Positions 1-64,000 of a DNA stretch of 64,000 nt are shown piece after piece (position 1 is the first letter of the stretch; every line of letters begins with the position of its first letter). The stretch lies in contig OY760175.1 of NCBI GenBank assembly GCA_963663165.1, positions 6,336,001 to 6,400,000 on the forward strand, given 5' to 3'. Under the pieces are notes generated by a model, which worked only from the letters and a program-made list of their open reading frames with translations, searched no databases and had not been told where the DNA came from. The DNA comes from an uncultured Desulfospira sp. (GTDB lineage Bacteria; Desulfobacterota; Desulfobacteria; Desulfobacterales; Desulfobacteraceae). A program made the translations under genes and the position numbers.

Positions 1-1379
1 TTTATTTTCCAATTCTCATATTCTGAAGGTCGCAACCGGTAACGGGCAATATTGCCTTCATGCAGGCCTATCAATTCCGTTTCGACAACTTCAACAAAAC
101 GCTCCCTTTCTTTTGACTCAATTTTTTCAATTGCACATTCTTTTATGTAAGACACAGCCATCTTTTTATTCATGCCGTCACGCACAACATTATTTACAAC
201 ATTGAAAATGGTTGCACGATGGCGAAGCCGGAAAGGATCTGGCTCCCCAAGTGAACTGCGGACAGCTGAATAGCGGTCGCAAGAACGCTCATATGCCCAT
301 ATAAAAACATCCCTGAGCAACGCCACTCTATTCAGTTCATATACCCCCATTAGCCCGTCAACATAAGCTTGTTCAGGCACATCTACAAATGAAAGTGGGC
401 ACAAATTATCTCGAATAAGGGGAATGTTTGCAGATAGGCGTGAAACCCTCTTGTTCACATCCTCGAATGGCTGGAGATACGGCAAATGAACCATCGCAAA
501 AAAAGCCTGTTCGAATGGGTTCTCTATTGCAGTGGCTTTCTCAAGCACTTGCGAAAAAGACTCTTCTATCCGCTGTGGTACTTCCAAGGGTATATATACT
601 GTCCCACTTATTCCGACTGGGATGGCGCGTAACTTTCCGCAGGCCCTTGAATCAGCCAGCAGGTTGTCAGAGAGAAGCGCATGAAGATTGCAAATTGTAT
701 AGCTGTTGAACCCGACTTCCTGCGCCTGTTCCACCAATAGTTCGATAGCCGCTTTATGGTTCAGAATCATTTGTGATTCTATCGCCTGTTTGCCCTCGGC
801 GACCTCTCCAAATTCAAGCAAACGATCAGTTTCAAGCAAAGAGTAAGTATTGCCCTCTAGACGGCTTGAATTCCATGACAGATCAATTAAAACACGATTA
901 AATACCTTGCGTGCATAGGTTCCGGCCGGCCTATGACCATCCGACGATTGGCCCTTTTCAAAAAGGCGCCGGCGAATCTCAAGAGAAAGGTAAAAGGTTT
1001 TATTAGGAATATACTCATCGATAAACCTTTGGTTATACCCGACAGGTTGACGGTTCTGAATCGGTTGGCGGACTACCTGCTTTATTTTCTCTCCCTCCCG
1101 GGAGACGGGAATATAAACCTCGCCATGAGACTCTAATTTAAGAGAAGGAAGCTTGGCATCTAATCCTGCTATTGCTTTCACAACATACCTGCTACTGCGT
1201 CCCCTGCCTTTTAAAATTAACTTCTTCTGTCCAACAAGGTTACTGAGACGGCGTTGCAGAGTCCGACGGGATAATTTTTCCATGACAATGCTGATATCTT
1301 TTATTGAGGCACCCTCAGGGAATTGACCAACGGCTTTCAGAACATCATCTAATTCATTTTGTGGTATATACTTTGGCAT
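1..1379 (-). CDS. Fic-domain protein with N-terminal HTH-like region; 3' end runs off the window
   Basis: Not in the ORF track (no stop codon in window). Manual translation from ATG 1379: MPKYIPQNE...LSRRTLQRRLSNLV...PAGTYARKVFNRVLIDLSWNSSRLEGNTYSLLET...YLQPFEDVNKRVSRLSANIP...HEGNIARYRLRPSEYENW. Contains a variant Fic motif and an SxxxEG/N inhibitory motif. Confidence 0.88.
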   Translation of the reverse strand, partial: MPKYIPQNELDDVLKAVGQFPEGASIKDISIVMEKLSRRTLQRRLSNLVGQKKLILKGRGRSSRYVVKAIAGLDAKLPSLKLESHGEVYIPVSREGEKIKQVVRQPIQNRQPVGYNQRFIDEYIPNKTFYLSLEIRRRLFEKGQSSDGHRPAGTYARKVFNRVLIDLSWNSSRLEGNTYSLLETDRLLEFGEVAEGKQAIESQMILNHKAAIELLVEQAQEVGFNSYTICNLHALLSDNLLADSRACGKLRAIPVGISGTVYIPLEVPQRIEESFSQVLEKATAIENPFEQAFFAMVHLPYLQPFEDVNKRVSRLSANIPLIRDNLCPLSFVDVPEQAYVDGLMGVYELNRVALLRDVFIWAYERSCDRYSAVRSSLGEPDPFRLRHRATIFNVVNNVVRDGMNKKMAVSYIKECAIEKIESKERERFVEVVETELIGLHEGNIARYRLRPSEYENWKI

Positions 1380-1385
1380 GATAAC

Positions 1386-1457
1386 TATATGGCACATTTT
1401 CTATAATTGCGCCATATTAATTTTTATATGGCGCAATTATAGAAAATGTGCCATATA
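1386..1457. promoter_or_regulatory. Perfect 32-bp inverted repeat with 8-nt spacer, immediately upstream of the Fic gene; candidate operator
   Basis: tatatggcacattttctataattgcgccatat (1386-1417) and its exact reverse complement (1426-1457). Confidence 0.7.
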
Positions 1458-1725
1458 AAAACAGGTGATAAAAGATCGACTATTGCCGACACTCAACAAA
1501 AAAATGCTGAATTTCGGGGACACGAGACAAAATTAAAATCGGCTTGCCAATATTTTTGTATCGTGTCCGTATGCCGTAACAGCTGTAATTCTGACCGGTT
1601 GAAGTCCTGTGGGAGAAATTGTCCGTACACCTCTTTAGCACCGGGAAGCAGCGTCTGGGTAACCAAAGGAAAGGGACCCTACTGTGTTCAAGCCACTAAC
1701 AAACGGAGGATCAGGAGATTGCAAT

Positions 1726-2030
1726 ATGCTATTAACTCCGGATAGAATCAGGACGCTTCAGAGGAAGCTTTATTGTAAAGCCAAGCAGGAACCGGATTTC
1801 CGTTTTTATTCTTTTATATGAAAGTCTCACTAACGTCCTGAGAAGACTTTCAATATTTGTTGTGGGCGGCTCTTGGTTGGATAACCAAAGCGGCCCGTGG
1901 CCGTTATACGACAAGGTCTATCGGGCAGATATCCTTGGTCATGCCTATTGCCTTGCCCGGGCTAATAAAGGTGCACCTGGAATAGACGGTGTCAGCTTTA
2001 AGTCCATAGAGAAGGATGAAATTGAGGTTA
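1726..2030 (+). pseudogene. ltrA: Group II intron reverse transcriptase/maturase N-terminal fragment, interrupted and truncated
   Basis: [29 protein letters not shown] [91-bp insert] [36 protein letters not shown], the typical RT0 region. Similarity is lost after about 2030. Confidence 0.85.
1813..1903. mobile_element. 91-bp non-autonomous hairpin mini-element (family A), copy 1, inserted in the RT
   Basis: Deleting 1813-1903 restores TCT TTA TAC GAC AAG (SLYDK). 1812-1907 matches the reverse complement of 45010-45105 with 7 differences in 96 nt. Confidence 0.85.
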
Positions 2031-2232
2031 GAAGTCCCCGGCAACTGCCGAGGACGTTTCTTAATCAGTGCTCTACTCTACCCCGAATTCTGCTACCCCG
2101 AATTCTGTCCCCCGAATTCGCGCTACCAGAAGCAATAGTGGTCATTCAGCGAGCCATACTCAACATATTGAACAGGTCCGTTTTTTGGATGGCCTTGCCC
2201 CGGACTTTTTTTGTTTTCTATATCCAGTCTTA

Positions 2233-2272
2233 AATCTTGCTCCCGACTGTGGATTTGAGCCGGAGCAAGATT
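2233..2272. repeat. AATCTTGCTC...GAGCAAGATT hairpin repeat (family C), copy 1
   Basis: 11-bp arms; the same arms and an internal ATTTGAGC recur at 30708-30761. Confidence 0.6.
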
Positions 2273-2342
2273 AAGGGCAAGAGTATGAAAAAAAGGTCAA
2301 TTCATCGGCTGGAGGCTGTAATTCTTTGTTATCACGCAGCAA

Positions 2343-4802
2343 TTACGGCGCGGGCGTTGTGTTTTCCTTCAGGTCAAAGTAGAATTTTACCGCAAGGGAC
2401 AAAGAGGCCAGTTTGGACTGGGTGGAGTCTCCCCGGGAGGTGAGGATCAGCGGCATGTCGCCGCAGAGGATGACACCGGCCAGGGCGGCGCCGGACTGGG
2501 TTGTCAGGGTCTTCCACAACACGTTGCCGGCATCGATGTCCGGTAAAATCAGCACATCGGCGTTGCCCCTGATTTTGCCCGTATAGTGTTTCTCTTCGGC
2601 AATGGCCGGCTCCATGGCCACGTCAATGGACAGCGGGCCTTCCACAATACAGTCGTCCCGGCCGGCAAACCGCTGGGCAATCCGTTCGGCTTCAATGGAG
2701 CTGTCCACGCTCCGGTTCACATTCTCAACCGCTGAAATCACGGCCACTTTGGGAACTTTGATGTTCAGGTTATGGACCACCTTTAAGGCGTTTTCAAGAA
2801 TGGCCACCCGCTTTGCCTCATCGGGATAGGTGTTCAGGGCCCCGTCGGAAAAGGCCAAGAGCTTGCTTCTGGTGGGAATGTCCACAATGGCGGTGTGGCT
2901 CATGACCTGGCCTTTGACCAGCCGGCCTGTTCGTTTCAGGTACTTGATGATGCCCCTTAAAATGTCTTCGGTGTGGATCAGCCCTTTCATGAGAATGTCC
3001 ACCTTGCCTTCATCCAGCAGCTCAATGGCCTTGTCAATGGGATTTTCCGTATCCACAATGGTATAATTTTCATTGTCAATGACCAGGTCATACTCATAGG
3101 CGATCCGGTTAATCTCCTGAAAGTCACCCAAAAGGACAAATTTGGCCAGCCTGAACCGCCCCTCTTCATTGGCCCGTTTGGCCGCCTGGATGGCCTCTTC
3201 GTTATTGGCCCCGACAATGGCGATGGCCGGGGCATAGTTCTCCTTGACCGTGAGATAGGCCGCGTCAATCACATCATCTATGGAGGTTAGGGGAGCGCCT
3301 TTTTTCTTGAACCGGATTTCCCGCTTGAAAATGGTGGTGTCAATGAGCTCATCTTCGGCGTGCCGTTTTTTTCTTAAGGCGTCCCGCTCGGTTTCATAAT
3401 CTTTTAATATTTCCGGCGCGTAGAACCCCTGGATCTGTCCGGCTGCCAGGGCTTCGTTCTCAAAATATCCGGGCATGACCACCACCGGGTAACGGCCCCG
3501 GATGTTGTGCTTGACCCTTCGCATCATGTCCGGGTTGGCGGCAAGGCCGCCGGTGATCACCATGACCTTGACATTGGCCCCGTCAGCGGTCAGCTTTAAC
3601 ATGCCGCCGGCAATGCCCCGGGCCAGGAAATCCTGGACCAGGCCGATTTTTTTTCTCTGTACCGGGGTTGCCCCCTGGCGCAGGAAAGCGAGCATGGCGT
3701 AAAAATCATTGGTCCCCACCAGGGACAACAGGCCGCCCCGCTCGGTCAGCACCTGCCCTAAGTCCTTGAGGGAAAATTCATTGTTCTTAATGGCGGAAAG
3801 GACCCTGTCAATATCAAGGGCGCCGCTCCGGCTGGTGGAGGCCAGGCCTGAATAGGCATCAATGAGCATGCTGACCCGACCCCTTCTATGGGCCGCCAAA
3901 GATGTCCCCCCGCCCACATGGGCGGTTACGGCATCAAGCTGTTCCGGTTCCTGATTCATCAGGGATGCCACCAGCCGCCATACGGCCTTATGGCTTAAAT
4001 AATGGCCGCCGGCACCGTTTCGTTTGATCTTCACGAACCCGGTCACCCGGTCGACAAGGTCAAGTTCGTCACAGACAAAGGGATCGGTGGTGGTCAACAG
4101 CAGTTCCTTCTGGCTGTCGGCCAGTTCGGCCAGTTTCAGTCCCATGGAGATCCCCATATTGCTGGCGTGGGGGCGCAGGGGGGTTTCCACAAGGTCCGTG
4201 ACCATTTCGGGGACCACCCGGTAGGTGCCGCTGGGGATGGGCTGCAAAAAACCGCCCTGGCAGGCAATGCCGGAAAGGGTCTTAAGGGGGATGCCGGCCT
4301 GCTCTAAATGGGCGGCCACCGAGGCGACCCGGTGTTCAATGCCGTCGGCCTCATCGGGCAGCAGGTGGATTTCAAACTTGTGGATCTGCTCTACCCCCTG
4401 GTAAACGGCGATCCGTGTGGATACGGTGCCCGGGTTAATCAACAAAAATTTAAGGTTGCCCTCTAAAGCCTCCCCCACCAGGGGGTCACCCACCAGGCGG
4501 CGGACCACGAAGGCCTTGGCATTGCCTTTGCGCTCCATTTCAAGCATCAGGGTCAGGGCGTTGCCGAGAATGGCATTGACCTGGGCGGACGGCGGGGATT
4601 TGAGCAAAACGTCAATCACCGAAGCCAGCTCGCTTTTGGCCATCAGCAGATCTGAGGCACTGGGCTCCTCTTTTATTAACTGCGCCAGTTCTGCGAACCA
4701 AACATCGCTTGATACAGAAAGCTGCCGCTCAAAGGCCGACATGGATACACTGATTTTACCAATTTGAGCTACTGTTTCAAGCACTCTGTCACGAAGTTCC
4801 AC
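2343..4802 (-). CDS. Butyrate kinase-like domain fused to phosphate butyryltransferase, with ~115-aa N-terminal extension
   Basis: Buk motifs LINPGTVST, HASNMG, DPFVCDE, AHVGGGTS, ITGGLA. Ptb motifs LMKGLIHT, VEGPLSIDVA, PDIDAGN, LTSRGDS. SD aaggag before GTG. Confidence 0.88.
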   Translation of the reverse strand: MELRDRVLETVAQIGKISVSMSAFERQLSVSSDVWFAELAQLIKEEPSASDLLMAKSELASVIDVLLKSPPSAQVNAILGNALTLMLEMERKGNAKAFVVRRLVGDPLVGEALEGNLKFLLINPGTVSTRIAVYQGVEQIHKFEIHLLPDEADGIEHRVASVAAHLEQAGIPLKTLSGIACQGGFLQPIPSGTYRVVPEMVTDLVETPLRPHASNMGISMGLKLAELADSQKELLLTTTDPFVCDELDLVDRVTGFVKIKRNGAGGHYLSHKAVWRLVASLMNQEPEQLDAVTAHVGGGTSLAAHRRGRVSMLIDAYSGLASTSRSGALDIDRVLSAIKNNEFSLKDLGQVLTERGGLLSLVGTNDFYAMLAFLRQGATPVQRKKIGLVQDFLARGIAGGMLKLTADGANVKVMVITGGLAANPDMMRRVKHNIRGRYPVVVMPGYFENEALAAGQIQGFYAPEILKDYETERDALRKKRHAEDELIDTTIFKREIRFKKKGAPLTSIDDVIDAAYLTVKENYAPAIAIVGANNEEAIQAAKRANEEGRFRLAKFVLLGDFQEINRIAYEYDLVIDNENYTIVDTENPIDKAIELLDEGKVDILMKGLIHTEDILRGIIKYLKRTGRLVKGQVMSHTAIVDIPTRSKLLAFSDGALNTYPDEAKRVAILENALKVVHNLNIKVPKVAVISAVENVNRSVDSSIEAERIAQRFAGRDDCIVEGPLSIDVAMEPAIAEEKHYTGKIRGNADVLILPDIDAGNVLWKTLTTQSGAALAGVILCGDMPLILTSRGDSTQSKLASLSLAVKFYFDLKENTTPAP

Positions 4803-4811
4803 ACGTTCTCC

Positions 4812-6677
4812 TTACTTTTCTTCTAAATCTTCGGCCGGGCTGGAATTCGCCCCAAGGCCGGTATCTTCAACGGCTGCGTCTTCTTCTGATGCCATACGGC
4901 GAAGCATGGGCCTGAATAATTTTCCGGTCACCGTCCTTGGCATCTGCTTTGTGATAATGATTTTTTCAGGGACGGCAAAATCACCGATTTTTTCACAAAT
5001 ATAGTCTGATAATATTGACATAACCCTCTGGTCGTCCTCAATGTCCTTTCTGGGAACCACAAAGGCGGCCAGTTCTTCTCCGGATGGCCCTGGCACGCCG
5101 ATCACTGCGGCTTCATTCACGTCGGGATGGGCTGAAATCATGGTCTCAATCAGCGAGGTGTCCAAAGACTGCCCCTTAATTTTGAGGACATTGTCCAGAC
5201 GCTCCATAAACCAGAAAAATCCGTCCTGGTCGGACCTGACCCCGTCATAGGTGAGGAAATATCCGGGAAACCGGCAAAAATGCCTTTTCTTAAAGTGATC
5301 AAAGGTGCCAAAGGTCGGCTTGGCCATGGCGGGCCATGACCCGGCAAATACCAGGTTGCCGCTCACGTTTGTTTTGCATGGCTGGCCAAGGTCGCTCATG
5401 GTCAGCGGCTCAACCCCTAAGGCGCCGAATCCCAGTGCGCCGGGCTGGTTTAACCCCGGGGAGGGGTAAGTATGAATCAGGGCCGTACCGCTTTTGCTCT
5501 GCACCCACAGGTTGACCACCCGCTCGGGAAACTGGACCAGGGTGCCGGCGGCAAATTTGATCAGCCGGGGGGGCAGGGCGTCTTCACAACAGGCAACGAC
5601 TGAAAACCGGTTCGGGCTGTTCAGTGTGTCGCTGCCCAGTTGGCTTCTAATGTCCGACAGCAGGGTGGGGCGGCAGATCAACGCGGGATTTTTTGTGTTT
5701 TCAAGGATATATTCAATGGTTTGTTTTTCCGGCGCGTCTTGGGTCATCATAATCGGCGTGCCGTTGAGCAGCGGCCCCCAAAGGCCATAGGCCTGGCCGT
5801 GGCCTTTGGACAGGTCAATGGCGGTAACCAGGGTTTCGGGTTTGTCCGGGGACAGTGCCTGATTGAATATTAAATCAAAAGAAGTATGGGCCTGGACCAG
5901 AAATCCACCCGTAGAAAAAACCGCTCCCATATGTTTGCCGGACAGGCGGTTTCCGTATATGGCAAACAACGGATGATCCGCTAAGGGATATGCCGGTTCC
6001 GGCCGTTGGGAAGGGGCAGAAGACATATAGTCCGAAAAGGTCTTCAGATCCCCTAACTTTTCCCCCACCACGATGCCGTCAATGGACGGCATCAGGTCAT
6101 AAACGGCTTTGGCGTGGTCATGGCCGTCACTGTCTTCGGGCCGGTTGGCCATGATGATCAGCCTGGACCTGGATGTTTTGACATCTGAGGCGGCAACTTC
6201 TGCCGGCAGATGGCCGCCAATGGGCAGATAGGTGATGCCAAGATAGGCGGCGGCCAGGGCAGTAATGACAAATTCAGGGCAGTGCGGCAGGATCAGGGCA
6301 ATGCAGTCCCCCTCTTTGAGTCCGTTTTTCTGGAAGGCGGCGGCCAGCTTGAGGACCTCCTCTTTGAGTTCATTGAAGGTATAGGTTACGGTGTCTTTGG
6401 CCTGCCGGTAAAAGATAAGGGCCGTCTGGTCTCCGAGCCCCTGTTCGATGGGCCTGTTAAGGGCATTTTCAGCCGCGTTGATTCTGCCGTTACAAAACCA
6501 GGAATAAGCCACTTTGGAGAAATCTTCCTGAACCACCGCGGTAAAGTTTTTATGCCAGTTCAAGCGCCCGGCCTGTCCGGACCAGAACTGCTCCCGGTGG
6601 TCAAGCGCCTGCCGTTGCAAAAGCCGAAATTCGTTGAGACGACCGGGCAGTTTCTGCATAAAGTCAAATTGTTCCAT
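4812..6677 (-). CDS. Acetyl-CoA synthetase-like (ANL family) protein with degenerate motifs
   Basis: Acs-type N-terminus (FWSGQAGRLNW...WFCNGRINAAENAL), IETMISAHPDVNEAAVIG, PRTVTGK. Start placed at ATG 6677 after SD gaggagga. Confidence 0.82.
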   Translation of the reverse strand: MEQFDFMQKLPGRLNEFRLLQRQALDHREQFWSGQAGRLNWHKNFTAVVQEDFSKVAYSWFCNGRINAAENALNRPIEQGLGDQTALIFYRQAKDTVTYTFNELKEEVLKLAAAFQKNGLKEGDCIALILPHCPEFVITALAAAYLGITYLPIGGHLPAEVAASDVKTSRSRLIIMANRPEDSDGHDHAKAVYDLMPSIDGIVVGEKLGDLKTFSDYMSSAPSQRPEPAYPLADHPLFAIYGNRLSGKHMGAVFSTGGFLVQAHTSFDLIFNQALSPDKPETLVTAIDLSKGHGQAYGLWGPLLNGTPIMMTQDAPEKQTIEYILENTKNPALICRPTLLSDIRSQLGSDTLNSPNRFSVVACCEDALPPRLIKFAAGTLVQFPERVVNLWVQSKSGTALIHTYPSPGLNQPGALGFGALGVEPLTMSDLGQPCKTNVSGNLVFAGSWPAMAKPTFGTFDHFKKRHFCRFPGYFLTYDGVRSDQDGFFWFMERLDNVLKIKGQSLDTSLIETMISAHPDVNEAAVIGVPGPSGEELAAFVVPRKDIEDDQRVMSILSDYICEKIGDFAVPEKIIITKQMPRTVTGKLFRPMLRRMASEEDAAVEDTGLGANSSPAEDLEEK

Positions 6678-6806
6678 GGGGTCCTCCTCAAATTGAACCA
6701 TTCACAGGGGTTATGTCTGGGCCTTGGATCCGGGCGGCCTGGCGGGTTAAAGTGCTCCTAACCAGCTGTCCGGACAAGGGTTTTTGATCAGGTGGTTGTA
6801 CCAATA

Positions 6807-6866
6807 ATAACGGCCACGGGCCGCCTTGGTTATCCAACCAAGAACCGCCCACAACGAATAATGAAA
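6807..6866. repeat. Family A mini-element, partial copy
   Basis: ataacggccacgggccgccttggttatccaaccaagaaccgcccacaacgaataatgaaa matches the start of 45010-45105, then diverges. Confidence 0.8.
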
Positions 6867-7061
6867 CTGAAGATACCAGCAACGGTAGACTATAAATTGG
6901 GCACCGCAGGTGCTTCGCCCTCTTGTCTCTTGTCTCCAGTTTCTTATAAAAAGGCAAAACAAAAGCTGATTCCTTTGTTTTTTTAAGCGTTGATACGGGT
7001 TTGGGATTGGATAAAACCATATGGTCCGGCTTGCGGCCTTTTTTTTGCAATTGTTCACGGT

Positions 7062-7604
7062 TCAGGCGCCCTGTTTTTCCCCCTGCTCCCTTGCCGGGGC
7101 GCCGTTCCGGGGCGGCAATTGAATATGAACACAGCCCTTGTCCGGTTGATCCTGAAATAATCTAAACCCTTCCATCATACCGGCGGCATATGTGACCTTT
7201 TTATCAGGAGGGCCTAAAATCAGCGGGGGCTTTTGGCTTCCGGGGACCGTGGCAACTGATTCAGGATATTCCCCGGCATCGGTCATTGGCACGATGTAAA
7301 TTCCGGCAATTGATTCGGCTGTGAAATAGGGGAACACAATTCCCGGCGGCAAAAAAAATGAGCCTTGTCCTGCAAGTCCCCAGGTGTGGTATGACCGGTT
7401 CTGGCCGAATTTGTTCCATCCAAGGGACATTCGGCCTGCAAAGTCAAGGGATATGCCCTGGCGGTATAAAAAGACCAGGGGATCTTCGTTGTTTTTTCCC
7501 CACAGATGATGGCGGGCTCTGACGGCAAAGGCCCTGGCCTTTTTCTGCCAGGTCAGGGCATCAGTACACAGGGTGGTTTCTAACGAACTATGGTGTTTCA
7601 TCAA
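7062..7604 (-). CDS. Hypothetical protein, possibly related to the core of phage-type primases
   Basis: 180-aa ORF; LGWN...WGL...LPPGIVFP pattern; no zinc finger. Confidence 0.55.
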   Translation of the reverse strand: MMKHHSSLETTLCTDALTWQKKARAFAVRARHHLWGKNNEDPLVFLYRQGISLDFAGRMSLGWNKFGQNRSYHTWGLAGQGSFFLPPGIVFPYFTAESIAGIYIVPMTDAGEYPESVATVPGSQKPPLILGPPDKKVTYAAGMMEGFRLFQDQPDKGCVHIQLPPRNGAPAREQGEKQGA

Positions 7605-7803
7605 TCTCTTTATTTCATCAGCAGGGCCTTTCCCGATGCTAAGGGGAGTTGCTTTTAAACCCTGCAGGGTACCTTATATTTCTGCGCCATCATTGCCCAG
7701 GCAAAGTGTTTTGTCAAGTTCGGAAAATGTTTTGCCAGATCCATGGGTTAAGCCGGATTCTAATATCCAAAGAAATAATGATAAGCACCGGATTACAGCG
7801 CTT

Positions 7804-8352
7804 TTATTTTACCGTGTAACAGATACCGCCGATATTGGTGACGGTATTGGGCCCATTGTTATAGGCCAGGCCGTTTCCAGTTAACAGGGCTGTGGCATCG
7901 ATGCCAAACGCCTCAACCGAGTATACGGCATCTTCAGGGCTCCGGCAGGGTTTGTTTTCGATATAAGAACAGGTCTCGCACAGGGTGCAGGCCCCGGCAC
8001 CGAGAACCATGAAATTAACATCCGGCTCCCCGGCTTTAATTGCTTTTCTAAGGTTTCGTATTCTGGCCTGGAAATCTTTGGCGGCGGTAACCATTCCTTC
8101 CCAGTCAAAGCTGTCCTCAAGCGGGTAAACTTTATTGAGGATCATAAAATGGGGGTAGGCGCGCACCCGGGATGAAAGAATTTCAACCGGTTCAAGGGCC
8201 GGCGGACAGGTCCAGCTTTTGCCGACTTTCCCGCACATATTCTGCTGGCACATTTGGCGGACTTCCTCGGAAAAAGGAATCCTGGATGAGTCAATGGGTT
8301 TGGCGTGGTCGAAAAATTCGAGGGCGGTTTTGATCAGTTGTTCGGTGGTCAA
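7804..8352 (-). CDS. DUF2284 family Cys-rich metal-binding protein
   Basis: VRQMCQQNMCG...SWTCPP and GACTLCETC...PCRSP...SVEAFGID. Confidence 0.85.
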   Translation of the reverse strand: MTTEQLIKTALEFFDHAKPIDSSRIPFSEEVRQMCQQNMCGKVGKSWTCPPALEPVEILSSRVRAYPHFMILNKVYPLEDSFDWEGMVTAAKDFQARIRNLRKAIKAGEPDVNFMVLGAGACTLCETCSYIENKPCRSPEDAVYSVEAFGIDATALLTGNGLAYNNGPNTVTNIGGICYTVK

Positions 8353-8530
8353 TGGGGTTTGGGCTCCTTAACGGTTTGATATGCCGTTTTAATTTGGATG
8401 AAATCATATAGCAAAGAAGGGAGGTCGGAAGACCGGAAGACCGGAAAGCGATGCGCTTCGGGGTTACGCATTCCGGTCTTCCATCATTTTGAGATTAACC
8501 TGCTGAAGATAAAGCGTATTCCATTTCCCT

Positions 8531-8989
8531 CTACCAGACTTCCGGAAAGGCCACATTGACAAATTTGTCTTCCATCATGTTTTTGTGGCCCCGCTCCATG
8601 GACGCCAGATCCATGAAAACGGCCCTAAGTTCCGGGTCGCTGCAATTTTCAGCCAGGGACGTGTATTGCTTCATGGCGGCCTCTTCATTTTTCATGGCAA
8701 GGCCAAGAGCGCTTTTTAAATCCATATTTTCAGTGACCTCCGGCATGTCAACGGTTTCGGCCACCTTAAAGTCTTTTTCAAAATCAAAATACCGGGCATC
8801 ATGCTTTTCCTGGTTCAGGATACCGGTCAGGATGGTCTCATGCTTTTTTTCTTCCTTGGCAAAATCAGCGAACAGTTTTTTTAAATAGTCATCCTTGATT
8901 TTTGCGGCCACGCCCTCGTAAAAGGTCCGGGCGTCAATTTCACTTTGAATGGCTTTTGAAATAACGTCTTTGTACTGCTGGGCATCCAT
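8531..8989 (-). CDS. Ferritin-like/rubrerythrin family protein
   Basis: Two di-iron half sites: AIQSE...EEKKH and AMKNE...MERGH. Confidence 0.88.
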   Translation of the reverse strand: MDAQQYKDVISKAIQSEIDARTFYEGVAAKIKDDYLKKLFADFAKEEKKHETILTGILNQEKHDARYFDFEKDFKVAETVDMPEVTENMDLKSALGLAMKNEEAAMKQYTSLAENCSDPELRAVFMDLASMERGHKNMMEDKFVNVAFPEVW

Positions 8990-9089
8990 GATGTCCTCCT
9001 TGGAAAAGGGGTTGCTTTAGGGGGTTGCCTGAATCGGTTCCAATCCGGACCAGATTATCTTAGAACCCCGGACTTCTCAAGGAAAAATA

Positions 9090-9551
9090 TCAGGCCCGGT
9101 CCCCGGGCCTGACCATATCCACATGCAAAATGCCGTCTTCGTCATAGGGGGCGCCCACCGGTACAAATCCATGGGACCTGTAAAAATCCTGGAGATGGGC
9201 CTGGGCCCCGATGGTGATATCCCTTGACGGCCACTGGGCCTGGATCAGGGAAAGGGCCTTTTGAACCAGGGCATGTCCCAAGCCCGTTTTTCTAAAATCT
9301 TTAGCCACGGCCAGCCGCCCAAAACTGGGGGCGGGATAACTCACGCCCGGCGAAAGGACTCTCAGATAAGCGGCGGCCCGCCCGTCTCCATCCCGGACCA
9401 TGACATGAAGGGTCTTTTTGTGCCGGTCCTTATGGTCAATTTCCGGGTAAGGGCATTGCTGCTCAACCACAAACACATCCACCCGAAGCTTTAAAAACAA
9501 ATACAGCTCGTCAACAGTCAGGTCTTTAAATTGTTTTACGGTCCATTCCAT
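9090..9551 (-). CDS. elaA: ElaA-family GNAT N-acetyltransferase
   Basis: LRVDVFVVEQQCPYPEID, GAQAHLQDFY, YDEDGILHVDM. Confidence 0.9.
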   Translation of the reverse strand: MEWTVKQFKDLTVDELYLFLKLRVDVFVVEQQCPYPEIDHKDRHKKTLHVMVRDGDGRAAAYLRVLSPGVSYPAPSFGRLAVAKDFRKTGLGHALVQKALSLIQAQWPSRDITIGAQAHLQDFYRSHGFVPVGAPYDEDGILHVDMVRPGDRA

Positions 9552-9642
9552 TTTCCGGCCTTTGTCTTGTTCCGTGGTTTTGGCGTCCGAATTTTAACAG
9601 AACCTTCCGGGTTTTACCAAACCCAAATTTGCCATGGGATCT

Positions 9643-11328
9643 TTACCCGTATAACGATTTTTTCTGCATGATGTCTTTTAGCACAGATGCCGCGCCACAG
9701 ATCCGGTCCCCGGAGATCAAATCTTTCATGGCCGTTTCATCGGAAAAGGTGGTGAGCAAAGCTGCGGCAACGGCCTTGCCGCTCTTTATTAACTGGGCCA
9801 TGGGCTCGGCGGGTTGTGCTCCGGCACAAACATGGGTATCAAAAAAAATCCGGTAAAAGTCCCGCTGGGGCTTGTAATGGCCGGCATATTCACTGAGGTA
9901 TTTTTTGATGATGGTTCCTGTCTTTCGGGGGGACGGATCTTCTGCCGCTTGCCGGCAAATCCCCGTATAACAGGCCGCTATCAGGGCCGAACGGACATCA
10001 ACCATGATGTGCCTTGTCCGGTCCCGGGTGGCCCGGCAGATGAGATCGCAAAAATTTATAAGGGGTTCGAGCTGCTCTATGTCAATTTTAAGAATCAGTG
10101 AGACATAGGCCGTTTGCAGGGCTTGTTTTTCATTCTTGAGCCGCTCTTCGGGAAGATCTAATTTCTCCGCCGCCCGGGCAAGGTCCCGGATGGTCCTCTC
10201 AATGGATGCCATATCTGCCTCGCCCATTTCAAGCTGTTCAACAGCTGTTTTGAACAAGAGTCTGAAAATATCAAAATAGATGGGAGAATAGACGGGGGCG
10301 TTCTGAAAAGTGGCTGCAAAACGGGTTATATCCGGGTAGTTGAACAACATATTCAGGCGATAGCGCAACTGGGCAAGTCCCAGGTTTTTAAGGATATCCG
10401 TACGGCCGTCTTTCCCCGGCTTGGTATTTAAAAAAAGCCAGGTGAGGTTCTGTCTAAGGGCGTCATGGGTTTCGCCCAGGACAATGGGATATGACAGTCC
10501 CACAAGACCCATGAGACGGTGGGCCGCTGCCAAATACGCATCTGTTTTTTTTAGAATGGTAAGAATGGCGGCATCCAGGCTTCCCATTAATTGGAGGTAT
10601 TTTCTTTTGTTTTTTCCATGGACAAACACCTTGGCCCGGGCGGTCATTATCTTGGTGAACAATTCATTGCATGCGGCCATTTCTTTATGGGATTTTTTCA
10701 GGGTTCGGGCCTTGGCCTCTTCTGCCATGGGCGGCAGGCTTGATCCGGTCAGCCGGCAGATGAGGCCTGCATTACTGATTTCATCCAGGTCGTGGCGCCA
10801 GGACCTGTCCTGGTTGAGGCTTTGGGCCAGGCCGTCAAGGGTCTTGTTTACCAGCTCATTGTAATTTCGTCCGGCATTGCTTCCAATGATTATTTTCGAC
10901 AGGTCCGGGGACAAGAGGGCGTTATCCACTGTCCCTTTACAGGTTTTGAAACTGTTGAAATAGGTGATGATTATGTTGGTGCTCAACAGCTCAATGGCCG
11001 TTTTGCTGTCCGCTGCCAGAATCTTTTCTAAAGGCACGCTGAACCCGCAGACAAAGGAAACCGCCTCGGCCTCCATGCTGAATTCCCGGAAAAGTGCGTA
11101 AAGGGCTTCAACATATTCATCCGGGAAAAAATCACCTGCCCTGGCCATTTCATCAAGAAAAAATCGGATGATGATCTGGGCGTGGACCAGGGGACGCCCC
11201 TTTGCGTCGGTTTTATGTTGTTCTAAAGGGGACAGGCCTTTGGTGCCCTGCACAAGGAGGCCGGACACCTTTTGTTTATAAAGCCGTTCTTTTAATTTTT
11301 TTATTTTATTGGGGCTAAGTATTGCCAT
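9643..11328 (-). CDS. Hypothetical helical protein, 561 aa, overlapping the end of the FapA gene
   Basis: Long ORF whose start overlaps the upstream gene end by 14 bp; no recognised motif. Confidence 0.75.
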   Translation of the reverse strand: MAILSPNKIKKLKERLYKQKVSGLLVQGTKGLSPLEQHKTDAKGRPLVHAQIIIRFFLDEMARAGDFFPDEYVEALYALFREFSMEAEAVSFVCGFSVPLEKILAADSKTAIELLSTNIIITYFNSFKTCKGTVDNALLSPDLSKIIIGSNAGRNYNELVNKTLDGLAQSLNQDRSWRHDLDEISNAGLICRLTGSSLPPMAEEAKARTLKKSHKEMAACNELFTKIMTARAKVFVHGKNKRKYLQLMGSLDAAILTILKKTDAYLAAAHRLMGLVGLSYPIVLGETHDALRQNLTWLFLNTKPGKDGRTDILKNLGLAQLRYRLNMLFNYPDITRFAATFQNAPVYSPIYFDIFRLLFKTAVEQLEMGEADMASIERTIRDLARAAEKLDLPEERLKNEKQALQTAYVSLILKIDIEQLEPLINFCDLICRATRDRTRHIMVDVRSALIAACYTGICRQAAEDPSPRKTGTIIKKYLSEYAGHYKPQRDFYRIFFDTHVCAGAQPAEPMAQLIKSGKAVAAALLTTFSDETAMKDLISGDRICGAASVLKDIMQKKSLYG

Positions 11329-13420
11329 GTATCTGAATTTCAGATCCCTTTTTGTCTTTGAGTGCCACCGCTTTGATGGTTACATTTTTTATTTCTTCGG
11401 TGATATGCCTGGTTGCGCCCAGCCCGTTGATGACAGTGCCCGTACTGACCCGCCCGGTTACGGATACCACTGGGCTTCCCGGATTTTCCTGTGCCCATTC
11501 GCTGAAGTTGGCCTGTTCGTAAAAAAGGTCTTCAAGGGTATCTTCCACCTGTTCGCGCTCCACTGCCAGGTCAAGAATCTGGTTTTCCTTATGCTCCATA
11601 CGGTTAAACAGGGTATTGAGATCCCTGTCAAGCCGTTGGACCAGTGCTCCGGCATCCCGGATCCGGGCATTCAAATCTGCCAGCCCGGCGGGTTCCATTG
11701 CCTGAGACTGCCCGTTCTCTTTAAGTTCTTGGGCTTGTTGCATTAATACCAGTTTGGCTTCTCTGGCCCGGTCGCTTTCTATGGGGATGCGGCTGGAAGC
11801 CATGTGCAGCTCTTTTATTTCCAGGGTCAGGGTCTTGGTTTTGGCCCGGATTTGATCCAGTCGGTCTTTGCAGGTGACGATGCGGTGTTCAATGGTGTCG
11901 ATTTCCTTTTTTGTAAAGGTATCCACCCCGGCAGTGATGGTGTTGGGAACGGATTTGTCCGTTCCCAGATTCCGGGCGAAAAGCCCTTTATTGCATATGA
12001 TCTGTGATGAGATAACTTCTCCGCCGGGAATGAGAACGGCACCACTGGTTTCAATATGGCAGTTAACGATTTCCTTGGCCACAGAAAGATTGCCCATACA
12101 GTATATCTGGGAGTTCTGGATGAATTTGGCCGAAACATTTCCCCTGGCGTATATCTTTGCGCCATTCACCCCGTTGTCCACGGTGACATCCCCCTGGGCA
12201 TGAATTTCGCCGCCATCCACCGTATGGATACGGACGGCCTGTCCCTTAATCCGGAATCCATCCATAAGGGTGCCTTTGACATCGATATCCCCCCCGTATT
12301 CAAGGTGGCCGGTCTTGTAATTAATGTCCGTTTTTACGGTGAATGTACTGGCAACTTCTATATTTCCGGACATTCCCAGCCTTGGATGGCCGCTGATGCC
12401 CGCATACAGTTTTAAGCCGTCCTCAGAAAGGGTGACGCCGGATTTGAATTTCAAGGGAAGATCCATGGCCGGGGAGACGATTTCCACCTGGCCAAACACA
12501 GTGGTGCCGTTCCGGGACTCTGTCATGGGAAATTTTTCAGCCAGAAGACTGCCCTCAGCCACCCAGGGAATTTCTCCCCTGTCCTTGAAATCCATATTCC
12601 CGTTTTCATCTTTTCCGCCCGACTTGAGGTAGTCTGTATCAAAATAATACTCTATCCTGGCATCATTTCCCTGCCTGGGGGATATGCCCGATGCAATTTC
12701 AAAGGGTATCCGCTTATACCCCCTGGAACGGATGAATCCGTTTATTCTTTCATCTTCGGCAATTCCGTATAGGATCCCCTGGTCCATCAGCTGTTTTTTT
12801 AAGTCTTCGGGGGTTATGGACGGATCAAAATGTTCCGTCTTTTTTAAAAAGGCGCTCATGCCCTCTTTGTCCACTTCCAGCAGGATTCCGCCGGTGAGTT
12901 CTGCTTTCAGGGAAAGGTCCTCTGAATTGCCCGCAGCGGCGTCAGGCTCAGGGGAAGAGGGGGGCGGGGAAACGGAGGGCTCTGTATCCTGACTTGAAGG
13001 CGGCGGTACAGGGCTGTTGCCGGGAACGGATTGCGGCGGCCTTTTTGATGCCTGGAAAATACGTTTGAAGTCATTTCTGGAGAGGATTTTCTTCTCGACC
13101 CAGACCTCCCCGATGAACCGGGGCGGCATCTGTTTTTTCACCGCTTCCATCTGGCAGGCCATTTCCTGATCAAATAACTCAGATCCAATATACCCGAGTT
13201 TAACGGCGATACGTCCGAACAGATCATTTTTTTTCATGATTTTCAAGGCATGATAGGTGACGGCCAGAATTCTCATCTGATTGAGGGAAAGAATGTTTTT
13301 AGAGATAAAATATTTTTTTAACGCGATTTCCAGATTATCGGCACCCCGGCATGCCGCCAGGGCCTCGTCGCATTGGGCCCTGGTAATCAATTTTTTCTGT
13401 AATGCAATTTTTTCCAGCAT
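11315..13420 (-). CDS. FapA (DUF342) family protein with N-terminal MshEN-like repeats
   Basis: MDFKDRGEI, TGHLEYGGDIDVKG, beta-helix region and coiled coil. Probable start ATG 13420 (ORF extends to 13525). Confidence 0.85.
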   Translation of the reverse strand: MLEKIALQKKLITRAQCDEALAACRGADNLEIALKKYFISKNILSLNQMRILAVTYHALKIMKKNDLFGRIAVKLGYIGSELFDQEMACQMEAVKKQMPPRFIGEVWVEKKILSRNDFKRIFQASKRPPQSVPGNSPVPPPSSQDTEPSVSPPPSSPEPDAAAGNSEDLSLKAELTGGILLEVDKEGMSAFLKKTEHFDPSITPEDLKKQLMDQGILYGIAEDERINGFIRSRGYKRIPFEIASGISPRQGNDARIEYYFDTDYLKSGGKDENGNMDFKDRGEIPWVAEGSLLAEKFPMTESRNGTTVFGQVEIVSPAMDLPLKFKSGVTLSEDGLKLYAGISGHPRLGMSGNIEVASTFTVKTDINYKTGHLEYGGDIDVKGTLMDGFRIKGQAVRIHTVDGGEIHAQGDVTVDNGVNGAKIYARGNVSAKFIQNSQIYCMGNLSVAKEIVNCHIETSGAVLIPGGEVISSQIICNKGLFARNLGTDKSVPNTITAGVDTFTKKEIDTIEHRIVTCKDRLDQIRAKTKTLTLEIKELHMASSRIPIESDRAREAKLVLMQQAQELKENGQSQAMEPAGLADLNARIRDAGALVQRLDRDLNTLFNRMEHKENQILDLAVEREQVEDTLEDLFYEQANFSEWAQENPGSPVVSVTGRVSTGTVINGLGATRHITEEIKNVTIKAVALKDKKGSEIQIHGNT

Positions 13421-13865
13421 AGTCTGCCTCAATCCTTGGTGGCCGGCGTTGATATTGCGGCTGAATCGGACAGCCGCCATGTCCTCCGGTCTTTTGCACC
13501 CGTTTCTTAATACAGCAAGGGTCATGCCAACGGACGGTCATTTGGGTTGAAGGGCGTGGATTTTGCTTTATAAAACAATTGGTTAAGCTAAACTTTGTTA
13601 TTCTCGGACAGCTTGTTTTTAATTCGATTTCTTGAAAACGAGAACGAGCACTATTCTTGTTTCCAAGAAATTGTATAGGGCAGGTCTCAGCGCACAATAC
13701 ACACTGAATGTGATACAAAAGCGTTATGCGTGTCTCATTCTGTCCCAAAAAGATACAAGTTCTGTTTGCCATTGTTCCGGGCCAGGCTGTCGGCATAATG
13801 GTGATGGGCCGTCAAATTCCGTTTTTATCCCCGATTTATCAAAAAACTCCAAAATAAAATATCGA

Positions 13866-13881
13866 TGGCACGGTGCCTGCA
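13866..13881 (+). promoter_or_regulatory. Candidate sigma-54 (-24/-12) promoter for prx-tpx
   Basis: TGGCACGGTGCCTGCA versus consensus TGGCACG-N4-TTGCW (one mismatch), ~115 bp upstream of the prx start. Confidence 0.6.
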
Positions 13882-13994
13882 TATATAATTCTTCATGTGA
13901 ATCAAAACATATGCCACATACAATGGACATCTGATCCAAGGCAAAATAAAGTTTGTTTACCAGTACCACTTTTTAATTTTAAAGGAGAAAAAAC

Positions 13995-14642
13995 ATGGAA
14001 CAACAAAATCCCAGCATCCCCCTTCTTGGCGACGACTTCCCCGAAATGAACGTATCCACCACTTTTGGCCCCATGAGTCTGCCCGGCGATCTGAAAGGAA
14101 AATGGTTTGTCCTTTTCAGCCACCCGGCGGATTTTACCCCGGTATGTACCACAGAGTTTGTGGGTTTTCAAAAACGGATTGCCCAGTTTGAAGAACTCGG
14201 GGTCCAGCTCATCGGCATGTCCGTTGACCAGGTGTTCAGCCATATTAAATGGGTGGAATGGATTAAGGAAAAACTGGACATCGAAATCACCTTCCCCATT
14301 GTCGCGGCCAACGATTTTATTGCCAACAAACTGGGCATGCTGCATCCGGGCAAAGGGTCCAACACGGTCCGTGCGGTATTTGTGGTTGATCCGGAAAGCA
14401 AGGTCCGCCTGGTGCTTTACTATCCCCAGGAAATCGGCCGGAACATGGACGAGATTGTCCGGGCCACCAAGGCGCTGATTACTTCCGACAAAAATGGCGT
14501 GGCCATTCCTGCCAACTGGCCGGAAAATGAGCTCATCAAGGATCGGGTCATCATTCCGCCGGCCCAGTCACAAAAGGATGCCAAAACCCGGCTGGATGAA
14601 TATGAAGGATATGACTGGTGGTTCTGCCACAAATCCTTGTAA
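13995..14642 (+). CDS. Peroxiredoxin (Prx6/archaeal-type AhpC family)
   Basis: [28 protein letters not shown]-terminal DWWFC. Confidence 0.95.
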
Positions 14643-14745
14643 TCTCGATTTGTTTAAATCCACATGGCCCGGAAGGTATTTGATTTTTTTCGGGCCTCGT
14701 TTTTTAAAAGCTAATGGCTAACAGCTAAAATAAGGAGGCCATACC

Positions 14746-15243
14746 ATGACAACAACAAACTTAGGGGGGAACCCCGTCACCCTCAAAGGTGATTTTCCCC
14801 AGAAAGGGGATAGCGCCAAACCGGTTGCATGGGTGAATCAGGACCTGTCCCAGGGCTCTCTGGATGATTTTAACGGACAAAGAAAGGTGCTCAATATTTT
14901 CCCCAGCATTGATACCGGCATCTGTGCCACTTCTGTCAGAACCTTTAATCTTCGGGCGGCGGAACTCACCAACACCAAAGTGATCTGCCTGTCCTTTGAC
15001 CTGCCCTTTGCCCAGCAGCGGTTCTGCGGTGCCGAAGGCATTGAAAACGTGGTCACTGGCTCTCTTTTCCGGAACAGCGAAGTGGCCCGGGACTACGGCG
15101 TTCTCATGCAGGACGGCCCTTTGGCAGGGCTTTCCGCCCGGGCCGTCATTGTCCTTGATGAAAACAATACGGTGATCCATGCCCAGTTGGTGGATGACAT
15201 CAAAAAGGAGCCGGACTACGATGCGGCCCTGGCCGTTCTGTAG
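14746..15243 (+). CDS. tpx: Thiol peroxidase
   Basis: FPSIDTGICA, DLPFAQQRFCGAEGI, EPDYDAAL. Confidence 0.95.
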   Translation: MTTTNLGGNPVTLKGDFPQKGDSAKPVAWVNQDLSQGSLDDFNGQRKVLNIFPSIDTGICATSVRTFNLRAAELTNTKVICLSFDLPFAQQRFCGAEGIENVVTGSLFRNSEVARDYGVLMQDGPLAGLSARAVIVLDENNTVIHAQLVDDIKKEPDYDAALAVL

Positions 15244-15259
15244 CCAATTGCCGCCACAC

Positions 15260-15304
15260 AAAAAAAACCCTTCCAGGCCAATATCAGCCTTGGAAGGGTT
15301 TTTC
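15260..15304. terminator. Bidirectional intrinsic terminator between tpx and ahcY
   Basis: aaaaaaaacccttccaggc...gccttggaagggttttt, with flanking A and T tracts between convergent genes. Confidence 0.75.
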
Positions 15305-15374
15305 TTAAAATAGGGCGCCAATTAGGGATTAGAAAATCCGGTCTCCCGTTTCCGGTCTGGGGCCCCCATCCATT

Positions 15375-16823
<1,449 letters not shown>

Positions 16824-16834
16824 TTATTTCCTCC

Positions 16835-18007
16835 TTAAAGTCCTGCAAGTTCTCTGATTTGGCCGGCCTTATCGGTCCGTTCCCAGTAAAAGTCCGGGTC
16901 TTTCCTGCCAAAATGGCCGTAGGCAGAGGTTTTCCGGTAAATGGGCCGCAGCAGGTCCAGGGTCTGGATAATGGCTGCGGGCCTTAAGTCAAACACCTCT
17001 TTGACAATCTTTATGGCCTCTGCTTCATCAATTTTTCCAGTGCCCATAAAGTCCACCAGCATGGAAACCGGCTCAGCCACGCCAATGGCATAGGCGATCT
17101 GAATCTCACACTTGTCCGCGATACCTGAGGCCACCAGATTCTTGGCCACATACCGCCCCATGTAGGAAGCGCTCCGGTCCACCTTGGAGGGATCTTTGCC
17201 GGAAAAGCATCCGCCCCCGTGGCTGCCCTGGCCGCCATAGGTATCCACAATAATCTTACGGCCGGTCACCCCGCAGTCTCCCATGGGGCCGCCAATGACA
17301 AAACGGCCGGTGGGGTTGATGAAAAACCGGGTATCGCCGTCAATCATGTCTTCGGGGATGATTTTTTTAATCACCTCTTTAACAACGGCGGTTTTCAGGT
17401 CGTCATAGGTCACGTCCGGTGAATGCTGGGTGGAAACCACCACCGTATCGACCCGGACCGGTTTGCCGGCCACATATTCTATGGTGACCTGGGATTTGCC
17501 GTCAGGCCTCAGGAAATCAAGGGCCCCGTTTTTCCGGACCTGGGTCAGCCGTTTGGTCAACTGATGGGCATAGGTAATGGGCATGGGCATGAGCTCTTCG
17601 GTTTCGTTGGTGGCAAACCCGAACATGAGGCCCTGGTCGCCGGCCCCCTGTTCCTTGTACAGGCCGTCGCCTTCGTTGACCCCCTGGGCAATGTCCGGGG
17701 ACTGCTGGTCAATGCTGGTGATGACCGAACAGGTTTTCCAGTCAAATCCCATGGCAGACGAGTTGTACCCAATGTCCCGGATGGTGTTCCGGACCACTTC
17801 GGGGATATCCACGTAGCACTCGGTTGTGATTTCTCCGGCAACCATGGCAAGCCCCGTGGTCACCAGTGTCTCGCAGGCAACCCTGCATTTTTTATCCTCT
17901 GCAATGATGGCATCCAGAATAGAGTCTGAAATGGCATCGGCCACTTTATCGGGGTGGCCCTCTGTCACGGACTCAGACGTAAATAATGAAGAACCTTTAC
18001 CAGCCAT
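16835..18007 (-). CDS. metK: S-adenosylmethionine synthetase
   Basis: [42 protein letters not shown]; start ATG 18007 after SD aaggag. Confidence 0.98.
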
Positions 18008-18094
18008 TTGACGCTCCTTGTATTTTAAAGGGTTGAAATCATCTTTTTCCAAAAGAAAAACACGTAAGGCATGAAAATTTAAAAACTGTTCCCT

Positions 18095-18123
18095 ATTATC
18101 CAGGTTTCGTTTCCATTTGTCAA
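18095..18123 (-). promoter_or_regulatory. Sigma-70 promoter for metK-ahcY
   Basis: TTGACA-N17-GATAAT on the minus strand. Confidence 0.6.
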
Positions 18124-18138
18124 TGGAAGAAAAGAAAG

Positions 18139-18158
18139 ATATCAAGATATGTTCATAT
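18139..18158. promoter_or_regulatory. 20-bp imperfect palindrome, candidate SahR-type operator
   Basis: ATATCAAGATATGTTCATAT (16/20 self-complementary) between divergent metK and adenosine kinase. Confidence 0.55.
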
Positions 18159-18258
18159 TTACATGAATCTTTCAGAATTCCCTTGACAATTTTCACCAGA
18201 CACAGAAAGATTCAGAAAACAAAGAACCAAAAGACAGAACACAAATCGGAGGCAAACC

Positions 18259-19239
18259 ATGTCTGAACAAAGCGCCAGCAGAGTGACCGGAATCGGATCG
18301 GCCTTAGTCGATGTATTGATCAATGAAACCGACCAGTTCTTAAAGGACTTGGGCAAGGAAAAAGGCGGGATGACTTACCATGATGACGGACAGATCCGGC
18401 AGATTCTGGACAAGTCGGACCAGACCCCCTTGATCGTCCCCGGCGGTGCGGCCTGCAACACCATTGTGGGGGTGGGCAAACTCGGCGGACAGGCCCGGTT
18501 TATCGGCACCCGGGGAAAAGATTCCTTTGGGGATCTGTTTGAAGAACAGGTCAGTTCCTGCGGGGTGGAAGCCCGGCTGACCCTTTCCGATTCCCCCACC
18601 GGAAAGGTCCTGTCCGTGGTCACCCCGGATGCCCAGCGGTCCATGTTCACCGATCTCGGGGCTTCCACTGAAATGAGTCCTGAAAAGATTTCCCCGGATC
18701 TGTTTGCTGACACGGCCATTGCCATGATCGAAGGCTACCTGCTGTTTAACCCGGAACTGATGAAGGCCTGTGTGGCGGCGGCCAAGCAGGCCGGCGCCCT
18801 GGTGGCCCTGGACCTGGCCAGCTTTGAAGTGGTAAATTCCGCCAAAGACCTTCTGGACAGCATTGTCCAGGAATCCGTTGACATTCTCATTGCCAACGAA
18901 GACGAAGCCAAGGCCTTTACCGGCACGTCCGATGAAGAAAAGAGCCTGGACCTTTTGTCCCGGAACGTCACCTGTGCGGTTCTAAAAGTGGGGGCCAGGG
19001 GCTCCTGGGTGAAATACAAAGACAAGGTCACCCGGATCGAACCGGTAAAGGGAAATGATCCCGTGGACACCACCGGTGCCGGAGACCTCTGGGCGTCCGG
19101 ATTTCTCTTTGGCCTTGCCCGGGGGCTTGACATTGAGCATTGCGGCCGGATCGGGTCGGCCTGCGGCTATGAGGTCTGCCAGGTCATGGGGGCCCAGATC
19201 CCGGAACCCGGCTGGGAAAGAATCCGGAAATTGATTTAA
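18259..19239 (+). CDS. PfkB-family carbohydrate kinase, probably adenosine kinase
   Basis: GIGSALVD, PGGAACNT, IANEDEA, DTTGAGD; divergent from metK-ahcY. Confidence 0.88.
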   Translation: MSEQSASRVTGIGSALVDVLINETDQFLKDLGKEKGGMTYHDDGQIRQILDKSDQTPLIVPGGAACNTIVGVGKLGGQARFIGTRGKDSFGDLFEEQVSSCGVEARLTLSDSPTGKVLSVVTPDAQRSMFTDLGASTEMSPEKISPDLFADTAIAMIEGYLLFNPELMKACVAAAKQAGALVALDLASFEVVNSAKDLLDSIVQESVDILIANEDEAKAFTGTSDEEKSLDLLSRNVTCAVLKVGARGSWVKYKDKVTRIEPVKGNDPVDTTGAGDLWASGFLFGLARGLDIEHCGRIGSACGYEVCQVMGAQIPEPGWERIRKLI

Positions 19240-19299
19240 AAAAGGCAGTCAGGCTGAAGGTGGTTAGACTGAACCCCTAACTTACGACAAACCTGGTCC

Positions 19300-20319
19300 T
19301 CAGCGGCTCGCCTGGTTTTTTGCATGGCCGATTTTGGAAAGCAATGCCTGAAACGCGTTGTTAAGCCGGATGAAGGCCTCATTGGACCCGCCCTTGTCCG
19401 GGTGGTGTTTTGAGGCAAGCTTCCGGTAAAGCCGGGTCAGTCCCCGTTTGTCCAGGGCCTCAAATGCCTTCTGGTCAATTTCAAACATGGAAAAGGCTTT
19501 CTGGGTTTGCATGACCTTTTTGGGCGGGGGCCGGAACCGTGTCCGGTTCCGGAAGATAAAATCTTTTTCCAGTTCTTCGAGCAGGGTGGAATGGGCGTAT
19601 TCGTGGTCAAAAAACATGATCAGATACCGGATCATGTAGGGAGCCAGGCTTGAGTTCCGGTCAAACAGGGAGTGGTTCAGCCGGCACAGCTCTTTAAGGA
19701 AAAATTTCTCCACCTTTTCCTGGTCCATGGCCTGGGGCATTTTCTTGGCCAGAAACCCTGAAAAAAAACTCTGGAGGTCAAAAATCGCATACACATAGGA
19801 TTTTACCTCCTTTGCCTTAAGACCGGTTTCCCTGGCCATGAAATCTTGCTCGATCTCATCCCTGGATTTTAGGGTCAAATCCTTGAACAGGGCGGCCGGC
19901 ATGCCGGAAACCGGGCCCTGGTCCATGTTCCCGAATTTCAGATAATGGGCCCGCCGCATGTCAAAGGGGTGGACGGATTTTAAAATCCGCTCTTTTTCCT
20001 CCCTGGACAAGGGGGTTCTTTTCCGGCTTGAAAAGGACCGGTTCCGGAAAGTCTCCACAGCCCTCTGGATATCCGGCCTTACCCAGGGCCAGAACAAATC
20101 CTCCAGCTGGTCCATGTCAAAGGTCGCGGCCCTGTCCATGAGCAGGTCCACCAGATTCTCATCCAGGTAAAAGGCGTTCCCGCCGGGATAGTCTACCCAT
20201 TTGCCCGGGCTTGGCCCCAAATCAAAAAGATCCCGGGACACATAGGCGGTCTCCTGCCGGGCAGATTCCCGCAGTATAAATGTTTCCCCCTTGGGGGTAT
20301 TGACTCTGGCAATATACAA
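19300..20319 (-). CDS. Protein with C-terminal J domain
   Basis: LYRKLASKHHPDKGGSNEAFIRLNNAF at the C-terminus. Confidence 0.8.
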   Translation of the reverse strand: MYIARVNTPKGETFILRESARQETAYVSRDLFDLGPSPGKWVDYPGGNAFYLDENLVDLLMDRAATFDMDQLEDLFWPWVRPDIQRAVETFRNRSFSSRKRTPLSREEKERILKSVHPFDMRRAHYLKFGNMDQGPVSGMPAALFKDLTLKSRDEIEQDFMARETGLKAKEVKSYVYAIFDLQSFFSGFLAKKMPQAMDQEKVEKFFLKELCRLNHSLFDRNSSLAPYMIRYLIMFFDHEYAHSTLLEELEKDFIFRNRTRFRPPPKKVMQTQKAFSMFEIDQKAFEALDKRGLTRLYRKLASKHHPDKGGSNEAFIRLNNAFQALLSKIGHAKNQASR

Positions 20320-20345
20320 AAGCCTGATCCCCTTCAGCCTTCAGC

Positions 20346-21482
20346 CTAATCCCCTTTTCTATACGACAGGGTTTTCAGTTTCACCAGGTTATACGCCCGG
20401 GTGCCAAGGCCGATGCCCTTTGCATACTCAAGCTGGTGTTCCCAGTCCACGTAAGGGTAAAGCCCTTTGAACTTGTCCTGGCCCGGTGCCATGTTGGTGG
20501 ACAGGCAGGTGTGGGCAAGCCCCTGGGCGGCGTTGACCAGATCGGCACTGGCCTGGTCAATGGCCACCGGGTCCAATGAGGCCACCACCCCGATATTGCC
20601 GACAATGGGACTTTCGTTGTATGGCAGGCAGTCGCACTTGGGGGCCACATCGGTGATAAAGTTGATAAACAACGCCTTGCCCTGCTTGTTTTGGAGGACC
20701 CCCAGACTGTACTCCATCATTTTTTCCAGAAATACGGGCACGGTCTGGTTCCAGTTGATTTTAACCGATTCTGTGGGGCATCTTACAATACACTCCCCGC
20801 AGCCCACGCAAAGGTCCTTCTGGATATAGGCTTTTTTCTCCTCCAGATAAATGGCCGACCCCGGACAGTGGGCCGCACATTCCCCGCAGCCGATACAGGT
20901 TTTGCGTTTGATTTTGGGGCTGACGTTGGAGTGCTGGTCCAGTTTCCCCCGCCGGGAGGCCGATCCCATGCCCAGGTTTTTCAGGGTCCCCCCAAATCCG
21001 GACAGTTCGTGGCCTTTAAAATGGGCCACAGAGACCAGGGCATCAGCATGGATGATCTCCGCACCGATATAGACCTCTTTGCAGTGTTTCTGGTCCACCT
21101 TGACCGCAATTTCAGACTTGCCCCTCAACCCGTCGGCAATAATCACCGGGGCACCGTCCATACTGGAATAAGCAAACCCGTTTTCAACGGCGGTTTTGAT
21201 ATGGGAGACCGAATCCGACCGGGTGCCCACATAAAGGGTATTGGCATCGGTCAAAAAAGGGGTTGCCCCGGCTTTCCGGATGGTTTCAATCACCTTCCGG
21301 ATAAAGACCGGACGGATATAGGCGGTATTGCCCTGCTCACCAAAGTGAATTTTAACGGCGGTGAGGTCTTTGTTGTCCAGGACATCCTTGAGCCCGGCCC
21401 GCTTCATCAGCCTGGCAAGCTTTGAAACCAGGTTCTCTTTGGATGTGGCCTCAAGGTCCATGAAAAACACATCTGCTGTCAT
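20346..21482 (-). CDS. DUF362 family protein with 2x[4Fe-4S] ferredoxin domain
   Basis: KIHFGE, HFKGH, GGTLKNLGMG, CIGCGECAAHCP, CVGCGECIVRCP, CDC, DPVAIDQA. Confidence 0.9.
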   Translation of the reverse strand: MTADVFFMDLEATSKENLVSKLARLMKRAGLKDVLDNKDLTAVKIHFGEQGNTAYIRPVFIRKVIETIRKAGATPFLTDANTLYVGTRSDSVSHIKTAVENGFAYSSMDGAPVIIADGLRGKSEIAVKVDQKHCKEVYIGAEIIHADALVSVAHFKGHELSGFGGTLKNLGMGSASRRGKLDQHSNVSPKIKRKTCIGCGECAAHCPGSAIYLEEKKAYIQKDLCVGCGECIVRCPTESVKINWNQTVPVFLEKMMEYSLGVLQNKQGKALFINFITDVAPKCDCLPYNESPIVGNIGVVASLDPVAIDQASADLVNAAQGLAHTCLSTNMAPGQDKFKGLYPYVDWEHQLEYAKGIGLGTRAYNLVKLKTLSYRKGD

Positions 21483-21750
21483 TTTTATGCCCCTTTTTAT
21501 AATTTTTTTTAAAATCGAAAAATCAAACTGCCTGGACCCCAAAGCATACGGCCGGCAACTTTATCCTAAACAAGTATAGATATAAACTTGCCCAACCTCA
21601 ACCCTCATTTGGCCAGGCCACCCCGGACATCTCACATACCGCTCATCAAACCTGAACAGAACCGGAACAATGAAATGGTAAAGGTCCAGGACTATAGGGC
21701 ATGGCGTCCTCAACCCATTTAATGTTTATTTTTTACAAAGGAGTATTGAA

Positions 21751-22428
21751 ATGAAAAACTTATTATCCCGCATTTCTTTTTGTCTGGTTCTGTCTGCCGT
21801 TCTTACTGTGTTTGCTTCCCAGGCCATGGCGGCTGTTGTGATCACCGAGTGGATGTATAAAGGGGATGGCGGAGAATTTATTGAACTGACTAATACCGGA
21901 GACGAGGCTGTTGATCTTACCGGATGGTACTTTATGGATGATAAAAACAATGGCAATACATTTGACCTTTCTGCCCTGGGAACAATTGGCGCCGGTGAAT
22001 CCGTGATCATCACCGAAGATACTGCCGCACAATTTATTTCCGACTGGAACCTGAATTCCTCTGTAAAAGTGATTGGTGAGTTAGGGGCAGAAGGTGGTAC
22101 CGGGAACAATATCGGCAGCAGTGACACCATCAATATTTACGATTCTCTGGGCAATCTTGTGGACACCCTGACCTATAAAAAAGACCAAATCCAGACCAAT
22201 GGCGCCAGTGGCAACCCTCTCAGCCTGGACGCCCTTGGAGCAGATGACGATTCCCTCTGGGTGCTGTCCATTGTAGGTGATGAATATGGGTCATGGGAAT
22301 CCGTGCTGGGTGATGTGGGCAACCCCGGTGTTTTTACCCTGGCAGCGGTTCCCGTTCCCGGCACCCTCAGCCTTCTTTGTTCCGGTCTTCTGGCCCTTAC
22401 CGGCCTGACCCGCCGCAAAAACGCATAA
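21751..22428 (+). CDS. Secreted lamin-tail domain protein with PEP-CTERM-like sorting signal
   Basis: Signal peptide; VVITEWMY...EFIELTN...VDLTGWYF; VPVPG + TM + RRK. Confidence 0.85.
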   Translation: MKNLLSRISFCLVLSAVLTVFASQAMAAVVITEWMYKGDGGEFIELTNTGDEAVDLTGWYFMDDKNNGNTFDLSALGTIGAGESVIITEDTAAQFISDWNLNSSVKVIGELGAEGGTGNNIGSSDTINIYDSLGNLVDTLTYKKDQIQTNGASGNPLSLDALGADDDSLWVLSIVGDEYGSWESVLGDVGNPGVFTLAAVPVPGTLSLLCSGLLALTGLTRRKNA

Positions 22429-22481
22429 GGTTTAACGGTTTCATAAATTTTTGATTTTACGAATACGGAGACTGATTTAAC

Positions 22482-23405
22482 ATGAAACCAGAGATTCAAT
22501 TTTTTGGAAAAAGGGCCTGTCTGATTCTGGCGGTTTTGTCGGCAATGGCGATGTCAGGAATCTGTCAGACCGCATTGGCCGTCACCACCCTTGACCTGTC
22601 CACCTACACCCTTTCCGGAACTTACAATCTGGAACGGGGGCTTGCTTATTGTAAGGAAGCGTCTGCTGTGACCTATAACTGGGATACCGGCACCCTCTTT
22701 GTCGTTGGTGATGAGGGAGAGGCCCTGGTCGAGGTATCGTTGACCGGGAAAACCCTCAGCACCATGACCCTGGAGGGGTTTGACGACACCGAAGGGCTCA
22801 CCTATGTGGGCAACGGGCAGTTTGTCATCACTGAAGAACGGATCAGGGATGCTTATCTGTTGAGCTACAGCGCCGGCACAACCGTTGACAGAGATGATCT
22901 TGCCTCAGTTGACCTTGGCACTACCATTGAAAACATCGGCATCGAAGGCATTTCTTATGACACGGCTACCGGCAAGTACTACACGGTAAAAGAGAAAGAT
23001 GAGCAGGAGGTCAATGTTAACACGATTGACTTTACTGAGGGGGAAGCTGAAATCTCCAGTCTGTTTTCAGCAGACATTCTTGGCTTAAGTGACCTGTCCG
23101 ATATCCAGAGCCTGAGCATCCTGGGCTTGGAGAACATGCTGCTCATCCTCAGTCAGGAGTCTCAGAAGCTTCTTTCGGTGAACCTGGATGGAGAGATTTT
23201 AAGCACGTTTGACCTGAGCGGCCTTGTGAGTTCTATTGAAGGTGTAACCGTTGATGAAGCCGGAAACATCTATCTGGTGGCCGAAAACGGTTCTGTGCCC
23301 CTGTTGTATGTATTGACATCCACGAATACGGTACCCGTACCCGGTTCCCTTGTCCTGCTCTGCACTGCCCTGACCGGCCTTGCCGGCTGGCGCCGCCGCA
23401 TGTAG
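22482..23405 (+). CDS. Secreted SdiA-regulated/YjiK-like beta-propeller with PEP-CTERM-like signal
   Basis: EASAVTYNWDTGTLFVVGDE, DTEGLTY, GIEGISY, IEGVT; VPVPG + TM + RRR. Confidence 0.85.
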   Translation: MKPEIQFFGKRACLILAVLSAMAMSGICQTALAVTTLDLSTYTLSGTYNLERGLAYCKEASAVTYNWDTGTLFVVGDEGEALVEVSLTGKTLSTMTLEGFDDTEGLTYVGNGQFVITEERIRDAYLLSYSAGTTVDRDDLASVDLGTTIENIGIEGISYDTATGKYYTVKEKDEQEVNVNTIDFTEGEAEISSLFSADILGLSDLSDIQSLSILGLENMLLILSQESQKLLSVNLDGEILSTFDLSGLVSSIEGVTVDEAGNIYLVAENGSVPLLYVLTSTNTVPVPGSLVLLCTALTGLAGWRRRM

Positions 23406-23419
23406 GTTATGCCATGAAC

Positions 23420-23460
23420 AACAAGGTGGGCACGTAAACTGGTGCCCACCTTGTTTTGTT
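23420..23460 (+). terminator. REP-like hairpin that may act as terminator
   Basis: aacaaggtgggcac-N8-gtgcccaccttgtt followed by a T-rich run, 15 bp after the stop codon. Confidence 0.6.
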
Positions 23461-23553
23461 AAAGATATGTTTTTATGTATAGCCCTGCTTGAACTGTCGA
23501 AATCGTTATCAAAATCGAAATCGAGCGAATCTTGAAACTGATTGCAATTTTGG

Positions 23554-23600
23554 GTTGGAGCGGGCCATGCCCGTAATTCGCTGGTATGGCCCGCTCCAAC
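23554..23600. repeat. REP-like palindrome
   Basis: gttggagcgggccat...atggcccgctccaac (15-bp arms). Confidence 0.65.
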
Positions 23601-23794
23601 AAGGCTATGTTTCATGTTCTTGTTCAAATCGTTTAACCCGGTGGACAAAAGAGCTGTGTTGCCACCAAATTTTCCGATTTCAATTTGGATTTCGATTTCG
23701 AGCGTTACGCCTGTTTGAACCGGGGATTCTGAAAATAAGGTATATTGTAGATACTTTGGAGCAGGCATCAATTAATGCTCGGTGTTTGTCTGTA

Positions 23795-24448
23795 TCAGGC
23801 CTTCTGTTCTCTTCTCAGCCCAACCAACCCGATCAAGCCGAAACCAAGAAGCCATGCTGCACCCGGGATGGGGACAGCGTTGAGCCTCAGCGTTCCCTCG
23901 ACGGTCACCTCGTCGTTTTTTTTACAGGTGCCGTAAGGAAATGCATACCAGTCTTCTCGAAAATTAACTTCAATACCGTATTCGCCGGCATCATCCGTTT
24001 CCCATATTTCCAAATCAGCATTTTGTATCATGATAAAGTATCCGTTGTCAGTATTGACGTAACTAACCATTGAGATGGCTAATCCGCCATCATCCATCTT
24101 CTCGATGGTCAAATAAGTGTCAAAAGAAAATGGCACATACTGGCGCCATGAATTCCCGTCAATGGTGCAGGAGATGTCTTGCGTGTTAAAAATGTACCGG
24201 GAGGGATCGTCCTCATCAACGGGGATGGGGGCCACCGTGTCATCTGTGTCGAAGCTGAAATTTATAAGGACACCATTAACTGAGGTAACCGTATCATGAT
24301 CACTCTCTATGTTATACGTTGTCACAGTTCCATTAAAAAGAAAATTATAGGTGTGTATGGCGGCCTGAACGGGAGTCGAGAAAAAAATGACCCCAAGGAA
24401 TAACAATAAAATAAAACTGGAATTAAAAAAAGGTTTGGCCCGAAACAT
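23795..24448 (-). CDS. Secreted protein with VPLPA/PEP-CTERM sorting signal
   Basis: Signal peptide; C-terminal AVPIPGAAWLLGFGLIGLVGLRR. Confidence 0.85.
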   Translation of the reverse strand: MFRAKPFFNSSFILLLFLGVIFFSTPVQAAIHTYNFLFNGTVTTYNIESDHDTVTSVNGVLINFSFDTDDTVAPIPVDEDDPSRYIFNTQDISCTIDGNSWRQYVPFSFDTYLTIEKMDDGGLAISMVSYVNTDNGYFIMIQNADLEIWETDDAGEYGIEVNFREDWYAFPYGTCKKNDEVTVEGTLRLNAVPIPGAAWLLGFGLIGLVGLRREQKA

Positions 24449-24501
24449 TAGAACGCTCCTAACTTAGCTAATTTAATTGGAGATAACTGTATCTCTTATC
24501 T

Positions 24502-24646
24502 GGTGTCTGGCCGGAAACCCGTGTTTGGGCGAAAAGTTGCCCAGATGCAAGGCGCAGGGGAATTTGCAACCGGAGCAACCTTGGGGTTGTGAGGATTGCA
24601 AATTCCCCTGCAACGCGGCAGGTGGGTGACTTTTCGTACAAACACC
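24502..24646. mobile_element. ~146-bp palindromic MITE-like element (family B), copy 1
   Basis: ggtgtctg...aaagttgcccagatgcaaggcg...gtgacttttcgtacaaacacc; homologous to 43798-43943 and 59006-59151. Confidence 0.8.
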
Positions 24647-24648
24647 AC

Positions 24649-27600
24649 CTAAAACCGATACGTCACATCCAGATAATACACATCCTGATCCTCAAACCGG
24701 CCAAGCCTTGTGTCACTGTCGCCGGAGTAAATCCCGGCCCCGATCCGGCAGTCCAGGTTGGTGATATAGGACAGTTTCAGGTACGGGTTCAGGTAAAAGG
24801 AGTCGTTGTTCAGGGGCTTGGTGTATTTCACGCAGGCCTGGAGCCAGTCGACAAAGGCGTTCAGGCGGATCTCCCCGAGCAGGGAGGTCTCGTTTTCCTC
24901 GGCATACAAAATGGTGTCGTCAAAATCGGCCACGTACCGGTGGGCCACCTGGAAATTGAGGTAGGTATTTGCCTTGGTGGTGTAGTCGGCCCCGATGGCA
25001 TAGGTAAAGGTGGGTTTTCTCACCGAGGTCAGGGAGGTGGTTAAAAAGGATTCATTTTCATACCAGGCCGCTTCGCCCCGGATGCCGAATCCGGCCACCG
25101 CTGTTTCAAATTCAAGCCCTGCGATGCTGGTCTTTCGGTATTCCACCTCAATATCTTCGTTTTGATAAGTCCCGGCCGTGAAATCATCCGGTGAAAGCCC
25201 GTCGGCAACGCTGATGTTTTTTACCGGGAAGCTTTCATAATAGGGGTTGTCTTCAGTGGCATAATGGTAAGTGAATCCAAAATCCAGATCCCGGACCGAA
25301 GCGCTCAGCCTTACGCCCCATTCGGTTTCGTTGTCGGGATCCTCTTCATGAACATTTAAATTCTCAAAATAGGCTTTTTGAAAAGCTGAAAGGTTTGAAT
25401 CCGCCACTTCTTTTTTGATATGGCCGAACATGGACCAGTTGCTCTGAAAATAATTCTGGCGGTTCTCTTCAAAAAAGGGAATCACCACCCCTTCCAGGGT
25501 GAAGCCATTAAATGTGTAGCGGATATCCGCCATCCAGACCGGAATTTTTCTGTCTTCATAATCGGGAAGGTTAAATTCCCTTAAATCCTGGGGATTCAAG
25601 GTGTCCACCGGGCTGATCCGGTCCATTTTGCCCCACCGGACAATCTGTTTGCCTAAGGATACCGTCACATTTTCCCATTGATACTGCAGCTTGGCTTCGT
25701 ATAGATCGAGATCATAATCGCTGGTTTTATCATCCGGGCCAAAATAAAGGTAATCCGACAGGGCGGAAACCACCAGCATATCCTTATAATCGGCTTCGAG
25801 AATCACCCGGTTTCTGAAACTGGTTTCGTTTTCAGCCCCCTGATCCGCCACCTGCAGGGTTCCCCTGGCCTGGACAAGGCCGGAAATTTTCAAATCCTGT
25901 TGTTCGGCGGTTTCTTCCCGGGCGGTGTCCGCTTCAGCCTCGGCTGTTTCAATTTCAGGCGCTTCAACCGGGGCTGTTTTAACTTCAGGCGTTTCCGCTT
26001 CAGGTGCCTCAGCCACGGCTGTTTCGATTTCAGGGGCAATGGCTTCAGGGGTTTTGGTTTCAGCCATTGGGACTTCAGCTGTTTCAGCTTGTGCTGTTTC
26101 AATCCCAGCCTTTTCGGCTTCGGCCGCTTCAGGTTCAGTTGTTTCGATTTCCGGCGCCTGAGCTTCGGCTATCTTAACACCGGCTGTTTCAGCCTCAGGC
26201 GCTTTAACTTCAGGTGCCTGAACTTCAGGTGCTTCGGTTTCAGCCACTTCAACCGCGGCTGTTTCAGGTTCGACCGTTTCCGCTTTGGCTATTTCAGCAC
26301 CAGCTGTTTCAGCCTCAGCCATTTCAACCCAGCCGGTTTCGCCCGGGGCCGGTTCAGTTTCAGCCATCGCAACCGCAACGCCCTCAGCTTCAGTGGTTTC
26401 AACCGCCACGGGTTCCACCCGTGGTTCAGCCATGGTTTCCTGGGTTGACAAAATGGGCTCATAAGGGACTTCCCGGTCTTCCGGTTGAATTGGTCCGGTT
26501 GCCTCGGCCAGGGCCTGTTCCGGTGCCATTGCCCGGGTCTCCTTGGGCAGGGACGCCAGGGCAGGGGCGGCCGCTTCAGCAGGGATCTCTTTTCCGGGGC
26601 CTAACCGGAAGGACAACACATGGGAGCCTTCCACAAAGCCCTGGGCCGTTGAGAATTCAACATCACTGTCCGGCTCAAGATTCAAAACCAGGCGCACCAC
26701 ATCCTCTTTGGCCTGGCTGGCCTGAAGGGACTTAATTTTTTTAGAATGGATCTCCTTTGTCAGGCCGCCTTCGGGGACCACGGCACCCTTTATATCAACC
26801 ATGATCTGGCCAGAAGATTCTAAAGCGGTCCATGAGGTGGCCACGGGCCGGTCCAGTTTGATCAAAATCTGTTCGACATTCCCATGGGCACTGTACGTCG
26901 GGTCGGATAACCGGTTTGCCAGCATGGCCGCTGCCTGGTCGCCAGCTTCAGGTGAGGCAGGGGCCTGGGCCATGGCCGGTTCAGCCTGATCCGGCTGTAA
27001 AGGGGCTGACGGCATCATGTCCTGTGTTTCGGCCGATGCCAGGACATCGCCGGTATCTTCTTGTGCCGGAGCGCCTTTTTCGGGTCCTATGCGCAGGGAC
27101 AGGGCATGGGAGCCATCCACAAAACCCTGGGCCGTTGAAAACTCAACCGCACTGTCCGGCTGAAGGTTCAAGACCAGTTGAACCATGTCCTTGGTTTCCT
27201 GGCTTGCCTGGATGGACTGGATCTTTTGGGCGTTGATTTGCCTGGTCAGACCGCCTTCACCGATAACGGCATCCCTTATATTTACAATAATCTGGCCCGG
27301 AGATTTTTCAGTGGACCATGACATGGCCACGGGCCGGTCCACCTTGATCAAAATTTGTTCTTCACTTCCCTGGGCTTTGAACTGCGGATCAGACAAACGG
27401 TTTAACGGTGCCGCATCGTCTTCGGGTACCGGGGGGGTGTCGGCATGGGCCAGGAAAGGGGGAATATCTTCCTGTCCGGGCTCAGGCACCGGTCCCTGCT
27501 GATCTTCTTCCAGAGACGACACCAGGATATCGCCGCTGCCCGGGGCCGGGGGGGCTTTTCCCTTTTCCGGTGCAAGGCTCAGAAACAGGACATGATCGCC

Positions 27601-29382
27601 TTCCACAAACCCCTGGGCGGTTGAGAATTCATATTTGCTGTCCGGCTGAAGGGCCAACACCACACGGACCACATCCTCCTTTTCCTGGCTTGCGTGAATG
27701 GATTTTATTTTGTCTGAATGGATCTCTTTGTCCAGTACCCCTTCCGGAATCACGGCATCTTTGATATCCACGACAATCCGGTCCGGGGATTCTTTGATAT
27801 ACCATGCGGTATCCACCGGCCGGTCCAGCTTGATCAGCACCTGCTCTTCATTTCCCTGAATTTCAAATTCCGGGGCGCTTAAGCGGTTTGAACTCTGGAG
27901 GGAAGCCGTTTTAAAATCCTGTTCAGGCTCACCCGGCTGCCCGGGGCCTTCAGTTTGTGTTTCAGCTGCCGCAAGGACTGTACCCGCCTGTGAAGCATCC
28001 GGAATTCCGGGTTTTTCCGGGCCGAGACAAAGGGTCAGCACATGGGCGTCATCCACGATTTTCTGGGTGGTAGAAAATTGACGCGGGCCACCCGGTTTAA
28101 GATCCAAGACCACACGGACCACGTCTTTTTGGTTCTGGGCCGCGCGAATGGATTTGATGTTGGGGGAGTTGACCGCCTGGCTCAGAACCTTTTCCGGAAT
28201 AAAGGCGTTTTTAATATCCACAACAATCCGGTCCGGGGATTTTAAGGAAAACCAGGAGGCGTCAACCGGCCGGTTCAGGTTAATGGTAATCTGGTCCTGT
28301 CCCTCGCTGGTTTCAAGCTTGGGCATGGATAAATGGGCTAAGAACGGGGGAAATGGCTTTTTTTCCGGAGACAGCGCAACGCCTTGAACGGGCTGGTCCG
28401 GTTCAGTTTCAAAGGAGGGGGGTATTTTGGGTTCAGCTTCTGCCACCAGGGGTTCAGGCTCTTTTCTGAAAGAAGGCCCTTCATGCTTTTCAGGACTTAA
28501 GCATAAAAACAGTGCCGGAGATCCCTGGACCTGCCCCTGGGTGGTGGAAAAATTATAGACACTGCCCGGTTCAAGCTCTAAGGTCACACGGACAATATCT
28601 TCTTTATGCTGGCCGGTCCGGATGGCCTTGATGATCTGGGAATTCACCTCATTGGACAAAAATCCCTCCGGGATAAAGGTGTCTTTTAAATCCACAACGA
28701 TCCGGTCCTGGGATTCAAGCCTGAACCAGGAGACATCCACAGGGTGATTCAACTTGATCAGCACCTGCTCTTCATTTCCTTTTTCTTTAAACAACGGGGC
28801 AGAGACCTGGTTTGAATAAGGGGCGACAGACGGCCCGGTCTGCTTGGGGGGGATGGGCCTGGTCACCTGTCCGGGTTTTTCCTCAATGGGGGCGTCTTCT
28901 TTTGTTTTTGAAGATGCCAGAAGGGTGCCGGAAATCTGGGACGGTAATCCCCCGTGAATCATGGGGTAGACCGAAAGGGATAACACATGGGAATTTTTTC
29001 TGCGCCGCTGGTTGGTTGAAAAATTATAGTTGCAGTCCGGCCTAAGCCCTAAGGTCACCCGGACCACATCTTCTTTGTGCTGGCTGGTCCGGATGGTCTG
29101 GACAATTCTTGAATCAACCTGGTCTACCAGCAGCCCGTCAGGGAAAAAGGCGTCTTTTAAATCAAATACCACCTGGTTCCGGGCTTTCAGTGTAAACCAT
29201 GATATGTCAACCGGGCGGTCGAGATTAATGACCACGCGGTCTTCAATGGCGTCTTTTTCGAACTGGGGAGTCGATACCCGGTTGGCGGAACGGGCCGATA
29301 AATAGTCGGTCTTTATGAAAAGAATGCCAACACAAAAAAGCAGTGCGCATGATATAACGGCAAAGCATATGTTTTTTCTCAT
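24649..29382 (-). CDS. Protein with six AMIN-like domains, acidic pentapeptide linker and C-terminal DUF1302-like outer-membrane barrel
   Basis: Six repeats of IxLxRPVxxxW...RIVVDIKxA...IRxxQxxxDVVRVVLxL; then LGKQIVRWGKMD...DTLNPQDL; terminal YRF. Confidence 0.82.
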   Translation of the reverse strand: MRKNICFAVISCALLFCVGILFIKTDYLSARSANRVSTPQFEKDAIEDRVVINLDRPVDISWFTLKARNQVVFDLKDAFFPDGLLVDQVDSRIVQTIRTSQHKEDVVRVTLGLRPDCNYNFSTNQRRRKNSHVLSLSVYPMIHGGLPSQISGTLLASSKTKEDAPIEEKPGQVTRPIPPKQTGPSVAPYSNQVSAPLFKEKGNEEQVLIKLNHPVDVSWFRLESQDRIVVDLKDTFIPEGFLSNEVNSQIIKAIRTGQHKEDIVRVTLELEPGSVYNFSTTQGQVQGSPALFLCLSPEKHEGPSFRKEPEPLVAEAEPKIPPSFETEPDQPVQGVALSPEKKPFPPFLAHLSMPKLETSEGQDQITINLNRPVDASWFSLKSPDRIVVDIKNAFIPEKVLSQAVNSPNIKSIRAAQNQKDVVRVVLDLKPGGPRQFSTTQKIVDDAHVLTLCLGPEKPGIPDASQAGTVLAAAETQTEGPGQPGEPEQDFKTASLQSSNRLSAPEFEIQGNEEQVLIKLDRPVDTAWYIKESPDRIVVDIKDAVIPEGVLDKEIHSDKIKSIHASQEKEDVVRVVLALQPDSKYEFSTAQGFVEGDHVLFLSLAPEKGKAPPAPGSGDILVSSLEEDQQGPVPEPGQEDIPPFLAHADTPPVPEDDAAPLNRLSDPQFKAQGSEEQILIKVDRPVAMSWSTEKSPGQIIVNIRDAVIGEGGLTRQINAQKIQSIQASQETKDMVQLVLNLQPDSAVEFSTAQGFVDGSHALSLRIGPEKGAPAQEDTGDVLASAETQDMMPSAPLQPDQAEPAMAQAPASPEAGDQAAAMLANRLSDPTYSAHGNVEQILIKLDRPVATSWTALESSGQIMVDIKGAVVPEGGLTKEIHSKKIKSLQASQAKEDVVRLVLNLEPDSDVEFSTAQGFVEGSHVLSFRLGPGKEIPAEAAAPALASLPKETRAMAPEQALAEATGPIQPEDREVPYEPILSTQETMAEPRVEPVAVETTEAEGVAVAMAETEPAPGETGWVEMAEAETAGAEIAKAETVEPETAAVEVAETEAPEVQAPEVKAPEAETAGVKIAEAQAPEIETTEPEAAEAEKAGIETAQAETAEVPMAETKTPEAIAPEIETAVAEAPEAETPEVKTAPVEAPEIETAEAEADTAREETAEQQDLKISGLVQARGTLQVADQGAENETSFRNRVILEADYKDMLVVSALSDYLYFGPDDKTSDYDLDLYEAKLQYQWENVTVSLGKQIVRWGKMDRISPVDTLNPQDLREFNLPDYEDRKIPVWMADIRYTFNGFTLEGVVIPFFEENRQNYFQSNWSMFGHIKKEVADSNLSAFQKAYFENLNVHEEDPDNETEWGVRLSASVRDLDFGFTYHYATEDNPYYESFPVKNISVADGLSPDDFTAGTYQNEDIEVEYRKTSIAGLEFETAVAGFGIRGEAAWYENESFLTTSLTSVRKPTFTYAIGADYTTKANTYLNFQVAHRYVADFDDTILYAEENETSLLGEIRLNAFVDWLQACVKYTKPLNNDSFYLNPYLKLSYITNLDCRIGAGIYSGDSDTRLGRFEDQDVYYLDVTYRF
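25930..26400 (-). repeat. Degenerate 15-bp coding repeats (AE(T/A)xx / APExx pentapeptides)
   Basis: Recurrent gctgaaac/cctgaa units on the coding strand; protein AETEAPEVQAPEVKAPEAETAG... Confidence 0.7.
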
Positions 29383-29444
29383 TACAATTCCCCTTTGGCC
29401 ATTTTCTAAAAAGGAAGAAATAGTTGGGTTTTTTCCAAGGAAAG

Positions 29445-29460
29445 AGCAATAACCAGGCCA
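29445..29460 (-). promoter_or_regulatory. Sigma-54 promoter for the AMIN-repeat gene
   Basis: Minus strand TGGCCTGGTTATTGCT with exact GG-N10-GC spacing; AT-rich IHF-like tract ~29500-29515; palindrome GCGTCA-N6-TGACGC at 29580-29597. Confidence 0.65.
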
Positions 29461-29652
29461 AAGGCGCGTGCCTTAAAGCGGAAAAATATTTATATCATTT
29501 AATTTCAATTGGTTATAAAGGATTTAATCTGATCACAGCTCTCTTTTTTTGTCTTAAATCCAGGGTCTGGAATTTATTAGCGTCAACACGATGACGCTTT
29601 GAAACCCTGCGAATGAGGGCGGTCTTGACGATTCAGGGCAAGCCTATTTTTA

Positions 29653-29707
29653 ATAACGGCCACGGGCCGCCTTGGTTGGATAACCAAAGCCGTCCGTGAC
29701 GGTTTAT
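29653..29707. repeat. Family A mini-element, short near-palindromic form
   Basis: ataacggccacgggccgccttggttggataaccaaagccgtccgtgacggtttat. Confidence 0.7.
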
Positions 29708-29866
29708 ATAGACATCCAATCCCATATTCTTTATGCTTTTCTTTATAACCTGAACCCTTATGATTTGACGGCGGGTTTGGGGGGGATACATCTGCTCCCC
29801 CCTCTTTTCAGGCCCGGCCGGGGGCGGGGCAGGATGCCAAACAATGAAAATTTAAGGGATGGAATT

Positions 29867-30694
29867 ATGGGTGGTAATGCGGTCTTTAAAAGAAATGATA
29901 AAAAAGGGTCACTGGTTTTTATTTCCCACGGCGGCGGGCCGTGGCCCATTATGGGGGATGCGCGGCATACCCATCTGATCGAGTTCCTCAAAGAACTGCC
30001 GTCCGGCCTGATCCGGCCCGATGCCATCCTTTTGGTCAGTGCCCATTGGGAGGAAGATGTCGCGACCATCCAAAGCGGTCCAAAGCCGGATCTTTTTTTT
30101 GATTATTATGGGTTTCCCGAAAAGGCCTATTCATATGAGTATAATGCCCCCGGGGCACCGCAGCTTGCCCGGAAAATAGCCGGTCTGCTGGCTGATAACG
30201 GGGTATCCTCGGCAATGGATGATCAGCGCGGGTTTGATCACGGCATGTTTGTCCCCCTCATGCTCATGTATCCGGATGCCGGGATACCATGTCTTGAGCT
30301 GTCTTTGTACAACAGCCTGGACCCCCTGCAGCATATCGCCCTGGGGAAGGCCATTGGCCGGTTAAGACAGGAAAATATCCTGATCATCGGCTCGGGCTCA
30401 TCCTTTCATAACCTGCCGGCCTTTCATGAGCCCCCCACGGCAGAAACCAGAAGGCTCAATCACGATTTTGAATCCTGGCTTCGGCAGACCCTGACCCGCA
30501 GCGACATATCGGAACAGGCGCGCCAGGAAAACCTGGTTGCCTGGGAATCCGCCCCTGGCGCCCGGTTCTGCCATCCCCGGGAGGAACACCTGCTGCCCCT
30601 TCATGTGTGCTACGGGGTTGCGGGGGGCCCTGCGGACCGGGTGATTGAGGTGACCTATATGGACCGGACCGCCAGCATGTATATCTGGGCCTGA
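29867..30694 (+). CDS. DODA-type class III extradiol dioxygenase (LigB family)
   Basis: FISHGGGP, SAHWEE, RGFDHG, GSGSSFHNL, HPREEHLLPL; start uncertain. Confidence 0.9.
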   Translation: MGGNAVFKRNDKKGSLVFISHGGGPWPIMGDARHTHLIEFLKELPSGLIRPDAILLVSAHWEEDVATIQSGPKPDLFFDYYGFPEKAYSYEYNAPGAPQLARKIAGLLADNGVSSAMDDQRGFDHGMFVPLMLMYPDAGIPCLELSLYNSLDPLQHIALGKAIGRLRQENILIIGSGSSFHNLPAFHEPPTAETRRLNHDFESWLRQTLTRSDISEQARQENLVAWESAPGARFCHPREEHLLPLHVCYGVAGGPADRVIEVTYMDRTASMYIWA

Positions 30695-30707
30695 ACCTCT
30701 GGTGTTG

Positions 30708-30761
30708 AATCTTGCTCTAATTGTCAGCCGCAGGCTGATTTATTTGAGCGTGAGCAAGATT
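30708..30761. repeat. Family C hairpin repeat, copy 2
   Basis: aatcttgctc...atttgagcgtgagcaagatt between convergent genes. Confidence 0.6.
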
Positions 30762-30793
30762 AAAAGCAGGCGCGGGAAAACCGGATGAAAAAA

Positions 30794-31759
30794 TCATGGT
30801 TCCCCGGGGCCGCTTTTAATGGAGAAAAAACTCAACAAAGAGCCTGCAATGAGCATGATGCACCCCAGCCACAACGAGAGGGTGGGGGCCACGGAAAGGT
30901 AAATGCAGGAGACAATGGTGGAAAACAGCGGGGTCAGATAGGAGCTTGAGGCCACCAGAATGGCGTTGCCCTCCCGCATGGCATTGTCCCACAGGCTGTA
31001 GGCGGCATATGTAATCACCCCCATGACGATGACTTCAATGATCACCCGAAGGTTCCATATCCGGGGCTCGGTGACGAAAAAGCTGATGGCAAACATGACC
31101 AGGGCCGTAGCCGCCAGAAAGTAGGCAACGGCCCCCCCGGCCTGGTCGCCCCCCACCCATTTCCGGGTGAGGGTGGAGTATAAAGCCCAGGCAACGGCCG
31201 CACACAGGGCCGTCAGATAAGCCGCCGGATTAGCGGCAAGATTGTCCAGGGTGCCGTGCCAGGTATGGTTGCCCCCGCCGGACAGGACAAAGAAGACCCC
31301 GAACAGGGCCAGGACGGTGCCCGGCAACAGAAGCCATCCGGCCCTGTTCTTTAAAATGGGGACAGAAAACAGCAGTGTCAGGGCAGGCCACAGGTAATTG
31401 ATCAATCCGATCTCCACCACCTGGTTGTGGTTTTCGGCCAGCCCAACGGCAAGGAACAGGCACAGCATATACGCCACAAAAAGGAACCCGCAGCCAAATA
31501 GATAGTTGCGGGACAGTCTGGCCAGTTTGCGGCGCTGTCCGGAGGACCGGAATACGCCGGCCAGGCCGAGTCCGGCACTGATACAATACACCAGTCCCGC
31601 CCCAAAGACCGGGCCTAGGTTTTCACAGATACTGCGGGTAAACGCAATGCTTGTACTCCACAGCAGGATGGCCAGAAGCCCTCCGGCTGTCGCCAGGTGA
31701 GCTGAGCTGCTCAAGTTGATACGGTCTGCCACTTTTCTTTCTCCAAAAATCAATTTCAA
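30794..31759 (-). CDS. yddG: DMT/EamA-family exporter, YddG-like
   Basis: About 10 TM segments; AILLWST, EIGLINYLWP, SYLTPLFS. Confidence 0.85.
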   Translation of the reverse strand: MKLIFGERKVADRINLSSSAHLATAGGLLAILLWSTSIAFTRSICENLGPVFGAGLVYCISAGLGLAGVFRSSGQRRKLARLSRNYLFGCGFLFVAYMLCLFLAVGLAENHNQVVEIGLINYLWPALTLLFSVPILKNRAGWLLLPGTVLALFGVFFVLSGGGNHTWHGTLDNLAANPAAYLTALCAAVAWALYSTLTRKWVGGDQAGGAVAYFLAATALVMFAISFFVTEPRIWNLRVIIEVIVMGVITYAAYSLWDNAMREGNAILVASSSYLTPLFSTIVSCIYLSVAPTLSLWLGCIMLIAGSLLSFFSIKSGPGEP

Positions 31760-33456
31760 GCGACGACGATTTTTTCATAAGGCCAGCACACCACCCCGCC
31801 GTCCATGAATTTGACGTTTTCATACCCTTCCCCGCTCAGGATCCGTTCGGCTTCATATCCGCGCAGGGAGATTTTGCAAAACGGAACGATCTCCTTATCC
31901 CGGGGCAGCTGGGCCAGGGATTCCCGAAGTTTTCCCAAAGGAATCAGCTTTACCCTGGGATCTTCAATACGCATCTGCTCATACTCCTGGGGGCTTCTGA
32001 CATCCAGAAAAATAAAGTCATCTCCCTGGGTTATTTTTTCTTTGACTTCCACCGGGGTCAGGGAATTGCCCAGGTTGTTGAGCTTGTTTTCAGCGATGTT
32101 GGCAGCCGTGATGATATTGTCCATGGCCGGAGAAAAGGGCGGCGCATAGGCCAGGTCATAAAGGGCAATATCCGTGACCTGGCTTTGGGATGAGATATTG
32201 GCGATGGCAATTTCCATTCGTTTGGCCACATCCCCGGGGCCGACGATCTGGGCGCCGAGCAGCCGCCGGCTGTCCTTATCCACCACCAGCTTGATAATGA
32301 TCAGTTTTGCCTCGTCCAGGAAATGGGCCTTGTCCGGCGCCGGGCTCAGCACCGTCACACAGTTATACCCCATGGCCCGGGCGGCCTTTTCAGTTAACCC
32401 GGTCCGGGATACATTGGTGTTGAACACCCGGCAGATGGCGGTTCCGCATATTCCCTTGAACTCTGAGGGAATGCCGCAGATATTGTCGGCAATAATCCGG
32501 CCATGCTTGTTGGCGGTGGACCCCATGGGGGCATAAACCGGTTTCCCGGTGACAAGGCTGATGTTCTGGGCACAGTCGCCGCCGGCATAAATATGGGGGT
32601 CAGAGGTTTGCATGTGGGAGTTGGTCCATATGGCGCCGGTTTCCCCGATGTCCAGGCCGGCGTCTTTGGCCAGCTTTACATTGGGCCTGACCCCTACGGC
32701 AACCAGAACAAGATCTGCCGGATACTCGGCCTTATCCGTCACCACACGGTTGGCGGTAAGCGGATCATCGCCTTTAATTTGAGTCACCATTTCACCGGTT
32801 TTCAAGGCAACACCGTTAGCAGCCAGTTCCTTGTGCAGGTGGTAGACCATTTCAAAATCAAGCAGTCCGCCCATGGCCTGGCCGGTCATCTCAATCATGG
32901 TGATGTCCATCCCCTGCTTTTTAAAGGACTCGGCCACTTCAAGGCCGATGAGCCCGGCACCGATAATAATGGCTTTTTTGCCCTTGAGCGGCCCGCTCTC
33001 ATCCCTGATTTTTCTGGCATCTTCAACGGTTTGAAGGAAACGGACATTGGCAAAGTCGGTCCCGGGGATGGGCGGTACCACCGTGGTGCTGCCGACGGCA
33101 AGAACCAGGTCGTCATAGGGGTAGTCTTTTGATTCTCTGGTCAACAGATTGAGTGCTGAAACCATCTTGTTTTCCCGGTCAATGGACTGGACCATGGTAT
33201 GGTTTTCAACCTGAATGTCCTTGACCATTTTAAAAAAATTAGGATCCCGTATGGCACCGGCAGGGGTTGCCATCAATTCACCATAGGTTTTAACCTGTCC
33301 GGAGATATAAAAGGGCAGACCGCATCCGGCATAAGAGAGCATCTCTCCTTTTTCAAAAATGGTCACTTCAGCATGGGGATCAAGGCGTTTGATCCGGGAG
33401 GCCGCTTTGGGGCCGCATGCAACGCCGCCAATAATCAGTATTTTCTTTTTTTTCAT
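31756..33456 (-). CDS. CoA-disulfide/persulfide reductase-type FAD oxidoreductase with C-terminal rhodanese domain
   Basis: IIGGVACG, SYAGCGLP, GAGLIGLE, DLAYAPPF, LDVRSPQEY, FCKISLRG. Confidence 0.9.
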   Translation of the reverse strand: MKKKKILIIGGVACGPKAASRIKRLDPHAEVTIFEKGEMLSYAGCGLPFYISGQVKTYGELMATPAGAIRDPNFFKMVKDIQVENHTMVQSIDRENKMVSALNLLTRESKDYPYDDLVLAVGSTTVVPPIPGTDFANVRFLQTVEDARKIRDESGPLKGKKAIIIGAGLIGLEVAESFKKQGMDITMIEMTGQAMGGLLDFEMVYHLHKELAANGVALKTGEMVTQIKGDDPLTANRVVTDKAEYPADLVLVAVGVRPNVKLAKDAGLDIGETGAIWTNSHMQTSDPHIYAGGDCAQNISLVTGKPVYAPMGSTANKHGRIIADNICGIPSEFKGICGTAICRVFNTNVSRTGLTEKAARAMGYNCVTVLSPAPDKAHFLDEAKLIIIKLVVDKDSRRLLGAQIVGPGDVAKRMEIAIANISSQSQVTDIALYDLAYAPPFSPAMDNIITAANIAENKLNNLGNSLTPVEVKEKITQGDDFIFLDVRSPQEYEQMRIEDPRVKLIPLGKLRESLAQLPRDKEIVPFCKISLRGYEAERILSGEGYENVKFMDGGVVCWPYEKIVVA

Positions 33457-33723
33457 TTGAACTCCTCAATTTCAATTCAGGTTCAGCATTCCAACTCATC
33501 TATCGGAACGGTTCCATTCAGCTCAATGTCAGCTGTAACTGTATGGCATAATTCATGCCTGATCACAAGACAAGGAGATTATAACTTTCCTTGACAAATG
33601 GGAAGCTTGTGTCTTAAAAATTCTTATCCCGGGGGACAGATGATTCAATACCTTATTTCAGGGAACGGCAAATCGTCCCTGAACCCCCAGGCTGTTATGT
33701 TTTATCTGCAAAGGAGACGCCCC

Positions 33724-35292
33724 ATGCGTTTTACAGGCCATAACCCGGCAGCCATTGTCTGCCTTATATTTTTCTTATCCGGATTCACAGGCTGTGCAAG
33801 CCTGCCAAAAGATATCCACCGTCAGCCGTCTTTTGCCGTCACCGACGGCGGCACCACCCGGATCGGCCGGTCCGTTGCAGAGGATCTATCGGCCCATCCG
33901 GATCAATCCGGGGTGTTTTTACTGGGCAACGGCCTGGACGCCTTTGTGGGCCGTGCCGTGCTGGCGGGCCTGGCCGAGCGCAGCATTGATGTCCAGTACT
34001 ATATGTTTCACCAGGATACCGTGGGCAAACTGCTCATTGACCAGCTGATCAAGGCCGCCGACCGGGGGGTAAGGGTCCGGATGCTCATTGACGACATTTA
34101 CGGCAGTGAGGCAGATGATGTATGGGCTGCCCTGGATGCCCATCCCCATATTCAGGTGCGGCTGTTCAACCCCTTTTCCCGCAAAACCGCCAAGAACCTG
34201 CAATGGATTACCCGGTTTCAAGATGTCAATTACCGCATGCACAGCAAATCCTTTACCGTGGACAATCAGGCCGCCATTGTGGGCGGCCGCAACATTGGTG
34301 ATGAATACTTTAACGCCGATCCAAACCTTTCCTTTGCCGATCTGGACTGCCTGGCCACAGGGCCGGTGGTCCCCGAGGTGTCCGAGGCCTTTGACCAGTA
34401 CTGGAACAGTGACCCGGCTTACCCGGTTTCGGCCCTGACGGTACCTGCCGGAATAGAACAGCTGGACGATTTAAGACAGCGCATGGCCGCCTTTGCCAAT
34501 GATCCCGAAGCCTCAGCCTATATTGACGCCTTGAAACATTCCAATCTGGCCGGGTCCCTTCGTTCCGGCAGCGACCTGTTTAAATGGGCCAGGGCCAAAG
34601 TGATTCACGACGCTGTCCAAAAAAGGGGATTGACCAAAGACCAGCCGTCGGACCTGCTCATCGCCCAGTTGTGGACGGCCATGGAAAAAGCCAAAAACGA
34701 ACTGCTGATTATCTCCCCTTATTTTGTCCCGGGCAAACGGGGGGCAAAGGCCTTGTGCGACCTTAGCCAAAAAGGGGTAACGGTCCGGATCCTGACCAAT
34801 TCCCTGATGTCCAATGATGTGGCGGCCGTCCACGCGGGATACTCCCGGTACCGCAAACAGCTTCTTGGGGCCGGGGTCATTCTCTATGAGCTGGATGAGC
34901 AGATCAAAAACCAGATTGGGAAAAAGTATACCTGGCTGCCGGGGCTTGGCAAGTCCAGCCTGCACGCCAAGACCATGGTCATCGACCGAAAGGCCATGTT
35001 TGTGGGGTCCATGAACCTTGACCAGCGTTCTTTGTACATCAATAACGAAATCGGCATCCTGTTCTATAATGAGGAAATTGCCGCTGGCAGTGCCCAGGCC
35101 TTTGACCGGGGGATTGACCAGGCCGCTTTTTGCCTGTCCCTTCAAAAAGGCGGCAACGGTGCCGAATCCATCCAATGGCGCATCAATAAGAATGGAAAAG
35201 ACATTGTCTATGATTCAGATCCCTATGCCGGGTTCTGGAAAAAATTGAGTGTGGGGCTGATCCGCTTGCTGCCGGTGGAGTCCCTGCTCTAA
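33724..35292 (+). CDS. Phospholipase D family lipoprotein (ClsC/YmdC-like)
   Basis: Two HKD motifs (RMHSKSFTVD, LHAKTMVID); lipobox-like FTGC; SD aaggag before ATG 33724. Confidence 0.9.
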   Translation: MRFTGHNPAAIVCLIFFLSGFTGCASLPKDIHRQPSFAVTDGGTTRIGRSVAEDLSAHPDQSGVFLLGNGLDAFVGRAVLAGLAERSIDVQYYMFHQDTVGKLLIDQLIKAADRGVRVRMLIDDIYGSEADDVWAALDAHPHIQVRLFNPFSRKTAKNLQWITRFQDVNYRMHSKSFTVDNQAAIVGGRNIGDEYFNADPNLSFADLDCLATGPVVPEVSEAFDQYWNSDPAYPVSALTVPAGIEQLDDLRQRMAAFANDPEASAYIDALKHSNLAGSLRSGSDLFKWARAKVIHDAVQKRGLTKDQPSDLLIAQLWTAMEKAKNELLIISPYFVPGKRGAKALCDLSQKGVTVRILTNSLMSNDVAAVHAGYSRYRKQLLGAGVILYELDEQIKNQIGKKYTWLPGLGKSSLHAKTMVIDRKAMFVGSMNLDQRSLYINNEIGILFYNEEIAAGSAQAFDRGIDQAAFCLSLQKGGNGAESIQWRINKNGKDIVYDSDPYAGFWKKLSVGLIRLLPVESLL

Positions 35293-35422
35293 ACGGTCAT
35301 ACCTTTAAGGGCAGAAACCGGACCGTCTTTGGTTATCCGGCCAGGCAGCGGACACAAAAAAAAATGAAAGTTTTTTCAGAACGTTTGGCAGCGATTTCAT
35401 ATGAAACTTCAGGACATCAATC

Positions 35423-35983
35423 ATGAGCCAGAAAGACCGTGAAAAGTGGGATGAGAAGTACCGGAACGATTTCGGTGATACGGAGCCGTCAAAGATTGTC
35501 CGGGATTATATTCAACTGGCCCCCAAGGGACGGGCCCTGGACCTGGCGTCAGGGAAGGGGCGCAACAGCCTGTTTCTGGCCCTGCAGGGATTTGAGGTGG
35601 ATGCCGTTGATGTGTCAACTGTGGCCGTGGATGCCATGAAAGACCTTCACCCCCGGCTCCATGCCCGGTGTGAGGACCTGGATACCTGGGATCTGCCGCA
35701 ACAGCAGTACGATTTGATTGTGAGCATCCGGTTTCTGGACCAGCGGCTGTTTCCCCGGATCATTGAGGCCCTTAAACCCGGCGGCATGCTCATTTTTGAA
35801 TCATTCCTTGAAAAGACGCAGTTGACCGGCGAATCCTGCCACAACCCGAAATACCTCTTGTCACACAACGAACTGCTCCACGCCTTTTTGCCCCTGCGTA
35901 TCGTGTTTTACCGGGAAGAAACCCGGCAGGAGGGTGAGGAGGCCATTGTATCCATGGCCTCCCTGGTGGCCTTTAAAAGATGA
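35423..35983 (+). CDS. Class I SAM-dependent methyltransferase (TehB-like)
   Basis: ALDLASGKGRNSLFLA, VDAVDVS, LKPGG. Confidence 0.88.
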   Translation: MSQKDREKWDEKYRNDFGDTEPSKIVRDYIQLAPKGRALDLASGKGRNSLFLALQGFEVDAVDVSTVAVDAMKDLHPRLHARCEDLDTWDLPQQQYDLIVSIRFLDQRLFPRIIEALKPGGMLIFESFLEKTQLTGESCHNPKYLLSHNELLHAFLPLRIVFYREETRQEGEEAIVSMASLVAFKR

Positions 35984-36040
35984 TAGGGCTCCGCCGGGAG
36001 CCATGAGGCTCTTATTTACTGTCCAAACACTATTTAAGGA

Positions 36041-37033
36041 TTAAGAACGCGAATGGATCTCTTCTATAGCCTCTTGGGCGGCTTCTTTGAGATCGTCATG
36101 GGACAGATCTGTTAACCTGTCCCGGATCCATTGTCCGGTTTCCCGGTCTCCGGCCTGGCCCAGGGCATAAAGAATGTCCCCCTGGACCGGGGTGTCATGC
36201 CGGTCAAAGGCCTGGATGAGCAACGGGCAGATCTCTGTTGCCAGATCCGGTTGCTCTTCGGCAAGGCTTTCCACCACCACCATGGCCCCTAACCGGACTG
36301 ACCAGATGTCGTGAAGCAGGAGGGCAATAAAGCCGGGAAATATGGCACGGGCCTGAACCATCTGGTCCGCAATCCACTGGGCGTTTCCCTCTTCAATGAT
36401 GTTTTTTAATGACTCGGCGCTTAAGGCGGCCGGGTCCCGGTCCAGGATCATGGCCAGGACCTCCTGGGCCCCGACCGCACCGGTCCACCTGAATTCATTG
36501 TCCAGGATCAGGCAGGGGGCAGACATGACCTTGTCCTTTTGAGCCGCTTCAGGAAAAAGGCTGCCGTCAATGACGGTCAGTCTGATGTTGTCACAGAAGA
36601 CCGCCAGAGAAAACAGCGTGTTGACCATGCCGGGGCAGTGGGGACACTGCTGGGCAATGTAAAGGGTCAGATGGCACGGGATTTTGATTTGATCCAGCTT
36701 TTGTAACACCGCCGTTTCCGGCAAAGGTTCCCGGGAATGGATCAGGGTCAGGCCGTCCAGAAAGGGCACAAGTTCTCGCTCTAAAGGCAGGGCACCATAA
36801 AAAATATTCTCTTTTAAAAAAAGGCCGGGCAGGTTCAAGGAGCGTGCCGGCGGTCCGCTTTCAGATTCACCCGGTAAAATCTTCACACCAGGGGAAAGCC
36901 TGGAAAATGCCTCACAAAAACCGTCAATATGTTTCCGGGCCTCATGGTCCTGGGTGGTGCAGCGGATTTCAAGATTTATATGGCTGTCTTTGTGCCAGTC
37001 CGTGATTATCTGTTTGGCATGGTCGTCTATCAT
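36041..37033 (-). CDS. Thioredoxin-fold protein (AhpF N-terminal-like) with C-terminal HEAT repeats
   Basis: CPHCP, VMSAP; WSVRLGAMV...GDILYALG. Confidence 0.75.
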   Translation of the reverse strand: MIDDHAKQIITDWHKDSHINLEIRCTTQDHEARKHIDGFCEAFSRLSPGVKILPGESESGPPARSLNLPGLFLKENIFYGALPLERELVPFLDGLTLIHSREPLPETAVLQKLDQIKIPCHLTLYIAQQCPHCPGMVNTLFSLAVFCDNIRLTVIDGSLFPEAAQKDKVMSAPCLILDNEFRWTGAVGAQEVLAMILDRDPAALSAESLKNIIEEGNAQWIADQMVQARAIFPGFIALLLHDIWSVRLGAMVVVESLAEEQPDLATEICPLLIQAFDRHDTPVQGDILYALGQAGDRETGQWIRDRLTDLSHDDLKEAAQEAIEEIHSRS

Positions 37034-37185
37034 GGCAAATGCCTTTCCTTAAAATTCGTCAGGGGCTTAACGGGTCTGCTGTTTTCTTTATACCAGCGGG
37101 CCGGCAAATGCCAGGGATATATTGTCGGATTGGAGACTGGAGACCGGAAACGGGAGACCGGATTTGCTGTATTGATAGGTCGGTC

Positions 37186-37254
37186 GTAGGGGCGATTCAT
37201 GATTCGCCCTATCATGAATAACCCTTACGTGGGCAATTCATGAATTGCCCCTAC
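37186..37254. repeat. GTAG-type REP doublet (REPIN)
   Basis: GTAGgggcgattcatgattcgccc ... gggcaattcatgaattgcccCTAC. Confidence 0.8.
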
Positions 37255-37352
37255 ACCATCATTACCTGTCATTATAATAATCCAAAATTCAATTATACTG
37301 GAGATTACCTTGCCCAATAGCTTTTTCCCGGCAAATCGTGTACATAGATTTC

Positions 37353-40300
37353 ATGAAATTCATATCCGATCTTCACATTCATTCCAAGTACTCCAGGGCC
37401 ACGGCCAAGACCCTGGATTTTGAACACATTTACCAGGCCGCACGGATTAAAGGGATCACGGTGGTGGGCACCGGGGATTTTACGTTTCCGGCCTGGGTGG
37501 ACGAGATTGAAACCAAGCTGGAACCGGCCGAACCGGGCCTGTTTGCCTTAAAACCAGAATTTTCAGGACCCATTGACGCCACCATTCCGGAAACCTGCCA
37601 GGGGCCGGTCCGGTTTATGCTCCAGACGGAAATCAGCAATATTTATAAAAAGGACGGCCGGGTCAGGAAAAATCATAACCTGATCTATTTTGCCGATCTT
37701 GAGTCCGTCAAAAGGTTTAACCTTCGCCTGGACCGCATTGGAAACATCAAGTCCGACGGCCGGCCCATCCTGGGGCTGGACGCAGCCAACCTTCTGGAGA
37801 TCATGCTCGAAACCAGCGAGGATGCCTTTTTTGTGCCGGCCCATATCTGGACCCCCTGGTTTTCCATGTTCGGATCCAAGTCCGGGTTTGACAGTATGGC
37901 CCAGTGCTTTGGGGACCTGAAAGACCATATTTTTGCCGTGGAAACCGGCCTGTCTTCAGACCCGCCCATGAACTGGCGGGTCCCGGATTTAGACCATGTC
38001 CGGCTGATCTCCAACTCCGATGCCCATTCCCCGGGATTCTTGGGGCGCAACGCCACGGTGTTTGATACTGATCTGGATTATTTTGCCATGAAAAAGGCCC
38101 TTGAAACCAATGACCCCCAGGGGTTCCAGGGGACCCTGGATATGTACCCCCACCAGGGCAAGTACCATTATGACGGCCACCGCAAATGCAACGTTTGCCT
38201 GAACCCGTCCAAGACCGCCGAATACAGCAATCTTTGCCCTGAATGCGGCCGGCCCCTGACCCTCGGGGTCCTTTACCGGGTCCGGGAGCTGGCCCGGCGG
38301 CCTGAAGGGTTTTGCCCGGAAGACCGGCACGGTTATACCTCTATTATTCCGTTAAAGGATATGCTCTCGGAAATCTTTGAAGTGGGACCCAACACCAAGA
38401 AGGTGACCGGATACTATGACAGGGCCATTGAACGGCTGGGGCCCGAACTTGCCGTTTTAACCCGGATGACTGAAGATGAAATCCGGCAGGCCGGGGTTCC
38501 CCTTTTGGCCGAGGCGGTGTTGAAGATGCGCGACGGAAAGGTGCATATTGACCCGGGATATGACGGTGAATACGGCAAGGTCAAGCTCTTTTCCCCGGAG
38601 GAGAAACGGATCCTTAGAGGGGAGCAAAACCGGTTGTTTGCACCCCCGCCCCGAAAAGTAAAAAGCCCTTCCGATTTAGATTCCCCAAAAGTCAGCCCCC
38701 AAATTAAAAAAAGACCGGCAGCCCTCAGGGGGGAAACCGGCGCGGGAGCGAAGACCGCACCGTCCGGGAAAACCGACCCGGGGCTTTTGGCGGGCCTGAA
38801 CCCGGAGCAGCGGGCGGCGGTAGAATCCGAGTCCCGGGCCGTTCTCATCCAGGCCGGACCCGGCACCGGAAAAACAAGAACCCTGACGGCCCGGATTGCC
38901 TGGCTGGTGTCTGAAAAAGGGGTGGACCCCGGTGCCATCCTGGCCCTGACCTTTACCAACAAGGCCGCTGAAGAACTGTCCCGCCGGATCAAAATTTTTA
39001 TGCCCCAGCAGAGCCAACCGGCCCTTTCCGCCACCTTTCATTCTTTTTGCCTTAATATTTTAAAAGAATACCTGGGGTTTGACGGGGGGCTGGCCGATGA
39101 CGACCTTCGAAAAGAGCTGATTTTTAAGACTGTTGAACAAAACAGAGGAAAAATACGGGACGATTCGGGAAAACCTTGCGGCAAACGGGGGCTTGGCAAA
39201 ATCGCGGCATTGGCCGACCCGTTTATTGCCCAGTGCCGGCAGCAGCTTCTCGGGCCGGATGATGATCTGACAGGGCTTGCTTCTAAGATCAAGCTGCCGG
39301 AAAACTTTAAGGCCATCGGCCCGGAACTGTTCGCGCAAATTTACGGGCAATACGATGAGCAGTGTGCCCAATTAAACCTGATGGATTTTGAGGATCTGAT
39401 TTTCAAATGCCGGCAGGGCCTGGCAGATGATTCTGTCCTTTTGTCACAGCTTCATGACCGGTTTTTGTATATCTTCATAGACGAATACCAGGATTTAAAT
39501 TATGGGCAGTATGAACTGGTCCGGCTGTTGAGCCCCAAGGCCCATCTGCTGGTGATTGGTGATCCGGACCAGTCCATTTACGGGTTCAGGGGATCGGACC
39601 TCACATATTTTACCCGGTTTGAACAGGATTTCCCCGGATGCGAAAAAATCAGGCTCAAGCGCAATTACCGGTCTACCCAGACCATCCTGGATGCCTCCTG
39701 CCAGATGATCTCCAAACCTGACGGAGACGGCACATCCCGGCAGATTTATTCGAACACCACCACCGGCCAGAAGCTGATGATCAAGGAAACCGCCACGGAG
39801 AACGCCGAGGCCGTGGCCATCGGAAAGATGATCGAATCCCTTGTGGGGGGGCTGTCCTTTTTTTCAATGGATGCCCGGTCCGGAACGGTGGATAAGGAAG
39901 CCCCGGACAGGGAATATTCCTTTTCGGATTTTGCCGTTTTGTACCGGACAAGGAAACAGTGCGACACCCTGGCCCGTGTGTTTGAAAAAGAGGGGATTCC
40001 CTTTCAGACCGCCGATAAAAAAGATGACCTGACCCGGCAGGGCGTGGCAGAGATTATCGCCGCCGTCAAATGGGTAACCCGCAGGACCCTTGACGTAACG
40101 GTCTTAAAAAACGGGTTTAACGAAAAAAACCGTCCGGGCGCGGCCCTGGATTCCAGGGACCCTGGGTTCACTGAATGGCTTAGCCGGCTTGAAAAAGGGG
40201 CAGCGGGAAAAAACAGCCGGGAGCTGATGGGGTTTTTTAGAGAAAGTCTGGACAAGGATCACACCTGGGATGAAAACCAGGAATTCAAAGACGGGTATGC

Positions 40301-40739
40301 CACCCTGTTAAACCGGGCTGAACTGTTTACCGATCCGGCGGATTTCATGGACAGTCTGGCCTTAAAACAGGACCCGGACAGCCTGGACGAGTCCGTGGAA
40401 AAGGTATCGCTGATGACCATCCATTCGGCCAAGGGGCTGGAGTTTCCCGTTGTGTTTGTCATTGGCTGCGAACAGGGGATGATTCCCTTTGCCAGAGACG
40501 GCAAGACCGTTGATGATCCTGAAGAGGAACGGCGCCTTTTTTATGTGGCCATGACCCGGGCAAAGGATATCTTATGTTTGACATATGCCCTAAAAAGACG
40601 CATATATGGCACCGTTCAACAAAGGGTAAAATCCCCTTTTCTGGATGATATTGAACGAAGGCTTTCGGAGCTTGAAGCCCGGGCCCCCAAAGCACGGGCT
40701 GTAAAATCCCCAAAGGCTATTCAACTGGAGCTGTTTTAA
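37353..40739 (+). CDS. Endonuclease Q (PHP) domain fused to UvrD/PcrA-family helicase
   Basis: DLHIHSKYSRAT, PAHIWTPW, ETGLSSD, SNSDAHS, GKYHYDGHRKC...CPECG; then AGPGTGKT, TFTNKAA, DEYQD, GDPDQSIYGFRG, NYRS, TIHSAKGLEF, EERRLFYVAMTRA. Confidence 0.93.
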   Translation: MKFISDLHIHSKYSRATAKTLDFEHIYQAARIKGITVVGTGDFTFPAWVDEIETKLEPAEPGLFALKPEFSGPIDATIPETCQGPVRFMLQTEISNIYKKDGRVRKNHNLIYFADLESVKRFNLRLDRIGNIKSDGRPILGLDAANLLEIMLETSEDAFFVPAHIWTPWFSMFGSKSGFDSMAQCFGDLKDHIFAVETGLSSDPPMNWRVPDLDHVRLISNSDAHSPGFLGRNATVFDTDLDYFAMKKALETNDPQGFQGTLDMYPHQGKYHYDGHRKCNVCLNPSKTAEYSNLCPECGRPLTLGVLYRVRELARRPEGFCPEDRHGYTSIIPLKDMLSEIFEVGPNTKKVTGYYDRAIERLGPELAVLTRMTEDEIRQAGVPLLAEAVLKMRDGKVHIDPGYDGEYGKVKLFSPEEKRILRGEQNRLFAPPPRKVKSPSDLDSPKVSPQIKKRPAALRGETGAGAKTAPSGKTDPGLLAGLNPEQRAAVESESRAVLIQAGPGTGKTRTLTARIAWLVSEKGVDPGAILALTFTNKAAEELSRRIKIFMPQQSQPALSATFHSFCLNILKEYLGFDGGLADDDLRKELIFKTVEQNRGKIRDDSGKPCGKRGLGKIAALADPFIAQCRQQLLGPDDDLTGLASKIKLPENFKAIGPELFAQIYGQYDEQCAQLNLMDFEDLIFKCRQGLADDSVLLSQLHDRFLYIFIDEYQDLNYGQYELVRLLSPKAHLLVIGDPDQSIYGFRGSDLTYFTRFEQDFPGCEKIRLKRNYRSTQTILDASCQMISKPDGDGTSRQIYSNTTTGQKLMIKETATENAEAVAIGKMIESLVGGLSFFSMDARSGTVDKEAPDREYSFSDFAVLYRTRKQCDTLARVFEKEGIPFQTADKKDDLTRQGVAEIIAAVKWVTRRTLDVTVLKNGFNEKNRPGAALDSRDPGFTEWLSRLEKGAAGKNSRELMGFFRESLDKDHTWDENQEFKDGYATLLNRAELFTDPADFMDSLALKQDPDSLDESVEKVSLMTIHSAKGLEFPVVFVIGCEQGMIPFARDGKTVDDPEEERRLFYVAMTRAKDILCLTYALKRRIYGTVQQRVKSPFLDDIERRLSELEARAPKARAVKSPKAIQLELF

Positions 40740-40756
40740 GGCAGGATAGGTTTATA

Positions 40757-41143
40757 ATGAAAGAAAACATAGTAAAGACAATGGCCCTTGAAAACGGTCA
40801 TACCCTTGAAATTCATGATTTTTCAAGAAAGATCGGCGCCGATGCCTGGGTGGTGATCATGGCGGCCAGAATGAAAATAGACATCCATCCCGCTCTGTTT
40901 GACCCCCTGGAGACGGAAGTGGACAACCTGGCCCATATCAAAGAAACCTTAGGGGATCATATTATTTATGAGTACAAAAGTGAACGGAACATGATCATGG
41001 ACCAGGATAAGGACGGGGTTCTGGAAAACCTGATGGACACGTTTTTAAAGAATACCGGTCAATACGTGGCCAAACCCCGGTTTCCCGGGAAATTGGTTTT
41101 AAAGGAGTACAAAGCCAGGATTGAAAAGAAACGTTACCGTTAG
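40757..41143 (+). CDS. Hypothetical protein
   Basis: 128-aa ORF between the helicase and slt genes, same strand. Confidence 0.7.
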   Translation: MKENIVKTMALENGHTLEIHDFSRKIGADAWVVIMAARMKIDIHPALFDPLETEVDNLAHIKETLGDHIIYEYKSERNMIMDQDKDGVLENLMDTFLKNTGQYVAKPRFPGKLVLKEYKARIEKKRYR

Positions 41144-41150
41144 CCCGGGA

Positions 41151-41822
41151 ATGAAGGACAAGTATCTTTCGTTCAAAAGACGTTATGGCTTTTATGGCTT
41201 GATGGGGGCGGCTTTCAAAGCAGGGGCAGGCCGCGGCCGGATGCTTGGGGTCATCATCCCGGTCTGTTGTCTGGTTTTCTGTCCTCTCAGCTCAAAAGCG
41301 GACATCTACCGGTATATTGACCGGAACGGGGTGGTTCACTTTACCAACACCCCCACCGAACCCGGTTATGTCCTGTATATGAAAGAGAAACAGGAAAACG
41401 CCGGGGGCGGCAACACCACAGTTGTCTATGACAGCGACGCCTATGATGCCATCATCAAAAGCGCCGGCTCGATTTACGGGGTGGATTTTTTTCTGATTAA
41501 AGCCGTGATCCGGGCTGAATCCAGTTTCGACCCCCAGGCCGTGTCCAAAAAAGGGGCCAAGGGGCTCATGCAGATCATGCCGGAAAATTTTCAATCCCTG
41601 TCCATCGACGATCCCTTTGATCCCGCCCAGAATATCCTGGGCGGAACCTGTTACCTGAAAAAAATGCTGGACCGGTATGACAACAACCTGACCCTGGCCT
41701 TGGCCGCTTACAATGCCGGTCCCACAGCCGTGGACAAGTACCGGAAAATCCCGCCCTATGAAGAAACCCAGACCTATGTCAGGAAGGTCATGACATTTTA
41801 TTCTGAATACAAAAACGCCTGA
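41151..41822 (+). CDS. Lytic transglycosylase (SLT) with DUF4124-like N-terminus
   Basis: IYRYIDRNGVVHFTNTP; AVIRAES, GAKGLMQIMP, ALAAYNAG, ETQTYV. Start uncertain (41121, 41151 or 41241). Confidence 0.88.
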   Translation: MKDKYLSFKRRYGFYGLMGAAFKAGAGRGRMLGVIIPVCCLVFCPLSSKADIYRYIDRNGVVHFTNTPTEPGYVLYMKEKQENAGGGNTTVVYDSDAYDAIIKSAGSIYGVDFFLIKAVIRAESSFDPQAVSKKGAKGLMQIMPENFQSLSIDDPFDPAQNILGGTCYLKKMLDRYDNNLTLALAAYNAGPTAVDKYRKIPPYEETQTYVRKVMTFYSEYKNA

Positions 41823-41844
41823 AAATATTCCGGCCCGGTTGCCA

Positions 41845-42717
41845 TCAGAGGGACTGGGTGATTTCCTTTAAAAACCCGGACAGCCGTTTTTTGAGTTCGG
41901 GCCGTTCCAGGGCAAACGCCAGGTTGGCCATCTGGAAACCGGCCTTGTCGCCGCAGTCAAACCGTTTGCCCTTAAATTTGTACCCGAATACGGGCTGTTC
42001 GGCCAGAAGCTTTTTCATGGCATCGGTGAGCTGGATTTCGCCGCCGGCACCGGCTTCTTTTTCCCCCAGGTATTCAAAAATTTTCGGCATGAGAATATAC
42101 CGGCCGATAATGGCAAGGTTTGACGGGGCTTCTTCAGGAGACGGCTTTTCAATCATGTCTTCAATGCGGACAATCTGGTCTTCCACATCCACGGCATTGA
42201 GGATGCCGTACTTGTCGGTCTGGTCTTTGGGGACTTCCATGACCGCAGCCATGGAGGCCCTGAGTCGGTCAAATTTTCGGACCATCTCCGACAGGACCGG
42301 TTTGGGGCTCTGGATTAGGTCATCGGCCAGCAGAACGGCAAAGGGCTCATCACCGATAATATCCCTGGCGCACCAGATGGCGTGGCCAAGACCTAAGGGC
42401 TCATGCTGCCGGGTATACACAATGGTCCCGGTCCGGGGCACCAGTTCCTGGATCTGCCGGAGCAAGTCGGTTTTGCCTTTTTGCTCTAAGACATGCTCTA
42501 TTTCATAAGACCGGTCAAAGTGGTCTTCCAGGGCTTTTTTCCCCCGCCCGGTCACGAAAACAATCTGTTCTATGCCGGCATGGAAGGCCTCCTCCACGGC
42601 ATATTGGATGATGGGCTTGTCCACCACGGGAAGCATTTCTTTGGCCATGGCTTTGGTGGCCGGAATGAACCGGGTGCCAAGGCCTGCTACCGGAAATACA
42701 GCTTTTTTTACCTTCAT
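41845..42717 (-). CDS. galU: UTP--glucose-1-phosphate uridylyltransferase
   Basis: KAVFPVAGLGTRFIPATK, LGLGHA, GAGGEIQLTDA. Confidence 0.97.
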   Translation of the reverse strand: MKVKKAVFPVAGLGTRFIPATKAMAKEMLPVVDKPIIQYAVEEAFHAGIEQIVFVTGRGKKALEDHFDRSYEIEHVLEQKGKTDLLRQIQELVPRTGTIVYTRQHEPLGLGHAIWCARDIIGDEPFAVLLADDLIQSPKPVLSEMVRKFDRLRASMAAVMEVPKDQTDKYGILNAVDVEDQIVRIEDMIEKPSPEEAPSNLAIIGRYILMPKIFEYLGEKEAGAGGEIQLTDAMKKLLAEQPVFGYKFKGKRFDCGDKAGFQMANLAFALERPELKKRLSGFLKEITQSL

Positions 42718-42889
42718 GGTTTTTCCTTATGATTTGATGTGAGCTAATATCCAATGGTTAACCGCTAACAGCTAAAAACACCGGGTATGTAAGGGTTTCT
42801 TAAATTAGAACCCGGGGTGATGTCAAATTTATTTTGGTTAAGGCCTTTTTACCGTCTTTTAAATGAAAAGATCACATAAAGCTATCCGG

Positions 42890-42918
42890 TTGACATTATT
42901 GTATTTTCTATGTATAGT
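42890..42918 (+). promoter_or_regulatory. Sigma-70 promoter
   Basis: TTGACA-N17-TATAGT, 45 bp upstream of the YkgJ-family gene. Confidence 0.7.
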
Positions 42919-42962
42919 CAGGCCCTTTGATCCGTTTTGTTATAAATAAATGAGGACAGACA

Positions 42963-43751
42963 ATGAACAGTGAAAACAACGGTGTTTCCGAAATTCCGCC
43001 CGAGCAGATGAGCCTGAACAGCCGGTTTTGCTTCCAATGCCACAAAGGTGTTAAATGTTTTACCGACTGCTGCCGGGGAATTGATATTATGCTGACCCCC
43101 TATGATATTCTGACCATGCGAAAGCGGCTGGACCTGACCTCGGAAGAGTTTCTGGCGGTGTTTACCAGACCCAGAATGCTGGAAAAAGCCGATTTGCCTG
43201 TGGTTACCCTCAAACAGCTGGATGATGAGCGAAAATCCTGTCCCTTTGTGGAAGATAAAGAAGGCTGTACCATATATGAGGACCGGCCCACCACCTGCCG
43301 GTATTATCCCCTGGGTGTCGGGTCTTTGAGTTATTCCGGCGAAAAAGGGAAAAAAGACGAGTTCTTTTTCAAGATCAAGGAGGCCCATTGCTTAGGGTTT
43401 GAAGAGGACAAGGAATGGACGGTGGCCGAGTGGCGGCAGGATCAGGGCGTAGATTTAAGGGATGAGGTCAATGAAGGGTGGCTGGACCTGATGGTCAGAA
43501 AAAAATCCCTGCCCCCCAGCATGAAGCTTTCTGAAAAGAGCAAAGAAATGTTTTTCATGGCCTGTTACAATATTGACAAGTTCAAAGACTTTATTTTTAA
43601 CAGCACATTTCTGGACCGGTATGATATCCCTGAGACCACCGTTGATGAGATAAAAGCCGACGATGTCAAGCTGATTCAGTTCGGATTTGAATGGCTCAAG
43701 GCCATGTTTTTTCAGACCGGCCAGGAGAACTTCAAGAAAAAAGAAAAATAA
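42963..43751 (+). CDS. YkgJ/FliB-family Cys-cluster protein
   Basis: FQCHKGVKCFTDCC, CPF...GCTIYEDRPTTCRYYP. Confidence 0.88.
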   Translation: MNSENNGVSEIPPEQMSLNSRFCFQCHKGVKCFTDCCRGIDIMLTPYDILTMRKRLDLTSEEFLAVFTRPRMLEKADLPVVTLKQLDDERKSCPFVEDKEGCTIYEDRPTTCRYYPLGVGSLSYSGEKGKKDEFFFKIKEAHCLGFEEDKEWTVAEWRQDQGVDLRDEVNEGWLDLMVRKKSLPPSMKLSEKSKEMFFMACYNIDKFKDFIFNSTFLDRYDIPETTVDEIKADDVKLIQFGFEWLKAMFFQTGQENFKKKEK

Positions 43752-43797
43752 AGACGGGAAACCGGAGACCGGACCTCCAGGATCGGAATCCGGTTTT

Positions 43798-43943
43798 AGT
43801 GCCTGAAGGAGAACTTGTGTTTGGACGAAAAGTTGCCCAGATGCAAGGCGTAGAAAAAATGGCAACCGGAGCAACCTTAAAGGTTGTGAGGATTGCCATT
43901 TTTTCTGGAACGCCGCAGATGGGTGACTTTTCGTTCAAACACC
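43798..43943. mobile_element. Family B element, copy 2, abutting the dapA stop codon
   Basis: agtgcctgaaggagaac...gtgacttttcgttcaaacacc. Confidence 0.8.
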
Positions 43944-44977
43944 TAGTAGTTGTACCAGAGATCTTTTTGATATTCCGGATTATTCAGCCGGTCCTCAATA
44001 TCTACGCTGAAAAATTTTCCAATGGGCTCAAAAAATTCCGGTGAATCCTGGGCCACTTTTTTCAAAGCGTCTAAGACAATATTCAGCCCCTTTTCGGTCA
44101 TCCGGCCAAGGGGTTTGCGGCAGGGGCCTGAGGGCATGCCAAGGATCTGCATCATGGTTTTTAAAGGCAATGGATTTCTGGCCCGGCATTTTACCGGCCC
44201 CATGGGGCTTTGTTCTTCAGTGGTCACCACCACAAGGTCTAACAGGGGAGACAGCTTGTCCCGCAGCACCTTGGCCTCCTGATTTTTCCCTTCATTTAAT
44301 AAGGCAACCATCCGGGTCATGAATCCGGGGACCAGGTTGGACATAACGGAAATGGCACCGCAGGCCTTGATGTCCGGATCCGTCATGACTTCATACACCA
44401 GGCCGTCATCTCCGGACAGGATTTTAAATCCGTCTTTGCAAAGCTTCCGGGTCAGTTTCATGTTGGCAAGATCACCGGTGGCCTCTTTGACGGACTGGAC
44501 ATTGGGGCAGGCCTCAGCCAGCAGGGCAAGGTCCTGGGGAAGCAGCTGGGCCCCGGTCCGGCCGGGGATAATATAGGGGACAATGCTGGTGTCAGGAAAG
44601 GCTTTGGCCACCACTTCATAGTATTCTTTTCTGATTTCAAGGGAGCTTGGACCGTTATAATAAGGGTCTACCAAAAGGAGTCCGTCCACCCCTTCTTTGA
44701 CCGCGTGTTCGGTGCCGGCCAGGGCCTCCCGGGTATTGTTGGACCCGGTTCCGGCAATGCACAGGCACTTTCCCCTGGCCGCCCTGGCGGACAGGGCCAC
44801 CACAAGATCATGTTCTTTCCAGTTGAAGGACGGGCTTTCACCGGTGGTTCCTGTGGCGAGAATCCCGGTAATACCGTTTTCAATCTGAAATTCAATGAGT
44901 TTCTCAACCCCGGACTGATCCAGCTCTCCTGACGGGTTAAACGGGGTGGCTAGTGCGGTAAAACATCCTTGTTCCAT
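43943..44977 (-). CDS. dapA: 4-hydroxy-tetrahydrodipicolinate synthase
   Basis: GTTGES, AGTGSN, YIIPGRTG, VKEATG, ILSGDD. Confidence 0.93.
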   Translation of the reverse strand: MEQGCFTALATPFNPSGELDQSGVEKLIEFQIENGITGILATGTTGESPSFNWKEHDLVVALSARAARGKCLCIAGTGSNNTREALAGTEHAVKEGVDGLLLVDPYYNGPSSLEIRKEYYEVVAKAFPDTSIVPYIIPGRTGAQLLPQDLALLAEACPNVQSVKEATGDLANMKLTRKLCKDGFKILSGDDGLVYEVMTDPDIKACGAISVMSNLVPGFMTRMVALLNEGKNQEAKVLRDKLSPLLDLVVVTTEEQSPMGPVKCRARNPLPLKTMMQILGMPSGPCRKPLGRMTEKGLNIVLDALKKVAQDSPEFFEPIGKFFSVDIEDRLNNPEYQKDLWYNY

Positions 44978-45009
44978 AATTTGTTGCTCCTGAAATTATG
45001 ATATCTTGA

Positions 45010-45105
45010 ATAACGGCCACAGGCCGTCTTGGTTATCCAACCAAGAACCGCCCACAACAAATAATGAAAGTCTTCTCAAGATGTTAGTGAGACTTTCATA
45101 TAAAA
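45010..45105. mobile_element. Family A mini-element, full-length copy 2 (opposite orientation to copy 1)
   Basis: Reverse complement of 1812-1907 with 7 differences. Confidence 0.85.
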
Positions 45106-45233
45106 CTTTGTTGGTACCACATGTCGGCCCACTGTTCAAGATGATTTTATCACTTGACACCCAAACGCAAAAAGATAATATATAAAAATTTAACTCAAAG
45201 ATAAGATCTTAAATCAATTTCAAGGAGTTGCCC

Positions 45234-45920
45234 ATGTCTGATTCACAATCACCCGCTGGCACAAACCGGGCAGACCTGCCCCATAATGCGGATGAACAGA
45301 TTGCCAAACTCAGGGCCCAGTTGACCCAGAATACGGAGTGCGGAACTACCCATTACAACTTAGCGGTTGCCCTTATGGGAAAACAAGAGTATGCCGAAGC
45401 CGAAAAAGTGCTTCATGATGCCATAGATTGCAGTCCCACCCTGGCCGAAGCCTATGTTCTTCTGGGCGGGATCTGCCTTCAAAGAAACGACCTTGAAGGC
45501 TGCTACCGGTTCAACCAGCAGGCCACAAAGGCCCGGGCAGGCTTTGCCGAAGGATACGGAAACATGGCTTTTGTCCTGCTTCAGCTGATAGACGGCAAAG
45601 ATGCCAAAGAAGATGAAGAAAAACTGGACAAGGCCATTAAACATTTAAAGAAGGCCATCATCCATAATAAAAATTTTGTTCAGGCCTATACCACCTTAGG
45701 GACGGCTTATTTCATGAAGGGGCTGATCCAGGAAGGCATTGAGGCCAATCTTGAGGCCGTCAAGATCCAGCCCGAATTCCCCATTGCCCACAACAACCTG
45801 GCCGTTGCCTACCTGGAACTCAAAGATTATGAAACCGCGATTAAATACTGTGATAAAGCGGTCCGGCTCGGCTATGAAGTGAGCCCGAAATTATTAAAAG
45901 AGCTTGATCCCCACCGGTGA
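45234..45920 (+). CDS. Tetratricopeptide repeat protein
   Basis: THYNLAVAL, AEAYVLLG, AYTTLG, AHNNLAVAY; SD aaggag. Confidence 0.9.
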   Translation: MSDSQSPAGTNRADLPHNADEQIAKLRAQLTQNTECGTTHYNLAVALMGKQEYAEAEKVLHDAIDCSPTLAEAYVLLGGICLQRNDLEGCYRFNQQATKARAGFAEGYGNMAFVLLQLIDGKDAKEDEEKLDKAIKHLKKAIIHNKNFVQAYTTLGTAYFMKGLIQEGIEANLEAVKIQPEFPIAHNNLAVAYLELKDYETAIKYCDKAVRLGYEVSPKLLKELDPHR

Positions 45921-46149
45921 TCCCAGGGGGGTTTTAAGGGAATGCCGTTCAATTGTCAGCCTCTTCAGGATTTTTATTGACATGTGGGTTAAGAAATTCT
46001 ATATCTGCAATGTTATTTTGCTAAAGCTATTCCTTGGAAGATAGGCAAAAAACTTCTAAGTATTTGGAATGACAATAAACTATTGAATGAAAAGTTTGGA
46101 AAATCTTTTCATTGTTGACTGTAATTTAACTTTTAACGGAGGTAAGTAA

Positions 46150-47475
46150 ATGGCTAAGCATGAAACTCCTTTCCTGGATCAGTTGGAATCCGGCCCTTGG
46201 CCTAGCTTTGTTTCTGACCTGAAACAGCAGGCAGAAGTCAGGGCTAAGAACGAAAAAGGCGTTGAATTCCAGATTCCCCAGGATTGTGTAGATGATCTTC
46301 TGGGTGTTGTGGAACTTTCTTACAAACATGGACGGACCCACTGGAAACATGGTGGCATCGTTGGTGTATTCGGCTACGGCGGCGGCGTTATCGGCCGTTA
46401 CTGCGACCAGCCCAAACTGTTCCCCGGTGTTGAACATTTTCACACCATGCGCGTGAACCAGCCCTGCGGTAAGTACTATTCAACCGAATACCTCAGAAAA
46501 GTCACCGACCTGTGGGATTTCAGGGGCTCCGGCGTAACCAATATGCACGGCGCCACCGGCGATATTATTCTCCTTGGCACCACCACTCCCCAGCTCGAAG
46601 AAGTGTTCTGGACACTCACCCATGATTTCGGCCAGGACCTTGGCGGTTCCGGCTCCAACCTGAGAACCCCGGCTGACTGCCTTGGCCAGTCCAGGTGTGA
46701 ATATGCCTGCTACGACACCAGCGCACTTTGCCATTTCCTGACCAACGAATACCAGGACGAGCTGCACCGTCCGGCATTCCCCTACAAGTTTAAGTTTAAA
46801 TTTGACGGCTGCCCCAACTGCTGCGTCGCCTCTATTGCCCGGTCCGACATGTCCTTTATCGGCACCTGGAAAGACGACATCCGCATTGATCAGGACGCCG
46901 TAAACAAATACGTTGAAAACGATGCCGCCTATCCGGCCAATGCCGGCGCCCACAAGGGCAAAGACTGGGGCCCCTTTGACATTGAAAAAGAAGTTCTGGC
47001 CCTGTGCCCCACCGGCTGCATGAAGTTTGAAAATAAAAAACTGACCATTGATAACGCCAACTGTACCCGCTGCATGCACTGCATCAACGTCATGCCCAGG
47101 GCATTGAAAGTCGGCAAGGAAACCGGTCTGTCCATCCTGTGCGGTGCCAAGGCCCCGATCCTTGACGGTGCCCAGATGGGTTCTTTGCTGGTTCCCTTTG
47201 TTGAAGTCAACGCTGACAACGATTACGAAGAAATCACAGAAATCATTGAGAATATCTGGGATTGGTGGATGGAAGAAGGTAAAAACCGTGAACGTCTTGG
47301 CGAGCTGATCATGCGCCAGGGTTTCCAGAAACTTCTGGAAGTGACCGGTATTGAAGCCATGCCTCAGCATGTTGCCTACCCGAGAACCAACCCGTACATC
47401 TTCTGGAAAGAAGATGAAGTAACCGGCGGCTGGGAACGTGACGTGGAAGAATACAGAAAACACCATCTTAGATAA
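46150..47475 (+). CDS. dsrA: Dissimilatory sulfite reductase alpha subunit
   Basis: LESGPWPSFV, THWKHGGIVGVFGYGGGVIGRY, ELHRPAFPYKFKFK, GCPNCC, CTRCMHC. Confidence 0.99.
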   Translation: MAKHETPFLDQLESGPWPSFVSDLKQQAEVRAKNEKGVEFQIPQDCVDDLLGVVELSYKHGRTHWKHGGIVGVFGYGGGVIGRYCDQPKLFPGVEHFHTMRVNQPCGKYYSTEYLRKVTDLWDFRGSGVTNMHGATGDIILLGTTTPQLEEVFWTLTHDFGQDLGGSGSNLRTPADCLGQSRCEYACYDTSALCHFLTNEYQDELHRPAFPYKFKFKFDGCPNCCVASIARSDMSFIGTWKDDIRIDQDAVNKYVENDAAYPANAGAHKGKDWGPFDIEKEVLALCPTGCMKFENKKLTIDNANCTRCMHCINVMPRALKVGKETGLSILCGAKAPILDGAQMGSLLVPFVEVNADNDYEEITEIIENIWDWWMEEGKNRERLGELIMRQGFQKLLEVTGIEAMPQHVAYPRTNPYIFWKEDEVTGGWERDVEEYRKHHLR

Positions 47476-47490
47476 AAGGGGAGAACTACA

Positions 47491-48639
47491 ATGGCATTTA
47501 TTTCTACAGGGTATGATCCCAAAAATCCGATGGCAAACAGAATCACCGACATCGGTCCTAAAGACTACAATGAATTTTATCCGCCTGTTATTGCCAAAAA
47601 TAAAGGCAAATGGTCTCATCATGAAATCCTGGAACCCGGCGTACTGGTTCATGTCGGCGAGTCCGGAGATGAAGTATATACCGTAAGGGTTGGCGGCTGC
47701 CGTCTCATGTCCACCACCCATATCAACGAAATCTGCGATATTGCCGACAAACATTGCGGCGGTTACGTCCGGTTCACCACCCGTAACAATATCGAATTCA
47801 TGGTTGACTCCAAAGATAAGGTAGAGCCCCTGAAAAACGATCTGGCTTCCAGAAAGTTCCCCGGCGGTTCCAATAAGTTCCCCATCGGCGGCACCGGTGC
47901 CGGCGTTACCAACATCGTTCACACCCAGGGCTGGATCCACTGCCATACCCCGGCGACCGACGCTTCCGGTACGGTTAAGGCCACCATGGACGCCCTGTTC
48001 GACGATTTCCAGCAGATGAGACTGCCGGCTCAGCTTCGGGTCTCCATGGCCTGCTGTCTGAACATGTGCGGTGCGGTACACTGCTCTGATATCGCCATCC
48101 TGGGATATCACAGAAAACCGCCAATGCTGGACCATGAATATCTGGACAAGGTTTGTGAAATCCCCCTGGCCGTTGCTGCCTGCCCCACCGCAGCCATCAA
48201 ACCGGCCAAGGTACAGCTGGAAGGCGGCAAAGAAGTTAAATCCGTAGAGGTTAAGAACGAACGGTGCATGTACTGCGGCAACTGCTACACCATGTGCCCG
48301 TCCATGCCTCTGGCTGACACCGAAGGTGACGGTATCGTTCTCATGGCCGGTGGCAAGGTCTCCAACCGGATTTCCGTACCCAAGTTCTCCAAGGTTGTTG
48401 TGGCCTTCCTGCCCAACGAAATGCCCCGCTGGCCCTCCATGACCGCCACCATCAAGAGAATGGTTGATGCTTATGCAGCCGGTGCCAACAAATACGAACG
48501 TCTGGGCGACTGGGCAGAGAGAATCGGATGGGAAAAGTTCTTTGAAGCATGCGAACTTGACTTCACCCATCACCTGATTGACGATTTCCGTCAGCAGGCA
48601 TACATGAGCTGGCGTCAGTCCACTCAGTTCAAATTCTAA
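47491..48639 (+). CDS. dsrB: Dissimilatory sulfite reductase beta subunit
   Basis: [41 protein letters not shown]. Confidence 0.99.
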
Positions 48640-48678
48640 TCAGCGATTAGTCTGTTGAACAATAGCTGTTAATATTTA

Positions 48679-48715
48679 GGATAGGCCGAAGAGCATCATG
48701 CTCTTCGGCTCATCC
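48679..48715 (+). other. Strong intergenic stem-loop between dsrB and dsrD
   Basis: ggataggccgaagagcat c atgctcttcggctcatcc; no long U tract. Confidence 0.6.
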
Positions 48716-48739
48716 GTTTCAAAGCAAAGGAGCTAGACG

Positions 48740-48997
48740 ATGAGCGATCTTCTCAATGATAAAGCAGCGGCCGAAAAATTAGTTATTGACTGGCTGACCA
48801 AAAAAGCCGGCAGCAAAACCAAATTTTATATTAAAGATTTTTATAAACTTTTTCCCGATGATAAACCCCGGGAAATCAAAAAAGTAATTAACAAAATGGT
48901 CACAGACGAAATTCTTGAGTTCTGGTCATCCGGATCAACCACCATGTACGGCCTTAAAGGTGCCGGCATTCAGCACTCCTCCGAGGGTGAAGAGTAA
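48740..48997 (+). CDS. dsrD: DsrD
   Basis: KTKFYIKDF, LEFWSSGSTTMYGLKG; directly after dsrB. Confidence 0.96.
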   Translation: MSDLLNDKAAAEKLVIDWLTKKAGSKTKFYIKDFYKLFPDDKPREIKKVINKMVTDEILEFWSSGSTTMYGLKGAGIQHSSEGEE

Positions 48998-49014
48998 GAT
49001 AAAATTTTAAATTC

Positions 49015-50436
49015 ATGCAGTGCAGTGGGAAAAAAATCCCGGGAGTTGTTGTTGCAGGACTCAGGGGCGGTTCAGGCAAGACAATTATATCCTTAGGGAT
49101 AACTGCCGCATGGAAAGAGTCAGGTAAGCGGGTCTCTGCTTTTAAAAAGGGGCCTGATTACATCGACGCCGGCTGGCTGTCCAACGCAGCCGGCAGCCCC
49201 TGCTACAATCTGGACACCTACTTGTGCGCCGCAGACACGGTGCAGTCTTCCTACTATACCCACTCAAAAAATTCAGATATCGCCGTTGTTGAAGGCAACA
49301 GGGGCCTTTATGACGGCATAGACACGGACGGCTCCACGTCTACGTCAGAACTTGCTAAATTGCTGGATCTGCCGGTTCTGCTGGTATTAGACTGTACCAA
49401 AAGCACCCGGACCATGGCCGCCCTGGTCATGGGGTGCCTTCATTTTGATCCCCATACCCGGATCTGTGGTGTGATTTTAAACCGGGTGGCCGGCAAACGG
49501 CATGAGGGAAAGGTCCGGGCCAATATTGAGCGGTTCTGCAATGTTCCCGTATTCGGGGCCATTCCCAAGCTCAAAAAAGGTGACTTTCCCGAACGGCATA
49601 TGGGGCTGGTCCCTTCCCAGGAACATGAATACTCGGATCAGGCCATCCAAGCTGCCCTCAAAATTGCTAGAGATAATATCGATCTTTCCGGCCTTTACCA
49701 GGTGGTTTCCACATGGCCTGAAGCCCAGGGGAATCCTTCTTTGGCCAGCCTGTCATCGGGCAGTTCCGTAAAAGAAAACGACCCGGTGACCATCGGCGTT
49801 ATCCGGGATTCCGCTTTTCAATTTTATTATCCGGACAACCTTGAAGCCCTTGAGAACCTTGGGGCGAACATTGTCTTTATCAGTCCCTTAAAACAGCAGA
49901 CCATCCCGCCGGTCCATGCCATCTATATGGGCGGGGGATTTCCCGAGACCCATGCCCCCCAGCTGGCTGAAAATTCCGCCTTCAGAGACCGTCTCAAACA
50001 ACTTTCCAGGGAAGGGCTGCCCATATATGCCGAATGCGGGGGATTGATTTTTCTGGGCAACAGCATAATGCTGGATCAGACCGAATATCCCATGGCCGGC
50101 ATCCTGCCCATCAATTTCGGCCTTTCCGTAAGACCCCAGGGACATGGATATACCCAGGCGCTTGTGGCCAAAGAGAATCCCTTTTATCAAAAAGGGGAAA
50201 CCCTGCGCGGCCATGAATTCCGGTATTCAAAAATTCTTTCCATTGATTATGAGCCCCATGAGATGGCCTTTGAAATGGAGCGGGGGAAAGGCATCCTGGA
50301 AAAAAAGGACGGGTTCTTTAAGGACAACACCTTTGGAACCTATACCCATATTCATGCCTTAGGAACCCCTTCCTGGGCACCGTCCCTGGTGGCCAAAGCC
50401 AGGGCTTATAAAAATTCGCTAAAGGTGACACCGTGA
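49015..50436 (+). CDS. dsrN: Cobyrinate a,c-diamide synthase-like amidotransferase (DsrN)
   Basis: GGSGKT, FKKGPDYID, ERHMGL, AFQFYY, YAECGG, GHEF; position after dsrD. Confidence 0.9.
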   Translation: MQCSGKKIPGVVVAGLRGGSGKTIISLGITAAWKESGKRVSAFKKGPDYIDAGWLSNAAGSPCYNLDTYLCAADTVQSSYYTHSKNSDIAVVEGNRGLYDGIDTDGSTSTSELAKLLDLPVLLVLDCTKSTRTMAALVMGCLHFDPHTRICGVILNRVAGKRHEGKVRANIERFCNVPVFGAIPKLKKGDFPERHMGLVPSQEHEYSDQAIQAALKIARDNIDLSGLYQVVSTWPEAQGNPSLASLSSGSSVKENDPVTIGVIRDSAFQFYYPDNLEALENLGANIVFISPLKQQTIPPVHAIYMGGGFPETHAPQLAENSAFRDRLKQLSREGLPIYAECGGLIFLGNSIMLDQTEYPMAGILPINFGLSVRPQGHGYTQALVAKENPFYQKGETLRGHEFRYSKILSIDYEPHEMAFEMERGKGILEKKDGFFKDNTFGTYTHIHALGTPSWAPSLVAKARAYKNSLKVTP

Positions 50437-51284
50437 AAGTAATCAGCCATGTAAATGAAATGACGTCCTGTTCGGAAGGATTGCGGATGGCGGGCAAGAC
50501 CCTCGTGTTTGTCCCGACCATGGGATTTCTCCACAAAGGGCATTTAACCCTGATGGAGGAGGGGCTCAAGCACGGGGATGAACTGATTGTCAGTATCTTT
50601 GTCAACCCGGCCCAGTTCGGCCCCAATGAGGATCTGGATACCTATCCCCGGGCCCTGGAAAGGGACCTTGAGCTGTGCAGGGAAACCGGGGCATCCGTGG
50701 TGTTTACCCCAAAGGCCGAAGACATTTATCCGGACGGCTTTCAGACCTATGTCGAACTTAACGCCTTGCCCCTGCATTTGTGCGGCCTGTCCCGGCCGGT
50801 GTTTTTCAAGGGCGTGGCCACGGTGGTGACCAAATTGTTCAACATGGTCCGACCCCACAAGGCGGTTTTTGGCCAGAAAGATTTTCAGCAGCTGACCATT
50901 ATCCGGCAGATGGTCAGGGACTTGAACTTTAATCTTGATATCATCGGGGTTCCCATCGTCCGGGAGTCTGACGGCCTGGCCATGAGTTCGAGAAATAAAT
51001 ACTTGAGTGACACCGAGCGGCCCCATGCCCTGCTGTTGTCACAAGCCTTGCTCAAGTCAAAAGAGATGGTGAAAAACGGAGAAAAAAGCCCGGCTGTAAT
51101 CCTTAACTCAGCCCGGCAGCTGTTAGCTTCCTGTCCTGAAATTCAAATTGATTATGTAACCATCTGCGATACCGGCACCCTGGACGATCTCAACGATACC
51201 GATAAAATCGACCGGCCCGTTCTCATGGCCGTTGCCGTTACCTTAGGCAAGACCCGGCTTATCGATAATATGATTTTAGGTTAG
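50433..51284 (+). CDS. panC: Pantoate--beta-alanine ligase
   Basis: VPTMGFLHKGH, SIFVNPAQF, FGQKDFQQ, GLAMSSRN, RLIDN. Confidence 0.97.
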   Translation: MKVISHVNEMTSCSEGLRMAGKTLVFVPTMGFLHKGHLTLMEEGLKHGDELIVSIFVNPAQFGPNEDLDTYPRALERDLELCRETGASVVFTPKAEDIYPDGFQTYVELNALPLHLCGLSRPVFFKGVATVVTKLFNMVRPHKAVFGQKDFQQLTIIRQMVRDLNFNLDIIGVPIVRESDGLAMSSRNKYLSDTERPHALLLSQALLKSKEMVKNGEKSPAVILNSARQLLASCPEIQIDYVTICDTGTLDDLNDTDKIDRPVLMAVAVTLGKTRLIDNMILG

Positions 51285-51302
51285 GGGATTGGGCTGAAGC
51301 AG

Positions 51303-51421
51303 GTAGGGTGGGCACGGCTGTTTGTGCCCACCGGTTTTCCGCAAGCCCGTTTAATTTATCGTTCAGAAACATCATGTTATACAGTCAATGGTGGGCAACG
51401 CTGCGCTTTTGCCCACCCTAC
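51303..51421. repeat. GTAG-type REP doublet (REPIN)
   Basis: GTAGggtgggcac...gtgcccacc -spacer- ggtgggcaa...ttgcccaccCTAC. Confidence 0.8.
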
Positions 51422-51443
51422 CGAACTTGGATACTTATAAATT

Positions 51444-51484
51444 AAAAAGGGGTTGTTCCCCGTGACCGGGAAACAACCCCTTTA
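51444..51484. terminator. Intrinsic terminator for the cytochrome c3 gene (possibly bidirectional)
   Basis: aaaaaggggttgttccc...gggaaacaacccctt. Confidence 0.75.
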
Positions 51485-51512
51485 AAAAACGCTATATTAA
51501 ATTAAACGCCGG

Positions 51513-51974
51513 TTATTTGCCTTTTTTATGGCATTTGCCGCAGGAAGTGGGCGCAGGGCCTTTATTCCCTTTGGGGTCGCCGGCTTTTATGTTGACTTCT
51601 TTGTGACATCCCACGCAGTTGGCGTGCATGGCGTTTTCATGAACCATGATGTCTTTTTTGTTGTTTTTGTCTTTTACAAATTTGTTGTGGCATTCACTGC
51701 ACTTCTGGACCGAATCACCCATTTTGAGGTCTTTTAAAGGTTTGTGGTCTTTGTCGTGATGGCAGTCCCCACAGTTGATTTTGTAGTCTTCTGCGTGCTT
51801 TTTGTGGGTGAATTCCACCAGCTCAAACTTGGGCGGGCATTTTTTGCGTTTGTCATAGCCCTTGGTTTCCATTTTGAAGGTGTCCTTGATTTCAGTGCCT
51901 GCCTGGAGCCCGGTCGCAGCAAAAATCACAGCAATCCCTGCGGCCAGAAAGAGTGTGACCAGTCTTTTGTTCAT
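51513..51974 (-). CDS. Tetrahaem cytochrome c3
   Basis: Signal peptide; FTHKKH; four CxxCH motifs (CGDCH, CSECH, CVGCH, CGKCH). Confidence 0.95.
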   Translation of the reverse strand: MNKRLVTLFLAAGIAVIFAATGLQAGTEIKDTFKMETKGYDKRKKCPPKFELVEFTHKKHAEDYKINCGDCHHDKDHKPLKDLKMGDSVQKCSECHNKFVKDKNNKKDIMVHENAMHANCVGCHKEVNIKAGDPKGNKGPAPTSCGKCHKKGK

Positions 51975-52204
51975 GTTAGTTTACTCCTTTACAATTAACA
52001 ATATTTTGCCGTTTTCCGGTCCCATTTCAAGGGTCCGGTTATTCCTTAATTTTACTTTGTTTGCCTTTTTTACATATTCGGATGGGTTAAGTCAATAAAT
52101 AAAAAACGGAGACCGGAATAAGGGAGACCGAAAGACCTGATATTGCGAGTTCCTGAGTGCTTCGCATCCCGTCACCGGTCTTAGGCTTGGCGGTCATACC
52201 CCGG

Positions 52205-53038
52205 TTAAACCGGACCGGTGTCTTCCTCATTGTCTTCGTCGTCTTCATGGGCCTCGCCGGGATCGGATGATTCCTGGTCCTTCGGGTTTTCGTCCTTTTG
52301 TGTTTCTTCAATGGATTTTCGGCCAAAAATCCGGGCCCCGATAATGCTGATTTCATACAGAATCATCAGGGGGATGGCCATCATGATCTGGGTGATGATA
52401 TCCGGGGGGGTGATAATGGCGGCGCCCACAAAAAAGAGCAGGACGGCGTATTTTCTGTTTTTTTTCAAGAAATCAACACTGACCAGCCCCATTCTGGACA
52501 GAAACGTAAGGACAAGGGGCAGTTCAAAAACAAACCCGAAGGCCAGCAGCATTTTTGATGCAAAGGACAGGTATTCCTTCATGGAGGGCATGGCCTTTAT
52601 GGTGTCTGTGGCAAACCCGAGAAAAAAGGCAAACCCGTAAGGAAACACCACAAAGTACCCGAAGCTGGCACCGAGGACAAAGAAAATAATGGATAAAAGG
52701 ACGATGGGGATCAGGTATTTTTTTTCATTCCGGTAAAGGCCCGGGGAGACAAACATCCAGAACTCGTAAAATAAAACCGGGGTGGCCACAATGATCCCCA
52801 CGAGAAAGGAGACTTTAAGGTAGGTAAAAAAAGCCTCGGGCAGCCCGGTAAAGATCATCTGGGCATTGCCGCTTTCTCCCATGGCCTTGACCAGGGGAAA
52901 AGTTAGAATCTCAAAGAGTTTTTCTTTGAAAAAATAGGCCCCGGCAAATCCGATGCCCACAGCGATAAAGGATCTGACCAGCCGGTCCCGAAGCTCGCTT
53001 AAGTGTTCTGTAAACGGGCTTTTGCTATCATTGTCCAT
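52205..53038 (-). CDS. tatC: Twin-arginine translocase TatC
   Basis: EHLSELRDRL, FVSPGLY, FELP, IITPPD. Confidence 0.97.
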   Translation of the reverse strand: MDNDSKSPFTEHLSELRDRLVRSFIAVGIGFAGAYFFKEKLFEILTFPLVKAMGESGNAQMIFTGLPEAFFTYLKVSFLVGIIVATPVLFYEFWMFVSPGLYRNEKKYLIPIVLLSIIFFVLGASFGYFVVFPYGFAFFLGFATDTIKAMPSMKEYLSFASKMLLAFGFVFELPLVLTFLSRMGLVSVDFLKKNRKYAVLLFFVGAAIITPPDIITQIMMAIPLMILYEISIIGARIFGRKSIEETQKDENPKDQESSDPGEAHEDDEDNEEDTGPV

Positions 53039-53079
53039 GAGTTGTCCTGAAAGGCTTGTTCAATATCATTTGGGGGTCG

Positions 53080-53424
53080 TTAAACGGGGGCGTCACCGTC
53101 CTTGTCCGGTTCGGGGCTGTCGGGCTTATCTTCAGCATCCTGAACGGCCGGTTCAGATGTTGAAGACGGGGTGTCAATATCTTTTGGGGTCTCACTGTCC
53201 TTATTGATATCTTTAATGGTTTCCCTGATGCTTTTGGACGGGGGGGGGACATCCTGGACGGTGGACTCAAGATCAATGCTTCGTTTAAGGTCCTGGGCCG
53301 ACCGTTTGAATTCACCCATGGCCCGGCCCAGCGTCTTGGCCACTTCAGGAAGTTTTTTGGGTCCGATGACAATGAGGGCAATGGCCAGAATCATTAAAAT
53401 TTCAGGCATTCCAAGACCAAACAT
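53080..53424 (-). CDS. tatB: Twin-arginine translocase TatB/TatA family
   Basis: MFGLGMPEILMILAIALIVIGPKKLPEVAKTLG; upstream of tatC. Confidence 0.85.
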   Translation of the reverse strand: MFGLGMPEILMILAIALIVIGPKKLPEVAKTLGRAMGEFKRSAQDLKRSIDLESTVQDVPPPSKSIRETIKDINKDSETPKDIDTPSSTSEPAVQDAEDKPDSPEPDKDGDAPV

Positions 53425-53496
53425 GGTGACTCCTTTTTAAGGTTCCGCAAAGCGGTATATCAAGCGTTACGGTTTTACACTGAGACCGGTTGAGTG

Positions 53497-54990
53497 TCAA
53501 CCTTGAGAGGTTGTCTTTTCCGGTCTTTTGTACGGTCTTCTCCGGGGCGGGCGCCTTTTGCCGGTGTAGGCTTTTTTTGTCTGTCTTGGGGGGGGATTTT
53601 TCGGGGGCAGCGGGCTTGGTGCGGGCAGGGCCTGCTCAAGGGCGTCCGACGGGTATTCACAGTCAATTTTATGCCCCAGGACTTTTTCAATTTCAGGGAT
53701 TTGAAAAGAGCTGAGCTCATCGGCAAAAGATATGGAGGTGCCGGTGGCGCCGGCCCTTCCGGTACGCCCGATCCGGTGAATATAATGCTCGGGTTCAATG
53801 GGCAGGTCATAGTTAATCACATGGCTGATGTTTTCAATATGAAGCCCCCTGGCCGCCACATCCGTGGCCACCAGGATACTGATCGTGCCGTTTTTAAACC
53901 GCTCCAGCACCTTGAACCGGTTGTCCTGGGACACATCCCCGGAAAGGATGCTGGACTTCAGGCCGTATCGGGCAAATTTGCGGGACAGATAGGTGGTGGT
54001 GTCTTTCCGGTTCACGAAGATGATCACCCGGGTAAGGTTTTCCGTAGTAATCAGATTGTAGACATGTTTGAACTTGTCATCTTCGGTGGTCAGGTAAACA
54101 ATCTGATGAATGGAACCGGCGGCTGCCTGTTCCGGGTCTATCTCAATGGTTACCTTGTCCTCGTTGGTCCAGGAGTCGGCCAGGCGCAGGACCTCGTCGG
54201 TCAGGGTGGCCGAAAAGAAAAGGGTCTGCCGGTTTTTCTTATGGGGGGTCATGTAGACCAGCCGGCGGACATCCGGGATAAACCCCATGTCCAGCATCCG
54301 GTCAGCCTCATCAATCACAACGATTTCGACTTTTGACAGGTCAATGAGCTTTTTGCTGATAAAATCCAGAAGCCGGCCCGGGGTGGCGGCAATAACATCC
54401 ACCTTTGTCCGGGTCAGCAGGCTTTGCTGGCTTTTATATCCGGTCCCGCCGAAAACCGAAACAATTCTGACGTGAGAATACTTGGCAAGCCCCTTAAAAT
54501 CTTTTTCGATCTGGTGGACCAGCTCCCGGGTGGGGGCTAAGATCAATGCCCGGGGCGCCCCGGTGATTTTTTTGCACGGCTTTTCCTGGAACCGTTTGAT
54601 CATGGTGATAATAAAGGTGGCGCTTTTGCCGGTGCCGGTCTGGGCCTTGGCCGTGGCATCTAAGCCGTTGAGGGTATGGGGCAGCAGCTTGCCCTGAATA
54701 TCGGTGCAGTATTCAAAGCCTAAGTCGGCAATGGCATGCATAAGTCCTAAGGGAAGGCCAAGGTCATGAAACCGTGTGGTCCCTTCCTTGGGCGGCACTT
54801 CAAATTTTTCCAGGGTCCAGGGGGGTCTTTTGGGCCTGGCCGGCCTTTGGGGCTTTGGGTCCGGGCCCGAGGGCGAGTGGTCAGGGGAACGGCGTCTGCT
54901 TTGGGAACGGGCTTTTTCCTGCTCCGTGGCAGCGGATTCATCTTGCTTTGGGGCAAACAGGGTCTTGATAAACTGGATTAACTTTTTCAC
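53497..54990 (-). CDS. DEAD-box RNA helicase, RhlB-like
   Basis: AQTGTGKS, PTREL, TPGRLLD, DEAD, SAT, ARGLH, HRIGRTGR. Confidence 0.95.
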   Translation of the reverse strand: MKKLIQFIKTLFAPKQDESAATEQEKARSQSRRRSPDHSPSGPDPKPQRPARPKRPPWTLEKFEVPPKEGTTRFHDLGLPLGLMHAIADLGFEYCTDIQGKLLPHTLNGLDATAKAQTGTGKSATFIITMIKRFQEKPCKKITGAPRALILAPTRELVHQIEKDFKGLAKYSHVRIVSVFGGTGYKSQQSLLTRTKVDVIAATPGRLLDFISKKLIDLSKVEIVVIDEADRMLDMGFIPDVRRLVYMTPHKKNRQTLFFSATLTDEVLRLADSWTNEDKVTIEIDPEQAAAGSIHQIVYLTTEDDKFKHVYNLITTENLTRVIIFVNRKDTTTYLSRKFARYGLKSSILSGDVSQDNRFKVLERFKNGTISILVATDVAARGLHIENISHVINYDLPIEPEHYIHRIGRTGRAGATGTSISFADELSSFQIPEIEKVLGHKIDCEYPSDALEQALPAPSPLPPKNPPPRQTKKAYTGKRRPPRRRPYKRPEKTTSQG

Positions 54991-55056
54991 AGGTTTACTC
55001 TTTAAGTTAAGGTATTTCTTTGATCCATGGTTTAGCAGACAGGTTCATATTTGTAA

Positions 55057-55266
55057 ACAGGAGACAAGAAACAGGAGACAAGAAACAGGAGACAAGAAAC
55101 AGGAGACAAGAAACAGGAGACAAGAAACAGGAGACAAGAAACAGGAGACAAGAAACAGGAGACAAGAAACAGGAGACAAGAAACAGGAGACAAGAAACAG
55201 GAGACAAGAAACAGGAGACAGGAAACAAGAGACAGGAAACAAGAGACGGGAGACAGGAGACAGGAG
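55057..55266. repeat. Tandem repeat (ACAGGAGACAAGAA)x11 followed by 8 degenerate heptamers
   Basis: Perfect copies at 55057-55210, degenerate to 55266; complementary tract at ~55301-55330. Confidence 0.95.
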
Positions 55267-55537
55267 GGAAAACCGAAACATAATTTTAAATTTGCCTCTT
55301 TCTTGTTTCTTGTCTCTATTTTCTTGTCCCTTACCCCTCTAAATAGGCAAAAAACCTTGACTTTCAAGATGATTTTGAGTTAACAAAGATCAGGTATGAT
55401 AAGGAACGCCTAGACGGTAAGGAAATTGGTTTCAATCTTTGCTCCGGCCGCCGGAAAAGAATATGGCCCTCACCAGGGATGGTTTGAAGGACGATTTTAA
55501 TGGGGCGGCCTATACTGGTTTTGAAAGGTAAAATTGA

Positions 55538-55837
55538 ATGCTTATTCTGGCAAATTTTTTTGAGGCAGTTGCAGTGGTTCTGGATTATGCCTTGAGTCTT
55601 TATATGTGGATCATTATCGCGGGGGCCGTCCTGTCATGGGTCAGCCCGGATCCGTATAATCCCATTGTCCGTTTCATCCGCACGGCCACGGAGCCGGTGT
55701 TTTATCAGATCAGAAAACGGCTGCCGGTCAGCTTCGGCGGTATTGATATTTCTCCTGTGATTGTGATCCTGGGGATTGTGTTCCTCCAGACTTTTGTCGT
55801 GAACAGCCTTCACGGGCTTGCAAGATCAATTGGCTAA
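55538..55837 (+). CDS. yggT: YggT family membrane protein
   Basis: VLSWVSPDPYNPIVRF...TEP...IDISP. Confidence 0.92.
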   Translation: MLILANFFEAVAVVLDYALSLYMWIIIAGAVLSWVSPDPYNPIVRFIRTATEPVFYQIRKRLPVSFGGIDISPVIVILGIVFLQTFVVNSLHGLARSIG

Positions 55838-55861
55838 CCTTAAGTTTCAAGGAGGGTGTGA

Positions 55862-56362
55862 ATGAGCGTTACACCGCTGGTGGTCAGGCAGAAAGAATTT
55901 TCAACTAGATTTCGTGGATTTGATGTTCAGGAAGTGGATGCCTTTCTTGAAGAAGTGGCCAAAGACATGGACAAGCTCGAAAAGACCATTGACCGGCTCA
56001 ACGAGGAAAAGCACCGCCTGGATCTGGAAAATCAGGGCTACCGGAAACGGGAAAATTCCATGAAAAACGCCATGATCCAGTCCCAGAAGGTCATTGACCA
56101 GATGAAGGAAAACGCCAAGAAAACCTCTCAGGCCATGCTCGCCAATGCTGAAGTTGAGGCCGAAAAGATCTTAAGCCGCGCCCATAACCGGCTGTCCCAG
56201 CTTCACAGCGATATTATTGAATTAAAGCGCCAGCGGATTCAGCTTGAAATGCAGATCAGCGCGGTTCTTGAATCCCACCAAAAAATGCTGGAAATGACCA
56301 AAGAAGAAAATAAAGCGGCTGACGAAACCGATTCCACACTCAAATTCATCAGGCACGCATAA
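55862..56362 (+). CDS. DivIVA domain protein
   Basis: TPLVVRQKEFSTRFRGFDVQEVDAFL plus coiled coil. Confidence 0.9.
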   Translation: MSVTPLVVRQKEFSTRFRGFDVQEVDAFLEEVAKDMDKLEKTIDRLNEEKHRLDLENQGYRKRENSMKNAMIQSQKVIDQMKENAKKTSQAMLANAEVEAEKILSRAHNRLSQLHSDIIELKRQRIQLEMQISAVLESHQKMLEMTKEENKAADETDSTLKFIRHA

Positions 56363-56619
56363 CCCCCGGCAAGGGCAGGGGGCAGGGCGGAAAGCCGCTA
56401 AAACCGTTCAGCCTGATAACTGAATGTGATTATCAACTGTTTTTTTTACGGTAACTTTTGGTAACATATAAATTCAATCTATTGTGGCGGTTTTCGTAAA
56501 CCATACCTATACTTAAAATTTATAATTAACCATGAAAGCCACGGAGGTCGTAGAACCGGCGGCCCTAATCGCCTTCAGTCTAAACACCTTCAGCCTTTCA
56601 AAAACCAATAGGGGGTCCA

Positions 56620-57702
56620 ATGGCTGAGATTGATGCGTTTTTTAAATTAATGAACGAACAGGGGGCATCCGACCTTCACCTGGCATCCGGGCAGAATCCC
56701 GCCCTCAGGCTCAACGGTGAAATTGAGCGGATCAAGTATGACCGGCTGACCAGTGACAAGCTTCGCGGGCTTCTTTACGAAATAACCCCCCAGGAAAAAA
56801 TTAAGGTTTTTGAAGAGACCGGCGACGTGGATTTCGGATATGAAATTCCCGGCCTTGCCCGGTACCGTGCCAACTATTTTATGCAGAAAAACGGCATTTC
56901 AGCGGTATTTCGCGAGATCCCCTCCAATATTCTCACGGCCGAGGATTTAGGCCTGCCGCCGGTGATTTCCAAGCTGGCCAACCTGCCCCGGGGGCTGGTG
57001 CTGGTGACAGGCCCTACGGGATCCGGTAAATCCACCACCCTGGCCGCCATCATTGATGAGGCCAACCAGACCCGGAAAGATCATATCATCACCGTGGAAG
57101 ACCCCATTGAATTTGTTCACCAGAGCCAGAGCTGCATCATCAACCACAGGGAAGTCGGCCTTCATACCCAAAGCTTTTCAGCGGCCCTTCGCGGGGCCCT
57201 GCGTGAGGACCCGGATATCATTCTGGTGGGTGAGCTTCGGGATCTTGAGACCATTTCCCTTGCCATTGAAGCCGCCTCCACCGGCCATCTGGTATTCGGC
57301 ACCCTGCATACCTCAAGCGCAGCCAAAACCGTTGATCGGATCATTGAGGTATTTCCTGCTTCCGAGCAGGCCCAGATCCGTTCCACCCTGGCCGACGGCC
57401 TCAGGGCGGTGGTGGCCCAGGTGCTGTTCAAGCGGGTGGACAAGGGCGGCCGGTGCGCGGCTCTGGAGGTCATGGTGGCCACACCGGCGGTCCGGAACCT
57501 GATCCGGGACTCCAAAACCCATCAGATCCCCTCCATGATCCAGACCGGAAAACAATACGGCATGCAGCTTCTGGATGACTCCATCATGCAGTTGTACAAA
57601 AAAGGATGGATCAGCCCGGATGAGGCATATACCAAGGCCAATAACAAGAGCGCTTTCCGCCCCTTTCTTAAAAATCCTCCGGCGGATTTTACGGAAGCGT
57701 AG
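56620..57702 (+). CDS. pilT: Type IV pilus retraction ATPase PilT
   Basis: ASDLHL, GPTGSGKSTT, EDPIE, ALREDPD, TGHLVFGTLH, AVRNLIRD. Confidence 0.95.
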   Translation: MAEIDAFFKLMNEQGASDLHLASGQNPALRLNGEIERIKYDRLTSDKLRGLLYEITPQEKIKVFEETGDVDFGYEIPGLARYRANYFMQKNGISAVFREIPSNILTAEDLGLPPVISKLANLPRGLVLVTGPTGSGKSTTLAAIIDEANQTRKDHIITVEDPIEFVHQSQSCIINHREVGLHTQSFSAALRGALREDPDIILVGELRDLETISLAIEAASTGHLVFGTLHTSSAAKTVDRIIEVFPASEQAQIRSTLADGLRAVVAQVLFKRVDKGGRCAALEVMVATPAVRNLIRDSKTHQIPSMIQTGKQYGMQLLDDSIMQLYKKGWISPDEAYTKANNKSAFRPFLKNPPADFTEA

Positions 57703-57815
57703 ACTGCTGGGCTGGTGGGAAGGTGGGCTGATGGGAAGGTGGGCCGGTGGGCGTGCCAAAATTGTTGGAGAGAATGATAAAAAAAGCGGGAAACCGCTAA
57801 AATTAGGGGAATTTT

Positions 57816-59003
57816 ATGAAAAAACAGCAGATTGACCATATTCTAACCCAGATGCTGGACTCCCACGGCAATGTGTCCGACCTGAACCTGACCCCTGGAA
57901 AACCCCTTCAGGTGGAAAGTTCAGGACAGCTGGTGCCCGCAGTCATTGAGCCTGATTTTGGGGAACTGACCCCGTTTCAAACGGAAATCTTTGCCCTGAA
58001 CCTGGTCAACAATGACCGGAAACTGACGGAAACCCTGCTCAGGGAGGGCTCCTGTGACCTGTCTTACCAGCTTGGCACAAAGGCCCGTTTCAGGGTGAAT
58101 ATTTTTTCCCGGTCCGGCAAATACTCCATCGTGTTGAGAAAGCTTGAGACCACGGTGCCCACCATCAGGGATTTGAACCTGCCCGCGGCTTTCACATCCA
58201 TGGCCGAGGAAAAGAACGGCATTATCTTTGTGACCGGGGCCACCGGGTCCGGTAAATCTACCTCCCTTGCCGCGCTTTTGGACAGCATCAATGAAACCAA
58301 ATCCGTTCATGTCATCACCCTGGAAGACCCCATCGAATACCAGCATCCCCAGAAAAAGGCGACCTTTAACCAGCGGGAGCTGGGCATGGATTTTGACACC
58401 TTTGCCAGCGGCCTTCGGGCGGCACTTCGCCAGGCCCCCAAGGTGATCCTGGTGGGCGAGATGCGGGATCGGGAAACCGTTGAAATCGGCCTGTCCGCCG
58501 CAGAAACCGGCCATCTGGTCCTGTCCACCCTGCATACGGTGGATGCCGGCCAGACCATCAACCGTGTGCTGGGCATGTTTTCCAATGAAGAGGAAAAGCA
58601 GATCCGGATCCGCCTGGCCGATACGGTCCGGTGGGTGGTGGCCCAGCGGTTGCTGCCCAAGGTCGGCGGCGGAAGGGTGGCGGCCTTTGAAATCATGTCC
58701 ACCAACCTCAGGGTCAAGGATACTATCCTTAACGGGGAGTCTGAAGGCAAAACCTTTAATGAAATTATTTCCGCCGGCAAGGCCCAGCAGATGATAACCT
58801 TTGACGAATTCATCCTTTCCCTGTATGAAGAAGGGAAAATCGAGGAAGCCACGGCCACGGCCTATGCCTCCAGAAAAGATATTGTGGGAAGGGGAATGGA
58901 TGCCATCAAGAGCTCCAGGGGGGAGAAAACAACAAAGATCGAATCTTTGGAAATTGATCATAAATATGGTGAGGACAATCCCCGAAAGGATGACTTTTTT
59001 TAA
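57816..59003 (+). CDS. PilT/PilU-family ATPase paralogue
   Basis: GATGSGKSTS, EDPIEY, ALRQAP, TGHLVLSTLH; AIRNLIRE motif not conserved. Confidence 0.92.
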   Translation: MKKQQIDHILTQMLDSHGNVSDLNLTPGKPLQVESSGQLVPAVIEPDFGELTPFQTEIFALNLVNNDRKLTETLLREGSCDLSYQLGTKARFRVNIFSRSGKYSIVLRKLETTVPTIRDLNLPAAFTSMAEEKNGIIFVTGATGSGKSTSLAALLDSINETKSVHVITLEDPIEYQHPQKKATFNQRELGMDFDTFASGLRAALRQAPKVILVGEMRDRETVEIGLSAAETGHLVLSTLHTVDAGQTINRVLGMFSNEEEKQIRIRLADTVRWVVAQRLLPKVGGGRVAAFEIMSTNLRVKDTILNGESEGKTFNEIISAGKAQQMITFDEFILSLYEEGKIEEATATAYASRKDIVGRGMDAIKSSRGEKTTKIESLEIDHKYGEDNPRKDDFF

Positions 59004-59005
59004 TT

Positions 59006-59151
59006 GGTGTTTGAACGAAAAGTCACCCATCTGCTGCGTTGCAGAAAAATTTGCAATCCTCACAACCCTAATGGTTGCTCCGGTTGCAAATTTTACTGCG
59101 CCTTGCATCTGGGCAACTTTTCGTCCAAACACGGGTTCTCGTTCAGACACT
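59006..59151. mobile_element. Family B element, copy 3 (opposite orientation)
   Basis: ggtgtttgaacgaaaagtc...gttctcgttcagacact, starting 2 bp after the stop codon. Confidence 0.8.
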
Positions 59152-59243
59152 AAATTATTAGCGATTGGCCGTTAGCTTTTAATTGCGCCAGCCGGCTAAC
59201 CGCTAAAAGCTAACAGCTCAAATATATAAGGACACCAGCCGTT

Positions 59244-59870
59244 ATGAACATTACCTGTCCCCATTGCCAGACCAAATTAAGCATACCGGACCATAAATTC
59301 CCCAAAGACCGGGATTCATCCTTTGGCTGCCCCAAATGCTCCGGAAAAATCAAAGTTTCAGGAGGCCAGGTGGTGCCGGGCTCAAACGGAACCGCCGGCC
59401 AGGCCTTAAACAAACCTTCCGGGGCCCCCGTGTCTTCCGGGGCCGGCCAGAAAGCCTTAGTCTGCATGGGCGATGACAAGGCCAGGCAGGCTGTCCTGGA
59501 GGCCTTAAAACAGACGGGATTTTCCCCCGATGTGATGGAGAATGCGGCCCTGGCCCTTCAGGCCTTTGACTTTCATATTTATCCTATGGTCCTCATTGAC
59601 GAAGCCTTTGACCAGGGCAGCGGCCTGAACGCGCTGACCGTGTATATGAACGGGCTTGACATGTCCCTGAGAAGACGGATCTGCGCGGTTCTTTTAAGCG
59701 GAAAGGCGTCCACGGCAGACCATATGGCCGCCATGCATCAAAGTGTCAATTTTATTATCGGCCAGGACGGTCTGGACCGGCTTCCCGAGTTGATCTCAAC
59801 GGCCCGGGCCGACCATGAGAAATTTTATATTGTGTTTAACGAATCCATGAAGGCGGTGGGCAAGGCATAA
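59244..59870 (+). CDS. Zinc-ribbon protein (MJ0042-like) with degenerate receiver-like domain
   Basis: ITCPHCQT...CPKCSG; then an alpha/beta domain. Confidence 0.75.
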   Translation: MNITCPHCQTKLSIPDHKFPKDRDSSFGCPKCSGKIKVSGGQVVPGSNGTAGQALNKPSGAPVSSGAGQKALVCMGDDKARQAVLEALKQTGFSPDVMENAALALQAFDFHIYPMVLIDEAFDQGSGLNALTVYMNGLDMSLRRRICAVLLSGKASTADHMAAMHQSVNFIIGQDGLDRLPELISTARADHEKFYIVFNESMKAVGKA

Positions 59871-59876
59871 TTTTAC

Positions 59877-60752
59877 ATGGTCCGACACTGGTATGATCCC
59901 CACAGCTTTCTGGAAGGACTTAAACGCTCAGTCTCCTTTTTCAACCTAGGGATAGTGATTCTCACGGCCTTGTTTGTCTTCAGTGAGTTCCGGTTTGACT
60001 GGTGCGAAAGGCTCCTTGGGGCATATCTTCTGGCCGGCAACGATGCCAGGCAGGAAAAAGGCGCCATCTGGGAGGCCGGAAAAGAATCCCTGGATGCCTA
60101 CAAGTCCCTTTCGGGCATCATCAACCGAAGAGAGAATACCCAGAAAACCATTCGGGAGGCCGATTCATTTACCGGCCTGGTCAACGGCATCGCCCCTGAA
60201 GAATGGGTGACCATTGAAAAGGACGAATTTTTACGCCTGTTTAAGACCCTGCCGTCTTCCAGTGCCCGAAAAATCATTGACCCGGTAAGGCTGATCTGGC
60301 TGCTCAAGGCCGACATGGTGGACCGGGTGTTTTGTGAAGGGGCCCCTGACGAAGTCCAGATTTACTTTATTGATTCCCAGAACCGGGTAGTCCGCCGGAT
60401 TGATCTTGACCGGCAGAACCTGTCCGAGCTTGAAGCGGCCCCCATCCCCAAAGACGGCTCCCTGGAGCAGATGGAATCCTTTCTGGGCCGGATTTATCCG
60501 GCAGACCAGTTTTTCAAGGCCGCCTTTCAGCTTCCCAATGACATGATCACGGATTTGATTTTAGATCCGGATCTGATTCTGGAACAAAAGGGGATGATCC
60601 GCCGGGTGGGCATCTCGAACCAGGCGGAAAACGGGATGATCCGGCTGGGGTTTGAACTTGAAGACCAGGGGAAGACCAAGATTTTGTTTGTCCAGGCCCG
60701 GGAATGGGCCGTGTGGCAGCTGGGCCTTATCTTAAAGGGGGAGATTCAATGA
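59877..60752 (+). CDS. Hypothetical membrane-anchored protein
   Basis: One N-terminal TM; ATGA overlap with the PBP gene. Confidence 0.75.
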   Translation: MVRHWYDPHSFLEGLKRSVSFFNLGIVILTALFVFSEFRFDWCERLLGAYLLAGNDARQEKGAIWEAGKESLDAYKSLSGIINRRENTQKTIREADSFTGLVNGIAPEEWVTIEKDEFLRLFKTLPSSSARKIIDPVRLIWLLKADMVDRVFCEGAPDEVQIYFIDSQNRVVRRIDLDRQNLSELEAAPIPKDGSLEQMESFLGRIYPADQFFKAAFQLPNDMITDLILDPDLILEQKGMIRRVGISNQAENGMIRLGFELEDQGKTKILFVQAREWAVWQLGLILKGEIQ

Positions 60753-62734
60753 GAATTTTCCTTTTTTTGCGGCTTTTGTTTTTCAGCCTGGTGGGCCTGC
60801 TGTCCGTTGCGGTCCTTGCCGTCATGTTCCTGGTCCTTTACGTGTCCCATGACCTGCCCAAAGTGCCCCAGGATTTGAACCGGATCATTGAAATGCCCCG
60901 GACCATGGTCTACGCTTCTAACGGCCAGGTGGTCATGGTGCTTGGGGAACAAAAGTCCGTTCCGCTGTCCATGGTGTCCCGGGATTTTATCAATGCGGTG
61001 CTGGCGGTGGAAGACCATCTGTTTTTTGACCATCACGGGATCAATAAGCTGCGGACCGTTAAAGGGCTTTATGTCACCTTATTCAAGCCCGGCCGGGTGG
61101 AGGGGGCCTCAACCCTGACCCAGCAGCTGGCCAAAAACCTTTTTTTCAGCTTTGAAAAATCCTTTAAGCGAAAATTCCAGGAAATGCTCATTGCCTTCCA
61201 GATTGAGGCGGCCCACACCAAAAACGAAATCCTTGAAGCCTATGTGAATCAGATTCATTTCGGTGCCGGGGCTCAAGGGGTCGAAAAGGCATCGGAAACC
61301 TTTTTCAACAAACCGGCCGTTGATTTAACCTTGCCTGAGGCCACGCTTCTGGCGGGTCTCACCAAATCCCCCACCGCCTACAACCCCTTTAAACATTATG
61401 ACAAGGCCCTGGAACGTCGGGACATTGTTTTGAACCGCATGGCGGCTCTCGGGATGATCACCCGGGCCGAGAAAATAGAGGCCGCCCAGACCAAACCCGA
61501 ACTTTATGCCAGAAAACGCGATTCCAGAAGCGGATCGTATTTTCTGGATGCCGTGATACAGACCCTTATTGACATGTACGGGGAAACCGTGGTCTTCCAT
61601 GGGGGACTGCGGGTGTTTTCAACCCTGGATATCCGGCTTCAGGCCTATGCCGAACAATCCTTGAAAAACGGGCTGGCCAGGCTGGACGACCTCATGGGCC
61701 TTGCCGAAGATGCCCCTGTCCGTCCCCAGGGGGCCCTGGCGGCCCTGGAAACCGGGTCCGGTGCGGTCCGGGCGTTGACCGGGGGCCGGGATTATTATGA
61801 AAGCGAATTTAACCGGGCCGTCAACGGCCGGCGGCAGCCGGGTTCCGGGTTCAAACCCTTTGTCTATTATACGGCGTTCAGGGAAAAAGGGCTTCATCCG
61901 GGCAGTGTCCTGACCGATAAGCCAATCACCATCAAGGTGGTGGGCGCCCCGGACTGGGAGCCGAAAAATTTTGAAAAACGGTTTTCCGGGAACATGGTTC
62001 TCAAAATGGCCCTGACCAATTCTGTTAATACCATTGCGGCCCAGTTGGTGGAAATGACCGGTCCCAAAGCTGTGATTGAAACCGCGAAACTGTGCGGGAT
62101 TAAAAGTCCGTTAAACCCTGTGTTTTCCATTGCCCTGGGAACCTCGGGGGTCACCCCCCTGGAAATGGCATCAGGCTATTCCGTGTTTGCAGGCCTCGGG
62201 GGGCGGCATGATTCATATTTGATCCAGCGGGTGGAAGACCCATTGGGAAGAATTTTATTGGAGCATATTGTCCAGGACCGGCAGGTCCTTGAGCCGGCCC
62301 TGGCCTACCAAGTGGTGGATATGATGAAGGCCGTCATCGACTCCGGGTCGGGAAGGGCCGTCCGAAAATCCGGATTTGCCCGGGCCGCCGCCGGAAAGAC
62401 CGGCACCACAGACAATTATAACGATGCCTGGTTTACAGGGTTTACCCCGGGGCTGTGTACATCGGTCTGGACCGGTTTTGACAAACAGCAGTCCATGAGG
62501 GATAAATCCGGCCGGGGCATCACCGGGGGCAGGGGGGCAGCCCCCATCTGGGCCGAGTTCATGTCCATGGCCCTTGAGGGGGAACCGGAAAGGGATTTTC
62601 CCATCCCGGACCATATCCGTTTTGTGGCCATTGACCGGACCACGGGCTGCCTTCCGGGCCCGGAATTCAGCGAAGCGCCCGTGTCCGTGGTAACCGTTCC
62701 GTTAAAGACCGGCCAGACCGTTTGTGGAGAGTGA
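60749..62734 (+). CDS. Class A penicillin-binding protein (PBP1A family)
   Basis: EDHLFFDHHG, GASTLTQQLAKN, RKFQE; SGFK, SVN and KTG motifs. Confidence 0.95.
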   Translation: MRIFLFLRLLFFSLVGLLSVAVLAVMFLVLYVSHDLPKVPQDLNRIIEMPRTMVYASNGQVVMVLGEQKSVPLSMVSRDFINAVLAVEDHLFFDHHGINKLRTVKGLYVTLFKPGRVEGASTLTQQLAKNLFFSFEKSFKRKFQEMLIAFQIEAAHTKNEILEAYVNQIHFGAGAQGVEKASETFFNKPAVDLTLPEATLLAGLTKSPTAYNPFKHYDKALERRDIVLNRMAALGMITRAEKIEAAQTKPELYARKRDSRSGSYFLDAVIQTLIDMYGETVVFHGGLRVFSTLDIRLQAYAEQSLKNGLARLDDLMGLAEDAPVRPQGALAALETGSGAVRALTGGRDYYESEFNRAVNGRRQPGSGFKPFVYYTAFREKGLHPGSVLTDKPITIKVVGAPDWEPKNFEKRFSGNMVLKMALTNSVNTIAAQLVEMTGPKAVIETAKLCGIKSPLNPVFSIALGTSGVTPLEMASGYSVFAGLGGRHDSYLIQRVEDPLGRILLEHIVQDRQVLEPALAYQVVDMMKAVIDSGSGRAVRKSGFARAAAGKTGTTDNYNDAWFTGFTPGLCTSVWTGFDKQQSMRDKSGRGITGGRGAAPIWAEFMSMALEGEPERDFPIPDHIRFVAIDRTTGCLPGPEFSEAPVSVVTVPLKTGQTVCGE

Positions 62735-64000
62735 TGATTCGGATTCTTAGACATTTTTGCGTCAGCCTGTGGACCTCCTGCATGGTGTCCATTCCCTTGA
62801 GCCTGTACGCATTTGTCCGGCTGAACACCATTTTCTCAGGGGTGGGGCCCGGGTGGGTGGGCTGTATTTTAATCCCGGTCTGCTTTATCTTCACGGCCCT
62901 GTGCTTTGATTTAACGGGAAGGGCCATGATCAAAAGCCTGCTCAGGGAGGCGGATGTCTGGGAGCAAAGCGGGGTTTCAAAGCGGGCTGAAAACCGGTAT
63001 CTCAAAGCCCTCAGGGTTTATGACAGCTTTTTGCTCTTTCCCTTGACGGCCGGACGGATCGGCACCCTGATCGTCCATGGGCTGGCCCGGCATACACCGG
63101 AACCGGAGCTTGGGAACCAGGCCATGATCAATGAGGTTCTGTTCTGGTATCTGTGCCGGCACCCCAAAGATGAACTGGTGGCCGAAGTCTGGCTTTCCCG
63201 GCTCCGGAATTACCCCAAAAAGATCCAGGGCCGTAAAGTATCGGGCCTGCTCACTGATCTGGCTGAACTATACCATTCTCATAAAACCATCCGCCCCCTG
63301 CTGGCCGGTGCCTTTCTGGTGTCCGGCAGGACAGACTATCCGGCCCGCAAGGTATTGGCCAATATCCTGAAAGACCCGAACCTGAAATCGGAATACCGGG
63401 AAAAGATTGAACGCTTGACCGGGACCGGAAAGACGGACCCGGACGGACTTAAGACATCAGACCCGGCCGGCGCCATGACGTTGGGCGAGTATGCCGGTCT
63501 TTCTTCGGAATTTGAAGACGGGCCCGGCCCCATACGACCATCGGATCACTCCCAGAGAACCGGTCTGTTTACAGGCCTTGCCGCTGTTGCCGCCGGGGGA
63601 GCTGCCCTGGTGTTGACCCTCTTGAGAATTGTGTTTGTCTTTATTTTGTGGGGGTCTATTGCATGGATGGGAAAAACCCTGGCCCGCCTGTACTCAGTCG
63701 CGGCAGACCTTATCCGGGGCAGCGAAAACCTAGGCCGGATTTTGCGGATATCCATTGTAAGCCTTGTGCTGATCGCCCTTTCCGCCTTTATCGTGAATAC
63801 GGTCTCCCACGTTCAGACCCCGTCGGTCCCCCCCCAGGAACTCAAGCCCGTTGAAGTCGAGATCCCCAAACCCTTTACCATACAGGTGGCGGCTTATCTT
63901 AAACAGGCCCATGCCGACCGGTTTGTGGCGACGTTGAAAAAAGAGGACATTCCGGCTCAGGTCAAACTGATCCCCGGCGGCGGAAAAACCTGGTATGTGG
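62734..64000 (+). CDS. Membrane protein with C-terminal SPOR domain; 3' end runs off the window
   Basis: Not in the ORF track. MIRILRHFCVSLW... is in frame with PFTIQVAAYLKQAHADRFVATLKK...GKTWYV at the window end. Only the two ends were translated by hand. Confidence 0.8.
   Translation, partial: MIRILRHFCVSLWTSCMVSIPLSLYAFVRLNTIFSGVGPGWVGCILIPVCFIFTALCFDLTGRAMIKSLLREADVWEQSGVSKRAENRYLKALRVYDSFLLFPLTAGRIGTLIVHGLARHTPEPELGNQAMINEVLFWYLCRHPKDELVAEVWLSRLRNYPKKIQGRKVSGLLTDLAELYHSHKTIRPLLAGAFLVSGRTDYPARKVLANILKDPNLKSEYREKIERLTGTGKTDPDGLKTSDPAGAMTLGEYAGLSSEFEDGPGPIRPSDHSQRTGLFTGLAAVAAGGAALVLTLLRIVFVFILWGSIAWMGKTLARLYSVAADLIRGSENLGRILRISIVSLVLIALSAFIVNTVSHVQTPSVPPQELKPVEVEIPKPFTIQVAAYLKQAHADRFVATLKKEDIPAQVKLIPGGGKTWYV

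Follow-up and report, generated by a model that had tools for sequence, protein, structure and literature searches.

The 91-bp insert in a group II intron reverse transcriptase (RT) fragment of an uncultured Desulfospira sp. is very probably a gene-less derivative that keeps both ends of an IS110 element, and its sequence suggests that it would be copied in trans by the resident DEDD recombinase and guide RNA, or by a close sister of them. The original prediction, made on the 64,000-nucleotide stretch analysed here (the window), was right in seeing a non-autonomous element with defined ends that is moved in trans. The genome under study is designated G000 and its sister genome, assembled in two contigs, G001; the features are listed in Table 1.

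The insert is real. Deletion of 91 bp from position 1813, 1814 or 1815 restores the reading ...FRFYS-LYDKVYR, and RT homologues are uninterrupted at the junction, with F-x-x-LYDK in five of the eight intact loci listed and the exact SLYDK in one of these five. The TT overlap that makes the borders shiftable by 2 nt is present, and we reinterpret it as the recombination core (AA in element sense). On both strands the fold of this copy (copy 1) beats 200/200 shuffles (z −4.3 and −3.7). The subterminal hairpins described earlier are conserved, but the minimum-energy fold of copy 1 lacks one of them, cggcc-cgt-ggccg, and has a longer left-end hairpin in its place. A search of the window against Rfam gave no match. 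No intact paralogue of the intron was found in G000 at the DNA level, and window positions 1443–2342 are absent from the orthologous place in G001, so that copy 1 is without a direct empty allele; none was seen in the contigs of four sequencing runs either. Short repeated ends of the RAYT-flank type (window 1500–1570 and 2030–2125) bracket and truncate the intron remnant. A 465-aa ORF with its flanks (window 1–1442) sits elsewhere in G001 (C1:4379616–4381057), which suggests another mobile unit.

Table 1 Coordinates of the miniature unit and its parts, of further copies in the window and of the partner IS110 element (window positions unless a contig is named)
Feature	Position	Strand	Remark
Miniature IS110-type unit, 91 bp	1813..1903	-	1815-1905 if the 2-nt core is assigned to the left end; reads in element sense on the minus strand
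Left target with AA core (TATAA, element sense)	1904..1908	-	Matches 3′ strand of the resident IS target loop; core at 1904-1905
Left-end terminal 8 nt (5 variable nt and A(C/T)G)	1896..1903	-	First C matches post-core base of the target guide
Left-end hairpin	1864..1896	-	Length and sequence vary among subfamilies, pairing kept
Internal left-end box CACAACNAA (element sense)	1856..1864	-	Identical to donor-loop 5′ strand of the guide RNA
Left subterminal inverted-repeat arm	1844..1852	-	
Right subterminal inverted-repeat arm	1819..1827	-	16 nt from left arm; arms 1.7 kb apart in parent-type IS
Right end with AA core (CATATA-AA)	1813..1820	-	Matches donor-loop 3′ strand; resembles target too
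Group II intron RT gene 5′ fragment, host of the unit	1726..2029	+	Truncated at about 2030
Full 91-bp copy	45014..45104	+	Orthologous G001 site empty
Complete 139-bp variant with A run	6811..6952	+	Other sequence between repeat arms; orthologous G001 site empty
Two left ends head to head through hairpin	29657..29702	.	No box, no right end; same place in G001 holds a different subfamily's double left end
Degenerate copy, ~110-bp subfamily	35293..35402	+	
IS110 element, three copies	G000:C1 4130994-4132741, 4366462-4368204, 4960274-4963905		Third copy interrupted; one partial left end in addition

The unit belongs to a large family of mini elements (minis). The full-length copy proposed near 45010–45105 was confirmed at 45014–45104, with an empty orthologous site in G001. 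The supposed half copy at 6807 is instead a complete 139-bp variant (6811–6949 plus an A run) whose G001 site is also empty, and the near-palindromic form (29657–29702) consists of two left ends joined head to head via a hairpin and lacks a right end. A fifth copy, at 35293–35402, is degenerate. Instead of the roughly four copies first proposed, nhmmer returned 325 matches (E<0.01) in 236 clusters genome-wide. BLAST across G000 gave 303 pieces, 230 of them near-full copies, and a strict pattern matched 203 times in G000 and never in the reversed control. Minis occupy at least 26 kb of G000; long ORFs, which on both strands together cover 81% of the genome, contain ten of the 236 clusters. With a generic pattern, minis were found in 56 of 90 genomes of the same family and 4 of 60 genomes of other families (0 control matches). 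Unit length runs from about 60 to 154 nt, 91 nt being the commonest (156/334 units), and the units, in element sense, start after TAA and end with TTTCATATAA and an A run.

Empty sites, sought in 1.6 Mb of G001 and among paralogous repeats, yielded 27 orthologous and eight paralogous filled/empty pairs, three sites being common to both lists. One unit plus one or two A's had been added in 18 of the 27 orthologous pairs; the remainder differ by 0, +3 to +5 or −5, mostly with diverged flanks or arrays, and the sole pair with 100% identical flanks shows +1. No duplication beyond the 2-nt AA core was seen at empty sites of either kind, in agreement with the insertion without true target duplication proposed earlier. 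The proposed ATAA target held in part: three flanking bases are near-invariant (227, 224 and 222 of 230 aligned copies), but the next positions vary and ATAA is not fixed, the 109 non-tandem target sites including TATAA (35), ACTAA (38) and AATAA (19). Neither a right-flank consensus nor a replichore bias (112/229, p 0.79) was found among the minis. A runs are longer in arrays than in single copies (mean 3.0 vs 2.2, p 0.008), a difference expected from insertion of copies into one another's right ends. Minis in opposite orientation also sit inside the CACTAA of another mini (G000:C1 2956173, 3693244, 4169304 and 1732780), where clean comparison with the empty site of the host mini gives additions of +1, +1 and +2, and one AT-rich site carries independent insertions in opposite orientation a few bases apart (G000:C1 6261200 vs G001:C1 about 3011430). 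Targets include at least three other high-copy intergenic repeat families in G000 (for example C1 3651132 and 2380588).

A scan for orphan ends returned a single left-type orphan that leads into a long repeated element, the 1743-bp IS110 element. The longer copy with the same ends that the original prediction had suggested seeking exists, and as the sole such element it encodes the enzyme named there as an alternative, an IS110 DEDD recombinase. This 419-aa protein scores above cut-off for Pfam DEDD_Tnp_IS110 and Transposase_20 and for NCBIfam NF033542, its DEDD residues and catalytic serine are intact and align with those of IS621, and the best structure matches of its model are IS621/ISCro4 (E 7.5e-14). 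The nearest named protein records come from Desulfobacteraceae and other sulfate reducers. Assignment to the IS110 family is supported by the RuvC-like DEDD domain together with Transposase_20 and its serine, by recombination at a 2-nt core without target duplication (one or two extra A's differ between sites) and by a non-coding end with a two-loop RNA that matches target and donor. The recombinase model (L046:676–1932) has a helical insertion (model residues about 160–210) and a C-terminal helix, both absent in IS621; from the model, the two are candidates for binding the repeat stem or hairpin.

The IS and the minis share one end plan: core AA, 5 nt, A(C/T)G, hairpin, box and ATGAAA, then TTTCAT, ATA and core AA. 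The IS ends read core AA, five bases, ATG, a small hairpin, the CACAAC box and ATGAAACACT on one side and AGTGTTTCAT, ATA and the core on the other. The long hairpin of the mini corresponds to the subterminal repeats of the IS, with all but 16 bp between the arms deleted. IS copies adjoin minis and form mixed IS–mini tandems (G000 and loci of the G005 and G077 type), and some minis of relatives have a left end identical in every base to that of the IS (L225, L226). With resident IS110 ends, no recombinase gene, many copies and polymorphic sites, the minis have the hallmarks of a MITEPpu9-like derivative. They occur in 15 of 16 IS-positive genomes of the family and 41 of 74 others, a comparison in which kin are not independent and the IS search may not span all 90 genomes. 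Beyond ATGAAA the arms of the minis diverge from those of the resident IS, which is therefore not their direct parent. No IS110 or guide RNA match was found in G001 (213 pattern matches, including copies 100% identical to copy 1) or in G013 (one contig, 67 pattern matches), both near-complete assemblies, and the same holds for several further mini-rich genomes.

A fourth IS110 match in G000 (L107) has unrelated ends and was rejected as the partner. The contigs of four sequencing runs showed no IS circle junction, a 90-bp mini back-joint in the runs is accounted for by genomic tandems, and the RNA runs contain only small shares of IS sequence. L188 (G005:C3 about 505000–505560) is a guide-only element with a left-end box, a whole guide RNA and a right end, but no recombinase; in L293 and L301, full IS110 homologues, the right end is followed directly by another left end, as in tandem or circle-type junctions. 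Contigs of runs X1 and X5 carry a second, slightly different guide-RNA sequence (L046:2026–2066), and in runs X4 and X7 the IS has a left flank (L046:561) not found in the G000 assembly; these possibly represent other organisms or newer insertions.

The 370-nt 3′ non-coding region of the IS contains a conserved two-loop RNA, which lies downstream of the recombinase gene here and upstream in distant relatives. RNAalifold recovered the inner stems only (12 pairs, six with double changes), and the outer stems were read by eye. The 3′ strand of the target loop equals the left target plus core: across ten distinct guides identity is 0.88 vs 0.37 for shuffled pairs, a value reached in 1/20000 shuffles (3.1 vs 1.6 of 5 in a first pass), whereas in a broad, automatically parsed set the test was significant at the 70% level only. 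The post-core guide base changes with the base that opens the left end, C going with C and T with T (L053, L093), a handshake-like match when set beside IS621/ISCro4. The resident guide also predicts how arrays stack. The G000 guide AATAT-AA-C predicts stacking without an extra A, and the G005 guide ATATA-AA-C, which has one A more, predicts one A; junctions without an extra A (+0) make up 34 of 58 in G000, 15 of 29 in G001 and 0 of 28 in G005 (Fisher 1.4e-8 for G000 vs G005), where the tandem register is +1.

The 5′ strand of the target loop, compared with the right target, gave 0.47 vs 0.44 (4192/20000) and matched nothing else tested, so that no IS621-type guide complementary to the right target was detected. 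This is in line with half-match insertion, which the available part of a recent study reports for IS621 (10.64898/2026.08.31.748434). ACTAA targets (38/109 in G000, 0/32 in G001) do not fit the resident guide. Sister guides ending in ACT occur in the family (L268, L271) and not in G000, where a search for extra guide-RNA copies, with 150 of 1211 candidates scored, found only the three IS copies; the ACTAA targets require a sister guide since lost from G000.

In the donor loop, the 3′ strand reads as the right end, with an identity of 0.83 vs 0.52 for shuffled pairs (n=20, 0/3000). The 5′ strand has the sequence of a box that lies ~20 nt inside the left end, flanked by the left-end hairpin and the repeat. 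Among homologues below 60% protein identity, box and 5′ strand agree at 0.77 vs 0.50 when shuffled (n=27, 0/10000), and below 52% at 0.76 vs 0.53 (n=14, 0/10000); slid registers give 0.38–0.47 and the reverse complement 0.32–0.38 over both sets, and 0.38–0.44 and 0.33, respectively, in the set of 27. When the loop is picked by its right-end match alone, box identity is 0.79 vs 0.52 (n=14). The rule was freed of box choice by using loci with a single upstream ATGAAA, which kept 92 of 172 and left out 43 without ATGAAA, 25 with several, seven with no N-terminus and five with no loop candidate. Noisier earlier parsers gave weaker values in the same direction, single linkage at 55% left n=8 with 573/20000 shuffles reaching the observed value, and all covariation statistics refer to dereplicated sets that are not tree-corrected. 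In homologues from other phyla, box and RNA change together (CACAAC, CAGCCA, CACCCATG, ACAAATTAG). Of 334 gene-less units, 333 retain the box at 17 nt from the repeat, the pattern itself allowing 16–18.

By contrast, a guide of the IS621 type, complementary to the core and terminal left-end bases, was not detected (0.47–0.49 vs 0.42 shuffled, 304–1006/5000), and the five terminal left-end bases vary freely among minis. In IS621, according to the accessible part of its description, the bases immediately inward of the left end are the complement of the second donor guide (PMC11208160). This IS110 group thus likely reads its own DNA unlike textbook bridge recombinases. What appears to be new is the correspondence of the donor-loop 5′ strand to an internal left-end box and not to the complement of the terminal bases, an assignment made on sequence comparison. 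Standard covariation pipelines, which seek complementarity beside the core, would miss a guide displaced in this way. The literature searched, with figures and bioRxiv supplements outside its scope, gave no description of the mini repeat family or of an internal-box donor guide; Extended Data Fig. 10c of PMC11208160 or the RNA figure for CazIS110-1 could already show such a layout.

How the donor is presented to the RNA is less certain. The terminal 8 nt and the box are separated by a spacer of 10 to 51 nt, which keeps its pairing where it is long. Left-end hairpins remain paired among subfamilies (0.79 vs 0.60, 19 types), and the repeat extension changes in sequence while its pairing is kept (0.83 vs 0.61, 14 types). 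Together, the displaced box, the compensating hairpins and the 60–150-nt units suggest a folded single-strand donor. We therefore propose, tentatively, that a cross-phylum IS110 clade (~410 aa) may read a folded single-stranded donor in which the repeats pair and both donor-loop strands lie on one DNA strand, at the right end and at the box past the left-end hairpin. Such a fold would free the terminal bases from guide control and let dumbbell parasites of 60–150 nt reach hundreds of copies per genome across the family. Single-strand copy-out or circles are reported, in the available portions of the two studies, for CazIS110-1 and IS621 (10.1101/2025.10.25.684509; 10.64898/2026.08.31.748434). 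Pairing between close hairpin arms can also be kept by template-switch homogenisation without selection.

A plain duplex donor, with no single-strand fold, comes close to an even chance. The lack of replichore bias agrees with it, as do the 10-nt spacers without a hairpin in the relatives L230, L232 and L233 and the arms of the full IS, which at 1.7 kb apart are harder to pair in a single strand. In the accessible text on ISPpu9, mutation of a similar left-end palindrome (A box) left circles intact, so that the palindrome is dispensable there (PMC12288879). Against a duplex donor stand the spacers, which vary from 10 to 51 nt and yet keep pairing when long. DNA stiffness disfavours duplex looping of very small units, and units of 60–90 nt are very small for it. 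Moreover, the two strands of the donor loop are both identical in sequence to a single DNA strand, an arrangement incompatible with a plain duplex read by a canonical loop.

The identity of box and RNA might instead reflect something other than donor pairing, such as regulatory RNA–RNA or antisense contacts, the donor being read by the right-end guide and protein contacts. In the closest homologues the seventh position of the box changes without a matching change in the RNA, and half-match chemistry could make a second guide dispensable. We consider this unlikely, since the box keeps a fixed register and its counterpart keeps a donor-loop position opposite the right-end guide across phyla; the near-constant box-to-repeat distance in the gene-less units points the same way, partly by construction of the pattern.

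The mover named in the original prediction was an IS200/IS605 element, in which an HUH Y1 transposase or a RAYT uses end hairpins as guides for peel-and-paste movement. The units do insert 3′ of a short AT-rich motif and produce no duplication, but IS110 elements insert likewise. Hairpins are found at either end, 175 of 334 units have a TA(W)T tetranucleotide ahead of the right hairpin, and Y1 and RAYT genes are present in the genome. In IS200/IS605 elements a guide tetranucleotide 5′ of the end hairpin pairs with the cleavage site, and insertions are biased in orientation to the lagging-strand template. Here the guide tetranucleotide fits 1 of 70 units outside the genus, replichore bias is absent, and none of the 14 Y1/RAYT matches carries these ends, which belong to the IS110 element and match its RNA. 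This reading is largely refuted and very improbable. Movement as integron-like empty cassettes or attC sites by a tyrosine recombinase, or as IS91-type rolling-circle products, is hardly credible: units do end in G-TTA on one strand and form mixed arrays, and the genome holds 71 tyrosine-recombinase and eight Y2 matches, but the base before TTA at empty sites is not a fixed G, insertions add one or two extra bases, no matching inverse core pairs span the unit, the proposed cores are unpaired in the folds, and the ends are common to IS110 and its RNA. As partners, the 71 tyrosine recombinases were rejected for want of shared ends and the eight IS91 Y2 matches because they are without these ends, a single right-end-like match inside a coding region being due to chance. 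Separately, an IS200-type TnpA element is inserted in a RAYT-like gene of G000 (C1 804960–805705; L011, L021).

Among small mobile elements, the non-autonomous IS200/IS605 elements and REP/REPIN sequences are likewise small, hairpin-rich, high in copy number, mostly intergenic and free of target duplication; the minis differ from them in having the ends and target of an IS110 system and no Y1 partner. IS110 miniatures themselves are already known, MITEPpu9 being, in the accessible content of the literature searched, the sole published precedent (PMC12288879). As far as its available description goes, MITEPpu9 (the ssr9 module of ISPpu9 in Pseudomonas putida KT2440) is gene-less, copies IS110 ends, adjoins its IS, forms minicircles and tandems, and has a 2-nt core at both ends and a short palindrome 8 nt inside the left end (PMC12288879). 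It has eight copies, an sRNA cargo and a REP target, and the accessible text does not describe a guide-to-box match (PMC12288879). The minis show such a match, number about 300 copies, carry no cargo, have radiated across the family and form self-targeting arrays.

With IS621/ISCro4, as described in the available sections of PMC11208160 and PMC13626964, the partner shares the DEDD and Tnp-serine residues, a two-loop RNA, a 2-nt core and guides equal to left target and left donor. It differs in its 419 aa, with a mid-protein insertion and a C-terminal extension (18% identity in the structure alignment), in an RNA placed downstream (upstream in distant relatives), and in having no detectable right-target guide. 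The second donor guide corresponds to the internal box, not to the complement of the terminal right donor as in the accessible account of IS621 (PMC11208160). The IS1111 group (ISEc11, ISKpn4, ISPa11), so far as the available portion of PMC11187229 describes it, likewise has a long 3′ non-coding region (370 nt downstream of tnp here), subterminal inverted repeats with 3 nt beyond the right repeat and 7 nt before ATG at the left, and a bottom-strand match as the 3′ strand of the loop. Yet 11–13-bp repeats at distances of 7 nt (left) and 3 nt (right) from the ends are not found as such: the right arm lies 3 nt inside, whereas the long left arm of 10 bp lies about 31 nt inside, behind hairpin and box, with ATG alone at 7 nt. 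In addition, the protein is ~80 aa longer and the RNA is upstream in many relatives (compare PMC11187229). The nearest named IS among full-length protein matches is the ISArsp3 family (PLSDB annotation; 33% identity), compared by protein alone.

We then propose a model for the spread of the minis. The IS recombinase and guide RNA would act in trans on the minis, with the RNA pairing to the bottom strand at the left target, the right end and the box. The target loop would read the left target and core, and recombination at the AA core would add 91 bp. The target would be read in its left half only (half-match), leading to loose targets, WMTAA preceded by pyrimidines; and since the element's right end would itself be such a target, copies would stack in tandem arrays. 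The register of an array would be set by the resident guide, and later collapse or slippage may leave extra A's. In the least certain step, which we offer with reserve, one strand would fold so that the inverted repeats pair and the box and right end face each other in a bubble; this bubble would be read by both donor-loop strands, and the left-end hairpin, lying in the turn, would absorb any extra spacer. The position of both donor-loop strands on the same bottom strand would be geometrically possible if the strand folds.

Bridge recombinases are under development for genome editing, and there is open dispute over their donor: whether it is one strand or two, whether it is cut or copied, and whether the match is full or half. 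The clade described here has a guide layout with the second donor guide ~20 nt inward and no right-target guide, with covariation across phyla. Its minis provide thousands of natural substrates of 60–150 nt, whose variation maps the dispensable parts; if the folded donor holds true, they would be the smallest natural substrates of bridge recombination. A dominant, apparently undescribed repeat family of sulfate-reducing bacteria may thus be explained as self-targeting RNA-guided parasites.

Follow-up and report, generated by a model that had tools for sequence, protein, structure and literature searches.

A conserved pair of a probably inactive acetyl-CoA synthetase homolog and a butyrate kinase-phosphotransbutyrylase fusion in anaerobic bacteria

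The window analyzed here, a stretch of 64,000 nucleotides from the genome of an uncultured Desulfospira sp., encodes an acetyl-CoA synthetase (Acs)-like protein next to a fusion of butyrate kinase (Buk) and phosphotransbutyrylase (Ptb), with the following features.

4812..6677, minus strand: putative pseudo-acetyl-CoA synthetase (pseudo-Acs; ANL fold, 621 amino acids)
5925..5957, minus strand: remodelled P-loop (A3) of pseudo-Acs, residues 241-251
5487..5513, minus strand: A5 motif, residues 389-397, with W391 kept and K395 in place of the Mg-binding Glu
4920..4922, minus strand: K586, the lysine of A10, which is acylated in Acs enzymes
4803..4811, minus strand: intergenic gap between the Acs-like gene and the fusion, 9 nt
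2343..4802, minus strand: fusion protein of 819 amino acids (helical bundle, butyrate kinase, phosphotransbutyrylase)
4452..4802, minus strand: N-terminal three-helix bundle, residues 1-117, known just from the fusion
3342..4451, minus strand: butyrate kinase (ASKHA) domain, residues 118-487
4257..4259, minus strand: Gln182, in place of the Buk Arg (Arg74 of Thermotoga maritima Buk2)
2364..3281, minus strand: phosphotransbutyrylase domain, residues 508-813

The two ORFs (4812-6701 and 2343-4802, both on the minus strand) are separated by 9 nt, the distance given in a preliminary description of this DNA. The second ATG of the first ORF, at 6677, is preceded by a Shine-Dalgarno-like purine run and yields the 621 amino acid form, which is also present in the protein collection (P0121). 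In all 36 paired loci, the genes are on the same strand, with gaps of 2 to 262 nt. Among the 151 genomes of the window's family that were searched, both genes are found in the same 25, adjacent every time; because the Desulfobacter-like genomes are closely related, these do not represent 25 independent events. Three g3 genomes (completeness 95-97%) contain neither gene. Beyond the family, pseudo-Acs is located directly upstream of the fusion in 14 of the 15 distant metagenome loci with a type-A fusion (type A denotes the window's type of pseudo-Acs, 51 proteins, and type C the three most decayed relatives, L114-L116). When a distant fusion was searched against 400 other genomes across the phylum, each with completeness of at least 85%, no match was found; just one of these genomes was from the window's family. 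The trees of the two genes are broadly parallel, and both genes evolve under purifying selection, with dN/dS of 0.21 for the Acs-like gene (maximum 0.29 over the 146 usable pairs out of 210) and 0.065 to 0.24 along the fusion; full-length pseudo-Acs frames persist down to 31% identity. The co-occurrence and the selective constraint that the preliminary description proposed to look for are thus both observed, and in some anaerobic bacteria the two genes form a conserved unit.

For one relative (L051), sequences from both genes are present in four metatranscriptome assemblies, and contigs cross the gene junction, one in each of two runs, but the neighbouring genes are covered too and DNA is possible in these libraries, so the coverage need not reflect transcription. 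A promoter scan stayed at the chance level (4 found vs 3.6 expected), and an Rfam search returned nothing at the gathering score. The 60-nt inverted arms around the operon were rejected as ends of a mobile unit, being two copies of a genome-wide repeat with 274 matches.

The Acs-like protein scores above the Pfam cut-offs for all three domains, ACAS_N, AMP-binding and AMP-binding_C, but reaches 293 bits, below the cut-off of 725, against the acetate--CoA ligase AcsA profile (TIGR02188); in a FastTree tree, the family is a monophyletic clade, sister to Acs. When six P-loop positions were scored, no more than three consensus residues were found in any of the 54 aligned family members (just one in most near members), compared with five or six in each of 73 canonical Acs/PrpE controls, a difference beyond chance. 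In the window protein, the Thr-Glu of A5 (phosphate, Mg) is replaced by S394/K395; Lys occupies the second position in 33 of 35 near members, and Glu in 11 of 16 distant ones, which mostly carry Arg250 as well. Positions 154-157, 292-296, 392 and 504, which we take to be CoA-pocket and acetyl-pocket sites of the Salmonella Acs structure, deviate from near-invariant control residues: the CoA pocket is lost in all 54 aligned members (in the type-A proteins, that of the FGG type at 154-157), and the acyl-pocket Trp gives way to a smaller residue.

Much else is retained. The type-A proteins keep W391, D478, R493, G502, E511 and K586 in 51 of 51 cases and all have N389 and K499; the window protein has the A7 Asp (D478), the A8 Arg, Asp and Gly (R493, D495, G502) and the A10 Lys; the roles of W391 in adenine stacking and of the A5 Glu in Mg binding are taken from published work (PMC11255334). 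The A10 lysine is present in all 54 aligned members, including type C, in which D478 and R493 are gone, and is lost in a single contig (L058/L073, from a 56%-complete genome) that was left out of the alignment. The alignment to Salmonella Acs confirms all four motif substitutions and the retained lysine listed in the preliminary description, and the P-loop loss extends to the entire family, but the hinge change does not: E492 and N496 are private to the window, and the hinge is normal in the family, with Gly (43/47) and Asp (46/47) at these positions. Given the loss of the ATP-handling loop, the Acs-like protein looks unable to adenylate and is likely no longer a ligase, in line with the earlier label of a probable pseudo-acyl-CoA synthetase.

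The fusion (AF2 model with pLDDT of 90.6 and pTM of 0.80) contains the Buk and Ptb domains named in the preliminary description and, in addition, the N-terminal helical domain of 117 residues that it lacked. A search of 1.84 billion representatives with this bundle yielded 12 matches: 11 fusions or fusion fragments and one unrelated repeat protein. Foldseek found no match to its fold at E of 0.001 or better, ESM Atlas gave no usable match, and VIA retrieved generic bundles, the best with Z of 10.3 (rmsd 1.7, 70 aligned), too low to be meaningful for helical bundles. BAG domains (Hsp70-binding), which are among these generic bundles, were not accepted as a match.

The kinase domain (dN/dS 0.125) has the Buk fold (TM 0.90 to T. 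maritima Buk2; Foldseek E of 1.7e-30 to 1saz) and keeps the Buk site residues N123, D240, H267, H295, R325, G418/G419 and E450, but its score against the butyrate kinase profile TIGR02707 is 188 bits, below the cut-off of 289. Position 182 is Gln in all 28 fusions of the Desulfobacter/Desulfospira clade, whereas Arg is found in 27 of the 31 fusions outside it, in each of the 14 stand-alone Buks and in the window genome's own Buk. This position may correspond to AckA Arg91, which is in the same loop and within three residues in one alignment but misaligned in another and outside the aligned part in a third. The earlier claim that both ATP-using modules are degenerate is therefore not supported as stated: the kinase appears to be damaged just in this clade and otherwise keeps most of its site. 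The claim of an intact CoA/phosphate transferase stands: the Ptb fold (Foldseek to 7vg9) and the catalytic Ser-Arg pair are present, S789 and R790 being found in 59 of 59 fusions (for the role of Ser309/Arg310 in Ptb, see PMC6461089), and dN/dS of this domain, 0.065, is the lowest in the unit, although it scores 238 bits, below the TIGR02706 cut-off of 410.5.

The strongest clue to function, one not visible to the preliminary description, is that distant copies adjoin lysine acyltransferase and deacetylase genes. Among the 11 distant type-A loci whose sequence continues past the fusion, 5 have a gene for a CoA-transferase fused to a GNAT acyltransferase following it, as does L069. A deacetylase gene adjoins the fusion in 11 related loci, 10 of which also have the GNAT fusion. 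Pseudo-Acs and the deacetylase are never found at one locus: none of the 11 deacetylase loci has an Acs match, and no deacetylase match was detected at the pseudo-Acs loci among L066-L089 or at L114-L116. The window genome has five CoA-transferase-GNAT genes, one Pat and one deacetylase, none linked to the pair. Matches to the CoA-transferase-GNAT family occur in 149 of the 151 family genomes, but the operon-type variant is absent from these and from the window genome (best matches at most 46%), so that any acylating partner there would be an unlinked paralog. The possibility that pseudo-Acs is the sole Acs of its genome was rejected, given that the other carriers have Acs above the cut-off (24 of 24), full-length AckA (23 of 24) and long Pta (22 of 24).

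The loss of the P-loop and CoA pocket, combined with the retention of the AMP site and acylation lysine, points to a regulator that is not a ligase. The reading that we tentatively prefer, at somewhat short of an even chance, is that the Acs-like protein is an AMP-binding, lysine-acylated regulator of the fusion; a sensing module was among the suggestions of the preliminary description, and a sensing or regulatory role seems the best reading here as well. Starting from the observed motif losses and retentions, gene pairing, purifying selection and canonical Acs, AckA and Pta elsewhere in the carriers, the following scheme can be proposed. Judging by known Acs chemistry, pseudo-Acs would not perform ATP-dependent adenylation. 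It would still bind AMP or acyl-AMP; as the gene neighbours suggest, the CoA-transferase-GNAT or a Pat enzyme would acylate K586 and a deacetylase would remove the acyl group. Pseudo-Acs may dock on the fusion, perhaps via the three-helix bundle, and control how much acyl-CoA is converted to acyl-phosphate and ATP; the fusion, predicted to interconvert acyl-CoA and acyl-phosphate, would thus receive the AMP and lysine-acylation signal. In the window's clade, the Arg-to-Gln182 change would lower kinase activity, so that catalysis would fall mainly to Ptb and the kinase fold would serve as a second nucleotide-binding module.

Several observations go against a regulatory role. Related fusions lack an adjoining pseudo-Acs in 11 type-B loci and in L102; the lysine is lost in L058/L073; the AMP site is lost in type C, so that AMP sensing cannot be universal; residual chemistry would explain the kept AMP-site residues just as well; the Mg-binding Glu persists in those 11 of 16 distant members; and the operon-type GNAT fusion is absent from the window genome and from the 151 family genomes searched. 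Complex prediction for pseudo-Acs 8-600 with fusion 1-405, a construct in which the kinase is cut short and Ptb is absent, scored 0.00, which speaks neither for nor against contact.

A broader proposal, which we hold to be doubtful, is that the anaerobe operon family represents acetate-activation enzymes turned into a signalling unit: the dead synthetase would, by itself, sense AMP and bear the acyl-lysine mark, and could replace the deacetylase; the CoA-transferase-GNAT would write this mark; and the bundle-kinase-transacylase fusion would be the gated output for acyl-phosphate supply. If so, the operons would contain a pseudoenzyme of the ANL family in the role of a regulatory subunit, a case not found in the literature searched. 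In the openly accessible literature, covered mostly at the level of titles and the first lines of abstracts, no paper was found on the gene pair, the fusion or a dead Acs.

Alternatively, pseudo-Acs could be mainly a decoy that sequesters or inhibits the lysine acyltransferase and keeps the real Acs unacylated while Buk-Ptb is expressed, with contact with the fusion unnecessary. The survival of the lysine as the last catalytic motif in type C, the mutual exclusion with the deacetylase and the tight complexes of Acs enzymes with their GNAT (PMC11255334) are consistent with this scenario, which is nevertheless unlikely: the exclusion is based on about three clades, the linked GNAT gene is lost in the window's clade with the pair still together, and the retention of the AMP site in all 51 type-A proteins is left unexplained.

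An altered chemistry, namely an ATP-independent acyl shuttle restricted to the acyl-AMP half-reaction of Acs, such as exchange among the Ptb acyl-phosphate, AMP and a thiol, would account for the invariance of the AMP-site residues, hinge and tunnel Gly502 across type A, the more so as K499 could hold the AMP phosphate, the acyl pocket is enlarged and the partner fusion is predicted to make acyl-phosphate. We regard it as rather unlikely because the CoA-pocket residues are gone, the P-loop is variable instead of being fixed on a new motif, the whole site is lost in type C, the pair's loci encode no carrier protein and no precedent was found.

That pseudo-Acs is a divergent active ligase for a larger acid, providing with a broad-specificity Buk-Ptb two routes for one substrate, is improbable: full length, largely intact A7, A8 and A10, the larger acyl pocket and Glu395 and Arg250 in most of the distant members have to be set against the lack of a usable P-loop in any of the 54 members, the Lys for Glu replacement in the window's clade, the lost CoA contacts and the canonical Acs in each of the 24 carriers. 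A decaying relic carried beside a useful Ptb is highly improbable, pseudogene decay being largely refuted by the dN/dS values, full-length frames and parallel trees, even though the Acs-like gene evolves about 3 times faster than Ptb and one copy has lost the lysine.

Acylation of the Acs lysine is the textbook switch of bacterial acetylation and is understood as turning the enzyme off. With catalysis lost but the switch lysine and AMP site kept under selection across several phyla, the mark itself would carry the signal. The unstudied CoA-transferase-GNAT family would gain a likely substrate, and acetate-oxidising sulfate reducers, in which sulfate respiration yields AMP directly, a candidate control point on acyl-phosphate. 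The database labels 'acetyl-CoA synthetase' and 'butyrate kinase' on such genes may overstate the pathways present.

Among known systems, the AMP-forming Acs with its lysine switch (Salmonella Acs, Bacillus subtilis AcsA; Pat/CobB, AcuA/AcuC) shares with the pair the fold, domain order, AMP-site residues and A10 lysine, and GNAT and Zn-deacetylase genes are likewise found in operons related to the pair. The differences are that the Acs of the pair lacks the P-loop and CoA pocket, which would leave the switch no ligase activity to turn off, that the linked GNAT is fused to a CoA-transferase and not to an NDP-forming synthetase, and that this Acs is paired with a Buk-Ptb fusion. With the Ptb-Buk pathway (Clostridium acetobutylicum Ptb, 7vg9; T. 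maritima Buk2, 1saz), the fusion has in common both folds (TM of ~0.9 on the target), the Ptb Ser-Arg pair and most Buk site residues, but it is a single chain with Buk ahead of Ptb and a three-helix bundle added, scores too low to pass either enzyme's NCBIfam cut-off and, in the window's clade, carries the Arg-to-Gln182 change.

In type I/II Pat, inactive synthetase domains sense acetyl-CoA (PMC8556138), and by analogy a dead acyl-CoA synthetase might be reused as a metabolite sensor in the pair; however, the Pat domain is of the NDP-forming class, whereas the pair has an AMP-forming synthetase of the ANL class that is encoded by a separate gene and itself bears the substrate lysine. The AcsA-AcuA complex with its built-in phosphotransacetylase activity, which like the Acs lysine switch (PMC11255334) and the inactive Pat domains is a precedent for the regulatory reading, likewise connects acetyl-phosphate and CoA with the acylation of Acs at its lysine; there, AcsA is active and AcuA transacetylates, whereas the pair has a dedicated Ptb neighbour and its Acs appears to be dead.

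The Acs-like gene, which encodes a relative of acetyl-CoA synthetase without its P-loop (pseudo-Acs), and the Buk-Ptb fusion gene are separated by 9 nt on the minus strand of the window, and both ORFs of the two-gene layout proposed in the preliminary description are confirmed.

4812-6677, minus strand, Acs-like ORF, 621 aa counted from the second ATG
2343-4802, minus strand, Buk-Ptb fusion ORF, 819 aa, Buk followed by Ptb

The two genes are matched in the same 25 of the 151 genomes from the window's family and are adjacent in all 25, so that the suggested check of co-occurrence and synteny comes out positive, albeit in close kin that do not represent independent events. The carriers include 3/3 genomes of genus group g1 (own genome counted), 22/25 of genus group g3 and none from 17 other genera, and a phylum sample of 400 further genomes yielded no match. 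At least 120 relatives of the fusion were retrieved in a protein search, with Desulfospira, Desulfobacter, Latescibacterota, Myxococcota and Krumholzibacteria among the source names, and this patchy spread suggests horizontal transfer. Pseudo-Acs is located directly upstream of the fusion in 14 of the 15 distant metagenome loci whose fusion has the window-type N-terminal bundle (the sole exception is L102), and in all 36 loci where both genes are near full length, they lie on the same strand, 2-262 nt apart. The pairwise protein distances of the two are correlated (Spearman 0.92 for 32 loci and 0.59 for 10 distant loci), as could result from shared ancestry alone.

Many g3 genomes (L051-L065) carry a divergent two-gene ABC exporter upstream of the pair, which is probably local synteny. 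A dispersed repeat of ∼97 nt, possibly a MITE or a REP-like element, has 274 blastn matches in the genome (219 of at least 80 nt), with weaker copies in L057, L060 and L065 and no Rfam match at the gathering score. The copies in the window are:

1812-1908, plus strand, repeat copy
6807-6866, minus strand, repeat copy
45010-45105, repeat copy
35319-35406, repeat copy

A 43-codon stretch (1904-2032, plus strand), which we take to resemble the beginning of a reverse transcriptase from a group II intron, has no Pfam match and is weakly related to two other sequences in the genome. A 35-bp hairpin, 97% complementary (1386-1457), surrounds the start of a Fic-domain gene (3-1397, minus strand), with only sub-threshold, miRNA-type Rfam matches; a DDE_5 transposase gene (L154:3888-5177) lies near the Fic gene, just left of the window. 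A 561-aa ORF (9643-11328, minus strand), without Pfam or NCBIfam matches, overlaps the end of a FapA-family gene.

The Acs-like protein contains the three Acs Pfam domains and aligns to Salmonella Acs over its full length, but its AcsA score of 293 bits is below the cut-off of 725; in a FastTree tree, its family forms a single clade that is the sister group of Acs. The alignment to Salmonella Acs confirms the motif readings made earlier for the window. The motif alignment comprised 51 members from type A operons (the window's layout), 3 relatives in which decay is far advanced and, as controls, 73 canonical Acs/PrpE sequences, and excluded loci L046, L054, L057, L058, L068, L072 and L073 (L058 and L073 denote the same contig, from a genome that is 56% complete, and there the Acs-like tail including the lysine is deleted). 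At six P-loop positions, all 73 controls retain 5-6 residues compared with at most 3 in all 54 family members, among which the P-loop sequence varies from subgroup to subgroup. Residues 154-157, presumably a CoA-pocket stretch, and 292-296 and 392, which we take from the Salmonella structure to line the acetyl pocket, are all substituted relative to the controls, as is 504. The Mg-binding Glu position is occupied by Lys in 33/35 near members and by Glu in 11/16 distant ones. W391, D478, R493, G502, E511 and K586, the last being the C-terminal lysine already noted as kept, are retained in all 51 type A members, where N389 and K499 are fixed as well. The altered hinge, although correctly read, does not extend to the family: E492 and N496 are private to the window, with Gly in 43/47 and Asp in 46/47 relatives, respectively. 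With motif roles as assigned in the accessible text of PMC11255334, the site appears to have lost its pyrophosphate, Mg and CoA sides and to have kept its AMP side, together with the switch lysine.

The AF2 model of the fusion (pLDDT 90.6, pTM 0.80) matches Thermotoga maritima Buk2 and Clostridium acetobutylicum Ptb and includes an extra N-terminal three-helix bundle of 117 residues. Among 1.84 billion proteins, the bundle profile matches 12, namely 11 fusions or pieces of fusions and an unrelated repeat protein; the profile detects the fusions associated with pseudo-Acs and not the deacetylase-linked ones, a split that is partly circular because the profile was built from type A loci.

The Buk site residues N123, D240, H267, H295, R325, G418/G419 and E450 are retained in the fusion (AckA site residues are given in the available part of PMC3475010). 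Position 182 is Gln in all 28 fusions from the Desulfobacter/Desulfospira clade, compared with Arg in 27/31 other fusions and in 14/14 stand-alone Buks. Gln182 aligns with Arg74 of T. maritima Buk2, which we take to be the counterpart of AckA Arg91, although the alignments place position 182 and Arg91 only within the same loop. The loss of Arg91 leaves 0.3% of AckA kcat (PMC6461089, in part). Hence the kinase is likely to be weakened in the window's clade and likely to be active elsewhere, so that the degeneracy proposed earlier would hold for the clade but not for the other fusions. The transferase was described as intact, in agreement with the retention of S789 and R790 of Ptb in 59/59 fusions; the equivalent Ser-Arg pair matters for kcat in Pta, according to the same partial source.

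A fusion subclade (L083, L086, L088 and L089) has changes at 212 and 215 and His325 in four sequences; judging from these residues, the kinase site was weakened here a second time, independently of the first. The own genome also encodes a separate ptb-buk pair (L152:6438-8530), with a thioesterase gene and a divergent gene of HpaB type as neighbors; in the Buk of this pair, two positions that are usually Asn and Asp are instead Ala and Asn. AckA is present in 23/24 other carriers, long Pta in 22/24 and a deacetylase in 24/24.

The related operons come in three layouts. Type A consists of pseudo-Acs, the fusion and, in some loci (L069 and 5 of the 11 distant loci whose contig extends downstream), a CoA-transferase-GNAT gene. 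Type B (11 loci) combines the fusion with a Zn-deacetylase and, in 10/11, a GNAT fusion, without an Acs match. Type C (L114-L116) includes a GNAT fusion, Buk-Ptb, a decayed Acs in which D478 and R493 are gone and the lysine motif is retained, and, in 2/3 loci, an ADP-forming synthetase-like gene; two type C fusions (L115:1161-3401 and L116:3865-6106) lack most kinase site residues, and the latter is split into two ORFs. Across approximately three clades, no locus contained both pseudo-Acs and the deacetylase.

The reading that we tentatively favor is that pseudo-Acs is a regulatory partner of the fusion: a dead synthetase would be retained for its AMP site and acylatable lysine and co-inherited with an enzyme that would shift acyl groups among CoA, phosphate and ATP. 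It is rather unlikely that pseudo-Acs is instead a decoy for an acyltransferase. CoA-transferase-GNAT paralogs are present in 149/151 family genomes, and the own genome has five such genes (L147-L151), one Pat and one deacetylase, all unlinked to the pair; the operon-type GNAT fusion was not found in these 151 genomes (best match, 46% identity). Slightly less probable still is ATP-independent acyl-AMP chemistry by a protein whose AMP side appears intact and whose CoA side does not. A divergent active ligase is improbable; Acs above the cut-off is present in 24/24 other carriers, and the own genome encodes three with intact motifs. That the Acs-like gene is a relic can hardly be entertained: Nei-Gojobori estimates for 21 sequences (pairs with dS 0.05-1.5) gave dN/dS of 0.21 for this gene (maximum 0.29; 146/210 pairs), 0.24 for the bundle (163 pairs), 0.125 for Buk (204 pairs) and 0.065 for Ptb (153 pairs), which rules out neutral decay of any of these and bears out the purifying selection for which a check had been proposed.

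The pair is real and conserved and, as far as the literature was searched, undescribed. Each domain except for the bundle falls in a known family, and neither the pseudo-Acs/fusion arrangement nor the apparently dead Acs was found in that literature, mostly titles and the beginnings of abstracts; PMC2700814, in its accessible portion, treats Buk and Ptb solely as separate proteins. The CoA-transferase-GNAT family seems to be unstudied, and the CoA-transferase-fused type is not among the five GNAT types listed in the available sections of PMC8556138. As a regulatory partner of the fusion, pseudo-Acs would make the pair an altered form of acylation-linked control of acyl-CoA metabolism. According to the accessible text of PMC11255334, acylation of the A10 lysine both switches AcsA off and makes the AcsA-AcuA complex, which also converts acetyl-phosphate to acetyl-CoA, dissociate; pseudo-Acs also has the A10 lysine (K586). 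In Pat, inactive synthetase domains act as acetyl-CoA sensors (PMC8556138, in part), and pseudo-Acs likewise reads as a dead synthetase.
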